A stretch of DNA of 64,000 nt from Spirochaetia bacterium (GCA_963675665.1 OY776510.1:4672001-4736000); one strand, 5' to 3'. Shown: positions 1 through 64,000, counted from the stretch's first letter. Notes: generated by a model not told the origin, from the letters alone. Program-made: numbers and translations.

Positions 1-55
1 GCTCGAGTACTGTCATGCCTGCGATTGCTTCTAAAATTTCTTCTTTTGTAGCCAT
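1..55 (-). CDS. rplL: 50S ribosomal protein L7/L12, 5' part (runs off window)
   Basis: Manual translation MATKEEILEAIAGMTVLE; AGGAG/AAGG SD upstream; follows rplJ; not in ORF track. Confidence 0.95.
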   Translation of the reverse strand, partial: MATKEEILEAIAGMTVLE

Positions 56-245
56 ATTACCTTCTCCTTGTTATATTTATTTTTTTCAGCAGGAATAGCA
101 TGAGCTACCATGAAGACTAATCCTGCACTAAAGTCAGTTAAAAACCGGTTGTTTTCAACTGACTTTTTGGAGTTTTTACTTCCAGCAAAAACTCCATGCT
201 CTATAACAATCCAAAACTGAAGTTTCGAATTGGATCTAACATCTT

Positions 246-779
246 TTATTCGCTTTTACTATCCTGAACAGCTTTAAGTGTTCTTACAAACTTTTCAGGC
301 ACTGCATTTAAAATATACACAAAATTCTGTAAAGGAGCGTTCATCGTTCCCATAAGTTTTGCAATAAGTTCCAGTTTTGTCGGCAGCTTGGAATATGCTT
401 CCATCTGTTTCTCATCAAAAATATCGCTTCCGATAATTCCGCCTTTTACCGCTACAGGAGCATCTTTGGCAAACTCAAACAGCTCTTTGGCTGCAGCGCC
501 CGCCTCATCCCCGGAGATAACAACAGCGGTAGGGCCGACAAGCATGTCGCCTACTTCAGGTTTATCAAGCTCCCTGAGTGCAATTTTGGCAAACCTGTTT
601 TTTACAACTTTGTATGTAGACCCGGTCTTTCGGAGCTTGTTTCTGAGTTCAGTTATCTGCTCAACTGTAAGACCTCTGTAATCTGTAAAAATAAAATTAT
701 CAATGCCTTCAAAATCGCTTTTCAGAGCGTTAATCGCCTCGACCTTCTCAGGCTGGATTTTTACTGTATAATCAGACAT
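246..779 (-). CDS. rplJ: 50S ribosomal protein L10
   Basis: DYRGLTV, VVKNRF, LVGPTA, KLPTK motifs; rplKAJL synteny. Confidence 0.97.
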
Positions 780-796
780 ATATCTTCTCCTTCAGC

Positions 797-1477
797 CTAT
801 ACCGCTTCTTTGATATTGACGCGAACACCAGGTCCCATTGTAGATGACAGCGCTACCGATTTAATAAAATCACCTTTTACCTCTGCAGGTTTCTTTTTGG
901 TAATCTCCGCAACAATATGTTCGGCATTTACTTTCACCTTTTCAGGATCCATCGAAACCTTTCCAACCGCAATATGTACAACACCGGTTTTGTCCGATCT
1001 GTACTCTACGCGTCCTTTAGACAATTCTGCGAGGGCGCCTTTTATGTCAAAAGTAACAGTCTGTGTCTTCGGATTAGGCATAAGTCCCCTTCGTCCAAGG
1101 ATAGGACCGAGCCGTCCCACGTCCTTCATCATGTCAGGGGTAGCAACAGCTACGTCGAAATCAAGCCAGCCGCCTTTAATCTTTTCAATAAGATCATCGT
1201 CTCCTACATAAGCAGCTCCGGCGGCCTTTGCCTCTTCCACCTTATCACCTTTTGCAAAAACAAGAACCCGTTTCTCCGCACTGAACTGCTCGGGAAGAAC
1301 AGTCGTGTCACGAACAGTCTGGCTCTTTTTAAGGTTGAGCTTTACCGAAATCTCTACTGTTTCATCAAATTTGGCATACGCAAGTTCTTTTACAAGCTTT
1401 GCCGCTTCATCATATGAATAAAGTGTCTGCTTTTCATATTTTGATGCTGCTTCTATATATTTTTTCCCGCGCTTCAT
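797..1477 (-). CDS. rplA: 50S ribosomal protein L1
   Basis: [22 protein letters not shown] motifs. Confidence 0.98.
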
Positions 1478-1909
1478 CTAGCCCTCCACTTCAACGCCCA
1501 TACTTCGGGCTGTTCCTGCAATAATTTTAATCGCAGCATCTACATCATTAGAATTAAGATCGGGCTTTTTCATTTCTGCGATCTCTTTCAGCTGTGCTTT
1601 GGTTATCTTTCCGACCTTAACCTTGTGCGGTTCTGCTGATCCGCTGGCAAGATTAATTGTCTTTTTGATAAGAACTGCGGCAGGAGGAGTCTTGGTTATA
1701 AACGAGAAAGACTTGTCTGCATATACTGTGATAACAACCGGAATAGTCAAACCCGGTTCAAATTTTGCGGTCCTGTCGTTGAACTGCTGACAGAACTGCG
1801 GTGCTGATACACCGTGAGGACCAAGTGCAGGTCCAACTGGCGGAGCTGGAGTTGCCTTGCCGGCAGGTACCTGGAGCTTTATCATCCCCGTAACCTTTTT
1901 CTTAGCCAT
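1478..1909 (-). CDS. rplK: 50S ribosomal protein L11
   Basis: [23 protein letters not shown] motifs. Confidence 0.98.
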
Positions 1910-1921
1910 TAAAATCTCCTT

Positions 1922-1977
1922 CGTGGTATTAACGTCAAAAACCGAAGGTTGTTAAACCTGAGGTTTAAGACTCCCAT
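1922..1977 (-). promoter_or_regulatory. Putative L1-binding autoregulatory leader of rplK-rplA
   Basis: Minus strand ATGGGAG...(hairpins)...TACCAC directly before the AAGGAG SD of rplK, resembling the GGGAG/ACCAC L1 site. Confidence 0.5.
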
Positions 1978-2022
1978 CTTCCTTGTCCGGAACATCGAAC
2001 AGATGTTTTCCGTTCCGAATGC

Positions 2023-2577
2023 TTATATTTTCTCAACCTGAAGAAAATCAAGTTCAACAGGGGTTGCGCGGCCGAAAATTCCGACCATAACCTTAAGTTT
2101 CCCTTTCTCCAGGTTAATTTCTTCAATTGATCCGGTAAAAGTATCGAAAGGCCCGTCAACAATACGGATTGTCTCTCCGACTGCAAAACTTTGCTTGGGC
2201 TTAAGAACCTTGTCGGATTTAATCTCCCCAGCTTTCTGAAGAATAGCCCGGGCTTCATCCTGGCTTATCGGCTGAGGCTTAAAACCTTTCCTGGCGCCTA
2301 CAAATCCGGTTACACCCTGTATCATCCTGATCTTCGAACAGGCGGCTTCCCACCTTACATCAGGCAGGTCCATTTCAACCAGAATATATCCCGGAAGAAA
2401 CTTTTTTGAAGAAACCTTCTTTTTACCGTCTTTTACTTCGACAACATCTTCTGCCGGAACCTTTATATCGAGAATAACCTCGGCTAATTCGGGCTCTTCC
2501 ATCAGAAGCCTAATATATCTTTCCACTTTATTCTCATACCCGGAGTAAGTATGAACCACATACCAGCCTTTAGCCAT
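2023..2577 (-). CDS. nusG: Transcription termination/antitermination factor NusG
   Basis: WYVVHTYSGYE, FLPGYILVEM, KOW motif DGPFDTFTG, IFGRATPVEL; start placed at MAKGW. Confidence 0.97.
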   Translation of the reverse strand: MAKGWYVVHTYSGYENKVERYIRLLMEEPELAEVILDIKVPAEDVVEVKDGKKKVSSKKFLPGYILVEMDLPDVRWEAACSKIRMIQGVTGFVGARKGFKPQPISQDEARAILQKAGEIKSDKVLKPKQSFAVGETIRIVDGPFDTFTGSIEEINLEKGKLKVMVGIFGRATPVELDFLQVEKI

Positions 2578-2644
2578 AATCACCTTTCCTTAAAAGACAA
2601 ACGCTGCCGGAATTTTCCCGGTCTTTAGGGCTGCAAAATCGTTT

Positions 2645-2827
2645 TTAACTGAAAAGCTTATCAATTCCTGTAACAAGAAGAAAATCCACTAACCCGAGTA
2701 TGGCGGCAAAAAGAACAACAGAGATAACAACAACTCTGGTTGAAGACCCCACTTCTTCCCTGCTGGGCCAGGATACTTTCTTAAGCTCTGAAATACTGTC
2801 TCTGAAAAACTGAATAATTCTTTTCAT
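2645..2827 (-). CDS. secE: Preprotein translocase subunit SecE
   Basis: ELKKVSWPSR plus single TM helix; upstream of nusG. Confidence 0.96.
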   Translation of the reverse strand: MKRIIQFFRDSISELKKVSWPSREEVGSSTRVVVISVVLFAAILGLVDFLLVTGIDKLFS

Positions 2828-2976
2828 TTTGAGCTCCCGTTCAATAAAAAAGCTACGCGGTAGCTTTCAATTACATAGTAACTGAAAGTTACATAATAAC
2901 TTTCAGTTGCCATGCAACCCTCAGCTGCAGAACAGCTTTTACGAGATCCGAAAAACGAACCTCAATAAAAAAAATA

Positions 2977-3050
2977 CAGGCCAGGTAGGATTCGAACCTA
3001 CAACATCCGGTTTTGGAGACCGGCGCTCTAGCCGTTGGAGCTACTGGCCT
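2977..3050 (-). tRNA. tRNA-Trp (CCA), 3' CCA not encoded
   Basis: Cloverleaf AGGCCAG...CCGGT-CTCCAAA-ACCGG...GTTCGAATCC...CTGGCCTG. Confidence 0.97.
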
Positions 3051-3059
3051 GTATGTTAT

Positions 3060-3236
3060 TTACTTAATTTTGGTTTCTACATGCAGAGTGTGTTTATTAT
3101 CCCACTTACAGTACTTCATAAGTTCCATTTTACCCTGCATATTCCGTCTGTTTTTTTGAGTAGTGTAATTGCGGCGGTTACACTCGCTGCATTTTAAGGC
3201 GATTTTTTCAACTGCGCCCTTTTTATTTTTTGCCAT
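3060..3236 (-). CDS. rpmG: 50S ribosomal protein L33 (58 aa)
   Basis: Manual translation [58 protein letters not shown]; AGGAG SD; below ORF-track cutoff. Confidence 0.96.
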
Positions 3237-3266
3237 AATATGACTCTCCTAAATTCCTGACTATAG

Positions 3267-3339
3267 AGCCTCCGACCGGATTTGAACCGGTGACCCCATC
3301 CTTACCATGGATGTGCTCTACCGACTGAGCTACAGAGGC
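3267..3339 (-). tRNA. tRNA-Thr (GGT), 3' CCA not encoded
   Basis: Cloverleaf GCCTCTG...CATCC-ATGGTAA-GGATG...GGTTCAAATCC...CGGAGGCT. Confidence 0.97.
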
Positions 3340-3355
3340 ATGACCAAGTTGAAAG

Positions 3356-3384
3356 AACATAGCAAAGATATTTTTTTTTGTCAA
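3356..3384 (-). promoter_or_regulatory. Sigma70-type promoter of the tRNA-Thr/rpmG/secE/nusG operon
   Basis: TTGACA-17 nt-TATGTT with extended TG, just upstream of tRNA-Thr. Confidence 0.75.
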
Positions 3385-3628
3385 TAAGAATTAGCTTGTT
3401 TTTGTCCTGCCCCGCAGGATAGAATATTAGTATAATTTTGAAAAAGGGGCAATAATAAAATCGTGCATCCGTGTACGATTTTATTTTGAAGTATCAAAAA
3501 AATTCTTTTTTTTAATACTTCAGACTTTCCTGGCACCCGCATCCTTGCTGGACTTTATTATTTTGAGCTTATATTGCAGACTTTCACGATGACTTTGACC
3601 GGCAACGGCAAGGGATTTTACGGGAGGA

Positions 3629-4432
3629 ATGATGAAATCACCGAAAGAGACCGCTCTGGATAAAAGAATACTGAAAAAAGTCAATGATAAATGCAGGGCT
3701 GCAGCAGAATACATGATAAGAGATCCGGAAATAAAGTATCTGCAGGATTATGCCAATACAGTCTCAATAAAGCGGCTTAATTACAATGATCACGGCCCGG
3801 TGCATATGCGCAAAGTGGCCCTAAACGCCCTCACAATGGCGCGACTTCTTGAACAGCAAGGCATCAAATTCAGCCTTGAAACAGAAGGGTGCGGCAGCAG
3901 GGAAGACAGTATGGTATCAATTCTGACGGCGACTTTTCTGCATGATATTGGCATGTCCGTCGGAAGAGCTGATCATGAGAAAATTTCCGTAACCCTTGCA
4001 GTGCCTATCATAGACAGGATAATGAAGCATGTTTACCAGGATGATATCGAGCGAATTGTAATCGGCAGATCACTTGCCCTTGAATGCATAATCGGGCATA
4101 TGGGAACCCGGAAAATCCATTCTCTTGAAGCAGGACTTGTTCTTATAGCCGACGGTCTTGATATGGAAAAAGGCCGGGCCAGAATACCCATGATGATAGA
4201 AACCGGCGCCCAGGTTGGCGATATCCATAAATATTCCGCATCGGCAATAGAAAAAGTGGAAATGGAAGTCGGAAAACACAAACCGGTCAAGATTATTGTC
4301 TCCATGAAAGAGTCCGTCGGGCTTTTCCAGATCGAGGAAGTCCTTTTTCCCAAGATCAATTCAAGCCCAATGAAATCCTATATTGAACTTTATGCGGCGG
4401 TTGGAGAGGAAAAAACAAAGAGATATCTTTAA
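3629..4432 (+). CDS. HD-domain metal-dependent phosphohydrolase
   Basis: NDHGPVH, FLHDIG, H, ADGLDM metal-binding motifs; GGGAGG SD. Confidence 0.85.
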   Translation: MMKSPKETALDKRILKKVNDKCRAAAEYMIRDPEIKYLQDYANTVSIKRLNYNDHGPVHMRKVALNALTMARLLEQQGIKFSLETEGCGSREDSMVSILTATFLHDIGMSVGRADHEKISVTLAVPIIDRIMKHVYQDDIERIVIGRSLALECIIGHMGTRKIHSLEAGLVLIADGLDMEKGRARIPMMIETGAQVGDIHKYSASAIEKVEMEVGKHKPVKIIVSMKESVGLFQIEEVLFPKINSSPMKSYIELYAAVGEEKTKRYL

Positions 4433-4584
4433 TTATTTAACCGTTTATGATGGAGAGATTGATTGGTTTCAGTATCTGTAGCCTATTATTGATGTGACAT
4501 ATAATTTTTTTGAGTAAAGAATTGATCTTCCAAAAATGACAGGATAGTATCGTCAATGTTAAAAAATAATTCAAAGAGGGGAAA

Positions 4585-4986
4585 ATGAAAAAGATTCTTA
4601 CTTTATTAGGACTTATAGCACTATTTCTGGTTTATGCATGCAATCTCCCAGGACCTTCAAACCTTTATGGCCTGGTCGGAGAATGGGTTGTTACCGAGAT
4701 CCCGACTAACGTAACGGCAGATTATTCAAATTATGAGAAACTAATTTTTACCAGTACTAAATATCAAATTGAGAACAAAGCCGGTGATATTTTTGAAAGC
4801 GGTTCTATTAGTAATGTGACCGATAGTTCATATAATTACATTATGGAACAATTTACTCCTGAACCAGCTTATGAAGGTTCTGAATGCAGCGCTGTATTCT
4901 CAATTAATAGCAAGGTGTTAACAATCACTTTTCACAATAGAGAGAAAACGGACAATTATGGAACTTTAAAAGCTGAAAGATTATAG
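4585..4986 (+). CDS. Hypothetical lipoprotein (lipocalin-like GxW motif)
   Basis: Signal peptide ending LVYAC; LVGEW; AT-rich; GAGGGG SD. Confidence 0.7.
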   Translation: MKKILTLLGLIALFLVYACNLPGPSNLYGLVGEWVVTEIPTNVTADYSNYEKLIFTSTKYQIENKAGDIFESGSISNVTDSSYNYIMEQFTPEPAYEGSECSAVFSINSKVLTITFHNREKTDNYGTLKAERL

Positions 4987-5044
4987 TTGAGAACAAAACA
5001 CATCATCTCTAATTACAAACTCAGTTGTTTAGCATTAATATTTC

Positions 5045-5145
5045 TATATTTATGTTGTTTCCGTGATGCTTTACTGTAATTGAAATCTTTATTTCATTAT
5101 ATGTATTTCAGTACACTGTTTTTGCCGTGTATTTTATTTGATTAG
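5045..5145 (+). repeat. Island intergenic repeat, copy A
   Basis: TTGTTTCCGTG...CTTTACTG...TATTTCATTATA...GTATTTCAGTACAC shared with copies at 5668, 6615, 10080. Confidence 0.75.
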
Positions 5146-5216
5146 CGAGAGGGAGAAATAGGCGTAGCGGTTACGTTTGACTTTAACTTAAGAAACCGTT
5201 TATAGTCCAAATACAC

Positions 5217-5600
5217 ATGAAAAAGACTTTATTAGTAATATTTCTTTTTAATAGCACTTTATTATTTTCTTTAGATTGCTACTCATATAAATATAACGAA
5301 GACATCACTTATGCAATCGTAATATCTCCATCTCAAGCTTATAACGATGAGTTTGTTGTCGGATTATTAGAGATTGATCCTTCCGGATCTGAACGGTGGA
5401 CAATATCAACCAGAACAATCATTGATGAGAATAATGCCTTTAAATCAAAAATTGACGTTAACTTCCCAACAATCCTGATAAAAAAAGATTCTATCGATGT
5501 TGAAATAAACAGAAAAAACAATGTTATCTTACATCTGAATAAAGTCAATAAAATTACCTATAAAAACTGTGATGTTGTTATACCATTAGTCTTTTTTTAA
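5217..5600 (+). CDS. Hypothetical secreted protein
   Basis: MKK plus hydrophobic signal peptide; AT-rich; no recognised domain. Confidence 0.6.
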   Translation: MKKTLLVIFLFNSTLLFSLDCYSYKYNEDITYAIVISPSQAYNDEFVVGLLEIDPSGSERWTISTRTIIDENNAFKSKIDVNFPTILIKKDSIDVEINRKNNVILHLNKVNKITYKNCDVVIPLVFF

Positions 5601-5667
5601 CTGAGGCACCTGCCCCAATCAATCCGCAATCGTACCGACACTGAAAGCAACCTGGTTCTATTCAAAG

Positions 5668-5751
5668 TCGTTACCTTTACACTGCTTCCTTCGTTCTCTA
5701 CGGAATCAGACACCCATATTTCTCCATATATATGAAAGTATTTCAATACAC
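5668..5751 (+). repeat. Island intergenic repeat, copy B
   Basis: GTCGTTACCTTTACAC...TACGGAATCAGACACCCATATTTC...GTATTTCAATACAC; ungapped similarity to copy C over about 56 nt. Confidence 0.7.
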
Positions 5752-5860
5752 ATGATGATTCAAAAGAAGCCTATTCTTTCAGGGGATAATGGATTAATCT
5801 TCAGTTCTCTAATATATTACGAACAGTATTGGAATAGTTATACAGGAGAGGGTATCGCTT

Positions 5861-6520
5861 ATGAAGCGGTCGACACAAATTATCGTATCGTCTCTCTTTT
5901 ATATGTTTGTAGCTGTCGGTGCCAGTTTAATTGTAAAAGCCAATGTCGGAATGGACTGTTTTTACGCATTTGTAAAAGCTATTTCAACTGTAACTTCAGT
6001 AAAAGTCGGGACCCTGGTTGCAGCGGTCAACTTTTTATTTATGGTTTTTTATATCATTTTATCCGAAGGTAAACATATTCAGGTTTACATCATTCAAGCA
6101 GTTTCGATAATTATTTTTGGTTCAATCGTCAATTTTCTGCTCTACAATGTTTTCAGCCATTTTGATTTAACCAATTATTTTGAAAGATTAACTGTACTTA
6201 TTTCAGGGGTGGTCATCTCCGGCATTTCCATCGGCGTAATAACAGTTTTACATATAATTACGTTTTCTATTGAAGCAACATGTTACCAACTGGAAAAGTT
6301 GCATAAGTTGTCATTTATTAAAGCGCGGTATGGTATTGATTTATTATTCCTGATTACATCATTATCAATATCATTCATTTTCAAAACAGGTTTTTTTATC
6401 AGGGAAGGGACTTTGATAGCCATAATTTTATATTCGTTCATACTGAATTTATCAAAATTATTTGCACAAAAGCACTTTAATATCAGCATCCCGCTTCATA
6501 AAATTGATGAAGATCTTTAA
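5861..6520 (+). CDS. YczE/YyaS/YitT-family membrane protein
   Basis: About 6 TM helices; ANVGMD, KVGT, IREGTLI motifs; GGAGAGG SD. Confidence 0.75.
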   Translation: MKRSTQIIVSSLFYMFVAVGASLIVKANVGMDCFYAFVKAISTVTSVKVGTLVAAVNFLFMVFYIILSEGKHIQVYIIQAVSIIIFGSIVNFLLYNVFSHFDLTNYFERLTVLISGVVISGISIGVITVLHIITFSIEATCYQLEKLHKLSFIKARYGIDLLFLITSLSISFIFKTGFFIREGTLIAIILYSFILNLSKLFAQKHFNISIPLHKIDEDL

Positions 6521-6614
6521 CTTCATTAATTGTTATGTTATTAGGTTTTACATCCTATCTTTATACTTTAATCAACTATTCTTTGGGTATCTCATGGCTA
6601 AAACAATTAAAGTA

Positions 6615-6729
6615 ATCGGTAACTTTACGTTATGCTCTTCCGTCTTTACTGTATTAGATACCCTTATTTCATTATATTGTATATAAGTATTTCAGTACAC
6701 TATTATCGCTGCGAAGTTTAATTGGTTAG
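6615..6729 (+). repeat. Island intergenic repeat, copy C
   Basis: ATCGGTAACTTTAC...CTTTACTG...TATTTCATTATA...GTATTTCAGTACAC...TTAG; matches copy A along about 100 nt. Confidence 0.75.
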
Positions 6730-6797
6730 AAAAAACAGATAGACAATCTATAACTTCTTCAATACAATAATTTCAGATTAAGAAAGCGGGACATCGA

Positions 6798-7661
6798 ATG
6801 AAAAAGATTACCTCAGTCATTGTTTTACTTTTAATTGCAGTTTCTTCTGTTTTTTCTGATAATCAGAAAATTATTACAGTTATGGACTTTGAAACGAGTG
6901 GAGTTTCAGAACAGGAAATGACACTTATTGTCGATTTCTTATCATCTTCAGTTAGTGATTATGAAGATTACATTTTAATTGATAGAAGACAACGTGAAAT
7001 CATTTTATCTGAAGCTCAATTTTCAAATAGTGGGTGTGCTGATGAGTCCTGTGCAATTGAGATAGGACAGTTACTCTCTGCTAGTGAAATGATTGTCGGC
7101 AGTTTAGGTAGTGTAGGCTCTTGCTATCTTATGAATATCAAACTTATTGATGTCGAAACAGGTAAAACAATTAAAGATGTCTCAGAAAAATATGGATCTA
7201 TTGACGAATTGGTTGATGGAAGTGAATTTATAATCAGCACACTTTTCAATAAGACTGCTAAGATTGAAATTAAAGCAGTACAAACAGAAGATGTCCAGAA
7301 TACTGTTACATCAGTTAATTCAACACCTGTAATAGAAACTTTTTCTTTTGGTTCATACCCTGACAAAGTTACTCTAAATAAAGAAATGTATGACACCGCA
7401 AAAAGAAACCGTGGCTTGAAAATCACATCCGGAATACTCTATGGCATTGGTGGCGTTTTCACGGTATTAGATATAATTGGGCTTGTTGGCAGTGGCGGGC
7501 TACCAACTGATAATGATGGCTGGACTATTTTTTTTAGTTTTACAGGTGGTAGTATTGTCGGATTATTGGGGGGGATAATTACAGGCTCACTTACTGAACC
7601 AGTTTACGATATTGATGGACTAAAAACAAAGGTAAGCGGTAATTCTTACCCTATGTCTTAA
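6798..7661 (+). CDS. Exported CsgG/HfaB-like domain protein with C-terminal TM helices; last residues supplied by IS66
   Basis: Signal peptide; VMDFE...IDRRQ..ILSE...GC.DESCAIEIGQLL...IDVETG pattern; IS66 end lies inside its 3' end. Confidence 0.7.
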   Translation: MKKITSVIVLLLIAVSSVFSDNQKIITVMDFETSGVSEQEMTLIVDFLSSSVSDYEDYILIDRRQREIILSEAQFSNSGCADESCAIEIGQLLSASEMIVGSLGSVGSCYLMNIKLIDVETGKTIKDVSEKYGSIDELVDGSEFIISTLFNKTAKIEIKAVQTEDVQNTVTSVNSTPVIETFSFGSYPDKVTLNKEMYDTAKRNRGLKITSGILYGIGGVFTVLDIIGLVGSGGLPTDNDGWTIFFSFTGGSIVGLLGGIITGSLTEPVYDIDGLKTKVSGNSYPMS

Positions 7662-9183
7662 TCTGCTCGGGTGTCATGTTGAACGGCAGCAGTTCTTCAT
7701 AATCAGCCTGTTCTACACAATACGGCAGCTTACGAAAAACATAGTAGAAATAATCATAGACAGAAAGTTTCTGCAATTTAGCCGATTCAACAAGGCTGTA
7801 AAGAATCGCCGAAGATTCAGCACCTCGCTCCGTATCTGAAAACAACCAGTTCTTCCGGCCGATCACAAATGGCCGTATTGCGTTTTCAGCAATGTTGTTC
7901 GACGGTGTCAACAGCGGATTTTCAAGATATAGTTTTAACTGCGCCCAATTATCAAGTGTATATGCAATAGCTTTCCCAAACGACAGAGAGGGAGGTGTAA
8001 GCGCAGCCTGTTCAGTAAGCAGCTCAAACAATGATTTCAGAATCGGTCCAGCCTTGTTTTCTCGTTGCTTTTGAAATCCCTTTTTAGAAAAATCAGCTCT
8101 TAATTCTTCAAGTTCAAAAAGCTTCTTAATCAGATCAAGTATCTGTTTAGCCTCCGGAGATTTAGACATTTCCCAATATTTATAAAAATACCTTCGGGCA
8201 TGTGCCCAACATAAAACATGCCGAATGGATTTATTTCCGCCATTGCGCAACTTTTTCAGGGCAGTGTGATAAGCTTCATAATCATCAGTTTGAAGCCAGC
8301 CGGTATAACTTTGCAGGAAATCATTCGGGATTTCATGAGAACGGCTGGTTTCATACTGGAATACAACCGATTTTTTATCAGGTTTTCCGCCGAGAAATAC
8401 CCACATCCAGGATTTGTCCTGCGCCTTCCGGCCCGTTTCTTTCAATACCTGAACACGGGTCTCATCTGCATTTATAACCGGCCCGTTTTTGATATTATCT
8501 TTAAGCAGTTCATAAAGCGGCCTGCATTTTTCAGCGCATTTTATCGCCAAAGTACTTAATGTAGCCCGTGGTATATCTATTCCTATTGCAGAGAGCCTTT
8601 TGCTTTGTCTGTAAAACGGTAAGGCATATTCAAACTTTTCGTTTATGCTCCAGGCAAGCAGACTTTCATCAGCGATACTTCTGCCAATCAGATGTTTCGG
8701 GCCGGATGCTGTTTGAACTCCGGCTTCATCATTAGCAGTACCTTCACAGCTTCGGCAGGCGTATTTCTTCTTTATTTCGCGTCGAACAATTACTTTCGCA
8801 GGAACTATGCATGCGCGCTCCGATACATCCTCACCGATGCAGACCTTTTCGGCTCCGCATTCACATATTTTATCTTCCTCATCTATATCGTATTCAACGA
8901 TCTCTCTATGAAGGTCTTCCGACAGAGCTTTTCTCCCGGCTCCTTTACGAACAGTTTTTGTATGGGCTTTTACTTCCCGGGTTTCGGTTTCAATTTCATC
9001 CTGCTGTTCAAATGCGGAATCTTCGGCTTCGTTGAATAGAGACGCCTGCTTCTTGTCTTCTTTTGTAAGCTTCTCCGACTTCGCTCCGAAATGAAGCATT
9101 TGAAGCATGTGTACATGTTCTTTTAGCTGAGCATTTTCTTTTTTCAGCCTTTCAATTTCATCACGCAACTGCTCATCACTCAT
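7651..9183 (-). CDS. tnpC: IS66 DDE transposase TnpC
   Basis: FGAKSEK, Cys zinc-finger region, ADET, QTDDY, CWAHARR, NNIAENAIRP, GRKNWLF. Confidence 0.96.
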   Translation of the reverse strand: MSDEQLRDEIERLKKENAQLKEHVHMLQMLHFGAKSEKLTKEDKKQASLFNEAEDSAFEQQDEIETETREVKAHTKTVRKGAGRKALSEDLHREIVEYDIDEEDKICECGAEKVCIGEDVSERACIVPAKVIVRREIKKKYACRSCEGTANDEAGVQTASGPKHLIGRSIADESLLAWSINEKFEYALPFYRQSKRLSAIGIDIPRATLSTLAIKCAEKCRPLYELLKDNIKNGPVINADETRVQVLKETGRKAQDKSWMWVFLGGKPDKKSVVFQYETSRSHEIPNDFLQSYTGWLQTDDYEAYHTALKKLRNGGNKSIRHVLCWAHARRYFYKYWEMSKSPEAKQILDLIKKLFELEELRADFSKKGFQKQRENKAGPILKSLFELLTEQAALTPPSLSFGKAIAYTLDNWAQLKLYLENPLLTPSNNIAENAIRPFVIGRKNWLFSDTERGAESSAILYSLVESAKLQKLSVYDYFYYVFRKLPYCVEQADYEELLPFNMTPEQIKT

Positions 9184-9221
9184 AACAGGAGACTAGCATT
9201 TTTAAATTCGAGTGGGAAGCC

Positions 9222-9566
9222 CTAAACGCGGGAATATTTTAATTGTTTATGTGCCTTGAAAAAATCTATTCCGTCAAGCAGCATCTTTAACTCTTCGAAC
9301 TTTATCTCTCTTGCATCCTCTTCCGTTTCAGGCCAGGGAAACTTATTCTTCTCCAGTCTTTTCTGCCAGAGACAAAAGCCGTTACGATCCCAGTAAATGA
9401 TCTTCAACAGCTTTCTTTTACTGTTGCAGAAAAGAAACAGACTTTTTGAGAACGGGTCGTTCTGCATTATATTCTGAACAGTAACACTCAATCCATTAAC
9501 GCCCTTTCGCAGATCTGTTTTGCCGGGCCGGATAAAATATCGGTAATTTGTGTAATCGAAAATCAT
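9222..9566 (-). CDS. tnpB: IS66 accessory protein TnpB
   Basis: TDLRKG..GL, LFLFCN, KIIYWD.NGF.LWQKRLE. Confidence 0.96.
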   Translation of the reverse strand: MIFDYTNYRYFIRPGKTDLRKGVNGLSVTVQNIMQNDPFSKSLFLFCNSKRKLLKIIYWDRNGFCLWQKRLEKNKFPWPETEEDAREIKFEELKMLLDGIDFFKAHKQLKYSRV

Positions 9567-9862
9567 TCGAGTCCCCCGATTACCTGAAGAACTGATTTTA
9601 ACTGGGTTTCATTAAAACCGGCTGTTATTGAAATCTTAAACTTTTTTGTTTCAATAACTATCTGTGCGGCCGGTGATGAGAAAACAGGTTTAACCTCAAC
9701 AACAGCGGAATCTCCGGGGCAGCCTTGTATGCCGATTCTTTTTCTGTGTTTATAAAAGGTGTTTGGGTGTATCCCAATTTCATTGCAAAACTCCGGAATC
9801 GATTTGCAGCTCTGTCGGTGCTGCTCAAATATTTGGTCCCAGTTTGTAATCTTTTTACCCAT
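9563..9862 (-). CDS. tnpA: IS66 accessory HTH protein TnpA
   Basis: W...S..SI.EFC...GI...TFY HTH pattern; overlaps tnpB by 4 nt. Confidence 0.9.
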   Translation of the reverse strand: MGKKITNWDQIFEQHRQSCKSIPEFCNEIGIHPNTFYKHRKRIGIQGCPGDSAVVEVKPVFSSPAAQIVIETKKFKISITAGFNETQLKSVLQVIGGLE

Positions 9863-10079
9863 CTTATTCCTCCTCGATTTTTCAAGGAGAATAATGCATT
9901 TTCAGTTTTTCGCAAGAAGGCAAGAATTACCGCTTACAAACAAAGTACTGATAAAAGCCTATTGTACGCTCAATATTTAAATTTATATTGCCTTAAAAGA
10001 AGCTTAATAAATATCAGTAATGAAGTGATTCAAAGACAGAGTCACCTGTCCCACTTCACGACAAACCTAACAATGCACA

Positions 10080-10133
10080 GTCGCCAACTTCACATTGTTT
10101 CCGTGTGTCTTTACTGAATCAACTGAATTCATT
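10080..10133 (+). repeat. Island intergenic repeat, copy D (left half only)
   Basis: GTCGCCAACTTCACATTGTTTCCGTGTGTCTTTACTGAATC aligns ungapped with copies A-C. Confidence 0.65.
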
Positions 10134-10182
10134 GAACAGATAAAAATACAGGGAAAAACAAAGGCGTTGCTATACTCTTAAT

Positions 10183-11415
10183 CTATTCGCCGAGATGACG
10201 GCTGATAATCTTTGTATTGTCGAGCAGCGAGCTTAACGAATTACCGTGATGGACCCTTGATATGGTCCGGGCAAACAGTTCGCTTATACATGCGGATACG
10301 TACCATTCACGGCCGAGAACCTCGTCAGTATGATAAACAGCGTTTGTTCCGATTATAGTGTCGAACAGTCCTTTCTGATATGCATCTTCAAAGCTGTCTA
10401 CAGCATTGCCGGTAAACAGCGGAAGACTGACGGCACAGATTATCTTTTCAGCGCCTTCCTTTTTCAGCATTTCCATGGCTTTTATCAGTGTACCGCCGGT
10501 GCCCAGCATATCATCAGCCATAAAGACAGTTTTGCCCTTTACATCGCCGAGCAGCCTCATGTTTGTAATGTTATTTGATGCTGCGTCCGAACTTACCCTG
10601 GAGTAATCACGTTCCTTATAGATCATGGCAAGCGGTTTCTTGAGTGTTCCCGCAAAAAACTTGTTTCTGTCTATTGCTCCCGTATCCGGCGAAACAACAA
10701 CCAGATCGTCGCTTTCCAGATCAACAAGCTCGCTGAGCTCGCGTATAATCTGGTAAGACGCGTGAAGGTTCTCGAGATGAAGCTTGCTGAAGGTCATTTC
10801 TATTGCTTTTGAGTGTATGTCAAGCGTAATGATCCGTGAAACTCCCATCTGCTCACAGGTCCTGCCGAACCATGAAGCGGTCAGACCTTCGCGGCCCTTC
10901 TTTTTATGCTGACGGCTGTACGGATATAACGGAACAACAATCGTTACGCTTCTGGCGCCGGCACCTATAACCGCGTCAATTGTTGTAAAAAGAAGCATCA
11001 TGTGATCATTAACTGACATGGATACAGGCTTTCCGTCATTATTAATATCCATCGGGTAATGATTGCCTGGGTCCTGGATAAGATAAATATCCATATCCCT
11101 GATGGACAGCTGTATTTCTGATTTCACTTCGCCGTTTGCGAAACGTGTAAACTTTACTGGCACCTGATATGCAGGGGCTTTATACTTTGTCACATCCTTT
11201 GCACGGTGGCCTTTTCTGGAAGTCAGTTCATTTACAAAATTTATATTTTTTATTACTTCTTCCCGGGTATAATCATATCTCGACACAAGAGAGTCGGCCG
11301 TCTTCTTATAATACTTCAGGTAGATAGATTTTAGATCTGAAATTATCTCATTAGTAATCTTTTCAGCTCCCGGACATGCAATAATACCCAAGAGAGATGA
11401 ACGCGTAAATACCAT
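10183..11415 (-). CDS. prs: Ribose-phosphate pyrophosphokinase (long spirochaete type)
   Basis: RFANGE, YPYSRQH, TLDIH, VSPDTG, DDMLGTGGT PRPP-binding loop. Confidence 0.93.
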   Translation of the reverse strand: MVFTRSSLLGIIACPGAEKITNEIISDLKSIYLKYYKKTADSLVSRYDYTREEVIKNINFVNELTSRKGHRAKDVTKYKAPAYQVPVKFTRFANGEVKSEIQLSIRDMDIYLIQDPGNHYPMDINNDGKPVSMSVNDHMMLLFTTIDAVIGAGARSVTIVVPLYPYSRQHKKKGREGLTASWFGRTCEQMGVSRIITLDIHSKAIEMTFSKLHLENLHASYQIIRELSELVDLESDDLVVVSPDTGAIDRNKFFAGTLKKPLAMIYKERDYSRVSSDAASNNITNMRLLGDVKGKTVFMADDMLGTGGTLIKAMEMLKKEGAEKIICAVSLPLFTGNAVDSFEDAYQKGLFDTIIGTNAVYHTDEVLGREWYVSACISELFARTISRVHHGNSLSSLLDNTKIISRHLGE

Positions 11416-11519
11416 AGAAACCACCAGAATTTGATAGCTGACTGTAACATATTGTTCCTGTAGTTTTCAATACAGGGAAGAAAATAATTCCCATATTCAT
11501 ATTGCGAATCAGTATCTGC

Positions 11520-11695
11520 GGATGGTTCGATGCATAACAAACCAACAAGAATTATTTCTTTATGCAGTAATGCTTAAAATCGGCAGTATTTGAATTGCTC
11601 CATGGATGTTTCAATGTATAACAAACCAATAAGAATAAACACTTCGTGCAGTGAAGTTTAAAGTCGGCAGTATTTGAATTACTCCATGGATGTTA
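11520..11695. repeat. Imperfect 84-bp tandem repeat (2 copies plus start of a third)
   Basis: Units begin GGATG at 11520, 11604, 11688; shared ATAACAAACCAA.AAGAAT and TCGGCAGTATTTGAATT.CTCCATGGATG. Confidence 0.85.
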
Positions 11696-11760
11696 CGAAA
11701 GCAGCAATCTGCAACTGTCTGCTTCTCCAGGCAGTATTTGAAAGTATTTCGAATACTGCA

Positions 11761-11801
11761 GAGGAATTCTCTTTAATTCTTTGAATTAAAGAGAATTCCT
11801 C
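11761..11801. repeat. Perfect 19-bp inverted repeat with 3-nt loop
   Basis: GAGGAATTCTCTTTAATTC-TTT-GAATTAAAGAGAATTCCTC. Confidence 0.9.
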
Positions 11802-11845
11802 CCTTTACATATTATTAGATTGCTGTTAGAAAACTAATATAGATT

Positions 11846-13516
11846 ATGATTATATATGCTATTTTAAAGATTGCAGGTAGCCTTGGCCTTTTTCTCTACG
11901 GCATGAAGGCGATGAGTGACGGAATTCAGAAGACCGCCGGAGACGGTCTGCAAAAAGTTCTGAATTACATGACTATCAACCGGTTTGCAGCGGCATTAAC
12001 CGGATTCGTTGTTACTGCGCTGGTACAGTCGTCATCTGCAACAACCGTAATGGTCGTATCGTTTGTTAATGCGGGGCTTCTTTCATTGACACAGGCCATC
12101 GGCGTCATAATGGGGGCCAATATCGGTACAACCGTTACAGGCTGGATAGTGGCTCTTATAGGGTTTAAATTCAGTATTGTTACCATCGCGCTGCCGGCCA
12201 TCGGCCTCGGCCTCCCGCTGATATTTTCTAAAAGACTCGGCAAGCAGGATCTTGGAGAAGTCTTAATCGGATTCGGCATTCTCTTTCTGGGTCTTGATTT
12301 TCTTAAAGATTCGGTGCCGGACATCAAGAGTCACCCCGAGTATCTCGAGTTCCTGGCAAGATTTGCAGACTGGGGTTTCCTGTCTTTTCTTGTCTTTGTT
12401 GCAGTCGGAACATTGCTGACGGTAATCATACAGTCTTCATCGGCATCAATGGCAATCACCCTTACAATGGCATACTCCGGATGGATTGACTACCACACAG
12501 CAGCCGCTGTAATAATCGGATCTAATATCGGAACAACCATCACCGCCTACCTTGCGGCCATAGGAACAAATACAAACGCTAAACGCGCTTCAAGGGCCCA
12601 TATTCTGTTTAATATTTTCGGCGCAATACTTATTTCAATTGTCTACGCCCCTTTTCTAAAACTCGTAGACATGATTGTTCCCGGAGATCCGACTATGGGG
12701 GCCGGCATACCTGAACATCTGGCTATGTTTCATACCCTTTTCAATATCGCAAATACAGCCCTGTTTATCTGGTTTATTCCCCAATTTGCCAGGATTGTTG
12801 AAAAGCTTGTTCCGGAAACCAAAGATGATTTTGATCTGAAATATGAATTTAAATACATATCAACGGGAATTCAGGATACTGCCGAGATAAATCTTATGAG
12901 GGCGAAATCTGAAATATCCAAGATGGCCGGAATAAACAGGGAGATGTTCAGTATATTCCTGTCGATTTTCGGAAAGCCGGATAAAAAGCTGGGAAAAGAA
13001 GTTCGAAAACTGAAGGATATGGAAGACTTCACCGATCAGATGCAGGAACATATTACCGCTTATCTTATCGAATGCGCATCAGAAGGTCTGAATGAAGACG
13101 GGATGAGAACTTCAACCGGAATGATACGTATTGTAAACGAGCTTGAAAGCATCGGAGACAGCTGCTACAACCTTATCCTGCTGTCCGAACGCCGTTATAA
13201 CAAGGAATTGCCAATCCCGAAAGAAGCGCTTGACGCGCTGAAACCAATGTCCGGAACGGTAACCGAATTTCTGGAATTCATTACAACAAAAGTCGACCAC
13301 AGCTTTACCGATGTTGAAATGGAACAGGCAAACAAGCTTGAAACCAGGGTAGACGAACAGAGACGCAGCCTCAGGAAAAAATCCAGGAAAAGACTACAGA
13401 CCGGCTCCGATGTGAAAGCGGAACTTCTTTATCTCGACGTAGTCAAGCATCTTGAGCATATCGGCGATTACGCGCTGAATATTGCGGAAGCGTTGAGACA
13501 GATCTACCAGGATTAA
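11846..13516 (+). CDS. Na+/phosphate cotransporter family protein with PhoU-like C-terminus
   Basis: Two QSSSA repeats, GANIGTT/GSNIGTT, LESIGD/LEHIGD. Confidence 0.92.
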   Translation: MIIYAILKIAGSLGLFLYGMKAMSDGIQKTAGDGLQKVLNYMTINRFAAALTGFVVTALVQSSSATTVMVVSFVNAGLLSLTQAIGVIMGANIGTTVTGWIVALIGFKFSIVTIALPAIGLGLPLIFSKRLGKQDLGEVLIGFGILFLGLDFLKDSVPDIKSHPEYLEFLARFADWGFLSFLVFVAVGTLLTVIIQSSSASMAITLTMAYSGWIDYHTAAAVIIGSNIGTTITAYLAAIGTNTNAKRASRAHILFNIFGAILISIVYAPFLKLVDMIVPGDPTMGAGIPEHLAMFHTLFNIANTALFIWFIPQFARIVEKLVPETKDDFDLKYEFKYISTGIQDTAEINLMRAKSEISKMAGINREMFSIFLSIFGKPDKKLGKEVRKLKDMEDFTDQMQEHITAYLIECASEGLNEDGMRTSTGMIRIVNELESIGDSCYNLILLSERRYNKELPIPKEALDALKPMSGTVTEFLEFITTKVDHSFTDVEMEQANKLETRVDEQRRSLRKKSRKRLQTGSDVKAELLYLDVVKHLEHIGDYALNIAEALRQIYQD

Positions 13517-14877
13517 ATAAGCTCCACATCATCTCCGGCAAGGGCTGTTACCGCTTTCAGCAGGACAGTTTTTGCCGATGATGTTTTTTTAACAATATTT
13601 TCAAGCTCATGCTGCGCCGCGCCCAGGTTCAGGTTTCCGCCTGTTCCGGTAGAGGTTCTTGTCTCATTCACATCTTCAGGGTTCCGGCTGCCGAGCGATT
13701 CAAGGTTCAACCCAATCTCCCTGTATGCGTCGCGAAAACTTGCTCCTCCCACCACGAGTTCAACAGCTGCATCGGTGGCGTATATTTCAGGCGTAAATCC
13801 CTGGGCAAGCCTGTCGCGGTTAATCTGCAGCTTTGAGAATGTAAGCCCCATGATATCAATACACTGCGCCGCAAGCTCAAGACCGTTCATATAAGGTTCT
13901 TTTGTTTCCTGAAAATCACGGTTATAGCCGGACGGCAGCGAGCGGACAACCTGCTTGATGTTCATCACGTAACTGGATATGGTGGCCGATTTCGCCCGCA
14001 TTAATTCCAGGCCGTCGGGGTTTTTCTTCTGCGGCATGATGCTTGAACCCGTACAGAGTTCAGCAGGCAGGCTGAAGTATCCGAATTCCGGAAGTGAGAA
14101 AAGTATCAGGTCCTGGGCAATTGAACTCAGTATCAGCATGGTGTGTTCCACGGCATTCAGCACCAGGGAATCAAGCCTTCCGCGTGAATTGTTGACATAC
14201 AGCACGTTATTCTGAACCCTGGAAAAACCAAGCAGTTCCGCGGTCATTTCACGGTTCAGCGGAAGAGGCGTTCCGTAACTGGCAGCGGCGCCCAGCGGGC
14301 ACTGATCGATCAGGGAATAAACTGATTGAAGATTTTTCAGGCTGTCGATAATCTCTTCAGCCCACGCTCCGGCCCAGAGGCCAATGGTTGAAGGCATTGC
14401 AATCTGCATATGAGTGCGGCCGGGCATGGGGACATCACTGTTGCTTTCTGCAAAAGCAATAATGGATGATGCAAGGCCCGAACCTTTTTCGAGCAAACTC
14501 AGAACCGAAGCCCTGCTGTACATCCGCAGGGCTGTCTGCACCTGATCATTTCGCGAGCGGCCCGTGTGGATCTTTTTCCCGGCAGCTCCGGCGTTTACGG
14601 TAAGATAGTTTTCGATAGCGGTATGACAGTCTTCATCCGACTGCTTGATTGAGAAATTTCCTTCCTTAAAATCGCTTATTATCGCTTTCAGCGAATTTTC
14701 AAGTTTCTCAAGTTCCTCATCCGACAGGAGATCTATGGAATTCAGCATTCTGGCATGAGCAATAGAGGCTACACAATCCGGGATTATCAGCGCATTATCA
14801 AGAAGATAATCTTTTCCTACTGTAAACCGCTCAACAAGTTCATTAAGTTCATAATCTTTCTGCCATAATTTCGCCAT
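13513..14877 (-). CDS. argH: Argininosuccinate lyase
   Basis: HTGRSRNDQ, MPGRTHMQ, GSSIMPQKKNPD, GYNRDFQE. Confidence 0.96.
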   Translation of the reverse strand: MAKLWQKDYELNELVERFTVGKDYLLDNALIIPDCVASIAHARMLNSIDLLSDEELEKLENSLKAIISDFKEGNFSIKQSDEDCHTAIENYLTVNAGAAGKKIHTGRSRNDQVQTALRMYSRASVLSLLEKGSGLASSIIAFAESNSDVPMPGRTHMQIAMPSTIGLWAGAWAEEIIDSLKNLQSVYSLIDQCPLGAAASYGTPLPLNREMTAELLGFSRVQNNVLYVNNSRGRLDSLVLNAVEHTMLILSSIAQDLILFSLPEFGYFSLPAELCTGSSIMPQKKNPDGLELMRAKSATISSYVMNIKQVVRSLPSGYNRDFQETKEPYMNGLELAAQCIDIMGLTFSKLQINRDRLAQGFTPEIYATDAAVELVVGGASFRDAYREIGLNLESLGSRNPEDVNETRTSTGTGGNLNLGAAQHELENIVKKTSSAKTVLLKAVTALAGDDVELI

Positions 14878-14964
14878 TCCGGCCTCCTGTTTTTCAGTTA
14901 AAATGAATAATACTAAAAAGGAGGCTTAATTTCAACGGAATCGGCAAAATTGGCGCGGCCTGTT

Positions 14965-17541
14965 TTACTCGGCAGTAAATTCAAGCCCTGTTTCTCCCCT
15001 TGATACTTTGACCGTGTCGCCGTCCTTAATACGGCCCGACAACATCATTTTGGCCATAGGGTTCTGAATCAGATTCTGAATGGTACGTTTAAGCGGCCTT
15101 GCTCCGAAAGCCGGATCAAAACCCTGTTCGGCCAGAAACTCTTCCGCGTCTTCAGTAAACTGGAGCGTAATCTTTCTGTTCTCAAGCCGTTTTTTAAGGA
15201 TATTAATCTGAATATCGGTAATCTTTACTATCTGCTCCTTTCCAAGCCGCTTGAATGAGATTATTTCATCAATACGGTTAAGAAACTCCGGTTTAAAAGT
15301 TGATTTCATCAGCGCGTCTATCTGCGGCCTTACTACCGACGGATCATCCGACTGCAGCAGAAGATCACTTCCGATATTGCTTGTCATAATGATGATCGCA
15401 TTACGAAAATCCACTACCCTGCCCTGGCTGTCGGTAAGCCTTCCGTCGTCAAGAAGCTGAAGCAATATGTTGAAAACATCCGGATGGGCTTTCTCAATCT
15501 CGTCAAACAGGACAACCGAGTACGGGCGGCGCCGGACGGCCTCGGTAAGCTGGCCGCCCTCATCATAACCGACATATCCGGGAGGGGCCCCCACCAGTCT
15601 GGAAACAGCAAATTTCTCCATGTATTCGCTCATATCGATTCGCGTGAGAGCCTTTTCATCACTGAACAGAAAATCCGCCAGGGTTTTGGCAAGCTCAGTT
15701 TTGCCTACCCCTGTAGGACCTATGAATATAAACGAGCCGAGGGGCCGGTCTTCATCCGATATACCTGTCTTGTTTCGCCTTATTGCATCTGAAACCGCTT
15801 CAATTGCATCATCCTGACCGACAACCCGCGACTCAAGAATTTCTTCAAGCTTCAGATACTTTTCCATCTCGGATGCAAGCATCTTGGACACGGGGATTCC
15901 TGTCCAGGTGGACACAACCCTTGCAATATCCTCTTCTTCCACCTCTTCGCGCAGCAGGCTGTTGCCGGCCTGGAGTTCTTCAAGTTTAAGGCTCTTTGCA
16001 GCTATTTCGGCCTGTTTCTGGGGCACCAGTCCGTGCTTTATTTCGGCCGCCCTCTGAAGATTTCCTTCACGCTCGTTCCGGGCCTCTTCAACGCGCAGTT
16101 CTTCAAGTTCAGCCTTCAGATCACGGATTCCTTCGATAACCGATTTTTCATTCTTCCACTGCAGATGCATTGCATCGCGTTCTGTCTGTAGCCCCGACAG
16201 CTCCGAATTGATATGCTTTAACCGCTCTGCCGAGGCTTCATCGTCCTCGCGCGACAAAGCCTGCTTTTCTATGTTAAGCTGCAAAATCTTGCGTTCAATC
16301 TTGTCAAGTTCCGTAGGCTGGCTTTCAATTTCCATTTTCAACCGGCTTGCGGCCTCGTCGACAAGATCTATCGCCTTGTCGGGCAGAAAGCGCGATGTTA
16401 CATACCGGTCCGATAATACCGCGGCGGCAATAAGCGCTTCATCCTTGATTCTTACCCCGTGATGTACCTCATAACGTTCCTGAAGCCCCCTTAGAATTGA
16501 TATCGTATCTTCAACGGAAGGTTCTTTTGTGTACACCGGCTGAAAACGGCGTTCAAGCGCAGGATCTTTCTCTATGTGCTTGCGGTACTCATCAAGGGTT
16601 GTTGCGCCTATCGCATGCAGCTCACCGCGGGCAAGCGCCGGTTTGAGAAGGTTAGACGCATCTGTTGAGCCTTCTGCGGCCCCTGCGCCGACAAGGGTAT
16701 GCAGTTCGTCTATAAACAGAATTATCCGCCCCTCAGCTGCTGCTATCTCTGCTATTACAGCTTTCAGCCGCTCTTCAAATTCGCCGCGGAATTTAGCTCC
16801 GGCTATCATGGCCCCGAGATCAAGCGCAAGCAGTTTTTTATTTTTCAGGGAATCGGGAACATCTCCCGTTACTATTCTTCCTGCCAGACCTTCAGCAATC
16901 GCTGTCTTTCCGACCCCGGGCTCGCCTATCAGTACGGGATTGTTTTTGGTTCGCCTTGAAAGTACCTGCATTACTCGACGAATTTCCTCATCACGGCCGA
17001 TTACAGGATCGAGTTTACCGCGGCGGGCAAGCGCCGTCAGATCCTTGCAGAATTTATCCAGCACCTGGTATTTACCTTCCGGGTTCTGATCAGTCACGCG
17101 CTGATTGCCCCTGATTGACTGTAAAGCGTTCAATACCCCGTCGCGGGTTATTCCGTTTTTCCGGAGAACATCGGCTCCGGAAGTTTTTGTGCCCAGAATG
17201 CTAAGAAAGATATGTTCAGTGCTTACGTAATCATCTTTCAGCTTGTCTGCTTCCGCAGTTGCATTATTCAGCGTGTTGGCAAGATCGGGCGTAAGGCCCA
17301 CCTGGGCATTGCTGCCGTATACCTTGGGCAGGCTTTTGAGAACATTCTCAATATCGGCCAAAACCTTTCTTTTGTCCGCTCCAAGCGCATCCATCAATGG
17401 CGGAATTACTCCGTCCTCCTGTGCCATCAGCGCCTTCAAAAAATGAGGAATATCAATTCCGGAGTGACTATATGTGCGGGCTATGGAATCCGCTTCCTGC
17501 AGGGCTTCCTGCGCTTTAAGTGTAAATTTATCGTATCTCAT
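14965..17541 (-). CDS. clpB: ATP-dependent chaperone ClpB
   Basis: Two AAA+ modules ([16 protein letters not shown]), coiled-coil M domain, GARPLKR; start placed at MRYDKF. Confidence 0.97.
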
Positions 17542-17685
17542 GTGTTTAAGGTAATCAGACGGAACTTTCCCGTCAAATAAATTTTTCACAACTGTTTACA
17601 GCTTTGAAATGATTTTTATAGCGAACCGTCTTCAGAAATGAAATTTGTTGCTGACAATCCATTGCTTCTGTAATATCCTGAACTC

Positions 17686-18354
17686 ATGAAAAACCTGCTG
17701 CTGAATATTCTTCTGGCTGTTATTCCCGCCCTGCTTCTTGTATTTTATTTTTACAGGAGGGACAACCAGAAAAAAGAACCCGTAGGGCTGGTATGGAAAG
17801 TCTTTGTTATCGGGTTCTTTTCAGTATTTCCCGCAGTTATTATAGAAATGTTTCTAACCCCCCTGACATTTTTTTCAGGAACCCTTCAGAGCCTGTTTGC
17901 AAAAGCATTTATTGTTGCGGCGCTTGTAGAGGAAGGTATAAAACTTGCGGTTGTAAAACTTTATGTTTACAACAAGTCCGATTTTGACGAAATTACCGAC
18001 GGTATAACTTATACGATTACAGCAAGCATGGGATTTGCCTGTTTTGAAAACATTCTTTACAGCACCGGCGGAACCTCTACCGTACTGCTTCGGGCCGTTA
18101 CTGCCGTTCCTCTTCATGCAATAGCATCGGGAATAATGGGATATTACATCAGCTATGCCAAATTCAGCGGTACCAATACCATTATCAAGGGACTGCTGGC
18201 GGCGGTTCTCATACACGGCCTTTACGACTTCCTGCTGTTCACAAATACGGCCCTGGGTTTTCTTGTAATCCCTCTTCTGGTAATCGGGTGGATTATGCTG
18301 CAGCGGCGTCTTAAAAAAGCGCTTGCACTTGACCGAATGTCCGGAAGAAGCTGA
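17686..18354 (+). CDS. PrsW-family intramembrane metalloprotease
   Basis: KKEP, VEEGIK, GFACFEN, PLHA, IHGLYD motifs. Confidence 0.9.
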   Translation: MKNLLLNILLAVIPALLLVFYFYRRDNQKKEPVGLVWKVFVIGFFSVFPAVIIEMFLTPLTFFSGTLQSLFAKAFIVAALVEEGIKLAVVKLYVYNKSDFDEITDGITYTITASMGFACFENILYSTGGTSTVLLRAVTAVPLHAIASGIMGYYISYAKFSGTNTIIKGLLAAVLIHGLYDFLLFTNTALGFLVIPLLVIGWIMLQRRLKKALALDRMSGRS

Positions 18355-18393
18355 GACTGATATGATAAATATGCAAAATGTATCTAAATCTTG

Positions 18394-18422
18394 TTGACAT
18401 AAATAATAAATATCATTATATT
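18394..18422 (+). promoter_or_regulatory. Sigma70-type promoter of tRNA-fMet
   Basis: TTGACA-17 nt-TATATT 12 nt upstream of the tRNA. Confidence 0.75.
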
Positions 18423-18434
18423 CTCTAAACACGA

Positions 18435-18507
18435 CGCAGGGTAGAGCAGCTGGCAGCTCGTCGGGCTCATAACCCGGAGGTCGCAGGTTCGAATCCTGTC
18501 CCTGCTA
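18435..18507 (+). tRNA. Initiator tRNA-fMet (CAT)
   Basis: Cloverleaf with C1:T72 mismatch and GGG/CCC anticodon stem (TCGGG-CTCATAA-CCCGG). Confidence 0.96.
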
Positions 18508-18514
18508 TAAATAG

Positions 18515-18550
18515 AGATTATTCGGTCTTTCCGGATAATCTCTTTTTTTT
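18515..18550 (+). terminator. Rho-independent terminator after tRNA-fMet
   Basis: AGAGATTATTCGG-loop-CCGGATAATCTCT followed by T-run. Confidence 0.8.
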
Positions 18551-18657
18551 GGCTTCGAAGCAGGATTCGAACCGCATGCTTTCCCGGTAGTGAAGTTTGG
18601 CGCAGATAAACTTCAAACTGAAACGCCGAAGGTGTTTCAGTCCCTGTCACCTGCTAT

Positions 18658-18697
18658 AAAAACGCTGATTAGGCTTTTGCCTGGTCAGCGTTTTTTT
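18658..18697 (+). terminator. Second terminator following a degenerate copy of the tRNA 3' end
   Basis: AAAAACGCTGATTAGGC-TTTT-GCCTGGTCAGCGTTTTTTT. Confidence 0.75.
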
Positions 18698-18707
18698 ATA
18701 CGCCGGG

Positions 18708-18868
18708 AGGATTCGAACTGAATGAGCGCGCGAAGCGGAAGTGAGGCCCGGATGCCGAACGCCGGCGAATGAGGCGGCTCGCCGAGCCTGCACTGCGTTT
18801 TACCCAACATTCCGCCTCAAAGCAGCACCGAAGGTACGATGCGGGCTCGGCGCCGGAGTTCGGATCCT
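18708..18868. repeat. GC-rich palindromic element bounded by tRNA T-arm-like inverted repeats
   Basis: Ends AGGATTCGAACT / AGTTCGGATCCT; internal stem GCCGAGCCTGCA...TGCGGGCTCGGC. Confidence 0.6.
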
Positions 18869-18993
18869 ACATCCATGTATTGCCGGCTACATTTATGTAG
18901 TACGATATCAATTAAATATCCTGAAATTCACTGAATATCCCTGTAAAAACCCGTTATTCGGTGTTGGCACTGATCTTGCATAAAAGACAGATT

Positions 18994-20199
18994 ATGAGTA
19001 CTACTCTATCCCGTTTCAGTACGATAAGCGAGGTTGAAATTCAAAGCCTTTTTCAGCCTCTTTATTCTGTACACGAAAAAAAGTATATAGGCGTCGAGGC
19101 CCTATCCAGGGCAATTTATAAAGGCGATTATCTCAACGCCTTACAGCTGTTCTCGCTTCCGAAAAACGAGCGGGACAAACTGGAACTGAATAAAAAATGC
19201 ATACAATCTGCATTACAAAACCTTAAAACGCAAACAGAGCTGGATAATTACACCATATTCCTGAATATCGACTCATCCCTGATGGATAATAAAAATTTCA
19301 GCAATAAAGACTTTCAGATAGCAACTGATACAAACGGTATCAGCCCTCACCGGGTAGTCATTGAACTGATAGAGAGCCGTGTAAAAAACTTTGATGTACT
19401 GCTTGATTTTGTTACCTACTGCCGCAAAAAGGGATTCCTTATCGCGCTCGACGACGTTGGAGCCGGTTATTCCAGTCTTCAGCGAATGGTCAAAATAAAA
19501 CCCGACATTGTAAAAATAGACCGGGAACTTGTTAACGGTATATCGGACGAATTTTATAAACGCGAAGTCTGCCGTTCACTTATAGAACTTGCGCATAATA
19601 TCGGAGCGTTGTCGCTGACGGAAGGCGTTGAAACTATCAATGATGCACTGGTGTGCCAGGAACTTGGAACAGACATCATTCAGGGTTATTACTTTTCCAA
19701 ACCTTTAAAGAAAATTCCCCCCGTAGACAGTTCAGCCGGTAAAATTGCATTGCTTGTTGAAACATGGAGTTTTTCATCACAGGAACGCGACAACCGTCTC
19801 CGCCTGTCTCTGAACAGGGTAAAAAAGCAGGCGGAAATTATTTACTCGGCGCTGAACCGAAGCGGCAATGAAGACTGGAATAAAATTCTGTTAAACAGGG
19901 TTGAGGCAATGCCGGATATTGAATGCGCATATATTATTGACAGTTCCGGAAAGCAGATTTCAATCAGCGCATTAAGTTCCAACCTTGAATATAAAAAACA
20001 TTTTCTGTTTAAACCTGCAGATCTCGGGGCAGATCATTCACAAAAATACTATTATCTTCGAAGAACCGACAAGCAAAAGTGGTTTATTTCGGACCCGTAC
20101 ATATCAAGCGCCACGGGAAATATATGCCGGACCGTCAGTATGATGTTTGACAGTATGGAATCAAAGAGCTGTTACCTTTGCCTTGATATTAATAATTAA
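18994..20199 (+). CDS. EAL-domain c-di-GMP phosphodiesterase with C-terminal YkuI_C/Cache-like domain
   Basis: FQP, VEALSR, FLNI, IELIE, LDDVGAGYSS, VKID, EGVE, QGYYF; C-terminal SDPYISSATG. Confidence 0.9.
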   Translation: MSTTLSRFSTISEVEIQSLFQPLYSVHEKKYIGVEALSRAIYKGDYLNALQLFSLPKNERDKLELNKKCIQSALQNLKTQTELDNYTIFLNIDSSLMDNKNFSNKDFQIATDTNGISPHRVVIELIESRVKNFDVLLDFVTYCRKKGFLIALDDVGAGYSSLQRMVKIKPDIVKIDRELVNGISDEFYKREVCRSLIELAHNIGALSLTEGVETINDALVCQELGTDIIQGYYFSKPLKKIPPVDSSAGKIALLVETWSFSSQERDNRLRLSLNRVKKQAEIIYSALNRSGNEDWNKILLNRVEAMPDIECAYIIDSSGKQISISALSSNLEYKKHFLFKPADLGADHSQKYYYLRRTDKQKWFISDPYISSATGNICRTVSMMFDSMESKSCYLCLDINN

Positions 20200-20241
20200 A
20201 GCTTTGTTGATAATATAAGTTTTTTACTATATATTCACATT

Positions 20242-20844
20242 ATGATCAGGAAGCAAAAATTGAGCAGAAAACTAAAACCTCTGTTTATAATCACAATATT
20301 ATATTTCATTTTGCCCATGATAAATATCTATCTGGCCTTAACCGCTGCAGGATGCATACTCATACCGTTTCTGCTGCTGAAAAGGAGCGGCAGAAATATC
20401 TGGTGCGCTTATGCGTGTCCGCGGGCAAATTCCCTTTCGCGGTTACGTTTTTTAAATATCGGGTTTAAAACTCCTGAATGGCTTAAAGGCAAATCCATGC
20501 GTAACAACATGCTGATTTATTTCGGTATAAATTTTTCATTTATTGCCCTATCCACCATTATGGTTTCAGCAGGCAGAATAAACCCGATCGACAAAATAAG
20601 GCTTTTAATCATCTTCCAACTGCCGTTTTCCCTGCCCCAGCTTTTTCCGCCGGAGACCCCGGCAGCCCCGGTACTGCATCTTGCATACAGGTTCTACTCA
20701 TTTATGCTGACCTCTACCCTGCTTGGAATTATTCTGGCAATATTATTTAAACCAAGAACATGGTGCGCAATCTGTCCGGTAAATTCCATAAGTATAAAAA
20801 TGCTGAACAACCGAAAAGAGGTTTTAAATGAACAGACAGTTTAA
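20242..20844 (+). CDS. Membrane protein with Cx3CP 4Fe-4S-binding motifs (NapH/Fer4_5-like)
   Basis: WCAYACP and RTWCAICP flanking TM helices. Confidence 0.75.
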   Translation: MIRKQKLSRKLKPLFIITILYFILPMINIYLALTAAGCILIPFLLLKRSGRNIWCAYACPRANSLSRLRFLNIGFKTPEWLKGKSMRNNMLIYFGINFSFIALSTIMVSAGRINPIDKIRLLIIFQLPFSLPQLFPPETPAAPVLHLAYRFYSFMLTSTLLGIILAILFKPRTWCAICPVNSISIKMLNNRKEVLNEQTV

Positions 20845-21394
20845 TCCAAAAAAACTGGATAAGCTAAACAATCCTGCCAGGCTTGAAATGATCCCGCCCG
20901 AATATATATGGAAAAAACTGGATCCCGCACGGCATACCAATATGGTGGAAATTGGAGCCGGCACAGGGTTATTCAGCAAAGCTTTTCAAACCCTGTCGGG
21001 CGAAGGGAAAACATTCGCTATTGATGTATCTGAAATAATGGTTGAATGGATGCAGCAGAATGTTGTGCCGGAGAACCCGGATATAATTCCCCTGAAAACC
21101 GACGGGACATCACTCCCTTTTCAGGATGAAACTGTCGACCTTGTTTTCACGATTACGGTTCACCATGAACTTGAAAATCCGACAGGTTTATTGACGGAAG
21201 CAAACAGGATAATGCGGCCCGGCGGTAAAATATTCATTGTCGACTGGAACATGAATGATCCTGATCACGGCCCATCGACAGACATTCGATGCAGCCCGGA
21301 GCAGGTTTCCCGGCAGCTTGAATCCGCGGGCTTTCATAATATTACTATTGACAACGGCCTGGAAAACTTTTTTATTGTTTTTGCGGAAAAATAA
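20828..21394 (+). CDS. Class I SAM-dependent methyltransferase
   Basis: EIGAGTG motif I, VHHE, RPGGK.FIVDW. Confidence 0.88.
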   Translation: MNRQFNPKKLDKLNNPARLEMIPPEYIWKKLDPARHTNMVEIGAGTGLFSKAFQTLSGEGKTFAIDVSEIMVEWMQQNVVPENPDIIPLKTDGTSLPFQDETVDLVFTITVHHELENPTGLLTEANRIMRPGGKIFIVDWNMNDPDHGPSTDIRCSPEQVSRQLESAGFHNITIDNGLENFFIVFAEK

Positions 21395-21424
21395 AAAAGG
21401 AAGTCCGGCTCGAACCGGGCTTCC
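21395..21424 (-). terminator. Terminator of the Mbx-like operon
   Basis: GGAAGTCCGG-loop-CCGGGCTTCC with A-run on the left (U-tail on minus strand). Confidence 0.7.
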
Positions 21425-21455
21425 ATGCTGATACTCAGTTTAATATAAAGATCCG

Positions 21456-21902
21456 TCAGCTGATTTTCTCAAGCATCCTGCTTATTCTGGTAACATGCCC
21501 GCTTTCCTGTTTAAAAAGCATAACGAACAAATCGACTACATCGGCAGATAGATTGGTCATTGTAGATACCTGCCTGTAAAAATCCCTGGTGTGTTCCTCC
21601 CGTTCAAGAGCAATACCGAGGATCTGACGTTCATCAGCTCCGGGGGGAATCTCCCTGTTCCGGATGAGGCGGTCGAGACTGTCACGGTTAAATCCTGAGG
21701 CCTCACCGTCCTGAGCGGCGTCAAGAATACCGGAAAGCCTTGCTTCGTGCTTTACTTCTTCGGCTTCAAGCTCGGATAGAAGAGGTTTGACGCTTTCATC
21801 GGCAACCAGACCCGAAGCGTTTCTGTAAAATAACATGCTTTCATGCTCTATCTTAATCGAATGCTTTAAAATGTCAGATATTTTCATTTCACCTGAGCTC
21901 AT
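21456..21902 (-). CDS. Ferritin-like (rubrerythrin-family) diiron protein
   Basis: IEHES..FY, EEVKH, ERE...FY, QESGH; abuts the oxidoreductase gene. Confidence 0.85.
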   Translation of the reverse strand: MSSGEMKISDILKHSIKIEHESMLFYRNASGLVADESVKPLLSELEAEEVKHEARLSGILDAAQDGEASGFNRDSLDRLIRNREIPPGADERQILGIALEREEHTRDFYRQVSTMTNLSADVVDLFVMLFKQESGHVTRISRMLEKIS

Positions 21903-23756
21903 TTAGTCCTCCTGTGAATTCTGCCCGCCAAGATAGCGGTCGATACCAATTGCCGCAAGATGGCCGGTGGATATACCGGTAATTACATCCGGTCCTTTGA
22001 CTATGTCTCCGCCGACAAAAAGCCAGGGTTCGTTTTTAACCTGGAAATCGCCGTCGGTTACAACCTGCCGTCTCGGACTGAATTCAATACTGTCCTTCAG
22101 GCTTTCCGGAATATAGGACAGGTCGGCCGCCTGCCCGATAGATTCAACTATCATATCGGCTTCGTAGAACTTCCTGTCGTCAAGATCAAATTTCGGGCTG
22201 AAACGGCCGTCCTCATCAAAGATTGCCGTGCATTTGGCAACCTCAAGCCCCCTGATGTTTTCATTATCGGCAATTTCAATCCTCTGCGGCCCGTAGGCGG
22301 GGGTAATCACTGCGCCCTCCTCTCTTGCCTCGATTACCTCTTCATCATCGGCAAGCATGGCGTCCGCCGGTTCAAGACAAGTGGCCGTTACATCCACCCG
22401 TCCGTATTTCTGCCGCTGGATTCTGGCAAGCGAGCGGGTGATGTCCATCGCAACATTTCCGCCGCCGATAACAACTATCTTCTCAGGAACATATATTTCC
22501 TCTCCAAGCGTTATTTTACGCAGCAGATCAATAGACTGAAACACCTTAGAGTGATCGGCGTTCTCCAGCATAGTCGAACGGCCCAGATGCAGCCCGGTTC
22601 CGGCGAACACGGCGTCAAATTTATTCTTCAGATCCTCTAGAGAAATCTCCTTTCCGACCATCATGTTTGTTTCAAGAGTCACACCGAGAGACAGGATATA
22701 GTTTACATCCTTGTCAATCTGGTCATAAGGAAGCCTGTACTCAGGTATTCCGTAGCGCATCATTCCGCCGGCTTCAGGCAGGGCTTCATAGATGGTCACA
22801 TCATAACCCATCCTTGCCAGGTAATGAGCGGCCGACAGGCCCGATGGCCCGGCGCCGATTACCGCAACGGATTTTCCGTTCTTTTCTATGTTTTCAGTTC
22901 CGAGAATTCCCTTGTATTTATCAGCAGGAACATTATCTGCAATATAGCGCTTCAGCCACCGGATGGACAGGGGTTCGCCCTTGTTGCCTATTGAGCAGAC
23001 GGTTTCGCATTTATGGGTACATATACGTCCGCAGACCTCGGGAAGGGGGTTTGTTTCGTAGAGGATTCTAAGGCCCTCTTCCATATCATCTTCACGAACA
23101 GCCTTGATATAAGCGGGAATTCCCATGTGGGCAGGACACGCGGCAGTACATATTCCGCATTCAACACAGCGGTCGGCTTCCTTCTGCGCCTGCTCTTTCG
23201 AGTATCCTTTGATCATCTCTATAAAAGAATCAGAGCGCTTATCTGCCGGAAGATGCTCCATCGACACACGTACAGGAGATGTCAGATCATAATTATCCGG
23301 CTTCCGGTAGCCGGACTCCGATGAGTCCCAGTACTTGTTTTCTCCGCCGATTACAAAACAGTAGTCGTCAGGGCTTCCGAGCCTGTCCCGGTCGACAGCC
23401 TCATCCGCATTTTCGCCTTCTACCGACCAGCGAAACCGGTTGGACATGCCGAGCGAGTTTGTTGTGCAGATATCGACGCAGAGCGCGCACCAGCAGCATC
23501 TTCCATAATCAATCCGGGGCCGCAGACCGGAATCGCCGGGTTTGGCTTCATAGCCTTCAACCGGAACCAGGTCTATCGCGGCATTCTGGCAGATTTCCTC
23601 ACAGGTCCCGCAGCCTATGCATTTGTCCAGATCATTTATATGGAACCCGCGGTACCGCGACGAACCCTGCCGTTCATGGGGATTCTTTATCGTTACAGGT
23701 TCCTTTAAAATATTCTTCCATACTGAAAAAGGATACAATACATCTTTCCAACTCAT
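21903..23756 (-). CDS. NuoI/MbxN-like 2x[4Fe-4S] domain fused to GltD-like FAD/NAD(P)H oxidoreductase
   Basis: YRGFH..CIGCGTCEEIC, CCWCALCVDIC; then EADRCVEC..C..ACP, CGRIC, GAGPSG, GIPEYRL, GGGNVAMD, GGD. Confidence 0.9.
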   Translation of the reverse strand: MSWKDVLYPFSVWKNILKEPVTIKNPHERQGSSRYRGFHINDLDKCIGCGTCEEICQNAAIDLVPVEGYEAKPGDSGLRPRIDYGRCCWCALCVDICTTNSLGMSNRFRWSVEGENADEAVDRDRLGSPDDYCFVIGGENKYWDSSESGYRKPDNYDLTSPVRVSMEHLPADKRSDSFIEMIKGYSKEQAQKEADRCVECGICTAACPAHMGIPAYIKAVREDDMEEGLRILYETNPLPEVCGRICTHKCETVCSIGNKGEPLSIRWLKRYIADNVPADKYKGILGTENIEKNGKSVAVIGAGPSGLSAAHYLARMGYDVTIYEALPEAGGMMRYGIPEYRLPYDQIDKDVNYILSLGVTLETNMMVGKEISLEDLKNKFDAVFAGTGLHLGRSTMLENADHSKVFQSIDLLRKITLGEEIYVPEKIVVIGGGNVAMDITRSLARIQRQKYGRVDVTATCLEPADAMLADDEEVIEAREEGAVITPAYGPQRIEIADNENIRGLEVAKCTAIFDEDGRFSPKFDLDDRKFYEADMIVESIGQAADLSYIPESLKDSIEFSPRRQVVTDGDFQVKNEPWLFVGGDIVKGPDVITGISTGHLAAIGIDRYLGGQNSQED

Positions 23757-23759
23757 CTT

Positions 23760-24941
23760 CTACCTCTCGACCTCCGGCGGATATGTATGCAGAGAAACCA
23801 GCGTTCCCGCGACATCGGCGATATTGCAGTTTACAAGCATTTTTTCCGCAAGAGTTACTGCATGGGTATAGGAAGGCCCCCGTACATTCACGCGTCTCGG
23901 ATACCCGGACCCGTCGGTCACAATATAGTAGCCGTACTCTCCACGGGTGCATTCAGCGTTCACATAGGTTTCCCCGGCCGGGATCTTCCAGTGCAGCATA
24001 CTCGGCAACTCCGCCTTGAAAACCCCTGTATCCGGGGTTGCCTCAAGAATCTGTTTAATCAAATCGATCGTCATCAGCGCATCGCGCCAGCGAAGTCTTG
24101 CCCGGGCGTAGACATCCGAATCCGTTTCGGTAACGGGCTCGAAATCAAGTTCGGGATACTTCAGGTACGGATAATCCTTCCGCACGTCCTTCGGAATTCC
24201 GGCGCCCCTTGCATTCGGACCGGTAATGCCGTATTCGTCAACCCATTCGGGGTCAATATAACCAAGCCCCTTTGCCCGCTTTTTGAAAACCGCGTTATTA
24301 AACACTACCCTCTCGTAATCGTAAAGCAGCGGCGTTATATCGGCCAGGGTTTCAAGCATTCTCTTTTTAAAGCCTTCGGGAAGGTTTCCGCGGACGCCGC
24401 CCGGCAGTATGTAGATATGGTATATCCGCGCGCCCGACAGTTCCTCAAACATGTCAAGAACCCGGTCCCTGCTGTAAAGCATCCACTGGCTTGGAATGCC
24501 CATGCCGAACGCCCCGACCTGGCCGCTGAGCCACATCAGGTACGACTGAAGCCGCGCCATTTCAAGGATCAGGGTTCTTATCCAGAGCGCGTTCCCGGGC
24601 ACCTCGACTCCGGCAAGCTCTTCAAGGGCCGCGGCGTAACAGTACTCGTTAAAATCCGGCTCGGGAACGCATATGCGGCAGACAAGCGGAAAATTGTTTA
24701 TAAACCGCCTTCGCTCCATGAGTTTTTCAAATCCCCTGTGCAGGTAGCCGACATGAGTCTTTGACTCCATAACCTCATCGCCCAGCAGGGTCAGCTCAAG
24801 CGACATGTTCCCGGTAATGCCCGGGTGGTTCGGCCCCTGCCAGACCTTCGTAAATTTTCCGCTTGAAAGATCGATATCAATTGTGCCGTCGCTTTTTTTA
24901 TCAGGAAAAAGCTCCCTGTTTTTCACACCGTAATCAAGCAT
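23760..24941 (-). CDS. NuoD/MbxL-like large subunit of membrane-bound oxidoreductase
   Basis: GPNHPG, GYLHRGFEKL, CRICVPE, GITGPNARG, RGEYG; C-terminus SLHTYPPEVER; start placed at MLDYG. Confidence 0.9.
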   Translation of the reverse strand: MLDYGVKNRELFPDKKSDGTIDIDLSSGKFTKVWQGPNHPGITGNMSLELTLLGDEVMESKTHVGYLHRGFEKLMERRRFINNFPLVCRICVPEPDFNEYCYAAALEELAGVEVPGNALWIRTLILEMARLQSYLMWLSGQVGAFGMGIPSQWMLYSRDRVLDMFEELSGARIYHIYILPGGVRGNLPEGFKKRMLETLADITPLLYDYERVVFNNAVFKKRAKGLGYIDPEWVDEYGITGPNARGAGIPKDVRKDYPYLKYPELDFEPVTETDSDVYARARLRWRDALMTIDLIKQILEATPDTGVFKAELPSMLHWKIPAGETYVNAECTRGEYGYYIVTDGSGYPRRVNVRGPSYTHAVTLAEKMLVNCNIADVAGTLVSLHTYPPEVER

Positions 24942-25497
24942 TATTCTCTCCTGAAGATTTTTCTCCCTCATTTGGATAGAGCTTTTCTTTCATATATTCC
25001 GCAGGATCATTCGTGCTCCGTCCCTCACGCGGGAAATAAGTGTCTTCCGAATATTTCTTCGTATCAAAATCCCTGCGGTACGGAGGAATATCATCCCAGT
25101 ATTCGAGAATAAGCGGATCATTGACCTCGGGGCTTTCCGGGAAATCGATACCGAACATTTCATGAAGCTCACGCTGGTAGGTCTTTGCCGCAGGCCAGAG
25201 GTGGTGGGCCGATTCCATTTCGGATTCTTCTGGCCAAACCGAACGCTCAATGAAAGTCCTTACGCCGAGCCTGGTCTTCGATTTAGGGTTATTAAGCAGG
25301 TATGTCAGCTGAAATTTACCGTCCTCAATCCAGTCTACAGCTGTTATCAGTACAAGATGTGTAAAGCCCTCAGCCGTTTTAAGGTGCGCAAGCAACCCGA
25401 CTGCGTCATTCTTTTCACAGGTTATATACCAGCCGTGCGCTGAATCGACATCCGACAGGGAGAACTTGTTTTTGATATTTTCAATTATCTTTTCCAT
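24934..25497 (-). CDS. NuoC/MbxK-like subunit
   Basis: ITAVDW, QRELHEMFGIDF, PPYRRDF. Confidence 0.9.
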   Translation of the reverse strand: MEKIIENIKNKFSLSDVDSAHGWYITCEKNDAVGLLAHLKTAEGFTHLVLITAVDWIEDGKFQLTYLLNNPKSKTRLGVRTFIERSVWPEESEMESAHHLWPAAKTYQRELHEMFGIDFPESPEVNDPLILEYWDDIPPYRRDFDTKKYSEDTYFPREGRSTNDPAEYMKEKLYPNEGEKSSGENNA

Positions 25498-25505
25498 TAT
25501 TCCCC

Positions 25506-26171
25506 CTACCAGTTGTAATCAGGCATATCCCAGTTTTTAATTATCTTTTTCTGGTTGGCCTTATACCATTCGAAATTTTCCGCATACTTGTTGGCGCCTT
25601 CGCCCCTTCCCGCTTTAATTCGCTTCTTTAAAGTTTCAAAAGCATCCAGTAGGGCTTCGGGACGCGGCATACACCCTGTTATATAAACATCTACAGGAAT
25701 ATAATGATCCAGCCGGTTGATTGTGTTGTAACTGTCCCAGTACATACCGCCGTTAATAGTACAGCTGCATAAACCGACCACCCATTTGGGGCCCTGCATC
25801 TGCTCATAACTGCGGACTATTCTTTTAATCGTCTTAACCGACGCATATCCGCCTATAACAAATACCGTAGACTGCCTGGGCGTAGGACGCCAGTGAATAC
25901 CGTAACGGAAGGCATCGTACATCGGGCTCATAAGGGGCCGCATTTCAATCGCGCCGCAGCCGGTACCGAAACCAAGAATATATATAGACTCGGCCCTGCA
26001 CCAGTTGGCGAATTTTTCCAGAGGCGCGATCCCCGACGGTTTATGAACTTTAGGCTTTTCGTCGGCAAAATAATCCTGCATCGGGTCAACTTCAAACTGC
26101 TCGCCGTCAGGGCTGATTACCGTTCTTTTCTCAAGATCAGCCAGTCTTTTTGTGTAGTTCATCTTTGCCAT
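25506..26171 (-). CDS. NuoB/MbxJ-like small Fe-S subunit
   Basis: TGCGAIE, PRQS, YEQM..PKWV, SCTINGG, PVDVYITGCMPRPE. Confidence 0.92.
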   Translation of the reverse strand: MAKMNYTKRLADLEKRTVISPDGEQFEVDPMQDYFADEKPKVHKPSGIAPLEKFANWCRAESIYILGFGTGCGAIEMRPLMSPMYDAFRYGIHWRPTPRQSTVFVIGGYASVKTIKRIVRSYEQMQGPKWVVGLCSCTINGGMYWDSYNTINRLDHYIPVDVYITGCMPRPEALLDAFETLKKRIKAGRGEGANKYAENFEWYKANQKKIIKNWDMPDYNW

Positions 26172-26172
26172 A

Positions 26173-27114
26173 TCAGTACCTTATATTTACTAAAATAATT
26201 GAGATAATTCCGATAATCATCGGATACTTAATAAACCACCTGATACTGTGATCAACCCGAAACCTTGGAAACGACAGCCCTACAAATACGGACCACATGT
26301 AAACAAAAAAGGTTTTAAGAAAGAAAATCACAAAGGTCAGCAGCCATGTTTCCTGAAGCACAACGCCGCCGAAGAAGAAGTTTACATAAAGAATTGTCTT
26401 GGCAACGGGAAATATTGTCCTGTTGGTCATAAGCATCGCCAGAAAGTGCGACTGCATCTCGGTAGGCGGCCCGATTGGTATTTCCTGGGGCGCAATTACG
26501 ATATCGAAAGGCGAGCGCATCATTGAACCCAGAAATGCCAGCATGGCGGCAGCGGTTGCCACGGGGTTGGTAAACAGCGTCCAGTTAAGAAACGATCCCT
26601 GCTGCGCCGCAACTATTTCGGTAATATTCAGCGTCCCGTACTGGACTGCAATTGAGTATACCGCCATAATCATCGGAATTTCGGCCGCCGTAACCTGGGC
26701 AAGCCCGCGGCTGACCGCTATCATCGAATACGGATGTCCCGATTCCGCCCCGCCGAGCGCCATTCCGAGCGTTCCGAGAAACATGAAATACGAAATAAGA
26801 ACCAAGTCACCGGAAAATGAAAACGACTGAAAAAAAGGCGCACCGTAGATAATCGGCAGAAATATCAGAATACCCGAACCGCCGACAAACCTGAACACGG
26901 GCCCGATATAGAACATCACCCCGTGAGAAACAGACGACCGCGTCGCCCATTGCCGGATAATATTTATATAAGGCTGAAATATCCTGATGCCCCTTCTTTT
27001 TCCTACACGTGCATATATCTTTCCGATTATTCCCTGAAGAACCAGACCGTAATTTATCGTAAGGAAGATGGTAACCAGTGCGTAGAGGATTTTCATATAA
27101 TCAAAATTGCCCAT
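26173..27114 (-). CDS. NuoH/MbxM-like membrane subunit
   Basis: KIYARV..R.G...FQPY, RSPFD...A..E...GP.TE, PRFR. Confidence 0.9.
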   Translation of the reverse strand: MGNFDYMKILYALVTIFLTINYGLVLQGIIGKIYARVGKRRGIRIFQPYINIIRQWATRSSVSHGVMFYIGPVFRFVGGSGILIFLPIIYGAPFFQSFSFSGDLVLISYFMFLGTLGMALGGAESGHPYSMIAVSRGLAQVTAAEIPMIMAVYSIAVQYGTLNITEIVAAQQGSFLNWTLFTNPVATAAAMLAFLGSMMRSPFDIVIAPQEIPIGPPTEMQSHFLAMLMTNRTIFPVAKTILYVNFFFGGVVLQETWLLTFVIFFLKTFFVYMWSVFVGLSFPRFRVDHSIRWFIKYPMIIGIISIILVNIRY

Positions 27115-30100
27115 CTAAAAACCTCCGTTTGAAAGGATGTAGCACAGCACTGTGAATATAACTATCTGCAAAAGATAGGTCTGGCCGTTGCCCGAGTATA
27201 TTCGTCTGAAAAATCCTGCAATAGAGTGCAGCAGATCAGTAATGGAGTTCCAGAATTTTGTCGTCAGCGGATATTCAAGAAAACCGACGGCCTTGCGATA
27301 ATGAGCAAACATATTATACGCGAAATGAGTTGTTTCAGGCCTTGCCGGCCGCTCGGCGGCATATACAATATTGAACTGTTTGATTTTCTGGTTTCCACGG
27401 TTGGAAACAAGCAGAATAATAAAATACAGCGCAAAAAGGCCCATAAAGACCCACATAACGGCCTCTCCGTTCCAGTACCCGTACTCGGAGACAGCCAAAC
27501 CTCCTGACCAGCTCAGGGCGCCTTCCGGATGGAATTCCGAAATGATATCTCCTATCGGCCTCAGGAATGCTCCCGGAAAGAACGACAGGTACATTACTAC
27601 CAGTATCAAAAGAATCTGCGGCAATATAAGCCAGAACGGCGCTTCTTTAACTTTACGGTGCTGATCTTTCAGCTGCCCGAGAAAAATCGCGGCAATCAGC
27701 CTGAACAGATACAGAAAAGCAACAAGACCGGCTACCCCACCGACAACTCCCTGAAGCAGCCAGCCCTTCTCTATTACCGCGTTATAGGTAAGCCAGCGGC
27801 CGCTGAATCCCGCCAGGGGAGGAATTCCCGATAGTGCAATTATACTGACAAGCACGGTAAAAAAGCTTACCGGCATCCGGGTTATAAGTCCCCCCATCTG
27901 GTACATATTGCGCGTCTTCACCCTGTGAACGACCCCTCCGATTGCCAGGAAAAGCACAACCTTGTAGATAAAATGAACAATCGAAAGAGACAGCGCCGAC
28001 AGCCAGCCCAGGTGAGACAACAACGATATGCCGAAAAGCGCGTAGCCCATCTGGCCGATGCTCGAGTATGCAAGAAGACGCTTGGCGTCCTCCTGCATCG
28101 CCGCGAGGTAATTCGCTATAAGGGCTGTAAGAACGCCTACCCAGCTGAGTACATACGGAATATTTATTTTTCCGATAAACTGGTCTCCGAATGCAATAAA
28201 AGTCATTAGAAGTCCAAACACCCCGGCTTTCAAAAGAATACCTGAAACCATCGGGGAGACATCCGTTTCGGCTTCGGCATGCGCACCCGGCAGCCATATA
28301 TGCAGACCGGCCGAGGCTGTTTTCGTCATGAAGCCGACGGCCAGCAGCAGGGTTATAATGCCCGAAAAGCTGCTTGAGGACGCTTCCGCCAGCATTGTCA
28401 GAGCAATTGACGATGTCCCGGTTTCGGCATAAACCGCTGAGAATCCGGACATAATCAGGTAGGCTCCTCCGAGCGAAAAGAGCATATAACTTAAGGCATG
28501 AGGCTTGGATTTTTTACCCCTCAGGATAAGAAAATATGAGCCCAGTGTCATTAATTCCCAGAAGAAGAAAAAGCTAAGCATATCGGCGGCTTCGATTATT
28601 CCCACAAGGCCTGCAAACATCATGGTCACGGACGGGTAAAAACCGGGGCGTCGGCCCTTTTTCATAAACCCGGGAAGCAGAGTTATCACGGCGCCGATGA
28701 TGAAAATGGCCGCAAATATTGATTTATAACCTTCAATCTCACTAAGCAGGGGGTAGCCGTACCAGCCGACCGCTGCAATAAGCAATATATTCTTTACTAC
28801 GGCCGGCAGAAAATCCAGCAGCAGAATTGCCAGGACTGCCGCCGGAAGCAGCCAGTTTATGCTGTTCTCAAAAACAGACAACTCGGCCGACAGATACCCG
28901 AGAACAACAAGGGCTGCCGAGCCTGCGATAACCGGTAAAAGAGTGCCGAAGCGCAGATCGATTGAATCTTCTTCATTGTAAGAATCTTTAACGGCGTTGC
29001 CGAACCAGCGCATGAGATAAACCGCCTCAAGCAGTCCACCGCCCAAAATAACGAAAATCCAGGCATATTGCCCCTTTGAAGCCAGAGCAGTTATCAGGTC
29101 CCATTTGGCAAAGAAAGACGGAAACGGCGGAAGGCCGAGAAGCGCGCCCACGGCTATTGCAAATACCACAATAAGGATATTACGTTTTCGGATAACACCC
29201 CATTCATTAATTGATTCCCTGTTGATAATGCCTGCAAGCCAGAAAAGCACCGCCTTGGCTATAGCGTGCGTAATCAGAAGTCCGAGAACTATCAGTTCGC
29301 CGTTCACAATTCCAAGGGATTTCACAAGGGCAAAAACAAGCATAATGAGACCAATCTGGGAGATGGAAGAATAACCCAGCAATCTGCGCGCTGTAACCTG
29401 CTTCAGGGCAATAATGTTCATTCCGATAAACGTAATTACCCCGATATACATTGCGGCATCGATAAATATTCCACCGGTAAGATCGGTAACCTTCATAAAG
29501 GCGTAAAACATGGCCGTAGCGGTTCCGCCGGCTATCATTGCGCTAACCGGCGGTATCGAAGCCTGGTAAACATCAAGGCCCCAGCCGTTGGCCGGAAAAG
29601 GCTTTAATTCAAGCACTACGCCGATAAACACCAGGAAAAGGCCCGCATAACCGCCCGAAGCAAGAGCGGGTGTCATCATTCCCGAGATAACGTCGATATT
29701 AAGCGAACCTGTCTGATAATATGTAAAAATTATGCCGATCAGCATAAATCCGCTTGCAAGTGCGCCTGCAATAATAAACTTGAACCCCGCACCCAGCTGT
29801 TTTAGATCGGATTTCAACGCAATAAGTCCGGCAGACGCAATGCTGACGATCTCAATAAAAACAAAGAGGTTAAAAAGGTCCCTGGTCAGAATAATACCGT
29901 TCAGGCCCATCGTAAAAACAAGCACAAGCATAAACATATATACTGAAGCCTGTTTGTACTTCCGGCCGAAATGCATTGTGCTTAAAAACGCCGTAAGATT
30001 AACCAGAAGCAATAATACTGATTCTATTTTCCCCATGTATAGATTAATTGATAACGGGGGCGCCATCCCTGCCGTAAAAATCCCGGCGCCGTCAACTGAG

Positions 30101-30261
30101 CCGGAGATTATTCCGTAAGCCCACTGCCCGGAGATAAAAATCATTCCTGCAAGCGCCGCAAGCGTCAAAACTGTCTGAACAACAGTTCCGGCTTTTCTTA
30201 AAAGCCCGAGAAAAAAAGCTGTTCCGAGGGCTGTTACTATAAGATAAATCGGTTCTACCAT
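27115..30261 (-). CDS. Fused double MrpD/MbxH-H'-like antiporter subunit (1048 aa)
   Basis: Two proton-antiporter repeats: DLFNLFVFIE..RRLLGYSSISQIG and FFFFWE..LHIWLPGAH..KRLLAYSSIGQMG. Confidence 0.9.
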   Translation of the reverse strand: MVEPIYLIVTALGTAFFLGLLRKAGTVVQTVLTLAALAGMIFISGQWAYGIISGSVDGAGIFTAGMAPPLSINLYMGKIESVLLLLVNLTAFLSTMHFGRKYKQASVYMFMLVLVFTMGLNGIILTRDLFNLFVFIEIVSIASAGLIALKSDLKQLGAGFKFIIAGALASGFMLIGIIFTYYQTGSLNIDVISGMMTPALASGGYAGLFLVFIGVVLELKPFPANGWGLDVYQASIPPVSAMIAGGTATAMFYAFMKVTDLTGGIFIDAAMYIGVITFIGMNIIALKQVTARRLLGYSSISQIGLIMLVFALVKSLGIVNGELIVLGLLITHAIAKAVLFWLAGIINRESINEWGVIRKRNILIVVFAIAVGALLGLPPFPSFFAKWDLITALASKGQYAWIFVILGGGLLEAVYLMRWFGNAVKDSYNEEDSIDLRFGTLLPVIAGSAALVVLGYLSAELSVFENSINWLLPAAVLAILLLDFLPAVVKNILLIAAVGWYGYPLLSEIEGYKSIFAAIFIIGAVITLLPGFMKKGRRPGFYPSVTMMFAGLVGIIEAADMLSFFFFWELMTLGSYFLILRGKKSKPHALSYMLFSLGGAYLIMSGFSAVYAETGTSSIALTMLAEASSSSFSGIITLLLAVGFMTKTASAGLHIWLPGAHAEAETDVSPMVSGILLKAGVFGLLMTFIAFGDQFIGKINIPYVLSWVGVLTALIANYLAAMQEDAKRLLAYSSIGQMGYALFGISLLSHLGWLSALSLSIVHFIYKVVLFLAIGGVVHRVKTRNMYQMGGLITRMPVSFFTVLVSIIALSGIPPLAGFSGRWLTYNAVIEKGWLLQGVVGGVAGLVAFLYLFRLIAAIFLGQLKDQHRKVKEAPFWLILPQILLILVVMYLSFFPGAFLRPIGDIISEFHPEGALSWSGGLAVSEYGYWNGEAVMWVFMGLFALYFIILLVSNRGNQKIKQFNIVYAAERPARPETTHFAYNMFAHYRKAVGFLEYPLTTKFWNSITDLLHSIAGFFRRIYSGNGQTYLLQIVIFTVLCYILSNGGF

Positions 30262-30605
30262 TTCAGCTCCTCAAATTTATCAATCTCGAGCGTGCCTTTC
30301 CTGTTGTACATATTAACAGCATAAGTAAGCATAAAAGCGGTTATACCGAGTCCTATGACTATCGCCGTAAGCACCAGAGCCTGGGGCACCGGGTCAACAT
30401 AAGACACGCCGACTTCCGACAGACCGGAAATTATCGGGGCTTCGCCGCCGCTGATATATCCGACTGCAATCATAAGAATGTGAATTCCCAAATCAAAGAT
30501 TGAAAAACCCACTATCATGCGGATTATATCCTTGTTTGTAAGCGCGCCCCACAATCCGACAAGGACAAGGACTGCACCTGTTGATACCGCAACTGTTCCA
30601 ATCAT
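30255..30605 (-). CDS. MrpC/MnhC-like subunit
   Basis: DPVPQALVLTAIVIG. Confidence 0.93.
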   Translation of the reverse strand: MIGTVAVSTGAVLVLVGLWGALTNKDIIRMIVGFSIFDLGIHILMIAVGYISGGEAPIISGLSEVGVSYVDPVPQALVLTAIVIGLGITAFMLTYAVNMYNRKGTLEIDKFEELKW

Positions 30606-31306
30606 CCTTCTTCCTCCTCTGCAGTTTCACCATTCAGAGAAATAACAACAGAACTCAACTCGGAACCGACCTTCAGTCCTATTACCGAGTAAATGACGGG
30701 AATAAGACCTGCGCTGAACAGGGTTCCGAACTCTCCGAGCGGAACAATACGGTTATCAAGAAAACCGTTGGCTATCAGGACCGCGCCGGCGGCGCCGAGA
30801 CCGACAAAAGCCATGCCGGAGATCGATTCGATAACGGACAGCACCGAATGCCCGATTTTTCTGTTCGGATTTGCAAGAACGGTAAGGACCACTCCCGACG
30901 CAATAATAGCGCCGCCCTGAAAACCTCCGCCCGGGCTTAAGTGGCCGTTTATAAACACATAGACTCCGAATAAAAGAATCAACGGAAATAACAGAGACGA
31001 GGCAGTTTTCAAAATCTCGCTGCCCTCTCGGCGCATTTCATTTTCATTTTTATTAAGGTGAATAAGCAGGCCCACCACAGCTGCGGCTGCAAAAAGAATT
31101 GTAACTTCGCCGAGGGTATCCAGACCCCGGTAGGTCACAACTACAGAGGTAACGATATTGGCCGAACCCAGTTCCGAAGGCCCTTTCTCAATGTAATGGG
31201 ACGAAACCTCAGGCAATTCGTCTTTAACGGTAAAACCGGATATAAAGCCGAACATTATCAGGCCCAATGAAATTATCATCAATAAAGTAAACGCTTTTCT
31301 AACCAT
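30602..31306 (-). CDS. MrpB/MnhB-like subunit
   Basis: NIVTSVV..YRGLDTLGE, GHLSPGGGFQGG. Confidence 0.93.
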   Translation of the reverse strand: MVRKAFTLLMIISLGLIMFGFISGFTVKDELPEVSSHYIEKGPSELGSANIVTSVVVTYRGLDTLGEVTILFAAAAVVGLLIHLNKNENEMRREGSEILKTASSLLFPLILLFGVYVFINGHLSPGGGFQGGAIIASGVVLTVLANPNRKIGHSVLSVIESISGMAFVGLGAAGAVLIANGFLDNRIVPLGEFGTLFSAGLIPVIYSVIGLKVGSELSSVVISLNGETAEEEEG

Positions 31307-31541
31307 TGTCGCGGCTCCTTATTTTCCTGAGGGCAAAAAAGAAGATGAAGGTTGTTAACCCGCTGCCGATGGCTGCTTCCGTCATTGCGACATCAGGGGC
31401 CGCCATAATGATGAAAAGTATTGATGCAAACAAACCCGCAGCTCCGCCTGCAAGCACTGCAACAATCCTGTCCTTAACTATTACCGCAGTCAGAGCCATA
31501 ATTACTGTAAGTACCGATATAATAATAAAGATAATCTCCAT
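31299..31541 (-). CDS. MrpA/B-associated small subunit (DUF4040/MbhD-like)
   Basis: APDVAMTEAAIGSG. Confidence 0.9.
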   Translation of the reverse strand: MEIIFIIISVLTVIMALTAVIVKDRIVAVLAGGAAGLFASILFIIMAAPDVAMTEAAIGSGLTTFIFFFALRKIRSRDNG

Positions 31542-31543
31542 AA

Positions 31544-31870
31544 TCAGACTTCCTCCCCGATTTTTTCATCAAGCTTGTCCTCAATTGTCAAAGGACTCAT
31601 CGGCTCTCCGCTGAAATGGGCCGCCCGGGCAACCACGTGAGAAGAAACCGGGTTTGTGAGAATTATGAAAATAAGCAGAATTACAAGTTTAGGAATCCAG
31701 CCGGGGATCATCAGCGCAATTCCGGCAAGCACAAAAATAGTGCCCAGCGTTGTTGCCTTGGTTCCGGTCTGTATCCTGTTATACACATCAGGCATCCTGA
31801 TCACACCTAGGGCACTGAGGAAAAAGATAACTGAACCGATTAGCACAAGAATAGAACCTGCAGTTTCCAT
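31544..31870 (-). CDS. MrpG/MnhG-like subunit
   Basis: RMPDVYNR, TKATTLG, TNPVSSH. Confidence 0.93.
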   Translation of the reverse strand: METAGSILVLIGSVIFFLSALGVIRMPDVYNRIQTGTKATTLGTIFVLAGIALMIPGWIPKLVILLIFIILTNPVSSHVVARAAHFSGEPMSPLTIEDKLDEKIGEEV

Positions 31871-32130
31871 TACAGCCCCCTCTCGTAATATCGCGCAACA
31901 ACAAGAACACCCAGGAAGCTCAGCAACCCGTATACAAGCGCAACATCAATATAGATAAATTTTCTGAACCAGTATGCAAACATCGCAATAAGCGAAATTG
32001 CAATAATGCTGATTACATCAAACGCAACAACCCGGTCCAGAACCGAAGGCCCTTTTATAAACCTTATTAACGCGATAAAAATACTCAACAGAGAAATAAT
32101 CGCCGCGATAAGAATAATTTTGTCAGCCAA
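31870..32130 (-). CDS. MrpF/MnhF-like subunit
   Basis: GPSVLDRVVAFD, IDVALVY; TTG start after GGAGGT SD. Confidence 0.92.
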   Translation of the reverse strand: MADKIILIAAIISLLSIFIALIRFIKGPSVLDRVVAFDVISIIAISLIAMFAYWFRKFIYIDVALVYGLLSFLGVLVVARYYERGL

Positions 32131-32614
32131 AGAGCACCTCCAGATATCTTTCAAATTTCCGGACTATCTTTTCGGTTGCCCCGTCTATATCAACGGACGA
32201 TGCGTCAATCCAGTGAATATACAGCGTATCGTCCCTGATATCTGTGGTGAGTGTTCCGGGAGTAAGGGTAATTGAGTTGGCAAGAGCAAGCCTGCCCAGG
32301 CGGGACTTCAACCCGGTTTTGACCTCGACAATGGCGGGGTTTATCCTGACCTTTGGAGAAACAACCCTGGACATTACATCGATATTGGATTTTACAAGTT
32401 CTATAAAAAAAACGACTAACCATGCAATGAGCGCAAAAAATGCCTTCGGGGTCAGTCGAACTTCTTTAAAAATACCTGAACCGATATAAAAGAGAGATGT
32501 TATCACTGTTATTATAATACCGGTAATAACAACTTCCTGACTCAACGTCCCGTTGAGGCCAAGCCAGATAAGCAGCCCCGGAACGAGAGCAATGAAAGCG
32601 GCTTTGAATTTCAC
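32123..32614 (-). CDS. MrpE/MnhE-like subunit
   Basis: LANSITLTPGT, LYIHWID. Confidence 0.93.
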   Translation of the reverse strand: MKFKAAFIALVPGLLIWLGLNGTLSQEVVITGIIITVITSLFYIGSGIFKEVRLTPKAFFALIAWLVVFFIELVKSNIDVMSRVVSPKVRINPAIVEVKTGLKSRLGRLALANSITLTPGTLTTDIRDDTLYIHWIDASSVDIDGATEKIVRKFERYLEVLFG

Positions 32615-32813
32615 CTCGATCCTCCGTTTATTAACTGATACAATAAATCTTAGTCAATCAATTCTGCAAAATCAAATTTTATCGTCAGTATGTATCTATA
32701 TATTATATTTTTACTCATGTTTATCTATATGTCAATATCTATATACTATTATCTTTATATAATTGATGTTTTATTTTTAATTCTAATACCGCCGCATTGT
32801 TCCGCGCCTGAAT

Positions 32814-32846
32814 AAAAAAAGCCCCTTTTAAAAAAAGGAGCTTTTT
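32814..32846. terminator. Bidirectional terminator downstream of the GH4 gene
   Basis: AAAAAAAGCCCCTTTT-loop-AAAAGGAGCTTTTT. Confidence 0.7.
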
Positions 32847-32876
32847 CGGCTGTCGCAGAGTTCAGGCAGTCTTTAA

Positions 32877-34256
32877 TTATTTCAAATACGATATAAATTC
32901 TCTATGAGCATCAAAAAGCTCATCAGTCATATCCCACATTTCATCAAGGTTCATAATCGAACTTGCGAGAGGATCCAGCATTACAGCATGATAAACATTC
33001 TCTCTTTTCCTCTGCAAAGCCGCTTCTATTGCCAGCATCTGCACATTTATATTGCTTCGATTATAAGCTGCAAGCTGTTCCGGCAAATTCCCGATATATG
33101 TAGGCTGTACTGCATTTTTATTTATCAGGCAGGGAACTTCAACACAGCAATTATACGGCAAATTCGGAATCAAGTTAGTGTTCAAGACATTCCCGTTAAT
33201 ATTACAATCAACACCGGTTTCTATTGAATGTATAATATAACCTGCATACTCCTGGCTTGTATCGACATACAACTCCCGGCCGCTTTCAATTTTTGTCTTT
33301 ATATCATCAAATTCCTCAATATTGATTTTACATCGCCTGATGTATTCATTAATCGGTATAGAGTATTTCTTAATCAGTTCTTCATCTTTGATAAAATACG
33401 GGCAATATTCAGCATTATGCTCACTGGATTCTGTGACAAAATAGCCGAGCCTGTACATCATTTCAAAACGAACTTTGTCTGTTAAAAAAGTCTCAGCAGC
33501 ACTATCCTTGAAATTCTCTCTGAACCAGGTATCACTGCCTTTATATGCATAGAGATGCTCCGGAACAAAATCAGGATCCTTGTCAATTTTCCGCTTAAGC
33601 TGATGCAGTTTTTGATAACAATTTTCTCCTTTATGCATTAAAGAAAGAAACCACGCCTGATGATTAATTCCGGCTACTTTTACCTGCAATTCTTCATACG
33701 GTATATTTAAGTAAAGAGCCAGCTGTTTTGTTGTTGTCTGAACACTATGACATAACCCCACATACTTCAATCCTTCATATTTTCTGAGCACATATCCGGA
33801 AAGAATTGCCATTGGATTTGTATAATTCAGCAAGACAGCATCAGGATTTATATCCTGCATGGCAGAACATATCTCATCAAGAACCGGGATGGTTCTCAGG
33901 CCCCTGAATACTCCACCTATACCCATAGTATCTGCAATAGTCTGTTTCAATCCGTATTTTTCGGGTATCTGAAAGTCTACCAAAGTAGATTTAAATCCGC
34001 CGACCTGAACCAGACAAATGATATAATCCGCACCTTTTACAGCTGTCCGAATACTGTTTGTCGTCTCTATGGATATCCCGCTGCTTTTTTGTTTTGCGAA
34101 CATCCGGGCTACTTTTTCTACCATACCCAAACGTACATTATCTATATCCATTAAGCAAAAAGTACTATCTTTCATTTCCGGAAAACTCATAATATCAATC
34201 ATCAGCTGTTTTGAGAAAACAACACTTCCGGCTCCAATTAAGGAAATTTTGGCCAT
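32877..34256 (-). CDS. melA: GH4 NAD+/Mn-dependent alpha-galactosidase (melibiase)
   Basis: IGAGSVVF, QTIADTMG.GG.FR, NYTNP, GLCHSV, GINH, TESSEH. Confidence 0.88.
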   Translation of the reverse strand: MAKISLIGAGSVVFSKQLMIDIMSFPEMKDSTFCLMDIDNVRLGMVEKVARMFAKQKSSGISIETTNSIRTAVKGADYIICLVQVGGFKSTLVDFQIPEKYGLKQTIADTMGIGGVFRGLRTIPVLDEICSAMQDINPDAVLLNYTNPMAILSGYVLRKYEGLKYVGLCHSVQTTTKQLALYLNIPYEELQVKVAGINHQAWFLSLMHKGENCYQKLHQLKRKIDKDPDFVPEHLYAYKGSDTWFRENFKDSAAETFLTDKVRFEMMYRLGYFVTESSEHNAEYCPYFIKDEELIKKYSIPINEYIRRCKINIEEFDDIKTKIESGRELYVDTSQEYAGYIIHSIETGVDCNINGNVLNTNLIPNLPYNCCVEVPCLINKNAVQPTYIGNLPEQLAAYNRSNINVQMLAIEAALQRKRENVYHAVMLDPLASSIMNLDEMWDMTDELFDAHREFISYLK

Positions 34257-34288
34257 TATTATTACCCCTTGTTATTCAATTGTATTTT

Positions 34289-35272
34289 TTATCGATAAAA
34301 TTCATATTTAAAGTCGACATTCCCAAATGCTGCAAATCCGGGCTTGACAGTCAATAAATGCGCTTCCTTTTTAAAACCCCTTGCATCCAGATTAGGTGCG
34401 TCAGTAGAACATGTCTGCTTTTCAACACAGAAGAAAGGCCGGCCTTTCGGCGTATACACCTGCATATGGGTAAAATCATCAGTTGAATCCATATAAACCC
34501 GCAATGCGATATTTTCGTAATCGATAAATACGCGCCTTTCCGGCAACATCCCTGTAAAACAATTATCCAAATCGAGATCACCTGCTGCTACCGGAGTTCT
34601 TAAATCAAACGGTTGATTCTCAACAGAAAGAAGTTTTCCTGTAGGCAACAGATCATCAGTCAGCTCCATCATATAATCCGCAGGAATACAAATTTTTGAT
34701 TTATCATCATTTCCCAACTTTGAAAAAAACGTATGATATGAGATACCATACGGTAGCTCTTCATCTCCCTGATTCAACAATTCATATCTGATGGAAAATC
34801 CCGCACTATTTAATTTATAAAAAACTTTCAACGTATGTTTGAACGGAAACCCTTCATATACCGGATGCTTTTCATCAACAACAAGCGACGTTTCAAGTTC
34901 AATTCCGTCATCCGATACTACCGGTTCATTACTGTTCCACACTTCATCATATACAAGTGAGTGCAGAAAGATTGGAATTCCATTTTTCTGTTGCCACCGT
35001 TTTTTTCCTTTAAACTCATACCTGCAGTTTCTTAGCCTGTTTGGTATGGGATAAAGAATCGGATTACCGGTATAATATGAAGTCAATGAGAACTGCGGAT
35101 CATAATGCACCACCTCATGTTCCCCAATCCTGAAACAATAAAGATTATTACCTAATTCCGGCGCAATTTTTATTGTTAAATCTTTTGTTCTGCTGTTTTT
35201 CGCTTTATATCCAAGAACCAGCGATGTGGTATTCTCGATTTTGTCAAACGTATGATAAAATTCTGTACGCAC
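34289..35272 (-). CDS. Aldose 1-epimerase family protein
   Basis: PILYP.PNR, H, YHTFF, DLDNCF, FFCVE. Confidence 0.85.
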   Translation of the reverse strand: MRTEFYHTFDKIENTTSLVLGYKAKNSRTKDLTIKIAPELGNNLYCFRIGEHEVVHYDPQFSLTSYYTGNPILYPIPNRLRNCRYEFKGKKRWQQKNGIPIFLHSLVYDEVWNSNEPVVSDDGIELETSLVVDEKHPVYEGFPFKHTLKVFYKLNSAGFSIRYELLNQGDEELPYGISYHTFFSKLGNDDKSKICIPADYMMELTDDLLPTGKLLSVENQPFDLRTPVAAGDLDLDNCFTGMLPERRVFIDYENIALRVYMDSTDDFTHMQVYTPKGRPFFCVEKQTCSTDAPNLDARGFKKEAHLLTVKPGFAAFGNVDFKYEFYR

Positions 35273-35301
35273 GATTATCTCCTGCTAAAAAAGTCGTTTA
35301 A

Positions 35302-36339
35302 TTATTTTTTTTGTACATATTTTTGTGCATCTATTGCTACAGCAAAAATGACGATTGCACCTTTGATGATATAGAGCATGTAGGGGCTGATGCTTATATA
35401 AACCAGTCCGTAATTTATAACCTGGAAGATAAGTACGCCGGTAACAATACCTGAAATAGACCCCACACCTCCCATCAGTGAAACACCGCCTACAACGCAG
35501 GCTGCTATGGCATCAAGTTCATACCCGTTACCCAGGTTATTCGTGGCGCTGCCGGTCCTTGCAGCTTCCAGCGCACCTGCAAATCCATACAGTAAACCGG
35601 CAATAAGATAGATTAAAATAATATTTTTATTGATATTTACACCTGAAACTTCAGCAGCCTCGCTGTTACCGCCAATTGCAAACATATTTCTGCCCAGTTT
35701 TGTTTTATTCCAGATAAACCAAACTAATGCCACTGTGATTGCTGCATATATAATAAGATAGGGAATCGTAAATATTCCCAGATCAATTCCCCCCTGGGCA
35801 AACCGGGAAAAGTTTTTATCCAAACCTCCGATTGGAGATGCTCCGCCGACCTCTTCAAAGTATGTTGAAGCTACGCCATAGAGGATCATCATCATTCCAA
35901 GGGTAGCAATAAACGGCGTTACATGAAATTTCGTAACAATAAAACCGCTGATTGTGGAAAATATCCCGCAGATCAAAACCACAAGTAAAATCGGAATTAT
36001 AATCGGCAATTCGGCAAATTGCGGAAAAATAATATTGGGGTTTGCTATATCCTGAAGAGCTGAAGCTGAAATGACGGCAGCAAGCCCAACCATTCTTCCG
36101 ATAGACAGATCACATCCCCCAAGAACAATTATTCCTCCGACTCCAAGAGCCAGAATGATCCTTGTTGAGGCCTGGGTAAGAATAAATTGAAAATTCTTTA
36201 ATGAAAGGAAAGTGCTGTCAACACAGGCTATAACAATAATTAATACTGCAAGAACTATGTAAATAGCATTATTAACCAGAGTTTTTTTTATATTTTCTTT
36301 TTGAAAACTATATCTTATCTTTTCGACAGCTGGTATCAC
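35302..36339 (-). CDS. mglC: Galactose/methyl-galactoside ABC permease
   Basis: QASTRIILALG, DLSIG, PFIATLG, AIGGN.EAA.VSG, YELDAIAACVVGGVS. Confidence 0.9.
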   Translation of the reverse strand: MIPAVEKIRYSFQKENIKKTLVNNAIYIVLAVLIIVIACVDSTFLSLKNFQFILTQASTRIILALGVGGIIVLGGCDLSIGRMVGLAAVISASALQDIANPNIIFPQFAELPIIIPILLVVLICGIFSTISGFIVTKFHVTPFIATLGMMMILYGVASTYFEEVGGASPIGGLDKNFSRFAQGGIDLGIFTIPYLIIYAAITVALVWFIWNKTKLGRNMFAIGGNSEAAEVSGVNINKNIILIYLIAGLLYGFAGALEAARTGSATNNLGNGYELDAIAACVVGGVSLMGGVGSISGIVTGVLIFQVINYGLVYISISPYMLYIIKGAIVIFAVAIDAQKYVQKK

Positions 36340-36354
36340 ATCAAATCTCCCATA

Positions 36355-37857
36355 TTATAAATATTTTCCGGATAACCTAAGGATTTCTTCCTGATTTGTA
36401 TCTTTTGCATTGACAATGCCGGATATTTTCCCGTTGCTCATAACCAATATTCGATCAGCTATCCCTAAAAGTTCCATCATCTCGGATGAAATCATTACTA
36501 TACCTTTTCCACGTTCCGCCAATTCTATTATCAACTGATATATTTCATACTTTGCGCCGACATCTATTCCTCTTGTCGGCTCATCAAGTAGAAGAATCTC
36601 CGGTTCGGTCAGCAACCATCTTCCCAGAATTACTTTCTGTTGATTGCCGCCTGAAAGATACCTAATCAATGTCTTCTGTGAAGGAGTTTTTACCTGCAAA
36701 GAGTTAATTACCCAATCAGTTTTTTCTTTCATCTTTTTTTCATTAAGAACACCGCCGTGTGAACTATAGGCATCAATATTGGCTATGGTTGCATTATCCC
36801 TCACATTAAGTCCTTCAAAAATACCGTTAAATTTTCGCTCTTCAGTCAGAAGGGCAAATCCGTTTTTAATGGACATGCGGCTGTTCCTGTTACGACAATC
36901 TTTCCCGTGCAGAGAGACCTTCCCGGAACGTCTTTTTCTAATCCCGAAGATTGTCTCAACCATCTCGGTTCGTTTCGAACCTTCCAATCCTGCAATACCC
37001 AGGATCTCTCCTTTTCTGAGATTGAAGGTGATATTATCAAGAAGAGGTTCATAAACTGCATTAAGCTGACTAACCTCAAGAAGAGGTTCTCCGGCAACAT
37101 TTGTTTTAGGCGGGAACAGATTTTTCAGTTCACGTCCAACCATCAGGGTTATAATCCTGTCCTTTGTTAAATCTTTCGCCGGGACGGTATCAATCCATTT
37201 CCCGTCGCGCATTACAGTAACTGTATCTGCAATACGTAAAATCTCATCCATCTTGTGAGAAATATATATAATTCCGCATTTTTTTCTTTTAAGTTTATCA
37301 ATAACACGAAATAAGTGATCAACCTCCTTCTCGGTCAACGAAGAAGTTGGCTCATCCATAACGATGATTTTGGCGTTCTGAGATGCTGCTTTTGCAATTT
37401 CAATCATTTGCCGTTCTGAAACCGACAGTCTCTCTACCTTTTCCAGGGGATCCATATCAATCTCAAAATCATCAAAAATCTGCCTTGTTTTTTTCAGCAT
37501 ATTTACTTCATCAATAGCAGGCCCCACACTGGGAAAACGTCCAAGCCAGATATTATCCATAACCCGAAGTTTGGGAACCTGATTCAACTCCTGATGAACC
37601 ATTGCAATACCAAATTCCAGCGCCTGTCTGGTATTAATACATTCAATTGGCGTCCCGTTCATAATAAAACTTCCCGAGTCAGCATGGTACATTCCAAACA
37701 GGCATTTCATCAGAGTTGATTTGCCGGCTCCATTTTCTCCGACAAGAGCATGTACTGTTCCCGATTCAAGGCACAGCTGCGCATCATCCAGGGCCTGCAC
37801 TCCGGGAAAAGCTTTAAAAACATGCGTCATTTCCAGTAGTGTTGAATTGTCAGTCAT
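36355..37857 (-). CDS. mglA: Galactose/methyl-galactoside ABC ATPase
   Basis: Two ABC domains; GENGAGKSTL, DEPTSSL, LSGGNQQK, DEPTRGIDVGAK; start placed at MTDNS. Confidence 0.9.
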   Translation of the reverse strand: MTDNSTLLEMTHVFKAFPGVQALDDAQLCLESGTVHALVGENGAGKSTLMKCLFGMYHADSGSFIMNGTPIECINTRQALEFGIAMVHQELNQVPKLRVMDNIWLGRFPSVGPAIDEVNMLKKTRQIFDDFEIDMDPLEKVERLSVSERQMIEIAKAASQNAKIIVMDEPTSSLTEKEVDHLFRVIDKLKRKKCGIIYISHKMDEILRIADTVTVMRDGKWIDTVPAKDLTKDRIITLMVGRELKNLFPPKTNVAGEPLLEVSQLNAVYEPLLDNITFNLRKGEILGIAGLEGSKRTEMVETIFGIRKRRSGKVSLHGKDCRNRNSRMSIKNGFALLTEERKFNGIFEGLNVRDNATIANIDAYSSHGGVLNEKKMKEKTDWVINSLQVKTPSQKTLIRYLSGGNQQKVILGRWLLTEPEILLLDEPTRGIDVGAKYEIYQLIIELAERGKGIVMISSEMMELLGIADRILVMSNGKISGIVNAKDTNQEEILRLSGKYL

Positions 37858-37952
37858 TATTTTGTACTCCCCAACTTTATAGAAGTTAAACTGTGCACAG
37901 CAAACAGCGCTGCACACAGTTTTCATTTTTTAATTTGTTTTTCAGGGATTAA

Positions 37953-38996
37953 TCAGTCGCTATAAGCTTCTACCGCCAAATCAAGATTGTCTTTTGTGAT
38001 CTTAACACAACTTACTCTGACATCTTTATTCTTTCCGAATGTCCATTTTGTTCCGGCCAGAGGGTCCCTGCCGTTGGCAACATTCTGAACAAGATCAAAT
38101 GTTGCGACTCCAAGACTTTTAGGATCATTTAAAACTGTTCCCAGCATCTGGCCTTTTTTGATAAGCTCAACAGCTTCAGGGATACCGTCAACACCTACAA
38201 CCGGCATATATTTGTCGCCGCTGAAGTAGCCTGCGGCCTTTAATGCTTCTACAGCGCCTAAAGCCATGGCATCATTATTTGCAATAACAAACTCAATTTT
38301 GTCATCATACTTTGCCAGCCAGGTTTCCATTAGGTCCTTTCCTTTGGAGGAATCCCACATTCCTGTCTGAAGTTCAAGTTGTTCCACGGAAATACCGGCA
38401 GCTTCTACTGTTTCTATGGATGCTGTTGTTCTGACTTCGGCATCAGCATGTCCCGGTTCACCTTTGAGCATAACGTATTGAATTACGCCGTCGTTATTTT
38501 TATCAAGTTTGGGGTTACTCTTCCAGGCATCCACGATTAATTCGCCTTCCATGACGGCAAATTCCCTTGATGTAATACCTGCATACCAGCACTTATCATA
38601 ACTTTTCAGAACATCGGCGGCCGGTTCTTTGTTAAAGAAGATTATCGGTACGTCAGCTTTCCGGGCTTTCTCTACAACAGTTCCGGCAGCTGCAGGATCA
38701 ACCAGATTTATCGCAAGAGCTTTTACGCCTTTTACAATATATGTATCGATCTGATCATTCTGTTTTGACTGATCATTCATTGAATCAGCCAGTAACAAAT
38801 CAACTTTTCCCACTGCAGCTTTCTCAAAAGCTTTACGAACAAATGACATATAATTGTCATCAAACTTATAGATGGTCGCACCAATCTTGACTGTTCCACT
38901 GCCATCTGCGTCTTGTTGCCCGTTTGCATATAAACAAAAAGGCCCCAATACCAGAAGCATGACACAAATTACACAAAATACGTTTTTTTTCAACAT
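37953..38996 (-). CDS. mglB: Galactose/glucose ABC substrate-binding protein
   Basis: IYKFDDN.M, AINLVD, DKNNDG Ca-loop, KGEPGH.DA, NNDAMALG. Confidence 0.9.
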   Translation of the reverse strand: MLKKNVFCVICVMLLVLGPFCLYANGQQDADGSGTVKIGATIYKFDDNYMSFVRKAFEKAAVGKVDLLLADSMNDQSKQNDQIDTYIVKGVKALAINLVDPAAAGTVVEKARKADVPIIFFNKEPAADVLKSYDKCWYAGITSREFAVMEGELIVDAWKSNPKLDKNNDGVIQYVMLKGEPGHADAEVRTTASIETVEAAGISVEQLELQTGMWDSSKGKDLMETWLAKYDDKIEFVIANNDAMALGAVEALKAAGYFSGDKYMPVVGVDGIPEAVELIKKGQMLGTVLNDPKSLGVATFDLVQNVANGRDPLAGTKWTFGKNKDVRVSCVKITKDNLDLAVEAYSD

Positions 38997-39048
38997 GTCC
39001 TCCTCTGTAATGCCGTATCTGCGGCATCCATCGATATTTATTTTGCTA

Positions 39049-39073
39049 ACTTTATTTATTCACCAAACAAAGT
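39049..39073. promoter_or_regulatory. Putative ROK-repressor operator 1 (inside a 20-bp-arm palindrome 39034-39088)
   Basis: ACTTTATTTATTCACCAAACAAAGT upstream of mglB. Confidence 0.7.
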
Positions 39074-39152
39074 TAGCAAAATAAATATAACATGATAGCA
39101 AAAATAACGCAACTTATTTTATTTTATTAATATTTTATATGATTTTTAATCA

Positions 39153-39177
39153 TCTTAGTTTATTCATAAAACAAAGA
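39153..39177. promoter_or_regulatory. Putative ROK-repressor operator 2
   Basis: TCTTAGTTTATTCATAAAACAAAGA, similar to operator 1. Confidence 0.6.
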
Positions 39178-39179
39178 CG

Positions 39180-40409
39180 TTAACCTGAAGTAATTTTGGG
39201 AACTACAAAAATATTACTTATCGCCATAGAGGCTGCGCCGAGTGCTCCGGAATCACCCTTCAGGGAAGAAAGAACAACAGACACATCCTTAAAACATTCA
39301 TCCATCGCAAACCTGCCTGCACTTTCCACCAAAGGCTTTAACAGAAAATTTCCGGCCAAAGCCATTTCTCCGCCTATCACAATCATCTGCGGATTAAGGA
39401 TATTTACGACATCCGCAATAGCAATACCTAAAAACCGACCGACTTCTTCAAGTGAAGAAAGGGCTACGACATCCTTTTCGGCAGCAGCCTGATTAATTAT
39501 TTCAATTGAAATTTTTGTGAGATCTCCATTTACCAGATCGATAATTCTTGTGTTGTATCCCATATTTATATTGGCTTTTATCTTTTTGATTAAACTTTTT
39601 ACTGAAGCGACAGTATCAAGACAACCGAATTTTCCACACACGCACCGCATTCCGTCATCTACAACCTTAATATGTCCGACCTCACCGGCCGCTTGTCCTC
39701 TTCCTTTATACAATTCTCCGTTCAATACTATTCCGCTTCCGATTCCTGTTCCGACATGCACAAAAACATAATCATCAATGCCTTTGGCTATCCCGAACCA
39801 TTTCTCACCCAAAGCTTTTGCACGGGCATCATTATCAATAGTTACCGGAAGATTGAATTTTTTAGATATTTTATCTGCGATAGGAACATTATGCCAATTG
39901 AAAGCAGGAGCATAAATCGATACTCCGGCTGTAGAATCTACTATGCCGTGCATTCCCACGCCAATACCGAAGAATCTATCGTCGGACAACCCGCTCTCCC
40001 TGATGGCTTTATCAATTGATTCAATTATTACCGATAAAACCGTGTCTTTCTCTATTGCCTCGACTAACGGAAGCGACACGGTATTTATGATCGTCCCTTC
40101 CAGATTAACTACTGCAGATATTACTTTTTCTTTTTGAACATCAACCCCTATACAGTTAAATGAATTTTCACTCAGTCCGATCAATATCGGTTTTCTTCCG
40201 CCGGATGATTCCCCGTCTCCAAGACATTTTATCAAACCTTCTTCTTCCAGCTGCCTTACATTACCTGAAACAGTTGCAGGATTTAGTCCCAGGATTCTTG
40301 CAACCTCTGCACGCGATACAGGACCGTATTCCCGAACAGTTTTTAAAATTAACGATCTGTTAATCTCTTTGATAAAAGCCTTATCGCCTGTTTTATAAGC
40401 CATTCCCAA
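39180..40409 (-). CDS. ROK-family transcriptional repressor (XylR/NagC-like)
   Basis: N-terminal HTH (SRAE.A..LGL..ATVS), SSGGRKP, DNDA, GTGIGSG, GEVGH..C.CG..GC. Confidence 0.93.
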   Translation of the reverse strand: MGMAYKTGDKAFIKEINRSLILKTVREYGPVSRAEVARILGLNPATVSGNVRQLEEEGLIKCLGDGESSGGRKPILIGLSENSFNCIGVDVQKEKVISAVVNLEGTIINTVSLPLVEAIEKDTVLSVIIESIDKAIRESGLSDDRFFGIGVGMHGIVDSTAGVSIYAPAFNWHNVPIADKISKKFNLPVTIDNDARAKALGEKWFGIAKGIDDYVFVHVGTGIGSGIVLNGELYKGRGQAAGEVGHIKVVDDGMRCVCGKFGCLDTVASVKSLIKKIKANINMGYNTRIIDLVNGDLTKISIEIINQAAAEKDVVALSSLEEVGRFLGIAIADVVNILNPQMIVIGGEMALAGNFLLKPLVESAGRFAMDECFKDVSVVLSSLKGDSGALGAASMAISNIFVVPKITSG

Positions 40410-40421
40410 ATAATCCTATGC

Positions 40422-40446
40422 TGTTTCTTTTATTGGTAAATAAAGA
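40422..40446. promoter_or_regulatory. Putative ROK-repressor operator 3 (autoregulatory/divergent)
   Basis: Reverse complement TCTTTATTTACCAATAAAAGAAACA matches operators 1-2. Confidence 0.55.
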
Positions 40447-40605
40447 CTCATGAAGATTACACCCGATTCAAAATAAATTCTACGGCTAAACTCTTTTAGT
40501 TTTAACTCCTGCACTCTCAATAAAATAAACTGTTTATCTCCGGAAAGCTTGATAAAATCCCTGCTTTTACTGATAATAAACCGTAAAAGACAGCAGGGAG
40601 GATTG

Positions 40606-41913
40606 ATGCTTTACATTGACGAAGGAGGAAAGGATCGTCTTCTTAACAATGAGGATCTTGTCCGCCTCACGAATTCAGCACTTCAAAAACTTGGAAACAG
40701 AAAAAAGGTACTTATACTCCCTCCGGATTACACAAGACTTCCCTCACGTTCAGGTATAATCACAAAAGCCGCCTGTGATTACTATCAGTCGGCAGTTAAA
40801 GACATAATGCCGACTATCGGAACGCATCAGCCTATGACGCCGGATGAAATATCCGGCATGTACGGGGATATCCCCCGAAGTCTCTTCCGTGTGCACAACT
40901 GGAGAGGCGATCTTGTCACCCTCGGACGGGTTCCGGCTGATTATATAAGGGAAATTTCAGGAAACCGGCTTGATTTCGACTTGCCGGCACAGGTTAACCG
41001 GATACTTTTAGACGGCGGCCATGATTTAATAATATCGATCGGACAGGTTGTTCCGCATGAAGTAGTCGGGATGGCTAATTACAATAAAAATATTTTCATC
41101 GGTATCGGGGGAACAGAAGGCATTCACAAAAGTCATTACCTCGGCGCAGTCTGCGGCATGGAGAATATAATGGGGCGAACGGACACGCCCGTCCGCCGGG
41201 TTTTGAACTATTCCTCGGAAAAATTCTCGTCAGGAATCCCCATACTCTACATTCAGACTGTTGTTGCTCCCGATGAAAACGGAAATCCTGTTGTTAAAGG
41301 TCTTTTTATTGGTGACGACGCTGAATGCTTCGAAAAAGCCGCCACGCTTTCTTCCCGGGTTAACATAACAATTCTTGAAAAGCGGCTGAAACGGATAGTA
41401 GTATATCTACCGCCGGAGAGCTATAAAAGCACATGGCTCGGCAACAAGGCAATTTACCGAAGCCGCATGGCTATTGAAAACGGCGGCGAACTGACGGTTA
41501 TTGCGCCGGGAATAAAACAGTTCGGAGAGGACCCGCAAATCGATCGGATTATCAGGAAATTCGGCTACCGTGGCACTGAAGAAATAATACGCAATGTCTC
41601 TGTGAACCCGGAGCTTGCAAATAATCTCGGCGCAGCAGCGCACCTGATTCACGGCTCGTCGGAAGGCAGATTTACAATTAAATATGCCGCCGGGGAAATG
41701 AGCCGAAAAGAAATCGAGTCTGTAGGTTACCAGTGGTGCGAACAGAATGAGGCCATGAATTTGTTCGATCCTGTCAATAAAAATACCGGCTTTCATAACG
41801 ACGCAAACGGTAGCGAATTTTACCTGATAAAGAATGCAGGAATAGGCTTGTGGTCTGCCGAAGGAATAAACTCATTACAGCCTCCGCTTCGCCCGGAGAA
41901 CGGCAATGAATAA
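40606..41913 (+). CDS. LarA (lactate racemase/DUF2088) superfamily protein
   Basis: PPDYTR, IGTH.PM, H.W, VN, PHEVVGMANYNK; GGGAGG SD before ATG. Confidence 0.8.
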   Translation: MLYIDEGGKDRLLNNEDLVRLTNSALQKLGNRKKVLILPPDYTRLPSRSGIITKAACDYYQSAVKDIMPTIGTHQPMTPDEISGMYGDIPRSLFRVHNWRGDLVTLGRVPADYIREISGNRLDFDLPAQVNRILLDGGHDLIISIGQVVPHEVVGMANYNKNIFIGIGGTEGIHKSHYLGAVCGMENIMGRTDTPVRRVLNYSSEKFSSGIPILYIQTVVAPDENGNPVVKGLFIGDDAECFEKAATLSSRVNITILEKRLKRIVVYLPPESYKSTWLGNKAIYRSRMAIENGGELTVIAPGIKQFGEDPQIDRIIRKFGYRGTEEIIRNVSVNPELANNLGAAAHLIHGSSEGRFTIKYAAGEMSRKEIESVGYQWCEQNEAMNLFDPVNKNTGFHNDANGSEFYLIKNAGIGLWSAEGINSLQPPLRPENGNE

Positions 41914-42718
41914 AAAACCAATAATTCTTCTGACAAATGACGACGGTATCAGATCGCCCGGACTCATAGCCGCAGCCGGGCAACTTGCCGACCTGGGTGA
42001 AACCTGGGTTGTCGCCCCGCATATCCAGCAGACATCAGCAGGCAGAAGCTTTCCGCCCCAATCAACAGGCACTATAAAAATAACAGACAATTTCCCTGTC
42101 GGAATAAAAGCATATTCGGTTGAAGCATCTCCTGCCCAGTGCGTCAACTATGCTATTCTGCATATAATGCCGAAAAAACCGGATCTCATCGTATCGGGAA
42201 TTAATTCGGGAGTTAACGTAGGCATAGACATCACACGTTCGGGAACAATAGGAGCTGCTCTTGAAGCCGCCTGTGCGGGCTTCAGGGCAATTGCAGTATC
42301 CCTTGAAATACATCAGGATGAAGTTTTTGCCGAAGAGCCGGCGGCGGATTTCAGTACTGCCGCGTATTTTACCCGGTTTTTTTCCGAGGCAGTTCTTACA
42401 AAAAATCTTGAGAGCGATACAGCCGTGCTAAAAATTGATGTTCCTTCTTCTGCCGTACAATCAACGCCATGGGAAGTATGCAGGCTGTCGCCGGGAGCCT
42501 ACTACAAAGTTTGCGCGCCGCTTGAAAGCGGCGGCACGGGCCCCGGGCAGCTTGAATGGGTAATAGAAGAGGATGATTCAACCTTTATCAAAGGCACTGA
42601 TGCACATACTGTATTTGTCAAAAAGAAAGTAGCGGTCACCCCTTTAAGCCTTGATCTCACTTCGAGGGTCTCTTTAAGCAGCCTTGAAAAAAGCCTGAAA
42701 ACCGGTATTCCGCAATAA
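41906..42718 (+). CDS. surE: 5'/3'-nucleotidase SurE
   Basis: LTNDDG..SPG, VVAP, SGINSG.N, SGT.GAA.E. Confidence 0.93.
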   Translation: MNKKPIILLTNDDGIRSPGLIAAAGQLADLGETWVVAPHIQQTSAGRSFPPQSTGTIKITDNFPVGIKAYSVEASPAQCVNYAILHIMPKKPDLIVSGINSGVNVGIDITRSGTIGAALEAACAGFRAIAVSLEIHQDEVFAEEPAADFSTAAYFTRFFSEAVLTKNLESDTAVLKIDVPSSAVQSTPWEVCRLSPGAYYKVCAPLESGGTGPGQLEWVIEEDDSTFIKGTDAHTVFVKKKVAVTPLSLDLTSRVSLSSLEKSLKTGIPQ

Positions 42719-42767
42719 TCTTACAGGTTTCTGAATTCTCATTAAAAAAAACAGTTATAGGAATAAT

Positions 42768-43448
42768 ATGAAGACAGAAAAATATTATTCAAATATTTCG
42801 GCGCTTCCCAAAGCCGAGCGGCCTCGTGAACTTCTTTTCGAACACGGACCGGAATACCTCAGCGATGAGCAGCTGATTGCCATTCTTATCGGTTCCGGCA
42901 CCCGCGGCAACGATGTAATGAAACTGTCCCGGCAGGTACTTGAACTTTACCGGCAAAATCCTGTAGAGCTGGTCGATCCGGCCATGTTCTGCGATATCGA
43001 CGGAATGGGAACCGCAAAAGCGGCGCAGCTGGCCGCTGCGCTGGAATTTGCCCGCCGAAGAATAAACCCGGCGGCAAAACGAATTAATTCTCCATCGGAT
43101 GTGGTTCCGCTGCTGTTTCATTATGCCGCCTGCCGAAAGGAACATTTTCTGAGTATTTCTCTTAACGGTGCGCACGAGGTTTTAGCGGTAAGAGTGGTCT
43201 CTATCGGCACCCTCAATCGTACAATTGTTCATCCCCGTGAGGTTTATGCCGATCTGATCGGCGATCATGCCGGAGGACTTATCTGTGCGCACAACCACCC
43301 GTCAGGCAATACTGAACCAAGCCGTGAAGACATCGAACTGACCGAACGTCTTCGCAGCGCGGGCGACATTATCGGGATAAATCTGCTTGATCACGTGATA
43401 ATATCCGAAACAGGCTATTTCAGCTTTCTGGAAAACGGATTGCTGTGA
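42768..43448 (+). CDS. radC: RadC/UPF0758 JAB-domain protein
   Basis: RPRE, VHPREV, HNHPSG..EPS..D, LLDH. Confidence 0.93.
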   Translation: MKTEKYYSNISALPKAERPRELLFEHGPEYLSDEQLIAILIGSGTRGNDVMKLSRQVLELYRQNPVELVDPAMFCDIDGMGTAKAAQLAAALEFARRRINPAAKRINSPSDVVPLLFHYAACRKEHFLSISLNGAHEVLAVRVVSIGTLNRTIVHPREVYADLIGDHAGGLICAHNHPSGNTEPSREDIELTERLRSAGDIIGINLLDHVIISETGYFSFLENGLL

Positions 43449-43474
43449 TCTGTATAGCCGTTAATAAAAATAGT

Positions 43475-44476
43475 TCACTTAACACTGATTCTTTTCCAGA
43501 AATCCTGCGAATAAACAACTATATCATCACTTGTATCTAAGGGTGTATTATTATCATAAACCTGAATAAGGTTATTAATATCCATATTAATTTCAAGATT
43601 ACCGGCGCTTTCAATATAAACAGGCTCCATGGAAGAAATTACAATCGCATAGTTTGTGTATGAAGAAAAAAGCGGGTATTCTGTCTTAATATAATCAGGA
43701 TCTGAAGACAAAATAATTCCGTCGGCATCTATGAGATCATTAAAAACTATTACATCCGGCAGAAACGGTCTGTCTATTGTCAAGAACGAAGAGAAATCAT
43801 TTTCAGCAGCAGGAACAATTGCAGGGAATAGACAACTTGCGGGAACGGAAAAAACCGAACCTCCCAGATAAGTTAAAGGCACAATGAAATTAAATTCATT
43901 TCCGAGAGTGTTCTCCGGATGAAGTGAATTGACATCAATGTTGTTTTTTTCAACATAGTACTGCTGAATAGTCTTCGGCATATTACTGTCCGTGTATCCC
44001 GGAAGTTTAAAAACCACCCGGGACTCGCCGTAATATTGGCTGCTTTTATCCAGAGCCGGATTCGGAGCAAGATTAAAAAATAACTCAAGCTGGTTATAAG
44101 TTCCTTCAGGAACAAGCAAAGATTCCTTAACCGCTCCGGCTGAAAAATCCACTACATTATTCCAGCCCTCATCTTCTCCACTGAAACTGCCGAAAAAGGG
44201 ATACACATCCTCAGCATTCGAAACAGCCGCCTGAAAAATTGTAACCTTGAATTCCGAGGGTGTCACGCCGTCACCGCCTTCAAAGATTACAGGAGAGCCA
44301 ATCCTGGTATAAGTTTCATCCAGATATGAAGAACAGTCATCAATAGTCTCCAGACTTTTTGCACCGGTATTACCTGAAAATACCACATCAGTTCTGATAT
44401 GAAACAGTTGCGATAAAAAGCTGCAGCCGGAAATGAGAACAGCGCCAAGCAGAACAAATATAATTGCTTTTTTCAT
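43475..44476 (-). CDS. Hypothetical lipoprotein
   Basis: MKK signal peptide with lipobox LISGC; no recognised domain. Confidence 0.7.
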   Translation of the reverse strand: MKKAIIFVLLGAVLISGCSFLSQLFHIRTDVVFSGNTGAKSLETIDDCSSYLDETYTRIGSPVIFEGGDGVTPSEFKVTIFQAAVSNAEDVYPFFGSFSGEDEGWNNVVDFSAGAVKESLLVPEGTYNQLELFFNLAPNPALDKSSQYYGESRVVFKLPGYTDSNMPKTIQQYYVEKNNIDVNSLHPENTLGNEFNFIVPLTYLGGSVFSVPASCLFPAIVPAAENDFSSFLTIDRPFLPDVIVFNDLIDADGIILSSDPDYIKTEYPLFSSYTNYAIVISSMEPVYIESAGNLEINMDINNLIQVYDNNTPLDTSDDIVVYSQDFWKRISVK

Positions 44477-44575
44477 TACGAAGAACCCCTATCAGTTTAT
44501 TATCCCGGATTATAGACAGAACCGGAGGATTATCTATAACACCTGTTTTTCAGTAAGCTATATTTTTAAACCTTG

Positions 44576-45328
44576 TTACCCTTTCTTATTCCTCAACAGG
44601 ATAATCGTCGGGACAAAGAAAAACAACCCCATCACTGCAATTACAATTACGGCTTCAAAATCTATGGCAGCATCAATTACCAACGGATTGAGAACCAGAA
44701 AAACTATCAATCCGATAAAAAGCAGACTTGCCTGTAGATAGCACGGCAGGACATTTGACTCTCCAAAGGCTTTTTTTCTTATTAAACCGACGCCCACAAC
44801 CCACCAGATAATGGAAATAATTATATCGGAAATACTGACCAGCATGTCCGTAATTGTTGACATTCCGACTGCATACTGATAAATAACATTCGCTCCCCGC
44901 ACAAGAAATCCCAGTCCGAAAAGGAGGAGTAAAATGCTGAATAATACCCTGCCCCTGATTTTTAATTCGGAGAAACTTTCAGCATCACGGCTGTCGATAT
45001 TTTTTAGAATAAATACGGCGAATGCGCCTGCAAAACAGATAATTGACAATATCCGCGCAACAGGGTTGGATACGATCACAAATACGGGCAAACAGCTGTA
45101 GATAATAAACAGAAGCATGGCCCTTTGCAGTTTCTCAAGCGTAGTTTTTTTTCTCAATATGAATCTTGAAAACAGATAAAGACCTGCTATGAAGCCGTTG
45201 ATTACATTCGTCAGAAACAAACTTGTCCATGCTTCATAATTTACATAGGCTCCGGCAGGCAAAACAGCTGCAAAAATTGAGAGTATCAGGAAAAGTAACT
45301 GAACAACCGGTTCCGCAATCTTGGTCAC
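44576..45328 (-). CDS. Hypothetical polytopic membrane protein
   Basis: About 8 hydrophobic helices. Confidence 0.65.
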   Translation of the reverse strand: MTKIAEPVVQLLFLILSIFAAVLPAGAYVNYEAWTSLFLTNVINGFIAGLYLFSRFILRKKTTLEKLQRAMLLFIIYSCLPVFVIVSNPVARILSIICFAGAFAVFILKNIDSRDAESFSELKIRGRVLFSILLLLFGLGFLVRGANVIYQYAVGMSTITDMLVSISDIIISIIWWVVGVGLIRKKAFGESNVLPCYLQASLLFIGLIVFLVLNPLVIDAAIDFEAVIVIAVMGLFFFVPTIILLRNKKG

Positions 45329-45454
45329 AACATCAGATTATACCCTACGCCGGCTGTATCCACAAATGCTTTTTTCAGGAACAGTGAGTATATAACAGGC
45401 AAGCTCCCCCGACTCAGCTTTATTAAATAAAAACAATGGTATATCATTTCACAC

Positions 45455-46579
45455 ATGAACCATGAACAGGAATACACCGGCTACGAGACAGGACCGATAA
45501 GACCTCCGAGCGAGGCCAACAGCCTGCTGCTGCGAATTTCCAGAAACTGCCCATGGAACAAATGCACCTTCTGCGGACTTTACAAAGGCGAACGCTTCAG
45601 TGCGCGGCCGGTTGAGCATATAAAATGCGATATTGACCAACTCAAAGCCTGGACAGACTATTTCAGGGCTAAAGAAGCCGGAGGATATCCCGAACAGCCT
45701 GAAAATGAGGGCTCCATGGTTGTCTATACGGCTGAAAACTGGGTGAGAAGCCGCATGCGCTCAATCTTTCTGCAGGATGCAAACAGTCTTGTTATCAAAC
45801 CGGAGCAGATGATAGAGATACTGAAATATCTGCGGAAGAGCTTTCCGGAAACTGAAAGAATCACCTCTTACGCGCGTTCGCAGACGGTTTCACGTATCAG
45901 CGACGAACACCTTGCCGAAATTGCCGCTGCAGGGCTGAACAGAATCCATATCGGTCTTGAATCGGGCTGCGACGAGGTCCTTCAGCTGGTAAGAAAGGGA
46001 GCGGATAAACAAACCCACATAGAGGCCGGATGCAAGATAAAGAAAGCGGGCATGGAGCTGTCCGAATACTATATTCCCGGGCTCGGAGGGAAAAAACTAT
46101 CGGAGCGAAACGCACTTGAAACGGCCGACGCGTTGAACCGGATTAACCCCGACTTTATCAGAATACGTACGCTTGCTGTTTCAGACAGTATCCCGCTGGC
46201 TGACGATTATGCAAACGGGACATTCACCCGTACAAACGATATTGATATGGTGAAAGAGCTGCTTCTGATGATAAAAAACCTGGATGGAATTACAAGTTAT
46301 ATAAAAAGCGATCATATAGTAAACCTGCTTCCCGAAGTCAGGGGCAAACTTCCGCAGGATAAGGATCAGATGATATCAGTAATCGAAAAATTTTTGGGTT
46401 TATCAGAAGAAGACCAGATGATTTTCAGGGCCGGGCGCCGTACCGGAACCCTGACCCTGCTGAAAGGCCTTGAAAACAGTGAAAAGAAAGAAGCTGTAAA
46501 AATAATGATGCGCGCCGGTAATATCAATAAAGACAATATTGATATTGTATGCGACAACCTCATAAAAAGATTTATTTAG
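45455..46579 (+). CDS. Radical SAM protein
   Basis: IRPPSEA..L, CPWNKCTFC (CxxxCxxC), GLESG. Confidence 0.9.
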   Translation: MNHEQEYTGYETGPIRPPSEANSLLLRISRNCPWNKCTFCGLYKGERFSARPVEHIKCDIDQLKAWTDYFRAKEAGGYPEQPENEGSMVVYTAENWVRSRMRSIFLQDANSLVIKPEQMIEILKYLRKSFPETERITSYARSQTVSRISDEHLAEIAAAGLNRIHIGLESGCDEVLQLVRKGADKQTHIEAGCKIKKAGMELSEYYIPGLGGKKLSERNALETADALNRINPDFIRIRTLAVSDSIPLADDYANGTFTRTNDIDMVKELLLMIKNLDGITSYIKSDHIVNLLPEVRGKLPQDKDQMISVIEKFLGLSEEDQMIFRAGRRTGTLTLLKGLENSEKKEAVKIMMRAGNINKDNIDIVCDNLIKRFI

Positions 46580-46956
46580 ACAACCTTTTTACCGTTTTCA
46601 TATACCTCTTCTATATTGACCACTGCCGCTCCGTGCCCCGGATGCCTGTCCTCACTCCAGGATTTCATAAACCTGTAATTTTCACCGCCGTATTCATAAT
46701 GGATATCACCTTTAACTAGGTAGAGTTTTCTGTCTTTTGTAACAAACACAAGAGAACCTTCGCTGTCAGGCAGCCTGTTTTTCATTGTACGATCAATAAA
46801 CTCATTGGCGATAACAATCCTGTCGTCGTGATACAGTTTGACATCAGTTGCATAGATATTATTCTGGTTGCCGTCATTACCTACAGTAGTAAAAACAATC
46901 GGGCCCTTCCTGTTTTCCCATGCTTTTTTTATTGAATCGGAAACTGTTGTCGGCAT
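46576..46956 (-). CDS. Pyridoxamine 5'-phosphate oxidase-like FMN-binding protein
   Basis: VFTTV..DG..N, T.KN, Y.VKG, V.IEEVY split-barrel pattern. Confidence 0.75.
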   Translation of the reverse strand: MPTTVSDSIKKAWENRKGPIVFTTVGNDGNQNNIYATDVKLYHDDRIVIANEFIDRTMKNRLPDSEGSLVFVTKDRKLYLVKGDIHYEYGGENYRFMKSWSEDRHPGHGAAVVNIEEVYENGKKVV

Positions 46957-47050
46957 AATATTCCTCCTGATGAATAAGATCCTGTTATAATCTTACTATT
47001 ACTAAAACGATAAGGCAACGAATATTAAATTATTTATATATATTTATCTT

Positions 47051-48445
47051 TTAATAGTCACACCATAAATTCAAGCCGAGTGAAACATGGTGTTGATAAT
47101 CTACATACGTTCCCGACGGCATGTACTGAAATCCGTAGCCGAGCGAAAGGCCGTAAAGCACGTTTCTGCCGAATATTCCGGAAGATGGGAAAAGAGGTAT
47201 AGCATCCGTTCTTATGCCGGCCTGGGGATGAAGCATGAACCCGTAACGGTGTTCAACCGATCCTCCCAGGTTCCAGTATTTTTCGTGTCTGAGACCGGCG
47301 CTGATTCCCGCAGAAAACTCCAGGGGAATATCTGCGAAACCGGGTCTGAACCCTATATCCAGACCTGCTGCAGGCTGAATAAGCCTTATCTGCCTCTCCG
47401 TATTGTAAAAATCATCAATAGCGTCGCCGTACATATATTCAATAAACGGCAGCAGCCTGACAGAAAAAAGCCGACCGGTTTTATCTGCGTTTAGTTCATA
47501 TGGAAAAAGCAGTTTCATCCGCTTTTCAAAGCAGAGCAGATCAAGGGTATAATCAAGAATAAAATCACAATGCTCATAATCATGCAGGTTTTGCCTGCCG
47601 GATGAAAAAAACAGGCTTATATAACCGTTTGCATATTCGGTTGCCGGGTAAACCGCGGCTTTATATGCCAGAATACCAGTCTGAACAGCCCAGCCCGCAT
47701 AAAATCCGCTCTCCTGTGTAATGGCAAGATCTATTGTTCCGCCGGGAAAATCAGCGAACGAATCCGACCGGCCTGCGAAGATCCTGAAAAAGTCGTCAGA
47801 ATCATTTTCAAGATTTACGCTTAAGACCGAATCCAGCATTAAGCCGGAAGGAGCGCAGTATTCCAGCTTCAAATCAAATTTCGGCTCAAGGCTGTGCTGA
47901 TTGTCCGATACAAGGACGAAACTGTATCCCGTGTCGGCGCCGACAAGAAACTCGCCGTTAAAAGCCTTTCCGTTCCGGCCCTCGTCATAGATTAAATCTA
48001 CATGTTTTAAGCAGAAAATGCTGTGGATGAGGTTCTGAACCGTCTGCCCGCCGACGTTTCCCGAAAGTATTCCTCCGAGATAAGGCGTAAACCGGAAGCG
48101 GCCGTATTTCGGGTTCCCGGGAAACTCAATGCCGGCTTTAAACATTATCTCGTCGGTTCTCAGATTATTTCCGCGATCGGTATAGCCGCTGAAAAACAGG
48201 TCAGCAAAACCTCCGTTGTCGAACTGCCGGTTCCCTCCGAATCCATAGCTGAGATAATCGTCCCGGCATAAAGCAAGCTCTCCGCCGAAAGCATCATTGC
48301 ACATTGTGACGGTAAATTCGTCAGTTTTTACCGGGTTACCGAAAATTGAAATCCCGTAGAGCAGAAGGAACATTGTTGGAAATACATATTTTTTAATAAA
48401 CATCATGCAATATTTATAGCGGATCAGCATATCTCTTTCAATCAA
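47051..48445 (-). CDS. Putative outer-membrane beta-barrel with LpxR-like N-terminal motifs
   Basis: Signal peptide; NDAF..DDYLSYG and VQNLIH; alternating beta strands; aromatic C-terminus. Confidence 0.5.
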   Translation of the reverse strand: MIERDMLIRYKYCMMFIKKYVFPTMFLLLYGISIFGNPVKTDEFTVTMCNDAFGGELALCRDDYLSYGFGGNRQFDNGGFADLFFSGYTDRGNNLRTDEIMFKAGIEFPGNPKYGRFRFTPYLGGILSGNVGGQTVQNLIHSIFCLKHVDLIYDEGRNGKAFNGEFLVGADTGYSFVLVSDNQHSLEPKFDLKLEYCAPSGLMLDSVLSVNLENDSDDFFRIFAGRSDSFADFPGGTIDLAITQESGFYAGWAVQTGILAYKAAVYPATEYANGYISLFFSSGRQNLHDYEHCDFILDYTLDLLCFEKRMKLLFPYELNADKTGRLFSVRLLPFIEYMYGDAIDDFYNTERQIRLIQPAAGLDIGFRPGFADIPLEFSAGISAGLRHEKYWNLGGSVEHRYGFMLHPQAGIRTDAIPLFPSSGIFGRNVLYGLSLGYGFQYMPSGTYVDYQHHVSLGLNLWCDY

Positions 48446-48481
48446 AACTTCAACACATAGTATTTTTTATATATATAAGTC

Positions 48482-48510
48482 TTGACTTAATTGCGCAAAG
48501 CAACTATATT
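48482..48510 (+). promoter_or_regulatory. Sigma70-type promoter of glutaredoxin gene
   Basis: TTGACT-17 nt-TATATT. Confidence 0.6.
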
Positions 48511-48571
48511 TTTATTGATAAAAATCACCCTTCGTGGTGGAAGTTTTTACAGTTTTTACAGGAGGAATTAT

Positions 48572-48802
48572 ATGTCAGTTATAATGTATTCAACACCTAC
48601 ATGCACCTACTGCCGGCTTGCAAAAGATTACTTCAGGCAAAACAAAATTCCCTTTACCGAGTATAATGTCGCCTCAGATACAAGACGTGCAGAAGAAATG
48701 ACGCGCAAATCCGGGCAGATGGGAGTTCCTGTTCTTGATATTAACGGAAGGATTCTGGTCGGGTTCAATAAAGACCAGATTGAACGGGCTATTCACAGAT
48801 AA
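48572..48802 (+). CDS. Glutaredoxin-like protein (NrdH/YruB type)
   Basis: YSTPTCTYC, GQMGVPV, GF; AGGAGG SD. Confidence 0.92.
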   Translation: MSVIMYSTPTCTYCRLAKDYFRQNKIPFTEYNVASDTRRAEEMTRKSGQMGVPVLDINGRILVGFNKDQIERAIHR

Positions 48803-49214
48803 AGATTTTATCATACCGCCCCGAACTTGAAGGCGGTATGCTGTTCGGTAAAAGCTGTTCCGAGTAAGCATGAAGCAAATCCAGCATATCGGCCTTTGAT
48901 TCAACAATAGTATAACTGTAGTAGCATTTGTTTTCCAAAAGAATCCGGCGCCTGGCGCGGTCGCTTACTTCAGCAGGATCGGAAGCCCTTCTTATTTCAG
49001 ATCTTAATCCGCCGTACCAGACACGCTCCATATAAAAAAGATGAATTTTACCGGATTTATCTTTATAATGAAGCCTGAAAATTCCTGAACGCGCCGGTAC
49101 TGAAACAGTTATTCTGTACCGGTTAACAGGCTCGCATTTTGACCAGTTTGTACTGAAAAAAGCACATCCGTCCTTAACCTTCTTAAAAGTAACATTATCG
49201 GTACGGTAATTCAT
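48789..49214 (-). CDS. Hypothetical protein
   Basis: 141-aa ORF coupled (TGATG) to the upstream moaE-like gene. Confidence 0.65.
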   Translation of the reverse strand: MNYRTDNVTFKKVKDGCAFFSTNWSKCEPVNRYRITVSVPARSGIFRLHYKDKSGKIHLFYMERVWYGGLRSEIRRASDPAEVSDRARRRILLENKCYYSYTIVESKADMLDLLHAYSEQLLPNSIPPSSSGRYDKIFICE

Positions 49215-49576
49215 CAGTCAAGAAGCGTTTCATCTTTGGTAGTGCATTCAGTCTTGATTGCTTCGAGCGTATCCGACAGCACCTTTTTTACATTCGGTCT
49301 TATATCGCCGGCTACTGCAAGCACCATCACATCATCGCCTGGAAAGAGGACTTTTCCGTCATAGATTTCAACGATCACGTCTATAATACCGTTCTGCTTC
49401 TTTTGCTTTTCGATTAATTTCTCAAGAGCGGCATAATCAACATGCACCTTAAGGCTCTTTACAGGCTCGCCGGCCCTGGAAGTTTCACGCACAATCCCGT
49501 TATGATAAAGAACCATCCCGCATTTTTTATAGTCGGGATTGGATTTGATTTTTCCTATTACATCTTCAAGCGCCAT
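49214..49576 (-). CDS. MoaE-like molybdopterin synthase large-subunit protein
   Basis: GMVL.H.G.VR, GDDVM...VAGDIR, IK....K.E; GGAGG SD. Confidence 0.8.
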   Translation of the reverse strand: MALEDVIGKIKSNPDYKKCGMVLYHNGIVRETSRAGEPVKSLKVHVDYAALEKLIEKQKKQNGIIDVIVEIYDGKVLFPGDDVMVLAVAGDIRPNVKKVLSDTLEAIKTECTTKDETLLD

Positions 49577-49589
49577 GCTATCCCTCCGT

Positions 49590-50819
49590 TTACTCTGAGA
49601 CAAGATAAAGATAACTGAGAAAATCAAGCTGCTTGTTATAAAACAAGTCGGGATTTTCCCTGTTTATATAAATATCAACAATTATACCCAGAAGCTCACG
49701 TGTGGTATACAGCTCTTCCTGTTCAACTCCGGCTATAAGCGCATAAAATTCCAGCAGTTCGGTGTCGGAATCCGCCAGAACAGTTATCGCGGGCTGAATC
49801 ATAGTCTGATAGCAATCATCATTCGTAAAGAAAGACAATTCCGGAAGCGACCGGAACTCAAGAAGCTCCGCTGCCGTTCTCCGCTGACCGGGCTGCAGGG
49901 ATAAAAACATGTTTTCAATAAAATCACTCTCGTCGCTCAGATAAAAAAATCTGCCGGAAACCCTGTTAAAAGAACGGAGGCAATCCAGATATCCCAGCTT
50001 TATCAGCCTGGCTGCATTCTCTGAACTGAAGTCAAGAACGGAACCGGAAGAAAATCCCGGGCGGATAAAACGGACATCGAAATCAAAATCCGAATAGTCC
50101 GACAGGTATTCAATTGCGTCTTTTGGCATATACATGTCCAGCGAAACAACAACAGCCTCAGAGAATTTAGCGGGGTCAACCATCTCAACTGCAATATTCT
50201 TGTAAATTCCGCCGTCGATATATTCCTGCCCGTCTATAACCTGTCTCCGGAATGCCGGGAAATTCGCACTGGCCAGTATATACTCGACAAGCCTGCCCGG
50301 GGGGATATCCTCCAGGTACAGAATCCTTTCCGACAACCTAGACAGTGAATAAGTCATCAGGCCGTAGTCAACGGAACTTTGCCTGACTTTTACCTCGTTT
50401 ATCTCGGAATAAAGAAGGTCTTCAAGCGGCGAAACGTTGATGCCGCCATGTTTCAACCACTCTTCAGTCGCTTCAGCCAGATCAGTTAAAGAAAAAGAAC
50501 CTGATAACACCCTGCTTCCCGCACTGCTCAGCTGCATGACATCGTCTTTATCAAGATTAAGCCACAGCTGTTCAGCTCGCTGATAATCATTCTGCAAAAT
50601 CATGGCTCCGTTTATGGCCCCGACCGAAACTCCGTAGACACCGCCTATTTCAACTTCCATTTCCCGGAGTGCTTTCCACACTCCGATATGATACGCTCCA
50701 CGGGCTCCGCCCCCGCCGAGCACCAGCGCAACCGGATCGGCCGCGATGCTGCCTGTCTGTAACATAATAAAAAATACCAAAGCAGATAAAACTGTTTTTA
50801 AAATACATCTTGTCATCAA
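49590..50819 (-). CDS. Patatin-like phospholipase with signal peptide
   Basis: GGGARG, GVSVG (GxSxG), DGG. Confidence 0.9.
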   Translation of the reverse strand: MMTRCILKTVLSALVFFIMLQTGSIAADPVALVLGGGGARGAYHIGVWKALREMEVEIGGVYGVSVGAINGAMILQNDYQRAEQLWLNLDKDDVMQLSSAGSRVLSGSFSLTDLAEATEEWLKHGGINVSPLEDLLYSEINEVKVRQSSVDYGLMTYSLSRLSERILYLEDIPPGRLVEYILASANFPAFRRQVIDGQEYIDGGIYKNIAVEMVDPAKFSEAVVVSLDMYMPKDAIEYLSDYSDFDFDVRFIRPGFSSGSVLDFSSENAARLIKLGYLDCLRSFNRVSGRFFYLSDESDFIENMFLSLQPGQRRTAAELLEFRSLPELSFFTNDDCYQTMIQPAITVLADSDTELLEFYALIAGVEQEELYTTRELLGIIVDIYINRENPDLFYNKQLDFLSYLYLVSE

Positions 50820-50853
50820 TTGAACCTAACCCAAAAACGGTTTATTATCAATT

Positions 50854-52086
50854 ATGTGCCCAAAAACCGATTTGCTTTATTATAAAAATCCGGATATTAC
50901 TGAGTTTTCTGCCGCAGTTCTTTCAATTGATTATGCTGAAAACAGACTCAGATTAATTCTTGACCGGACCGCATTCTATCCCGAAGGCGGCGGGCAGCCG
51001 GCTGATCGCGGAACCATAAACGGATTAATTGTGGCCGACGTCCGGAAAAACGACGGTACAGTACATCATTTTATCGAAATCCCCGATGAGAACAGCGCCG
51101 TTCCTGAACCGGGAGATAAAGTGAATTGCACAATCGATATTCCATACCGAAAAGATTATATGCAGCAGCATTCAGGGCAGCATGTAATTTCGGCGGCAAT
51201 GATGAAATCATGCGGGGTTGAAACAGTTTCGGTTCGCCAGGGATCCGATTTCACTGCGATAGAAACCGCTTCCGCCGAGCTTGATTTGGATACCATGCTC
51301 CGGATTGAGGACACGGCGAACAGCTTCATCAGGCTGAACGCCCCGATAAACGCGCTTGTAACGGACAAGGACGGCCTCAAGCAATACAAACTGCGGAGAC
51401 CGACGAAACACACATCAAATATAAGGATAATAGAGATTCCCGGCATCGACTGTGTTGCCTGCGGGGGGATGCACCTCAGAACCACCGGTGAGATTGGACT
51501 TGTTAAATACATCTGGCAGGAGAAGATCAGAAACCGGATACGTACATACTGGAAAATTGGCGGCCGCGCCTATCGTGACTACGCCGAAAAAACTGAAATA
51601 ATCAATTCCCTGAATGAGTTTTATTCGGCAAGGCAGTTTGAACTTGCGGAAAAAGCCGCAGGCGTTGCCGAACAGTTAACCGAAGCTCGGTACAGATACA
51701 ACAAGCTGGAAGAGGAATACGCGGCGTTTTACGCTTCCGGCCTGATATCCGAACCCGGTGGCGCCGTAATAAAAATATTTAAAAACCGGCCGAACAGTTT
51801 CATAACAAACCTGCTTAAATCGCTTTCGGAAAACCTGACAGCCGTACCCGCCTTCATATTCAACCGAACCGGCGATGCTCTCACATGGGCGGCAACCTGT
51901 CCCGAAGGGTTACCTTTTGATTTTAATGAATTCAGAAAGGAGCTTCTTCCGATAATCGACGGGAAAGGAGGAGGAAAGCCTCCGCTCTGGCAGGGAATCG
52001 CAAAAAATCCGGACGGGATTGAAGAGTTGATCGGTTTGCTTCAAAAAAAATATTCAGTAACAGTTGAAAGAAATCCGGTTGACTGA
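50854..52086 (+). CDS. AlaX-type alanyl-tRNA editing protein with DHHA1 domain
   Basis: TAFYPEGGGQP.D.G, QQHSGQH, CGGMH, GKGGG. Confidence 0.9.
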   Translation: MCPKTDLLYYKNPDITEFSAAVLSIDYAENRLRLILDRTAFYPEGGGQPADRGTINGLIVADVRKNDGTVHHFIEIPDENSAVPEPGDKVNCTIDIPYRKDYMQQHSGQHVISAAMMKSCGVETVSVRQGSDFTAIETASAELDLDTMLRIEDTANSFIRLNAPINALVTDKDGLKQYKLRRPTKHTSNIRIIEIPGIDCVACGGMHLRTTGEIGLVKYIWQEKIRNRIRTYWKIGGRAYRDYAEKTEIINSLNEFYSARQFELAEKAAGVAEQLTEARYRYNKLEEEYAAFYASGLISEPGGAVIKIFKNRPNSFITNLLKSLSENLTAVPAFIFNRTGDALTWAATCPEGLPFDFNEFRKELLPIIDGKGGGKPPLWQGIAKNPDGIEELIGLLQKKYSVTVERNPVD

Positions 52087-52093
52087 GCAACTG

Positions 52094-53284
52094 TTATTTT
52101 GCCATCAGGTGGGCAACAGTCTTTTCAAGACCGTTCAGTGAAATATCAAACATGGTAAATATATCGTTGATAATCCCTATCGATTTGGTATATTGCCAGA
52201 GATAATCGGGGACCGGATTAAGCCAGACTGAGTGCCGGAACCCCTTTTCAAGGGCTTTCAGGTAAACAAGCCCGGGAGCCTCGGCTCTGTCTTCAGCATG
52301 AATTATTCCGTTTCGGTACAGCAGTTCATACGGCGACATGCTTGCATCGCCGACGATGATGAGCCTTGTTTCAGGATCGTATTTCATCATTTCTTCAATC
52401 CTGACGGGATGTTTGTATCGCGCCGGATCAGTCCAGACTTTATCGTAAATCGTATTGTGAAAATATACTACTTTCAGATCCTTGAAAAAACTGTTTGCAT
52501 GATCAAACAGTTTTTTCACGATATTGACGTACGGATCCATGGAAATCCCGCCGTTATCGATTGCCAGAACGACCTTCAGCCTGTCTTTAAGGCTCTGTCT
52601 GAAGACAATTTCAATCTCTCCGGCGTTCTTCATAGTGTTGTTTATAGTTTCTTCTATATCAATCCTGTCGCACGGTCCGTGAGGCACCATGTTCCTTAAT
52701 CGCTTCAGGGCCTCCATCATTGTAGACTCCGACAAAGGGCCTTCTGTATTATAATCCTTGAAACGCCGGTCCCCGGCAACCTTGATTGCGGACATTCTTG
52801 CTGATACTCCGCCGATTCTCATCCCGGAAGGGTGATACCCGGAGTGACCGGTAGGAGAAGTGCCTGAAGTGCCTATCCACTTGGTACCGAAATCATGCCG
52901 TTCTTTCTGATCATTCAGCCTGTCCTGGAAATACTGCAACAATTCTTCAGGCGTCATATTTTTGAGCATCATCTCGTCAATATCGAATTCCCTGGCGGCA
53001 TCGGCCGGATTTTCAAGCCATTTCGCAATAAGCGCGGCCATATGTTCATCAGGCGTAATCCCGTCGAACAGCGGTTCGTCGGCGCCTTCGAAATAAGCCA
53101 TAAAAAGCTGGTCATACATATCGAAATAACGTTCGCTTTTTATCAGGATACTTCGCGCCGAGACGTAAAGTTCATATACGGAATTGATAAGCCCCAGATA
53201 AAGGGCTTTCTGCAAAGTCATAAACGATTTCAGACTAACCGGAATACCGGCATTCCGCAGTTTTATGAAAAAGTCGGAAAACAT
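52094..53284 (-). CDS. VWA-domain (CoxE-like) partner of MoxR ATPase
   Basis: WIGT.GTSP.G, DNGGISM MIDAS-like, FHN, VGDASMSPYE, WLNP; start placed at MFSDFF. Confidence 0.85.
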   Translation of the reverse strand: MFSDFFIKLRNAGIPVSLKSFMTLQKALYLGLINSVYELYVSARSILIKSERYFDMYDQLFMAYFEGADEPLFDGITPDEHMAALIAKWLENPADAAREFDIDEMMLKNMTPEELLQYFQDRLNDQKERHDFGTKWIGTSGTSPTGHSGYHPSGMRIGGVSARMSAIKVAGDRRFKDYNTEGPLSESTMMEALKRLRNMVPHGPCDRIDIEETINNTMKNAGEIEIVFRQSLKDRLKVVLAIDNGGISMDPYVNIVKKLFDHANSFFKDLKVVYFHNTIYDKVWTDPARYKHPVRIEEMMKYDPETRLIIVGDASMSPYELLYRNGIIHAEDRAEAPGLVYLKALEKGFRHSVWLNPVPDYLWQYTKSIGIINDIFTMFDISLNGLEKTVAHLMAK

Positions 53285-53288
53285 CTGT

Positions 53289-54110
53289 TCAACCGCTGAA
53301 CCGCCTGGCTTTCTCCAGGTCCTCGCTGCGTTTGAATAAAATGCCCGGAAACGGAACCCGGCCTGCCGACAGTTCCCCGATATTGAACTCAGAATCAAGC
53401 TCGAGGGCCCTTATCCAGTTGATCAACTCTCTTGTTGCCGGTTTCTTCTCGATATCCTTTAGTTTGCGCAGGGAATAGAACATCCCGACAGCCTTTTCAG
53501 CAAGATGCTGTTCTATCCTCGGAAAATGAACATCGACTATTCTGCGCATAAGTTCATCATCCGGAAAGGCGATATGATGAAAATTGCAGCGACCCAGAAA
53601 CGGATCGGAGAGATCCTTCTTGCTGTTGGACGTTATAATAATAACCGGGCGCTTCCTGGCTTTAATTCTTTTATCAATCTCGGTGATATCGAATTCCATC
53701 TGGTCAAGAACGTCCAGCATATCGTCCTGGAAGTCCGTATCAGCCTTGTCAATTTCATCTATCAGCAGGACCTGTCTGGTTTCCGCGGTAAAGGCCTGTC
53801 CTATTTTCCCCATTTTTATGTATTCTTCGATATTGCTGACGTCCCTTTCGGAATCGCCGAACCTGGAATCATTAAGCCGCGTCAGCGTGTCATAATGATA
53901 AAGGGCATCGACAAGCTTCATACTGGATTTTACATTAAGGACAATAAGGTTCATGCCGAGCCCTGCTGCCACTGCATGTGCGAGTTGGGTCTTCCCTGTT
54001 CCGGGCTCTCCCTTCAGCAGCAGAGGCATTTCAAGAGCCATCGAAACATTTACTATTTGTGAAAGTTCTTCATCAAGAACATATGTGTTTGTACCTTTAA
54101 AATTAACCAT
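53289..54110 (-). CDS. MoxR-family AAA+ ATPase
   Basis: GEPGTGKT, LIDEIDKAD, ITSN..K.L.D.FL.RC. Confidence 0.9.
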   Translation of the reverse strand: MVNFKGTNTYVLDEELSQIVNVSMALEMPLLLKGEPGTGKTQLAHAVAAGLGMNLIVLNVKSSMKLVDALYHYDTLTRLNDSRFGDSERDVSNIEEYIKMGKIGQAFTAETRQVLLIDEIDKADTDFQDDMLDVLDQMEFDITEIDKRIKARKRPVIIITSNSKKDLSDPFLGRCNFHHIAFPDDELMRRIVDVHFPRIEQHLAEKAVGMFYSLRKLKDIEKKPATRELINWIRALELDSEFNIGELSAGRVPFPGILFKRSEDLEKARRFSG

Positions 54111-54127
54111 ATCTATTCCAGGAAAAT

Positions 54128-55090
54128 TTATTTGTGGTTTCTCAGCTTTAACAGCTCGTTTGCCGTTTCCTCATCGGTTATCAGCGAGTTGATGTATTTC
54201 CCGTTGATCGCACCGAGGATCGGCAGGGCTTTTTCCTTGCCCGAGGTCACCCCGATACGCAGGGGTATTTTGCTCAGCTCTTCAAGCGAAATAGCCATAA
54301 CCCTGTCTGCAATGCTGCTTTTAACGACCTTTCCGTTAATATCATAATGCCTGCACAGAATATCGCCGACAGCTCCGGCCTGTTTCAGCTCCTGGTTTTC
54401 CTCTCTGGTTATTGAGCCCGTAACTACAAGCGATGCGGCATCACTGAAATCACCAATACCCACAAGGGCTTTGTTGCAGCTTCTGCCCAGCGTAAGGGCC
54501 TCATTTATGCTGAAGTCGCGAATCAGCGCTTTCTTAATATCAAGATGCGCTACAACGGCAGGAGTATTCAGCCAGATTCCGCGCGCGCTGAGTTTTGAAA
54601 CCATCAGTTCCATAACCTTTTGCGGCAGCAGTTCTCCGCCGGTATTCATTCCGCCCGAAAGCTGTACAACGGTCAGGTCCCTGTCGCGCACGGCCCTGAG
54701 AGCAGCCCCAACATGGTAAAGGTTCCGGCCCCAGGAACAGCCGATGACATCACCGTCGGTCAGGTTCTGTTCCAGAAACCCGGCGCAGGCAACACCGACA
54801 CCTTCACGGGTGTCTTCAGGACTTTCGCCCTGCGGAACAACCCTTACTGTCTCCAGCGAGAAGCTTTCTCTCAGCATCTCTTCGATTTCAAAACAGGTCC
54901 TGAATTTCCTGCTGATATTAATCTCGACAATACCTTCTTCCCTGGCCTGTGCCAGCAATCTGGTTACTTTTGTGCGCGAGAAATCAAGTTTCTTCGCAAT
55001 TTCTTCCTGCGTCAGCCCCTGAATGTAGTACATCCAGGCTATTCTGGCCAGAAGAGATATTTTTCTGTGTGAACTGGTTTTATCACTCAT
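54128..55090 (-). CDS. SorC/DeoR-family sugar-binding transcriptional regulator
   Basis: IAWMYY..GLTQEEIA HTH, SWGR, GAVGD, LITDE. Confidence 0.92.
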   Translation of the reverse strand: MSDKTSSHRKISLLARIAWMYYIQGLTQEEIAKKLDFSRTKVTRLLAQAREEGIVEINISRKFRTCFEIEEMLRESFSLETVRVVPQGESPEDTREGVGVACAGFLEQNLTDGDVIGCSWGRNLYHVGAALRAVRDRDLTVVQLSGGMNTGGELLPQKVMELMVSKLSARGIWLNTPAVVAHLDIKKALIRDFSINEALTLGRSCNKALVGIGDFSDAASLVVTGSITREENQELKQAGAVGDILCRHYDINGKVVKSSIADRVMAISLEELSKIPLRIGVTSGKEKALPILGAINGKYINSLITDEETANELLKLRNHK

Positions 55091-55185
55091 CGGTCTAACT
55101 TTAACGGGAAAATCCATTAATATCAACATAAAAATTGACATTTGTGCGCCGTTTAATATTACGCACAAACATTCAGCCTGACAGT

Positions 55186-56709
55186 TTAACGGTTAGCTGC
55201 ATCCAGCTTTATGGTCCATGCAAACGGCAGGCTTGAGACCGGGTAAATATACCCCATTTTATCGTTGTTAATGTCCATTATATAACCCGGAAACCCGAGC
55301 AGTTCATAATATGCATCAACCACAGCGCCCCCCGAGTTTCCGCTGCTGATCAGCGCGTCTGTTTTGATCAGTGTAAACTCTGCTGACGCCTCAAATCCGC
55401 TTACGTAACCGGAGGTAAATGTTATCGAGGTTCGGGAGCCCGTTCCGCCCACTTCAGGATAACCTATTATGCTTAAAGGCTGACCTATTCGCAGTTTAGA
55501 CGGATTTCCAAGGTTGAAATACGGAAACTCGTATCCGTAAGGCAGAGACTGTCCGTACCGGCCGGAATTGATCTTCAGCAATGCAAGATCGAGTTTCTCG
55601 TTGTAATCAACAACTTCAGCCGAAAAGACTTCGGCCGGCGGAAGATAATTGGAAAGCGAAACCGCCACATAGTTGTTTTCCGATGGGTTTCCGTCGGCGC
55701 CCTTTATAACGTGCCAGTTTGTTATTATATGCCCTTCTTTGCTGACAATACAGCCAGAACCCTTGCCGTTGTCTGAAATTATCTCTACTGTGGACATAAG
55801 TGCAGATTCCAGGCTGTCTCCCGGTTCGGGGAATACGGGAATGGTATTCAATAATTCCGGAGCCTTGTCGTCAAGCGTCAAAACAACCGAAAGCTCCTGC
55901 GGCATCTCTCTCGCAAGTTGATCAACAAAAGAGATATAATAACGCCCGGTAACAAGCCTGTTATTGGAATACCCCTTTACAATAAGGCTTTCACTGCCCA
56001 GCATGCTTTCAGCGGCATAAATTGCTTCATCCCGGCTTTTGGCGGGCGTACGCAGCGCGGCAAATATATCTACATCTGAATTGGTATCAAATACATCGAT
56101 TCTGAAAGCATCTGTGCCCGACGGTATATCGACAGCAGCAACCGCAAACATTCCGTTTTCCGGTTTCAGCATCATTTTACGGGGCTCGCCGGGCCTCAGC
56201 GTTGTTTCGGCCTCGGCTTTTATGATTTCAAAATTAATCGAGAATTCTATCTCTTCACTGGTTTTTCCGTTGATAATCGGCAGGTAATCATATTGATAAG
56301 CCGCAGCGATGTAGTAGATCCCGGTTTCCAAAGGGGCCCCGGATTGCCTGGATATGAAAAGATTTTCGTTGTAATTTTCGGTTTCGGAGAGATAATCAAC
56401 CACGGCAAAATCGTCAATCTTCGACCCCTTCTTGATAAAAAGGTCAAGATCAGCCGCTGCACCGCTTATGGATAATCGAACGGCATAGGCATTCTTGGGA
56501 ACCCGGAATGAGAACATTTTTGAAGGTATTCCGAAATCCTCGTTAAGTTCAATTACCGAATTCCTGGAAACACCATCCTTCAACTCTTCTACATTACCTG
56601 TTTTCGATGATTTCTCAGCTGATGCTGATACGGCAATCATCAAAAGACAGCAGACTGTCAACAGATTCTTCAATTTCACGTGCCAATACCTCGTGATTGA
56701 ATATAACAC
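55186..56709 (-). CDS. Exported trypsin-like serine protease with two N-terminal PPC-like domains
   Basis: Signal peptide; DLDLF/DVDIF..E..G.YY repeats; catalytic TNWH, DLAL, GNSGG. Confidence 0.85.
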   Translation of the reverse strand: MLYSITRYWHVKLKNLLTVCCLLMIAVSASAEKSSKTGNVEELKDGVSRNSVIELNEDFGIPSKMFSFRVPKNAYAVRLSISGAAADLDLFIKKGSKIDDFAVVDYLSETENYNENLFISRQSGAPLETGIYYIAAAYQYDYLPIINGKTSEEIEFSINFEIIKAEAETTLRPGEPRKMMLKPENGMFAVAAVDIPSGTDAFRIDVFDTNSDVDIFAALRTPAKSRDEAIYAAESMLGSESLIVKGYSNNRLVTGRYYISFVDQLAREMPQELSVVLTLDDKAPELLNTIPVFPEPGDSLESALMSTVEIISDNGKGSGCIVSKEGHIITNWHVIKGADGNPSENNYVAVSLSNYLPPAEVFSAEVVDYNEKLDLALLKINSGRYGQSLPYGYEFPYFNLGNPSKLRIGQPLSIIGYPEVGGTGSRTSITFTSGYVSGFEASAEFTLIKTDALISSGNSGGAVVDAYYELLGFPGYIMDINNDKMGYIYPVSSLPFAWTIKLDAANR

Positions 56710-56785
56710 AAAACCGGTCTATTGCCTATTATGATGATGAGATTTATACTCCAAAAACATTAACTGAAAAGAATCAGGAGTCATA

Positions 56786-58561
56786 ATGGATTTAAACAAC
56801 ATTCCGCTCTGGGACCTGACAGAAATCTTTACAGGTTTTGAAGATCCGGCTTATATCGAAATGTACAGACGCTTCAGCGATAACATATCCGGCCTGAACA
56901 GTATGATTGACGGGAAAAGCCTAAATGAAAAAAAGTTGTCGGAATTAATCGTAATATATAACGATACCTCTTCATTCTATGAGGAACTTCTCTCCTACGC
57001 TTACTGTATGTATACAACAGACACATCGAATCAGAAAGCCCTTGCAGAGATTAACCGCATAGAAGAAATTGCCGTCGGGTTCAGCACCATTCAGGTGAAG
57101 CTCAGAAACTATCTTGCCGCAACAACTGATCTTCAAAGCATCATCAACAGCAGCAGCTATCTTTCGCAGTTCAGGTTCTTTTTTGAAGAACAGCTTATGC
57201 TTCAAAAAAAACAGATGCCGGCGGAAATGGAGGAGCTGGCGTCTGATCTTGCACGCTCGGGGTCATCTTCCTGGGAGAGGCTTCACCAGACGCTGTCATC
57301 TTCAACACTCGTAACCTGGGATGAATCAACCGGCGAACAGAAAACAGCGATTGAGCTGCGCGCCATGGCGGACAATCCTGATGAGAAAATCAGGAAAAAA
57401 GCTTGGGAAAAGGAGCTCGAACTTTGGAAGAGCATTGAAGTTCCGCTGGCGTTTGCTCTTAACGGTGTGAAGGGAGCGAGTAATTCAGTAAATTCAAGAC
57501 GGAATTTCTCAACAACACTTGAACGCTCAACTTTCCAGGCCCGGATCAGCCGGCAGACACTCGATGCAATGATAAGCGTGATGAATGAATCGCTTCCGTT
57601 ATTCAGGCGGTACCTGAAACTTAAAGCAGGCTTTCTGGGAAAAGACAAGATAGCATTTTACGACCTCTTCGCACCCGTAGGCACAACAGGAAAGACCCGC
57701 ACGTATACGGAAGCAACAGACTTCATTATCAGGCAGTTCAGCGGTTTCAGTACGGAACTCGGAGAGTTTGCCCGCCGCGCGGTTGATAACAACTGGATAG
57801 ACGCCCGGCCGAGAAAAAATAAAGTCGGAGGAGCATACTGTACCGGCTTTAATTATTCGGGAGTCTCAAGAATACTCTGCAATTTCAACGGTTCTTTTAA
57901 CAGCCTTTCAACAATAGCGCATGAACTGGGGCATGCCTATCATAATGAAGTGCTGAAAGACGCACCTGAAATATACCGGGACTTTCCAATGACTCTGGCT
58001 GAAACAGCATCAATTTTCTGTGAAACGATAGTTCTTGAGGGGGCCCTGGAAACCACCGGAAGCGATGAGCAGATCAGCCTTATAGAACATGAACTTATGG
58101 AATCGACACAGATAATCGTGGACATTCTTTCACGCTTTGTATTCGAAAAAAATGTTTTCGAGCGCCGTCTGAACGGGGAATTATCTGCTGCCGATTTCTG
58201 CAATCTTATGATTGACGCGCAGAAACAGACATACGGCGATGCAATAGACGAAGAATGCATGCATCGGTACATGTGGGCAGTAAAGGGACATTATTATCAT
58301 CAGGAATTAGGGTACTACAATTTTCCCTACGCTTTCGGCAAGCTCTTCGGGCTTGGTCTGTACTCGCAATACAGAAGCCAGGGAAGTGATTTTACCGAAA
58401 AATACAGAAGTATTCTCTATATGACGGGAAATGCTTCTGCCGAGGATGTTACAAAATCAGCCGGATATGATATAACAACCGAAGACTTCTGGCGCAGCAG
58501 CATCAGCATGCTTAAAGCAAAAGTCGACAGGTTTGAACAGCTGTGCCTAAACAGGAAATAG
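56786..58561 (+). CDS. pepF: M3B oligoendopeptidase F
   Basis: WDL, K.GGAYC, HELGHAYH, LAETAS, YNFPY. Confidence 0.9.
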   Translation: MDLNNIPLWDLTEIFTGFEDPAYIEMYRRFSDNISGLNSMIDGKSLNEKKLSELIVIYNDTSSFYEELLSYAYCMYTTDTSNQKALAEINRIEEIAVGFSTIQVKLRNYLAATTDLQSIINSSSYLSQFRFFFEEQLMLQKKQMPAEMEELASDLARSGSSSWERLHQTLSSSTLVTWDESTGEQKTAIELRAMADNPDEKIRKKAWEKELELWKSIEVPLAFALNGVKGASNSVNSRRNFSTTLERSTFQARISRQTLDAMISVMNESLPLFRRYLKLKAGFLGKDKIAFYDLFAPVGTTGKTRTYTEATDFIIRQFSGFSTELGEFARRAVDNNWIDARPRKNKVGGAYCTGFNYSGVSRILCNFNGSFNSLSTIAHELGHAYHNEVLKDAPEIYRDFPMTLAETASIFCETIVLEGALETTGSDEQISLIEHELMESTQIIVDILSRFVFEKNVFERRLNGELSAADFCNLMIDAQKQTYGDAIDEECMHRYMWAVKGHYYHQELGYYNFPYAFGKLFGLGLYSQYRSQGSDFTEKYRSILYMTGNASAEDVTKSAGYDITTEDFWRSSISMLKAKVDRFEQLCLNRK

Positions 58562-58563
58562 AG

Positions 58564-59631
58564 ATGGAACAGATAAACAGAAAAAAGATAGGAATAATTA
58601 ATGCAGGAGCATGGGGGACTGCAATATCAAAGGTCCTCGGAGAAATCGGACATGAAGTCGAAATCTGGGAATATATGGAAGATGTGGTCAATGAGATCAA
58701 TTCGGAACATACAAACTCCAGGTATCTGCTGGGCGTCAGCCTTAACAGCAATATAACAGCAACTGGAGACTTGCTCAAAGCCGTCTCCGGCAAGGACTTC
58801 ATAATTGTGGCAACTCCGTCGCTCTACATCCTTGATATCGTGAAAAAAATAGTACCGGTTCAGGACATAATGGAAGGCAAACCGGTTATCGGAATATTAA
58901 CAAAAGGTTTTATAAAAAGTCCTAAAGGTCCTGTTCTGATCACCCGCGCCATGGAAGACTATCTTCCGGGATTCTATAAAGACGGGCTGGTATATATTTC
59001 CGGGCCGAGTCATGCCGAAGAGGTCTCCCGCGGGATACTCACTGGCCTGATCAGCGCCAGCAAGAACGGAATGAATTCAATCAGGTTCAGGGAACTGCTG
59101 AGCGGCGCAAACCTGATGGTCTACTCGTCACTGGACGTCGTTGGTGTTCAGACTTGCGGCGCAGTTAAAAACGTAATAGCAATTGCATACGGAATGCTTG
59201 ACGCGCTAAGCGAGATATCCTCCAACTTCGGCGATAATACCGAATCTCTGCTTCTTGCCGCCGGTCTGAATGAAATTCAACAGCTCGGAACAGCACTCGG
59301 TTCTGAATACCCCGAAACTTTTACAAGCATTGCCGGAGTCGGCGATTTGGATGTAACCTGCCGGTCAAAATTCGGGAGAAACCGGAAATTCGGGCGTGAA
59401 ATAGTAAGCGATCATAAAATTGCGGAGTTTAGGGATTCAGCCGACCTGATAGAAAACATAGACCGTATAGGTTACCTGCCGGAAGGTGCAATAGCTGCGA
59501 CTTATGTTAAACAGCTTATGGAGCAGTACAAGCTGAAACTGCCGATATGCGAGAGCGTTTACCGTATTCTCAACAAGGAAGATCAGCCGCTCGAAGCAGT
59601 CCGCGAAATGGTGAAGAAACTGCATATATAA
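58564..59631 (+). CDS. gpsA: NAD(P)H-dependent glycerol-3-phosphate dehydrogenase
   Basis: AGAWGTA, TKG, SGPSHA.EV, KNVIAIA, G.GDL..TC.S...RN. Confidence 0.94.
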   Translation: MEQINRKKIGIINAGAWGTAISKVLGEIGHEVEIWEYMEDVVNEINSEHTNSRYLLGVSLNSNITATGDLLKAVSGKDFIIVATPSLYILDIVKKIVPVQDIMEGKPVIGILTKGFIKSPKGPVLITRAMEDYLPGFYKDGLVYISGPSHAEEVSRGILTGLISASKNGMNSIRFRELLSGANLMVYSSLDVVGVQTCGAVKNVIAIAYGMLDALSEISSNFGDNTESLLLAAGLNEIQQLGTALGSEYPETFTSIAGVGDLDVTCRSKFGRNRKFGREIVSDHKIAEFRDSADLIENIDRIGYLPEGAIAATYVKQLMEQYKLKLPICESVYRILNKEDQPLEAVREMVKKLHI

Positions 59632-59644
59632 GGGATCCTGTAAG

Positions 59645-61006
59645 TTACTTTAAAACCCGGTTTTTCGACATCATTTTCAACCTTTGCATGTCTTCACGGG
59701 TAAAACCCTCCCACTCCATCGGGAAAAAACTGTTGTTATGGTAAAGAGGCTCTTCTGCCAACGGAAACCTGCATGAAGAAACACAGCGATCCCACATCGG
59801 AGATCCGGGGACAGGTGAAAATTCCGAAATCGAGAGCTGAAGACCTTCGCCGGCTGCAAACCTGATTGTTTCCTCAACCTCTTCCGCCCTCTGTTCCGGA
59901 AGCCCCGCAAGGATATAAACTATAACCTCATTTCTGCCGAACCCGGCATCAGAAAGCATTTTAACGGTATTATGAAACCCCCGTTCGCTGTATTTATTAT
60001 CATATTCGGAATGAAAATCAGGCGAAGAGCTTTCAAAACCAAGACGGACTTCGCGGAAACCGGCTTTTTTCATGAGTGAAGCCGTTTCGGCCGTCATATA
60101 GCGGATATGCATGGCGTTCGGGGTATAGAAGTTAATGCTGCGGCCTGTTGTTTCGAGATAATCTATAACCATATGAAGAAACGGAATAAAAACACTGTCG
60201 GATTTAAAAAGCAGGGCATCGTCATAAAATGCAAAATTTACAATGCCCCTGGTTTCGTTCATCATCTTCAGCCAGTTAAAAACCGGGACAGGATCACCCT
60301 CTTTAAACCCGGATATTCTGTTTGAAGCACAATACTCACAGCTGAGGGGACAGCCTTCATTCAATCTCAAAACTGCCGCTTCTTTCCAAAAACAAACATC
60401 AAGGGGCATAACAGGCGTTTCTCCGTTAAAGCCGGATATTGCCGGCAGCCCGCAGGAAGACAGCCAGCTATTCAGTAATCCACCGCCGCGTGACGCGGCA
60501 TTTCCCGCCAGGTTGTAATCCGGCCCGCAGACAGAATTACAATGTTCGGGCATCAGACTGGCATAGACCCCGCCTGTTACGACAGGAACATCCGGCCAGA
60601 TATCGCGAACAGCGCGGATCGTTTCCATTACACCCTTGTACCAGTAGGTCATTCCCGTTGAAATAAATACTGCATCGGGCCGTTTTTCTGAAATTTTCTG
60701 CCGCATAATCTCTGCCGGAATACCGTAACGAGCAAATCTGCGATTGACAGACCTTAAAGAAGAAGGACTGCTCACCGGGCAACGGTGAACTTTTCCGGTT
60801 CCGTCGGCAAACCTTTTTACTGCGCCAAGACATCTGACTGTTTCGGCATCGGTATAATCAAGCGCGTTTATTAAATTTATATTCCAGCCCCCGGCTTCAA
60901 GCAATGTTCCCAGCCTCAGCAGCCCGAAAGGCTTCAAAAATAAATCATACAGGGCAAAATCATACACCGGCGGATATATAAGAAGGGCTTCAGCGGAATT
61001 ATTCAT
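59645..61006 (-). CDS. B12-binding-domain radical SAM protein
   Basis: P.GLL, GGVYASL, GCPLSCEYC, FYDD, LGFES; start placed at MNNSA. Confidence 0.85.
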   Translation of the reverse strand: MNNSAEALLIYPPVYDFALYDLFLKPFGLLRLGTLLEAGGWNINLINALDYTDAETVRCLGAVKRFADGTGKVHRCPVSSPSSLRSVNRRFARYGIPAEIMRQKISEKRPDAVFISTGMTYWYKGVMETIRAVRDIWPDVPVVTGGVYASLMPEHCNSVCGPDYNLAGNAASRGGGLLNSWLSSCGLPAISGFNGETPVMPLDVCFWKEAAVLRLNEGCPLSCEYCASNRISGFKEGDPVPVFNWLKMMNETRGIVNFAFYDDALLFKSDSVFIPFLHMVIDYLETTGRSINFYTPNAMHIRYMTAETASLMKKAGFREVRLGFESSSPDFHSEYDNKYSERGFHNTVKMLSDAGFGRNEVIVYILAGLPEQRAEEVEETIRFAAGEGLQLSISEFSPVPGSPMWDRCVSSCRFPLAEEPLYHNNSFFPMEWEGFTREDMQRLKMMSKNRVLK

Positions 61007-62108
61007 CGTCCGGGAATTCGTACGGTTCAATAAAAGAAGATCTGTTGCGGCCGTTATTTTTGGATTTATATAATGCGGCATCAACCCGTTTCAGAAGATT
61101 GTCCTCTTCGGAGTATGCATCATCAAAGGTCGCAATTCCCAGGCTCACGGTAATCTTAAGAAGATTGTCCTGGTATAAGGTTTCCATTTCTTCGACGGCT
61201 GTTCTGATTCTTTCCGAAGCAATCCAGGCCGCCTTTCTGTCGGTATGGGGCAGAAGGACCATAAATTCTTCCCCTCCGAACCTCGAAAGAAGGTCTTCTT
61301 CCCTTAATACCTGTTTGAGTTTGGCAGCAAGCCTGAAAATTATTTCATCGCCTGCAAGATGACCGTATTTATCGTTAAGATCCTTGAATTTATCTATATC
61401 AAGCATTATAACCGAAAAGGGATTTCCGGTTCGTTTTGCACGGGCAGTCTCTTCTTCAACCCTGCGTACAAAAAAATTATGATTATACAGTCCCGTCTTG
61501 GGCTCGCGGACGGAATGCTCATAATGTATGTTATTCTGAATACCGATGGAGGTAAATTTTGTCAACCGGTCTATATAGGTTATTTCCTCTGCTGAATACT
61601 CCTGCCCGAGGACCTTCGGGCCGAACAGAATTATACCGTAGAGACCGGACAACCCTTTTACCGGAACAATTATTTCAGGATTATAAGGATTAAAGGGAGA
61701 AATCAGATCTATATTATTAATCTCACTTTCAAAAATCAGATAACTTGTGGTTCCGTTATACTTTTTAAAAAAGTTCTCGTATGGTTCAAGATTATTAATA
61801 TTAAGTTCCGATTCAATGTATTTAAGATTTCTGTATACAAAACTCTTTATTTTATTGATCATTATCCCTTGATTCAGGATAAAAATTAAACTGGACGGCA
61901 CAAATTTATCAGAAAGGCACTTGATTGTATAATTCACAAGCTCTTCAACTGATTCCTTCCTGAAGATTTCATAAGATTCGGCTATCAGTCTTTTGAGATT
62001 GATATTCTCAATTTTGATATTACTGTTGTATTCAAGAATCCCTGTTTCTTTAAGCAAATCGTAGTTTTCAATAACCCTGGGGTCCTGAAGAATCGCATCC
62101 CATTGCAT
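60999..62108 (-). CDS. Diguanylate cyclase (GGEEF) with N-terminal GAF-like region
   Basis: KTGLYN, DIDKFK..ND.YGH..GD, REED I-site, RFGGEEF, ALY.SK..GRN. Confidence 0.92.
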   Translation of the reverse strand: MQWDAILQDPRVIENYDLLKETGILEYNSNIKIENINLKRLIAESYEIFRKESVEELVNYTIKCLSDKFVPSSLIFILNQGIMINKIKSFVYRNLKYIESELNINNLEPYENFFKKYNGTTSYLIFESEINNIDLISPFNPYNPEIIVPVKGLSGLYGIILFGPKVLGQEYSAEEITYIDRLTKFTSIGIQNNIHYEHSVREPKTGLYNHNFFVRRVEEETARAKRTGNPFSVIMLDIDKFKDLNDKYGHLAGDEIIFRLAAKLKQVLREEDLLSRFGGEEFMVLLPHTDRKAAWIASERIRTAVEEMETLYQDNLLKITVSLGIATFDDAYSEEDNLLKRVDAALYKSKNNGRNRSSFIEPYEFPDDE

Positions 62109-62227
62109 GCGGATAAGATTAAAATAAATTCACCTCAAAAACAAGTTACATTATCTCTCATTTTAAAAAAATATAAAGTTTTCAAGAATTTACTTGCATT
62201 TTCACGATTCTGGTTTAGAATAAATAA

Positions 62228-62475
62228 TCATTGTAAATGGGGAAGCAATTCTTTGAGAGATAATTCATTAAATATTTATTACTCAGGTTGATTAAAAGAG
62301 GAGATGTTTGATTGCGTCCGGAGGTTGAGGTTGATTAAAAAAGGATGCGTTTGAACAAGGAGGCCATTTAAAAAAAAAGCCCCTCAGGGGAAAGGAGGTA
62401 GTAAAACCCTGAGGGGAACATCTAAAAAAAAGGAGGTTAATGAAAAAAACTCCACGCTTCATAAATAGGAACAAC
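62228..62475. ncRNA. Candidate GGA/CCUCC-rich small RNA or leader
   Basis: About ten GGA motifs including four GGAGG; hairpin CCCCTCAGGG-loop-CCCTGAGGGG with A-run; promoter-like TTGCAT-16-TAGAAT at 62194-62221. Confidence 0.4.
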
Positions 62476-62510
62476 ATACCCATATTAAGGTTACAAAATA
62501 AATAAAAAAA

Positions 62511-63578
62511 ATGAAAATTTTTAAACCGATAATTATAGTTATTGCGGCAGCTGCAGTTCTCATGCTATCAGCGCTGCTTTTTTTTGTGCTCACCGAATAC
62601 CGTCCCGACGACGTTGTTTTACTGAAACCGGTTTACGGTACCGAAGCTGAACCTGTTGCTCCGGGCGGATTGAGAATAATGTCATGGAATATCGGGTATT
62701 GCGGTCTTGATGCGGAAATGGACTTTTTCATGGAAGGCGGAAGCATCATGGAACGTTCACCTCTTGAAAACCAGCGAAAATCACTCGACACAATTATAAA
62801 GAAAATAAACCTTCAGGAACCGGACATTTGTTTTATTCAGGAAATCGATACGGCATCCCGCAGATCATTCAAGGTTGATCAGCTGTATACCGCTATAACA
62901 GGCCTGAAGAAATACGAGGCGCTGCATGCCTTGAATTTTAAAAGTCCGTTTGTTCCGGTGCCCGTAAAAGCACCTATCGGAAAAGTTGAATCGGGAATTG
63001 CAACTTTTTCACGCTTTTCAACCTTTAACGCGGAACGAAGACAATTACCGGGAAGATACAGCTGGCCGGTCAGAATCTTTCATCTGAAACGCTGTGCACT
63101 GCTATGTCAGATTCCTTCTCCTGTTGCCGGGAAAAACTGGTATCTCATCAATATTCATCTCACCGCGTACGGAGACGGCGGCCAGCGGGCAAAACAGCTT
63201 GAGTATCTGAAAAAAGAGATTACCGGATTATATGCTGAAGGCCATTATGTAGTTGTCGGCGGAGACTGGAATTCGCTTTTCCCGGGCGTAACAAAAGATC
63301 AATTCGGCACATACACTACACCTGAAGAATACCTGTTCTGGCTTCAGTCGGTTCCTTCCGACTGGACTCCGGAAAACTGGCAATGGTGTTATGATGCTGA
63401 AGTTCCCACCGCCAGATCACTTGAACAACCGTATAAAGCCGGTGAAAATTTCACCTGTATAATCGACGGCTTTCTCGTGTCGCCGAACCTGAGGGTTGAA
63501 GAGGTAAAAGGAATTGATTTCAGGTTTGAAAATACCGACCACAACCCGGTTGCGATTACGGTCAGTATAAGAGACTAG
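62511..63578 (+). CDS. Endonuclease/exonuclease/phosphatase family protein, N-terminally anchored
   Basis: SWNIGY, IQEID, NIHL, GGDWN, IDGF, TDHNP. Confidence 0.9.
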   Translation: MKIFKPIIIVIAAAAVLMLSALLFFVLTEYRPDDVVLLKPVYGTEAEPVAPGGLRIMSWNIGYCGLDAEMDFFMEGGSIMERSPLENQRKSLDTIIKKINLQEPDICFIQEIDTASRRSFKVDQLYTAITGLKKYEALHALNFKSPFVPVPVKAPIGKVESGIATFSRFSTFNAERRQLPGRYSWPVRIFHLKRCALLCQIPSPVAGKNWYLINIHLTAYGDGGQRAKQLEYLKKEITGLYAEGHYVVVGGDWNSLFPGVTKDQFGTYTTPEEYLFWLQSVPSDWTPENWQWCYDAEVPTARSLEQPYKAGENFTCIIDGFLVSPNLRVEEVKGIDFRFENTDHNPVAITVSIRD

Positions 63579-64000
63579 TTTTTCATTGTAAGCGGCATTC
63601 GGGTCGTCTGAAGAACATCCCTCCACAAACTTCCTTCCGGATCAACGAAATTTCGTTTGGAAACCGCCATTTTCATTGGAACCATTACAAATTTATCGTT
63701 CATCATTGATATAAGGGCTTTTGTTTTACCCGCCATGGCGGCATGCACGGCATTGTTCCCAAGCCTGAGGCAATAGATGGAATCATTTGGATCGGCCGGT
63801 GTAGAACGAATCAGGTAACTGGGATCAATATACTTAAGATGCATCTCGATTCCTTCCTTCTCAAAATAGTCGATAATCCGGTCCTGAAGATACTGACCGA
63901 TGTTCTGCAGTTTCTTGTTGCCCGACAGATCAGTTTCATTACTCTTTTCAAGAAATTCCTGCCCTGCTCCTTCGGCTACAATTATTACAGCACGGTGTTT
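63575..64000 (-). CDS. pfkA: ATP-dependent 6-phosphofructokinase, 3' part (runs off window)
   Basis: VIIVAEGAGQ..D.SGN.KL..IG, KYIDPSY.IRS, AVHAAMAG. Confidence 0.9.
   Translation of the reverse strand, partial: KHRAVIIVAEGAGQEFLEKSNETDLSGNKKLQNIGQYLQDRIIDYFEKEGIEMHLKYIDPSYLIRSTPADPNDSIYCLRLGNNAVHAAMAGKTKALISMMNDKFVMVPMKMAVSKRNFVDPEGSLWRDVLQTTRMPLTMKN

Follow-up and report, generated by a model that had tools for sequence, protein, structure and literature searches.

A candidate tandem stack of four single-gene units between serine-recombinase attachment-site junctions in a Spirochaetia genome

In the genome of a Spirochaetia bacterium (source genome G000; 5,150,563 bases) a low-GC insert occupies positions 4433-10182 (G000:C1:4676433-4682182) of the 64,000-nucleotide stretch of DNA analysed here, termed the window. 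We propose, with a probability of roughly 0.6, that this island is a tandem stack of four single-gene units that arose by integration through a large serine recombinase and is now ectopic. The units are arranged head to tail with att-type repeats as borders, and no ORF of the island encodes a recombinase. A previous sequence-only reading had suggested serial site-specific insertion of single genes, with which both the layout and the nature of the repeat, a recombination-site sequence, agree.

The island is foreign DNA located between a gene for an HD-domain protein (3629-4432, + strand; Pfam HD, E 1e-4) and prs, coding for ribose-phosphate pyrophosphokinase (10183-11424, - strand; Pfam Pribosyltran and Pribosyltran_N). 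The AT-rich block recognised earlier between these two genes is evident from a GC fraction of 0.28-0.385 over 4401-7400 as compared to 0.45-0.48 in the flanks. The HD-prs interval was readable in six relatives, and in five of them (G001, G002, G004, G008 and G010) the two genes are adjacent with a spacing of 17-70 bp, indicating that the island is an insertion. The HD-prs insert of G003 contains no copy of the repeat. An Rfam scan of 4300-10300 yielded a single sub-threshold snoRNA match (E 0.67), which we took as noise.

All four island genes are located on the + strand and are unrelated to each other, as had been noted; paralogues elsewhere in the genome were absent for genes 1-3 and numbered at least 16 for gene 4. 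Gene 1 (4585-4986) encodes a predicted lipoprotein of 133 amino acids that has no match in Pfam, NCBIfam or PHROG, a protein atlas giving a lipocalin-like lead at 0.94. Gene 2 (5217-5600; 127 amino acids) has a signal-like segment at its N-terminus and likewise matches no family in these three databases, and scanning all island proteins against PHROG gave no match. The product of gene 3 (5861-6520), a multi-pass membrane protein of 219 amino acids, weakly matches YczE (NCBIfam, E 1.4e-6, under the curated cut-off). Gene 4 (6798-7661) codes for an LpoB/CsgG/TP0183-like envelope protein with matches to LpoB and TP0183_fam below cut-off. It is interrupted by an IS66-family element with three ORFs (7632-9937, - strand; Pfam DDE_Tnp_IS66, 2.6e-85, and TnpB_IS66, 1.8e-35), which replaces the last codon only. 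The proposed IS66 interruption is genuine, as the element has inverted repeats of 19 nt (7632-7650 and 9919-9937), is flanked by a target duplication of 8 bp (7624-7631 and 9938-9945), and is precisely absent from strain X3, whose contig joins 7623 to 9938.

The copies of the repeat had been described as aligning over about 45-56 nt. Alignments and genome-wide profiles confirmed the four copies, A to D, at their stated places, but the repeat is longer, about 140 nt, and consists of two separable halves, an L-half that ends at TACTG and an R-half. On the + strand, repeat A spans 5036-5175 (L-half 5036-5076 with TACTG at 5072-5076, R-half 5077-5175), repeat B 5664-5800 (L-half up to 5703 with TACGG at 5699-5703, R-half 5704-5800), and repeat C 6612-6755 (L-half 6612-6651 with TACTG at 6647-6651, R-half 6652-6755), whereas repeat D (10078-10133) has an L-half (10078-10116) that is joined to codons 1-7 of ssb. 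Upstream of gene 1, starting at the stop codon of the HD gene, 4433-4540 (+ strand) weakly resembles a degenerate R-half; its score against the R-half profile, 1.6 bits, was equalled by 7 of 1000 shuffles and by 16 of 2000 low-GC genomic windows. Between A and C, identity is 79-85% along about 90 nt, A and D have 19 of 22 nt in common (5055-5076 and 10095-10116), and B and C 18 of 21 (5731-5751 and 6680-6700).

A profile built from the four copies found only A-D in the whole genome (E 2e-29 to 4.8e-10; next best E 1.9), so the repeat is not scattered, and a MITE or REP-type dispersed repeat was excluded since there are only four copies, all of them in the island. Leave-one-out profiles recovered the omitted copy genome-wide in each case (A, 8e-10; B, 5e-11; C, 2e-22; D, 1e-3) against a background of E 2.4 or worse. 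With a profile derived solely from three copies in other genomes, the island copies ranked 1-4 in the genome with E values of 8.5e-19, 2.6e-7, 3.6e-4 and 7.4e-3, the next match having 0.76.

The genome contains a true intI (TIGR02249, 392 bits at a cut-off of 265) and, 150 kb away from the island, a large attC array, which might make the island an integrase-less cassette array (CALIN) of the genome's own integron. However, a profile of the resident attC sites gave 76 hits at E 10 or better, none of them in the island, and the repeats lack RYYYAAC/GTTRRRY ends. Single-strand DNA folds of the four copies on both strands (8 folds) had z values of -1.81 to +1.35, i.e. they were not below shuffles and revealed no hairpin. 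The view that the repeat is not an attC site and forms no long hairpin is thus upheld, and attC profile, fold and end-motif tests refute the CALIN explanation, leaving it a negligible probability. The intI gene itself (G000:C1:4525299-4526318) is 150 kb from the island, which has no adjacent intI or attI.

The nature of the repeat became apparent from G008, a genome of a related genus. Here, ilvE and ssb are separated by about 39.2 kb, compared to 130-250 nt in G000, G003, G004 and G010. The insert encodes, at one end, a recombinase of 516 amino acids with Resolvase, Recombinase and Zn_ribbon_recom domains and, in addition, terminase, portal, prohead protease, capsid and tail tube proteins. 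According to a comparison with the empty site of G010, crossover took place at GTATT in codon 7-8 of ssb; the displaced ssb start is found at the ilvE end of the prophage, and an island-type R-half (46.9 bits) adjoins ssb at its other end. The homologous copy in G008 is therefore the end of a recombinase-encoding element whose insertion is delimited by an empty site, and a metagenome contig (run X7) contains the same ssb|repeat junction. These data establish that the R-half originates from an attachment site. The recombinase that had been postulated to be encoded elsewhere and sought next to other copies has a counterpart in the large serine recombinase of this prophage. The enzyme is absent from the source genome, where we found no homologue of the G008 integrase and no serine recombinase (0 matches to PF00239 and PF07508). 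There, ssb (G000:C1:473600-474043) has an intact site, and the island is not located at ssb. No relatives of the G008 integrase were detected among viral contigs.

In repeat D, the L-half meets the antisense sequence of ssb codons 1-7 (10117-10133) at TTACTG (10111-10116). As its left half is joined to authentic ssb codons 1-7, with which D agrees in 22 of 23 bases, D is a hybrid att site whose right arm derives from an attachment site. The minus strand of D reads MNSVDSVKTHGNNVKLATVHC*, the corresponding SSB sequence being MNSVNSVIIEGNLV... Against the ssb gene of G003, D is identical at 16 of 17 positions on the right side of the core, at 11 of 27 on its left side, and at 4 of 25 past the ATG. 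With repeat C, D agrees at 16 of 27 positions to the left and at 8 of 17 to the right. Searching 11 genomes with a 23-mer of D and allowing up to three mismatches returned only D itself and the ssb starts of G003 (1 mismatch), G000 (3) and G005 (3), the reversed sequence serving as control giving no match; for a 27-mer of D the single best match in the whole of G000 was likewise the ssb start.

The two types of right arm also differ in the distance from the core to an outer TTCAT motif. The spacer comprises 11 nt in all eight B-type arms (five ssb genes, attL of G008, D and the G001_2 copy) and 16 nt in all five P'-type arms (A, B, C, the G001_1 copy and attR of G008), with the 16-nt spacer of repeat B leading to a TTCTC variant. 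Only right arms were counted, three rows being re-read by eye, and the left arms displayed no clear outer motif. The available text of PMC3783163 reports for serine integrase sites that the outer motif, bound by the zinc-ribbon domain, lies 5 bp closer to the centre if the half-site is of the attB type than if it is of the attP type, and the spacers of 11 and 16 nt reproduce this 5-bp shift.

Alternatively, the repeat could be a portable promoter with a 5' leader, copied in front of each envelope gene and without any role in recombination. The start codons of genes 2-4 are indeed preceded by the conserved block at a distance of 98-110 nt, and a copy in G001 is located about 90 nt upstream of a gene. 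On the other hand, D precedes no gene, and the R-half of G008 is followed by no co-oriented ORF of more than 32 amino acids for about 470 nt, the element facing ssb on the opposite strand. Scans of the region for sigma-70 promoters and terminators did not exceed shuffles; 12 promoter-like matches were found where 15.1 were expected, none of them within the repeat. As this explanation also leaves the ssb arm of D unaccounted for, we regard it as very improbable.

The identity of the L-half is less clear. It resembles neither the P arm of the G008 prophage, to which local alignment was not significant, nor a mirror image of the R-half. In register with ssb codons 8-19, the L-halves reach 10-12.4 matches out of 24 over a background of 6.3, scores that lie in the top 0.1-3.3% of 10,562 controls, and all six L-halves match the B' arms of ssb in this way, an agreement that includes GTTTCC and TTCCTTCG, equally far from the core in both. 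Because of this resemblance L may be a decayed ssb arm, in which case A-C would be attR-type scars. In such a scenario, different prophages would each have left an L|R junction and their end gene behind at ssb, L would correspond to decayed ssb codons 8-19, and the scars would have accumulated at an ssb locus before being moved as a block. The agreement of the six L-halves in register speaks for it, but local alignments of L-halves to ssb were equalled or beaten by at least 197 of 1000 shuffles for five of the six copies and hence not significant, the exception being the L-half of G001_1 aligned with ssb of G000 (12 of 1000 shuffles). Moreover, no known process duplicates ssb codons 8-19 upon each integration, and a plain ssb fragment would not exhibit the identity of 41% left of the core and 94% right of it that is found in D. 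We consider this scenario unlikely and assume instead that the L-half is probably the P arm.

A second island is present in G001, where an L|R junction is followed by two genes and then by an L joined to an ssb-like start; its GC fraction is 0.28-0.34 as compared to 0.49-0.54 in its surroundings. Altogether, seven copies of the repeat are known from three genomes. A class-level search of 151 genomes gave matches only in G000 and G008, a 19.7-bit match in G152 being regarded as chance. The exact R-half pattern occurs in two stretches of the genome collection, the G001 and G008 copies, and in none of the metagenome collection or the viral contigs. A looser pattern retrieved two stretches from viral contigs, which did not match the repeat model, and 53 from metagenomes, all of them at 19.9 bits or less versus 38-97 bits for true copies and thus taken as chance.

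Strain X3, the sole close strain compared, carries the same four genes as the source genome. It differs from the latter in the IS66 element, in an 18-nt replacement of 6514-6620, and in a diverged patch that starts at 5978; gene 3 occurs in it as a diverged allele. We saw no joint between repeat copies in four contig sets, and neither an excised circle nor the gain or loss of a unit in the contigs, X3 being the only close strain; a joint from 4426 to 5215 in X7 rests on 21 letters and was left out.

These observations bear on an integron-like mode of capture, in which a serine recombinase supplied in trans by a superinfecting phage would serially add single-gene L|R circles. D, composed of an L-like arm and an ssb-type arm, would be the docking site, a portable mimic of ssb, and would be rebuilt after each insertion as the incoming L replaces the resident one, allowing stacks of accessory envelope genes to grow away from ssb. 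In favour of this, all units are similarly small, with a single gene on 0.4-0.9 kb, both arms have been kept four times, and both known arrays end in L plus an ssb-type site. Sample X3 yielded further contigs, of low depth, with other repeat copies, and its diverged allele of unit 3 reaches into repeat C. Yet the borders of that patch fall within gene 3 and within the R-half instead of at the core, as expected of homologous exchange. Given in addition that only two arrays are known, that neither circles nor changes in unit number were seen, and that the genome has no recombinase, we think capture of this kind is rather doubtful.

Our preferred explanation, a stack built by a serine recombinase, interprets the repeat as the attachment-site junction of related integrating elements that are driven by a large serine recombinase and probably insert into codon 7-8 of ssb. 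The R-half would be the right end of such an element, i.e. the P' arm and about 100 nt, and in an intact prophage this stretch would have to restart ssb as the insertion separates the gene from its native start and promoter. The L-half would represent the element's other arm, A, B and C would be L|R junctions as formed between tandemly integrated elements, and D, combining L with real ssb codons 1-7, would be an attL-type hybrid. From these junctions and the hybrid it would follow that the island is a stack of four R-gene-L units. The stack presumably either grew by tandem accretion, through serial events of site-specific integration, or is the remnant of four tandem prophages, and it would have moved to the HD-prs interval later; today it is a relic or could at most be mobilised in trans.

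This explanation is favoured by the G008 prophage, the empty site, the X7 junction, the identity between D and ssb, the spacer shift, the G001 island and the insertion between HD gene and prs. Against it count the position of the island away from ssb, the intact ssb site of G000, the lack of a serine recombinase, the dissimilarity of the L-half to the G008 P arm, the weak R-half at the left end, the same four genes in X3, and the restriction to 7 copies in 3 genomes. Furthermore, in both D and G001_2 the homology to ssb does not extend beyond the start codon, which is unexpected for a simple attL at ssb, and the stacking of L|R is not accounted for, as serine integrases are reported, in the available text of PMC3783163, not to recombine attP with attL or attR.

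The suggestion that the island might represent an undescribed gene-capture system is not supported. The sites of the island fall into a known class, that of the large serine recombinases which temperate phages encode, G000 lacks any serine recombinase, all four genes recur in X3, and tandem accretion by such enzymes has already been described for ssrA islands, as the available text of PMC3146451 reports. If the proposed origin is correct, a family of temperate spirochaete phages inserts at the 5' end of ssb, an essential gene, and supplies a replacement start, and its att junctions mark a route for stacking single accessory genes. The island would then represent tandem accretion by serine recombinases with the smallest units and be a structural parallel to integron cassettes that relies on a different enzyme. 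Natural attP, attB, attL and attR sequences of an uncharacterised serine integrase would be gained as well. Our literature search returned no report of phages that integrate at the 5' end of ssb and provide a new start, and nothing relevant on serine-integrase prophages of spirochaetes.

Among known systems, the composite SCC islands at orfX of staphylococci result from tandem accretion by CcrB-family serine recombinases. For the ssrA islands of Dehalococcoides, the available text of PMC3146451 describes serial integration by large serine recombinases at a single site of an essential gene present in one copy, with units that are separated by site repeats and some of which lack a recombinase ('cis-mobilizable elements', accretion). 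The island, whose units have repeats as borders and no recombinase of their own, resembles both. In contrast, the ssrA and SCC repeats comprise about 20 bp of the 3' end of the target gene, whereas the repeat described here has about 140 nt and involves the 5' end of ssb; those stacks adjoin their target, whereas this one lies away from ssb; and their units span kilobases with several genes instead of one gene each. The G008 element is a prophage of the type of temperate phages with large serine integrases (A118/LI, phiC31, Bxb1), and the sites of its family have the outer motif shifted by 5 bp between attB and attP, as published for serine integrases. We know of no stacks of single genes between att junctions for phages of the A118/LI, phiC31 or Bxb1 type. 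With integron cassettes the island shares the combination of one gene and one site, co-oriented unrelated genes and a recombinase encoded elsewhere, but it differs in enzyme class, has neither a single-strand hairpin site nor an attI-intI platform, and its units appear to carry their own upstream region. Finally, ICESt1 and the CIMEs of Streptococcus thermophilus exemplify site-specific accretion in which some elements have recombination genes and others do not, a feature they have in common with the island, but they depend on a tyrosine recombinase, target the 3' end of fda and are large, and thus differ from it in enzyme, target and element size.

The island occupies 5.75 kb (4433-10182) between an HD-domain gene (3629-4432, + strand) and prs (10183-11424, - strand) of the source genome G000, a single contig of 5,150,563 bases with 43.3% GC, in which the window is G000:C1:4672001-4736000. 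The GC fraction at 4401-7400 is 0.28-0.385, compared with 0.45-0.48 in the flanks, and the four genes, all on the + strand, encode a lipoprotein-like protein (gene 1, 4585-4986), a protein with a signal-like N-terminus (gene 2, 5217-5600), a multi-pass membrane protein weakly matching YczE (gene 3, 5861-6520) and an LpoB/CsgG/TP0183-like protein (gene 4, 6798-7661). No paralogues of genes 1-3 were found in G000, and gene 4 has at least 16. The sequence-only reading had described an array in which each gene is followed by a copy (A, B, C and D) of one degenerate repeat, and both the array and the four copy positions held up when the copies were re-located in the sequence. An IS66-family element (7632-9937) with 19-nt inverted repeats and an 8-bp target duplication (7624-7631 and 9938-9945) affects only the last codon of gene 4. 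Its insertion is recent, as a contig of the sister strain X3 joins 7623 directly to 9938 with the element precisely missing, and the island version is single-copy, since identity to it is only 77-78% at the other nine IS66-like places of G000. An independent contig from run X1, probably the source sample, spans 3600-9462 with zero differences from the genome record, so the layout is not an assembly artefact of that record. The nearest tRNA genes (Trp, 2976-3051, and Thr, 3266-3339, among secE, nusG and rpmG-like ORFs) lie more than 1 kb left of the island and not at its border.

The HD-prs interval was readable in six of ten family relatives. HD and prs are 17-70 bp apart in G001, G002, G004, G008 and G010, and in G005 they sit on separate contigs; on this comparison the island is an insertion. 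G003 carries a different 2.9-kb insert in the interval (stretch L023, G003:C41, 2846-5699) with two minus-strand genes, for an FGE-sulfatase lipoprotein and a CsgG-like protein, and no repeat copy was found in it; insertions may recur in this spacer. A similar pair of genes is present at G000:C1:4539891-4543370.

A profile built from the four copies matched only these four places in G000 (next best E 1.9). As this test is circular, it was repeated leaving out each copy in turn, and the omitted copy was recovered with E values of 8e-10 (A), 5e-11 (B), 2e-22 (C) and 1e-3 (D) against a background of 2.4 or worse. A profile from other genomes' copies alone also ranked the four island copies first in G000. 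The repeat comprises about 140 nt in two parts, an L-half of about 40 nt ending in TACTG, where the junction (core) lies, and an R-half of about 100 nt. Copy D is an L-half without R-half, and a weak R-half stands between the HD gene and gene 1, directly behind the stop codon of HD, a score as high occurring in 7 of 1000 shuffles and in 16 of 2000 genomic windows of low GC. A covariance model using sequence only detected copies in three of 11 family genomes (four in G000, two in G001, one in G008); among 151 class genomes sampled, G000 and G008 matched, and one further match of 19.7 bits was taken as chance. Pattern scans of genome, metagenome and viral collections gave no further copies. Low-depth contigs in sample X3 bear further copies of the repeat. 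The two G001 copies flank another island of low GC (0.28-0.34 versus 0.49-0.54), at a different locus, in the order full L|R copy (G001_1), gene for a 309-aa Fe-S protein, gene for a 170-aa membrane protein on the opposite strand, and L-half-only copy (G001_2). The Fe-S gene (stretch L024, 2183-3112) is reductive-dehalogenase/QueG-like, with a TIGR02486 match of 77.5 bits, below the cut-off of 160.

G000 contains a large chromosomal integron (G000:C1:4417881-4526318) about 150 kb upstream, outside the window, with a true integron integrase (intI, 4525299-4526318; TIGR02249, 392 bits versus a cut-off of 265) and more than 50 attC-like sites, each of about 140 nt, in one orientation and extending across about 106 kb. 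G000 also has a few isolated attC-like sites, near 3.039, 3.519-3.523 and 3.919-3.923 Mb. A profile built from seven resident attC sites gave 76 matches with E values up to 10, all outside the island, neither strand of the island repeats folded better than shuffled sequence (z -1.81 to +1.35), and their comparison with Rfam gave no family match. The island is not an integron array, in line with the earlier view that the repeat is a non-attC site.

The single copy in G008 is an R-half on the strand opposite to ssb, whose 5' end it abuts. In G000, G003, G004 and G010 the genes ilvE and ssb adjoin, with 130-250 nt between them; in G008 the distance is about 39.3 kb. The G008 insert has a GC fraction of 0.30-0.42 and encodes, near its ilvE end, a 516-aa large serine recombinase with Resolvase, Recombinase and Zn_ribbon_recom domains, along with terminase, portal, prohead protease, major capsid and tail tube proteins; judged by these predicted products it is a prophage. 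Comparison with the empty site of G010 revealed clean junctions: the ssb start and first seven codons were left at the ilvE end, and the other phage end, which is the R-half, meets ssb at GTATT in codon 7-8. Being the phage end joined to ssb, the R-half holds the phage-type P' arm. We infer that it also carries whatever restarts ssb, because the insertion has left ssb 39 kb away from its native promoter, ribosome-binding site and ATG. A contig of metagenome run X7 has the same ssb|repeat junction as G008 (loose end at 6646). In the post-insertion ssb of G008 (stretch L039, G008:C1, about 6150-6599) there is no in-frame ATG, GTG or TTG start, and the sole start candidate noticed is an ATT after AAGAG; a second ssb paralogue, 35% identical, is located on another contig. 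The prophage cargo near the right end includes an orphan Rhs-type C-terminal ORF (L039, 4867-5628) in which a variable tail comes after the core motif 'YYNARWYDP...'; over 138 nt it shares 85% identity with G000:C1:3519588-3519725.

Right of TTACTG, copy D (10111-10133) repeats ssb codons 1-7 in antisense: its minus strand reads MNSVDSVKTHGNNVKLATVHC*, and the N-terminus of G000 SSB is MNSVNSVIIEGNLV. Searching the 11 family genomes with this 23-mer at up to three mismatches returned only D and the ssb starts of G003 (one mismatch), G000 (three) and G005 (three), and the reversed 23-mer gave no match in the same search. With a 27-mer of D the ssb start was the single best match in G000 (six mismatches), four places having seven. 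Compared with G003 ssb, D agrees at 16 of 17 positions on the right side of the core, 11 of 27 on its left side and 4 of 25 past the ATG, whereas comparison with copy C gave the opposite pattern (16 of 27 left, 8 of 17 right). This sharp switch of identity at the core indicates that D is a recombinant site, and G001_2 is built in the same way.

The spacer between core and TTCAT is 11 nt in all eight sites of one group (ssb of G000, G001, G003, G004 and G010, G008 attL, D and G001_2) and 16 nt in all five of another (A, B, C, G001_1 and G008 attR), with the motif variants TTTAT in G001_2 and TTCTC in B; the spacers of A, G001_2 and G001 ssb were read by eye. For serine integrases, the account in PMC3783163 places the outer motif 5 bp nearer the centre in attB than in attP half-sites. 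By this rule the R-half is a P'-type arm and D has a B-type (target) arm on its right; the arm spacing fits serine integrases.

In our reading, copies A, B and C are L|R junctions, as between elements integrated in tandem, and D is L|B, an attL-type end; each unit is R-gene-L, and the island architecture is one of tandem accretion. That the repeats are instead plain promoter or leader duplications is unlikely, as G008 has no co-oriented ORF of more than 32 aa after the R-half, no gene follows D, and promoter-like matches are not enriched (12 versus 15.1 expected).

Tandem accretion leaves several misfits. The stack lies between HD and prs, away from ssb, and the G000 ssb site is intact; G000 has no serine recombinase matching PF00239 or PF07508, and no homologue of the G008 enzyme was found in it. 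The L-half neither resembles the P arm of the G008 phage nor mirrors the R-half. Compared in register, it is similar to ssb codons 8-19 (10-12.4 of 24 versus a mean of 6.3; top 0.1-3.3% of 10,562 genomic 24-mers preceding TACTG), which amounts to about one observation since the six copies are mutually related; L may be a P arm mimicking the target or a decayed ssb arm. L|R stacking is itself a misfit, as serine integrases without directionality factor are reported, in the account of PMC3783163, to allow no pairing beyond attP x attB. In both D and G001_2 the ssb homology goes no further than the start codon, unlike what would be expected of a plain attL at ssb. Speculatively, an aberrant excision with its outer break at the B-arm edge could have preceded reinsertion into a pseudo-site located at the HD stop codon.

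Strain X3 carries all four island genes of G000. Its contig shows 88 differences across 3600-6513 (among those listed, one at 4399 and 30 at 5978-6172), 18 nt in place of 6514-6620, a diverged allele running from the gene 3 interior into repeat C (six differences in 55 nt at 6621-6675) and six differences in 964 nt at 6660-7623. At 5978-6690 identity drops in a mosaic patch; elsewhere X3 is about 99% identical. The pattern of differences points to allelic exchange by homology more than to the swapping of units. A possible but less likely alternative is an active capture system.

Composite SCC islands likewise arise by tandem accretion. The mechanism proposed in the sequence-only reading is in part of the right kind, being site-specific with its recombinase encoded elsewhere. 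Neither the class of enzyme nor the process of accretion is new. The novelty lies in the target (the ssb 5' end, with a replacement carried by the phage), in units of one gene each and in their ectopic stacking without an enzyme. The closest likeness is with the serine-recombinase islands at ssrA of Dehalococcoides, for which tandem accretion is described in PMC3146451; as portrayed there, they share the architecture of the present island, including units without a recombinase, termed 'cis-mobilizable elements'.
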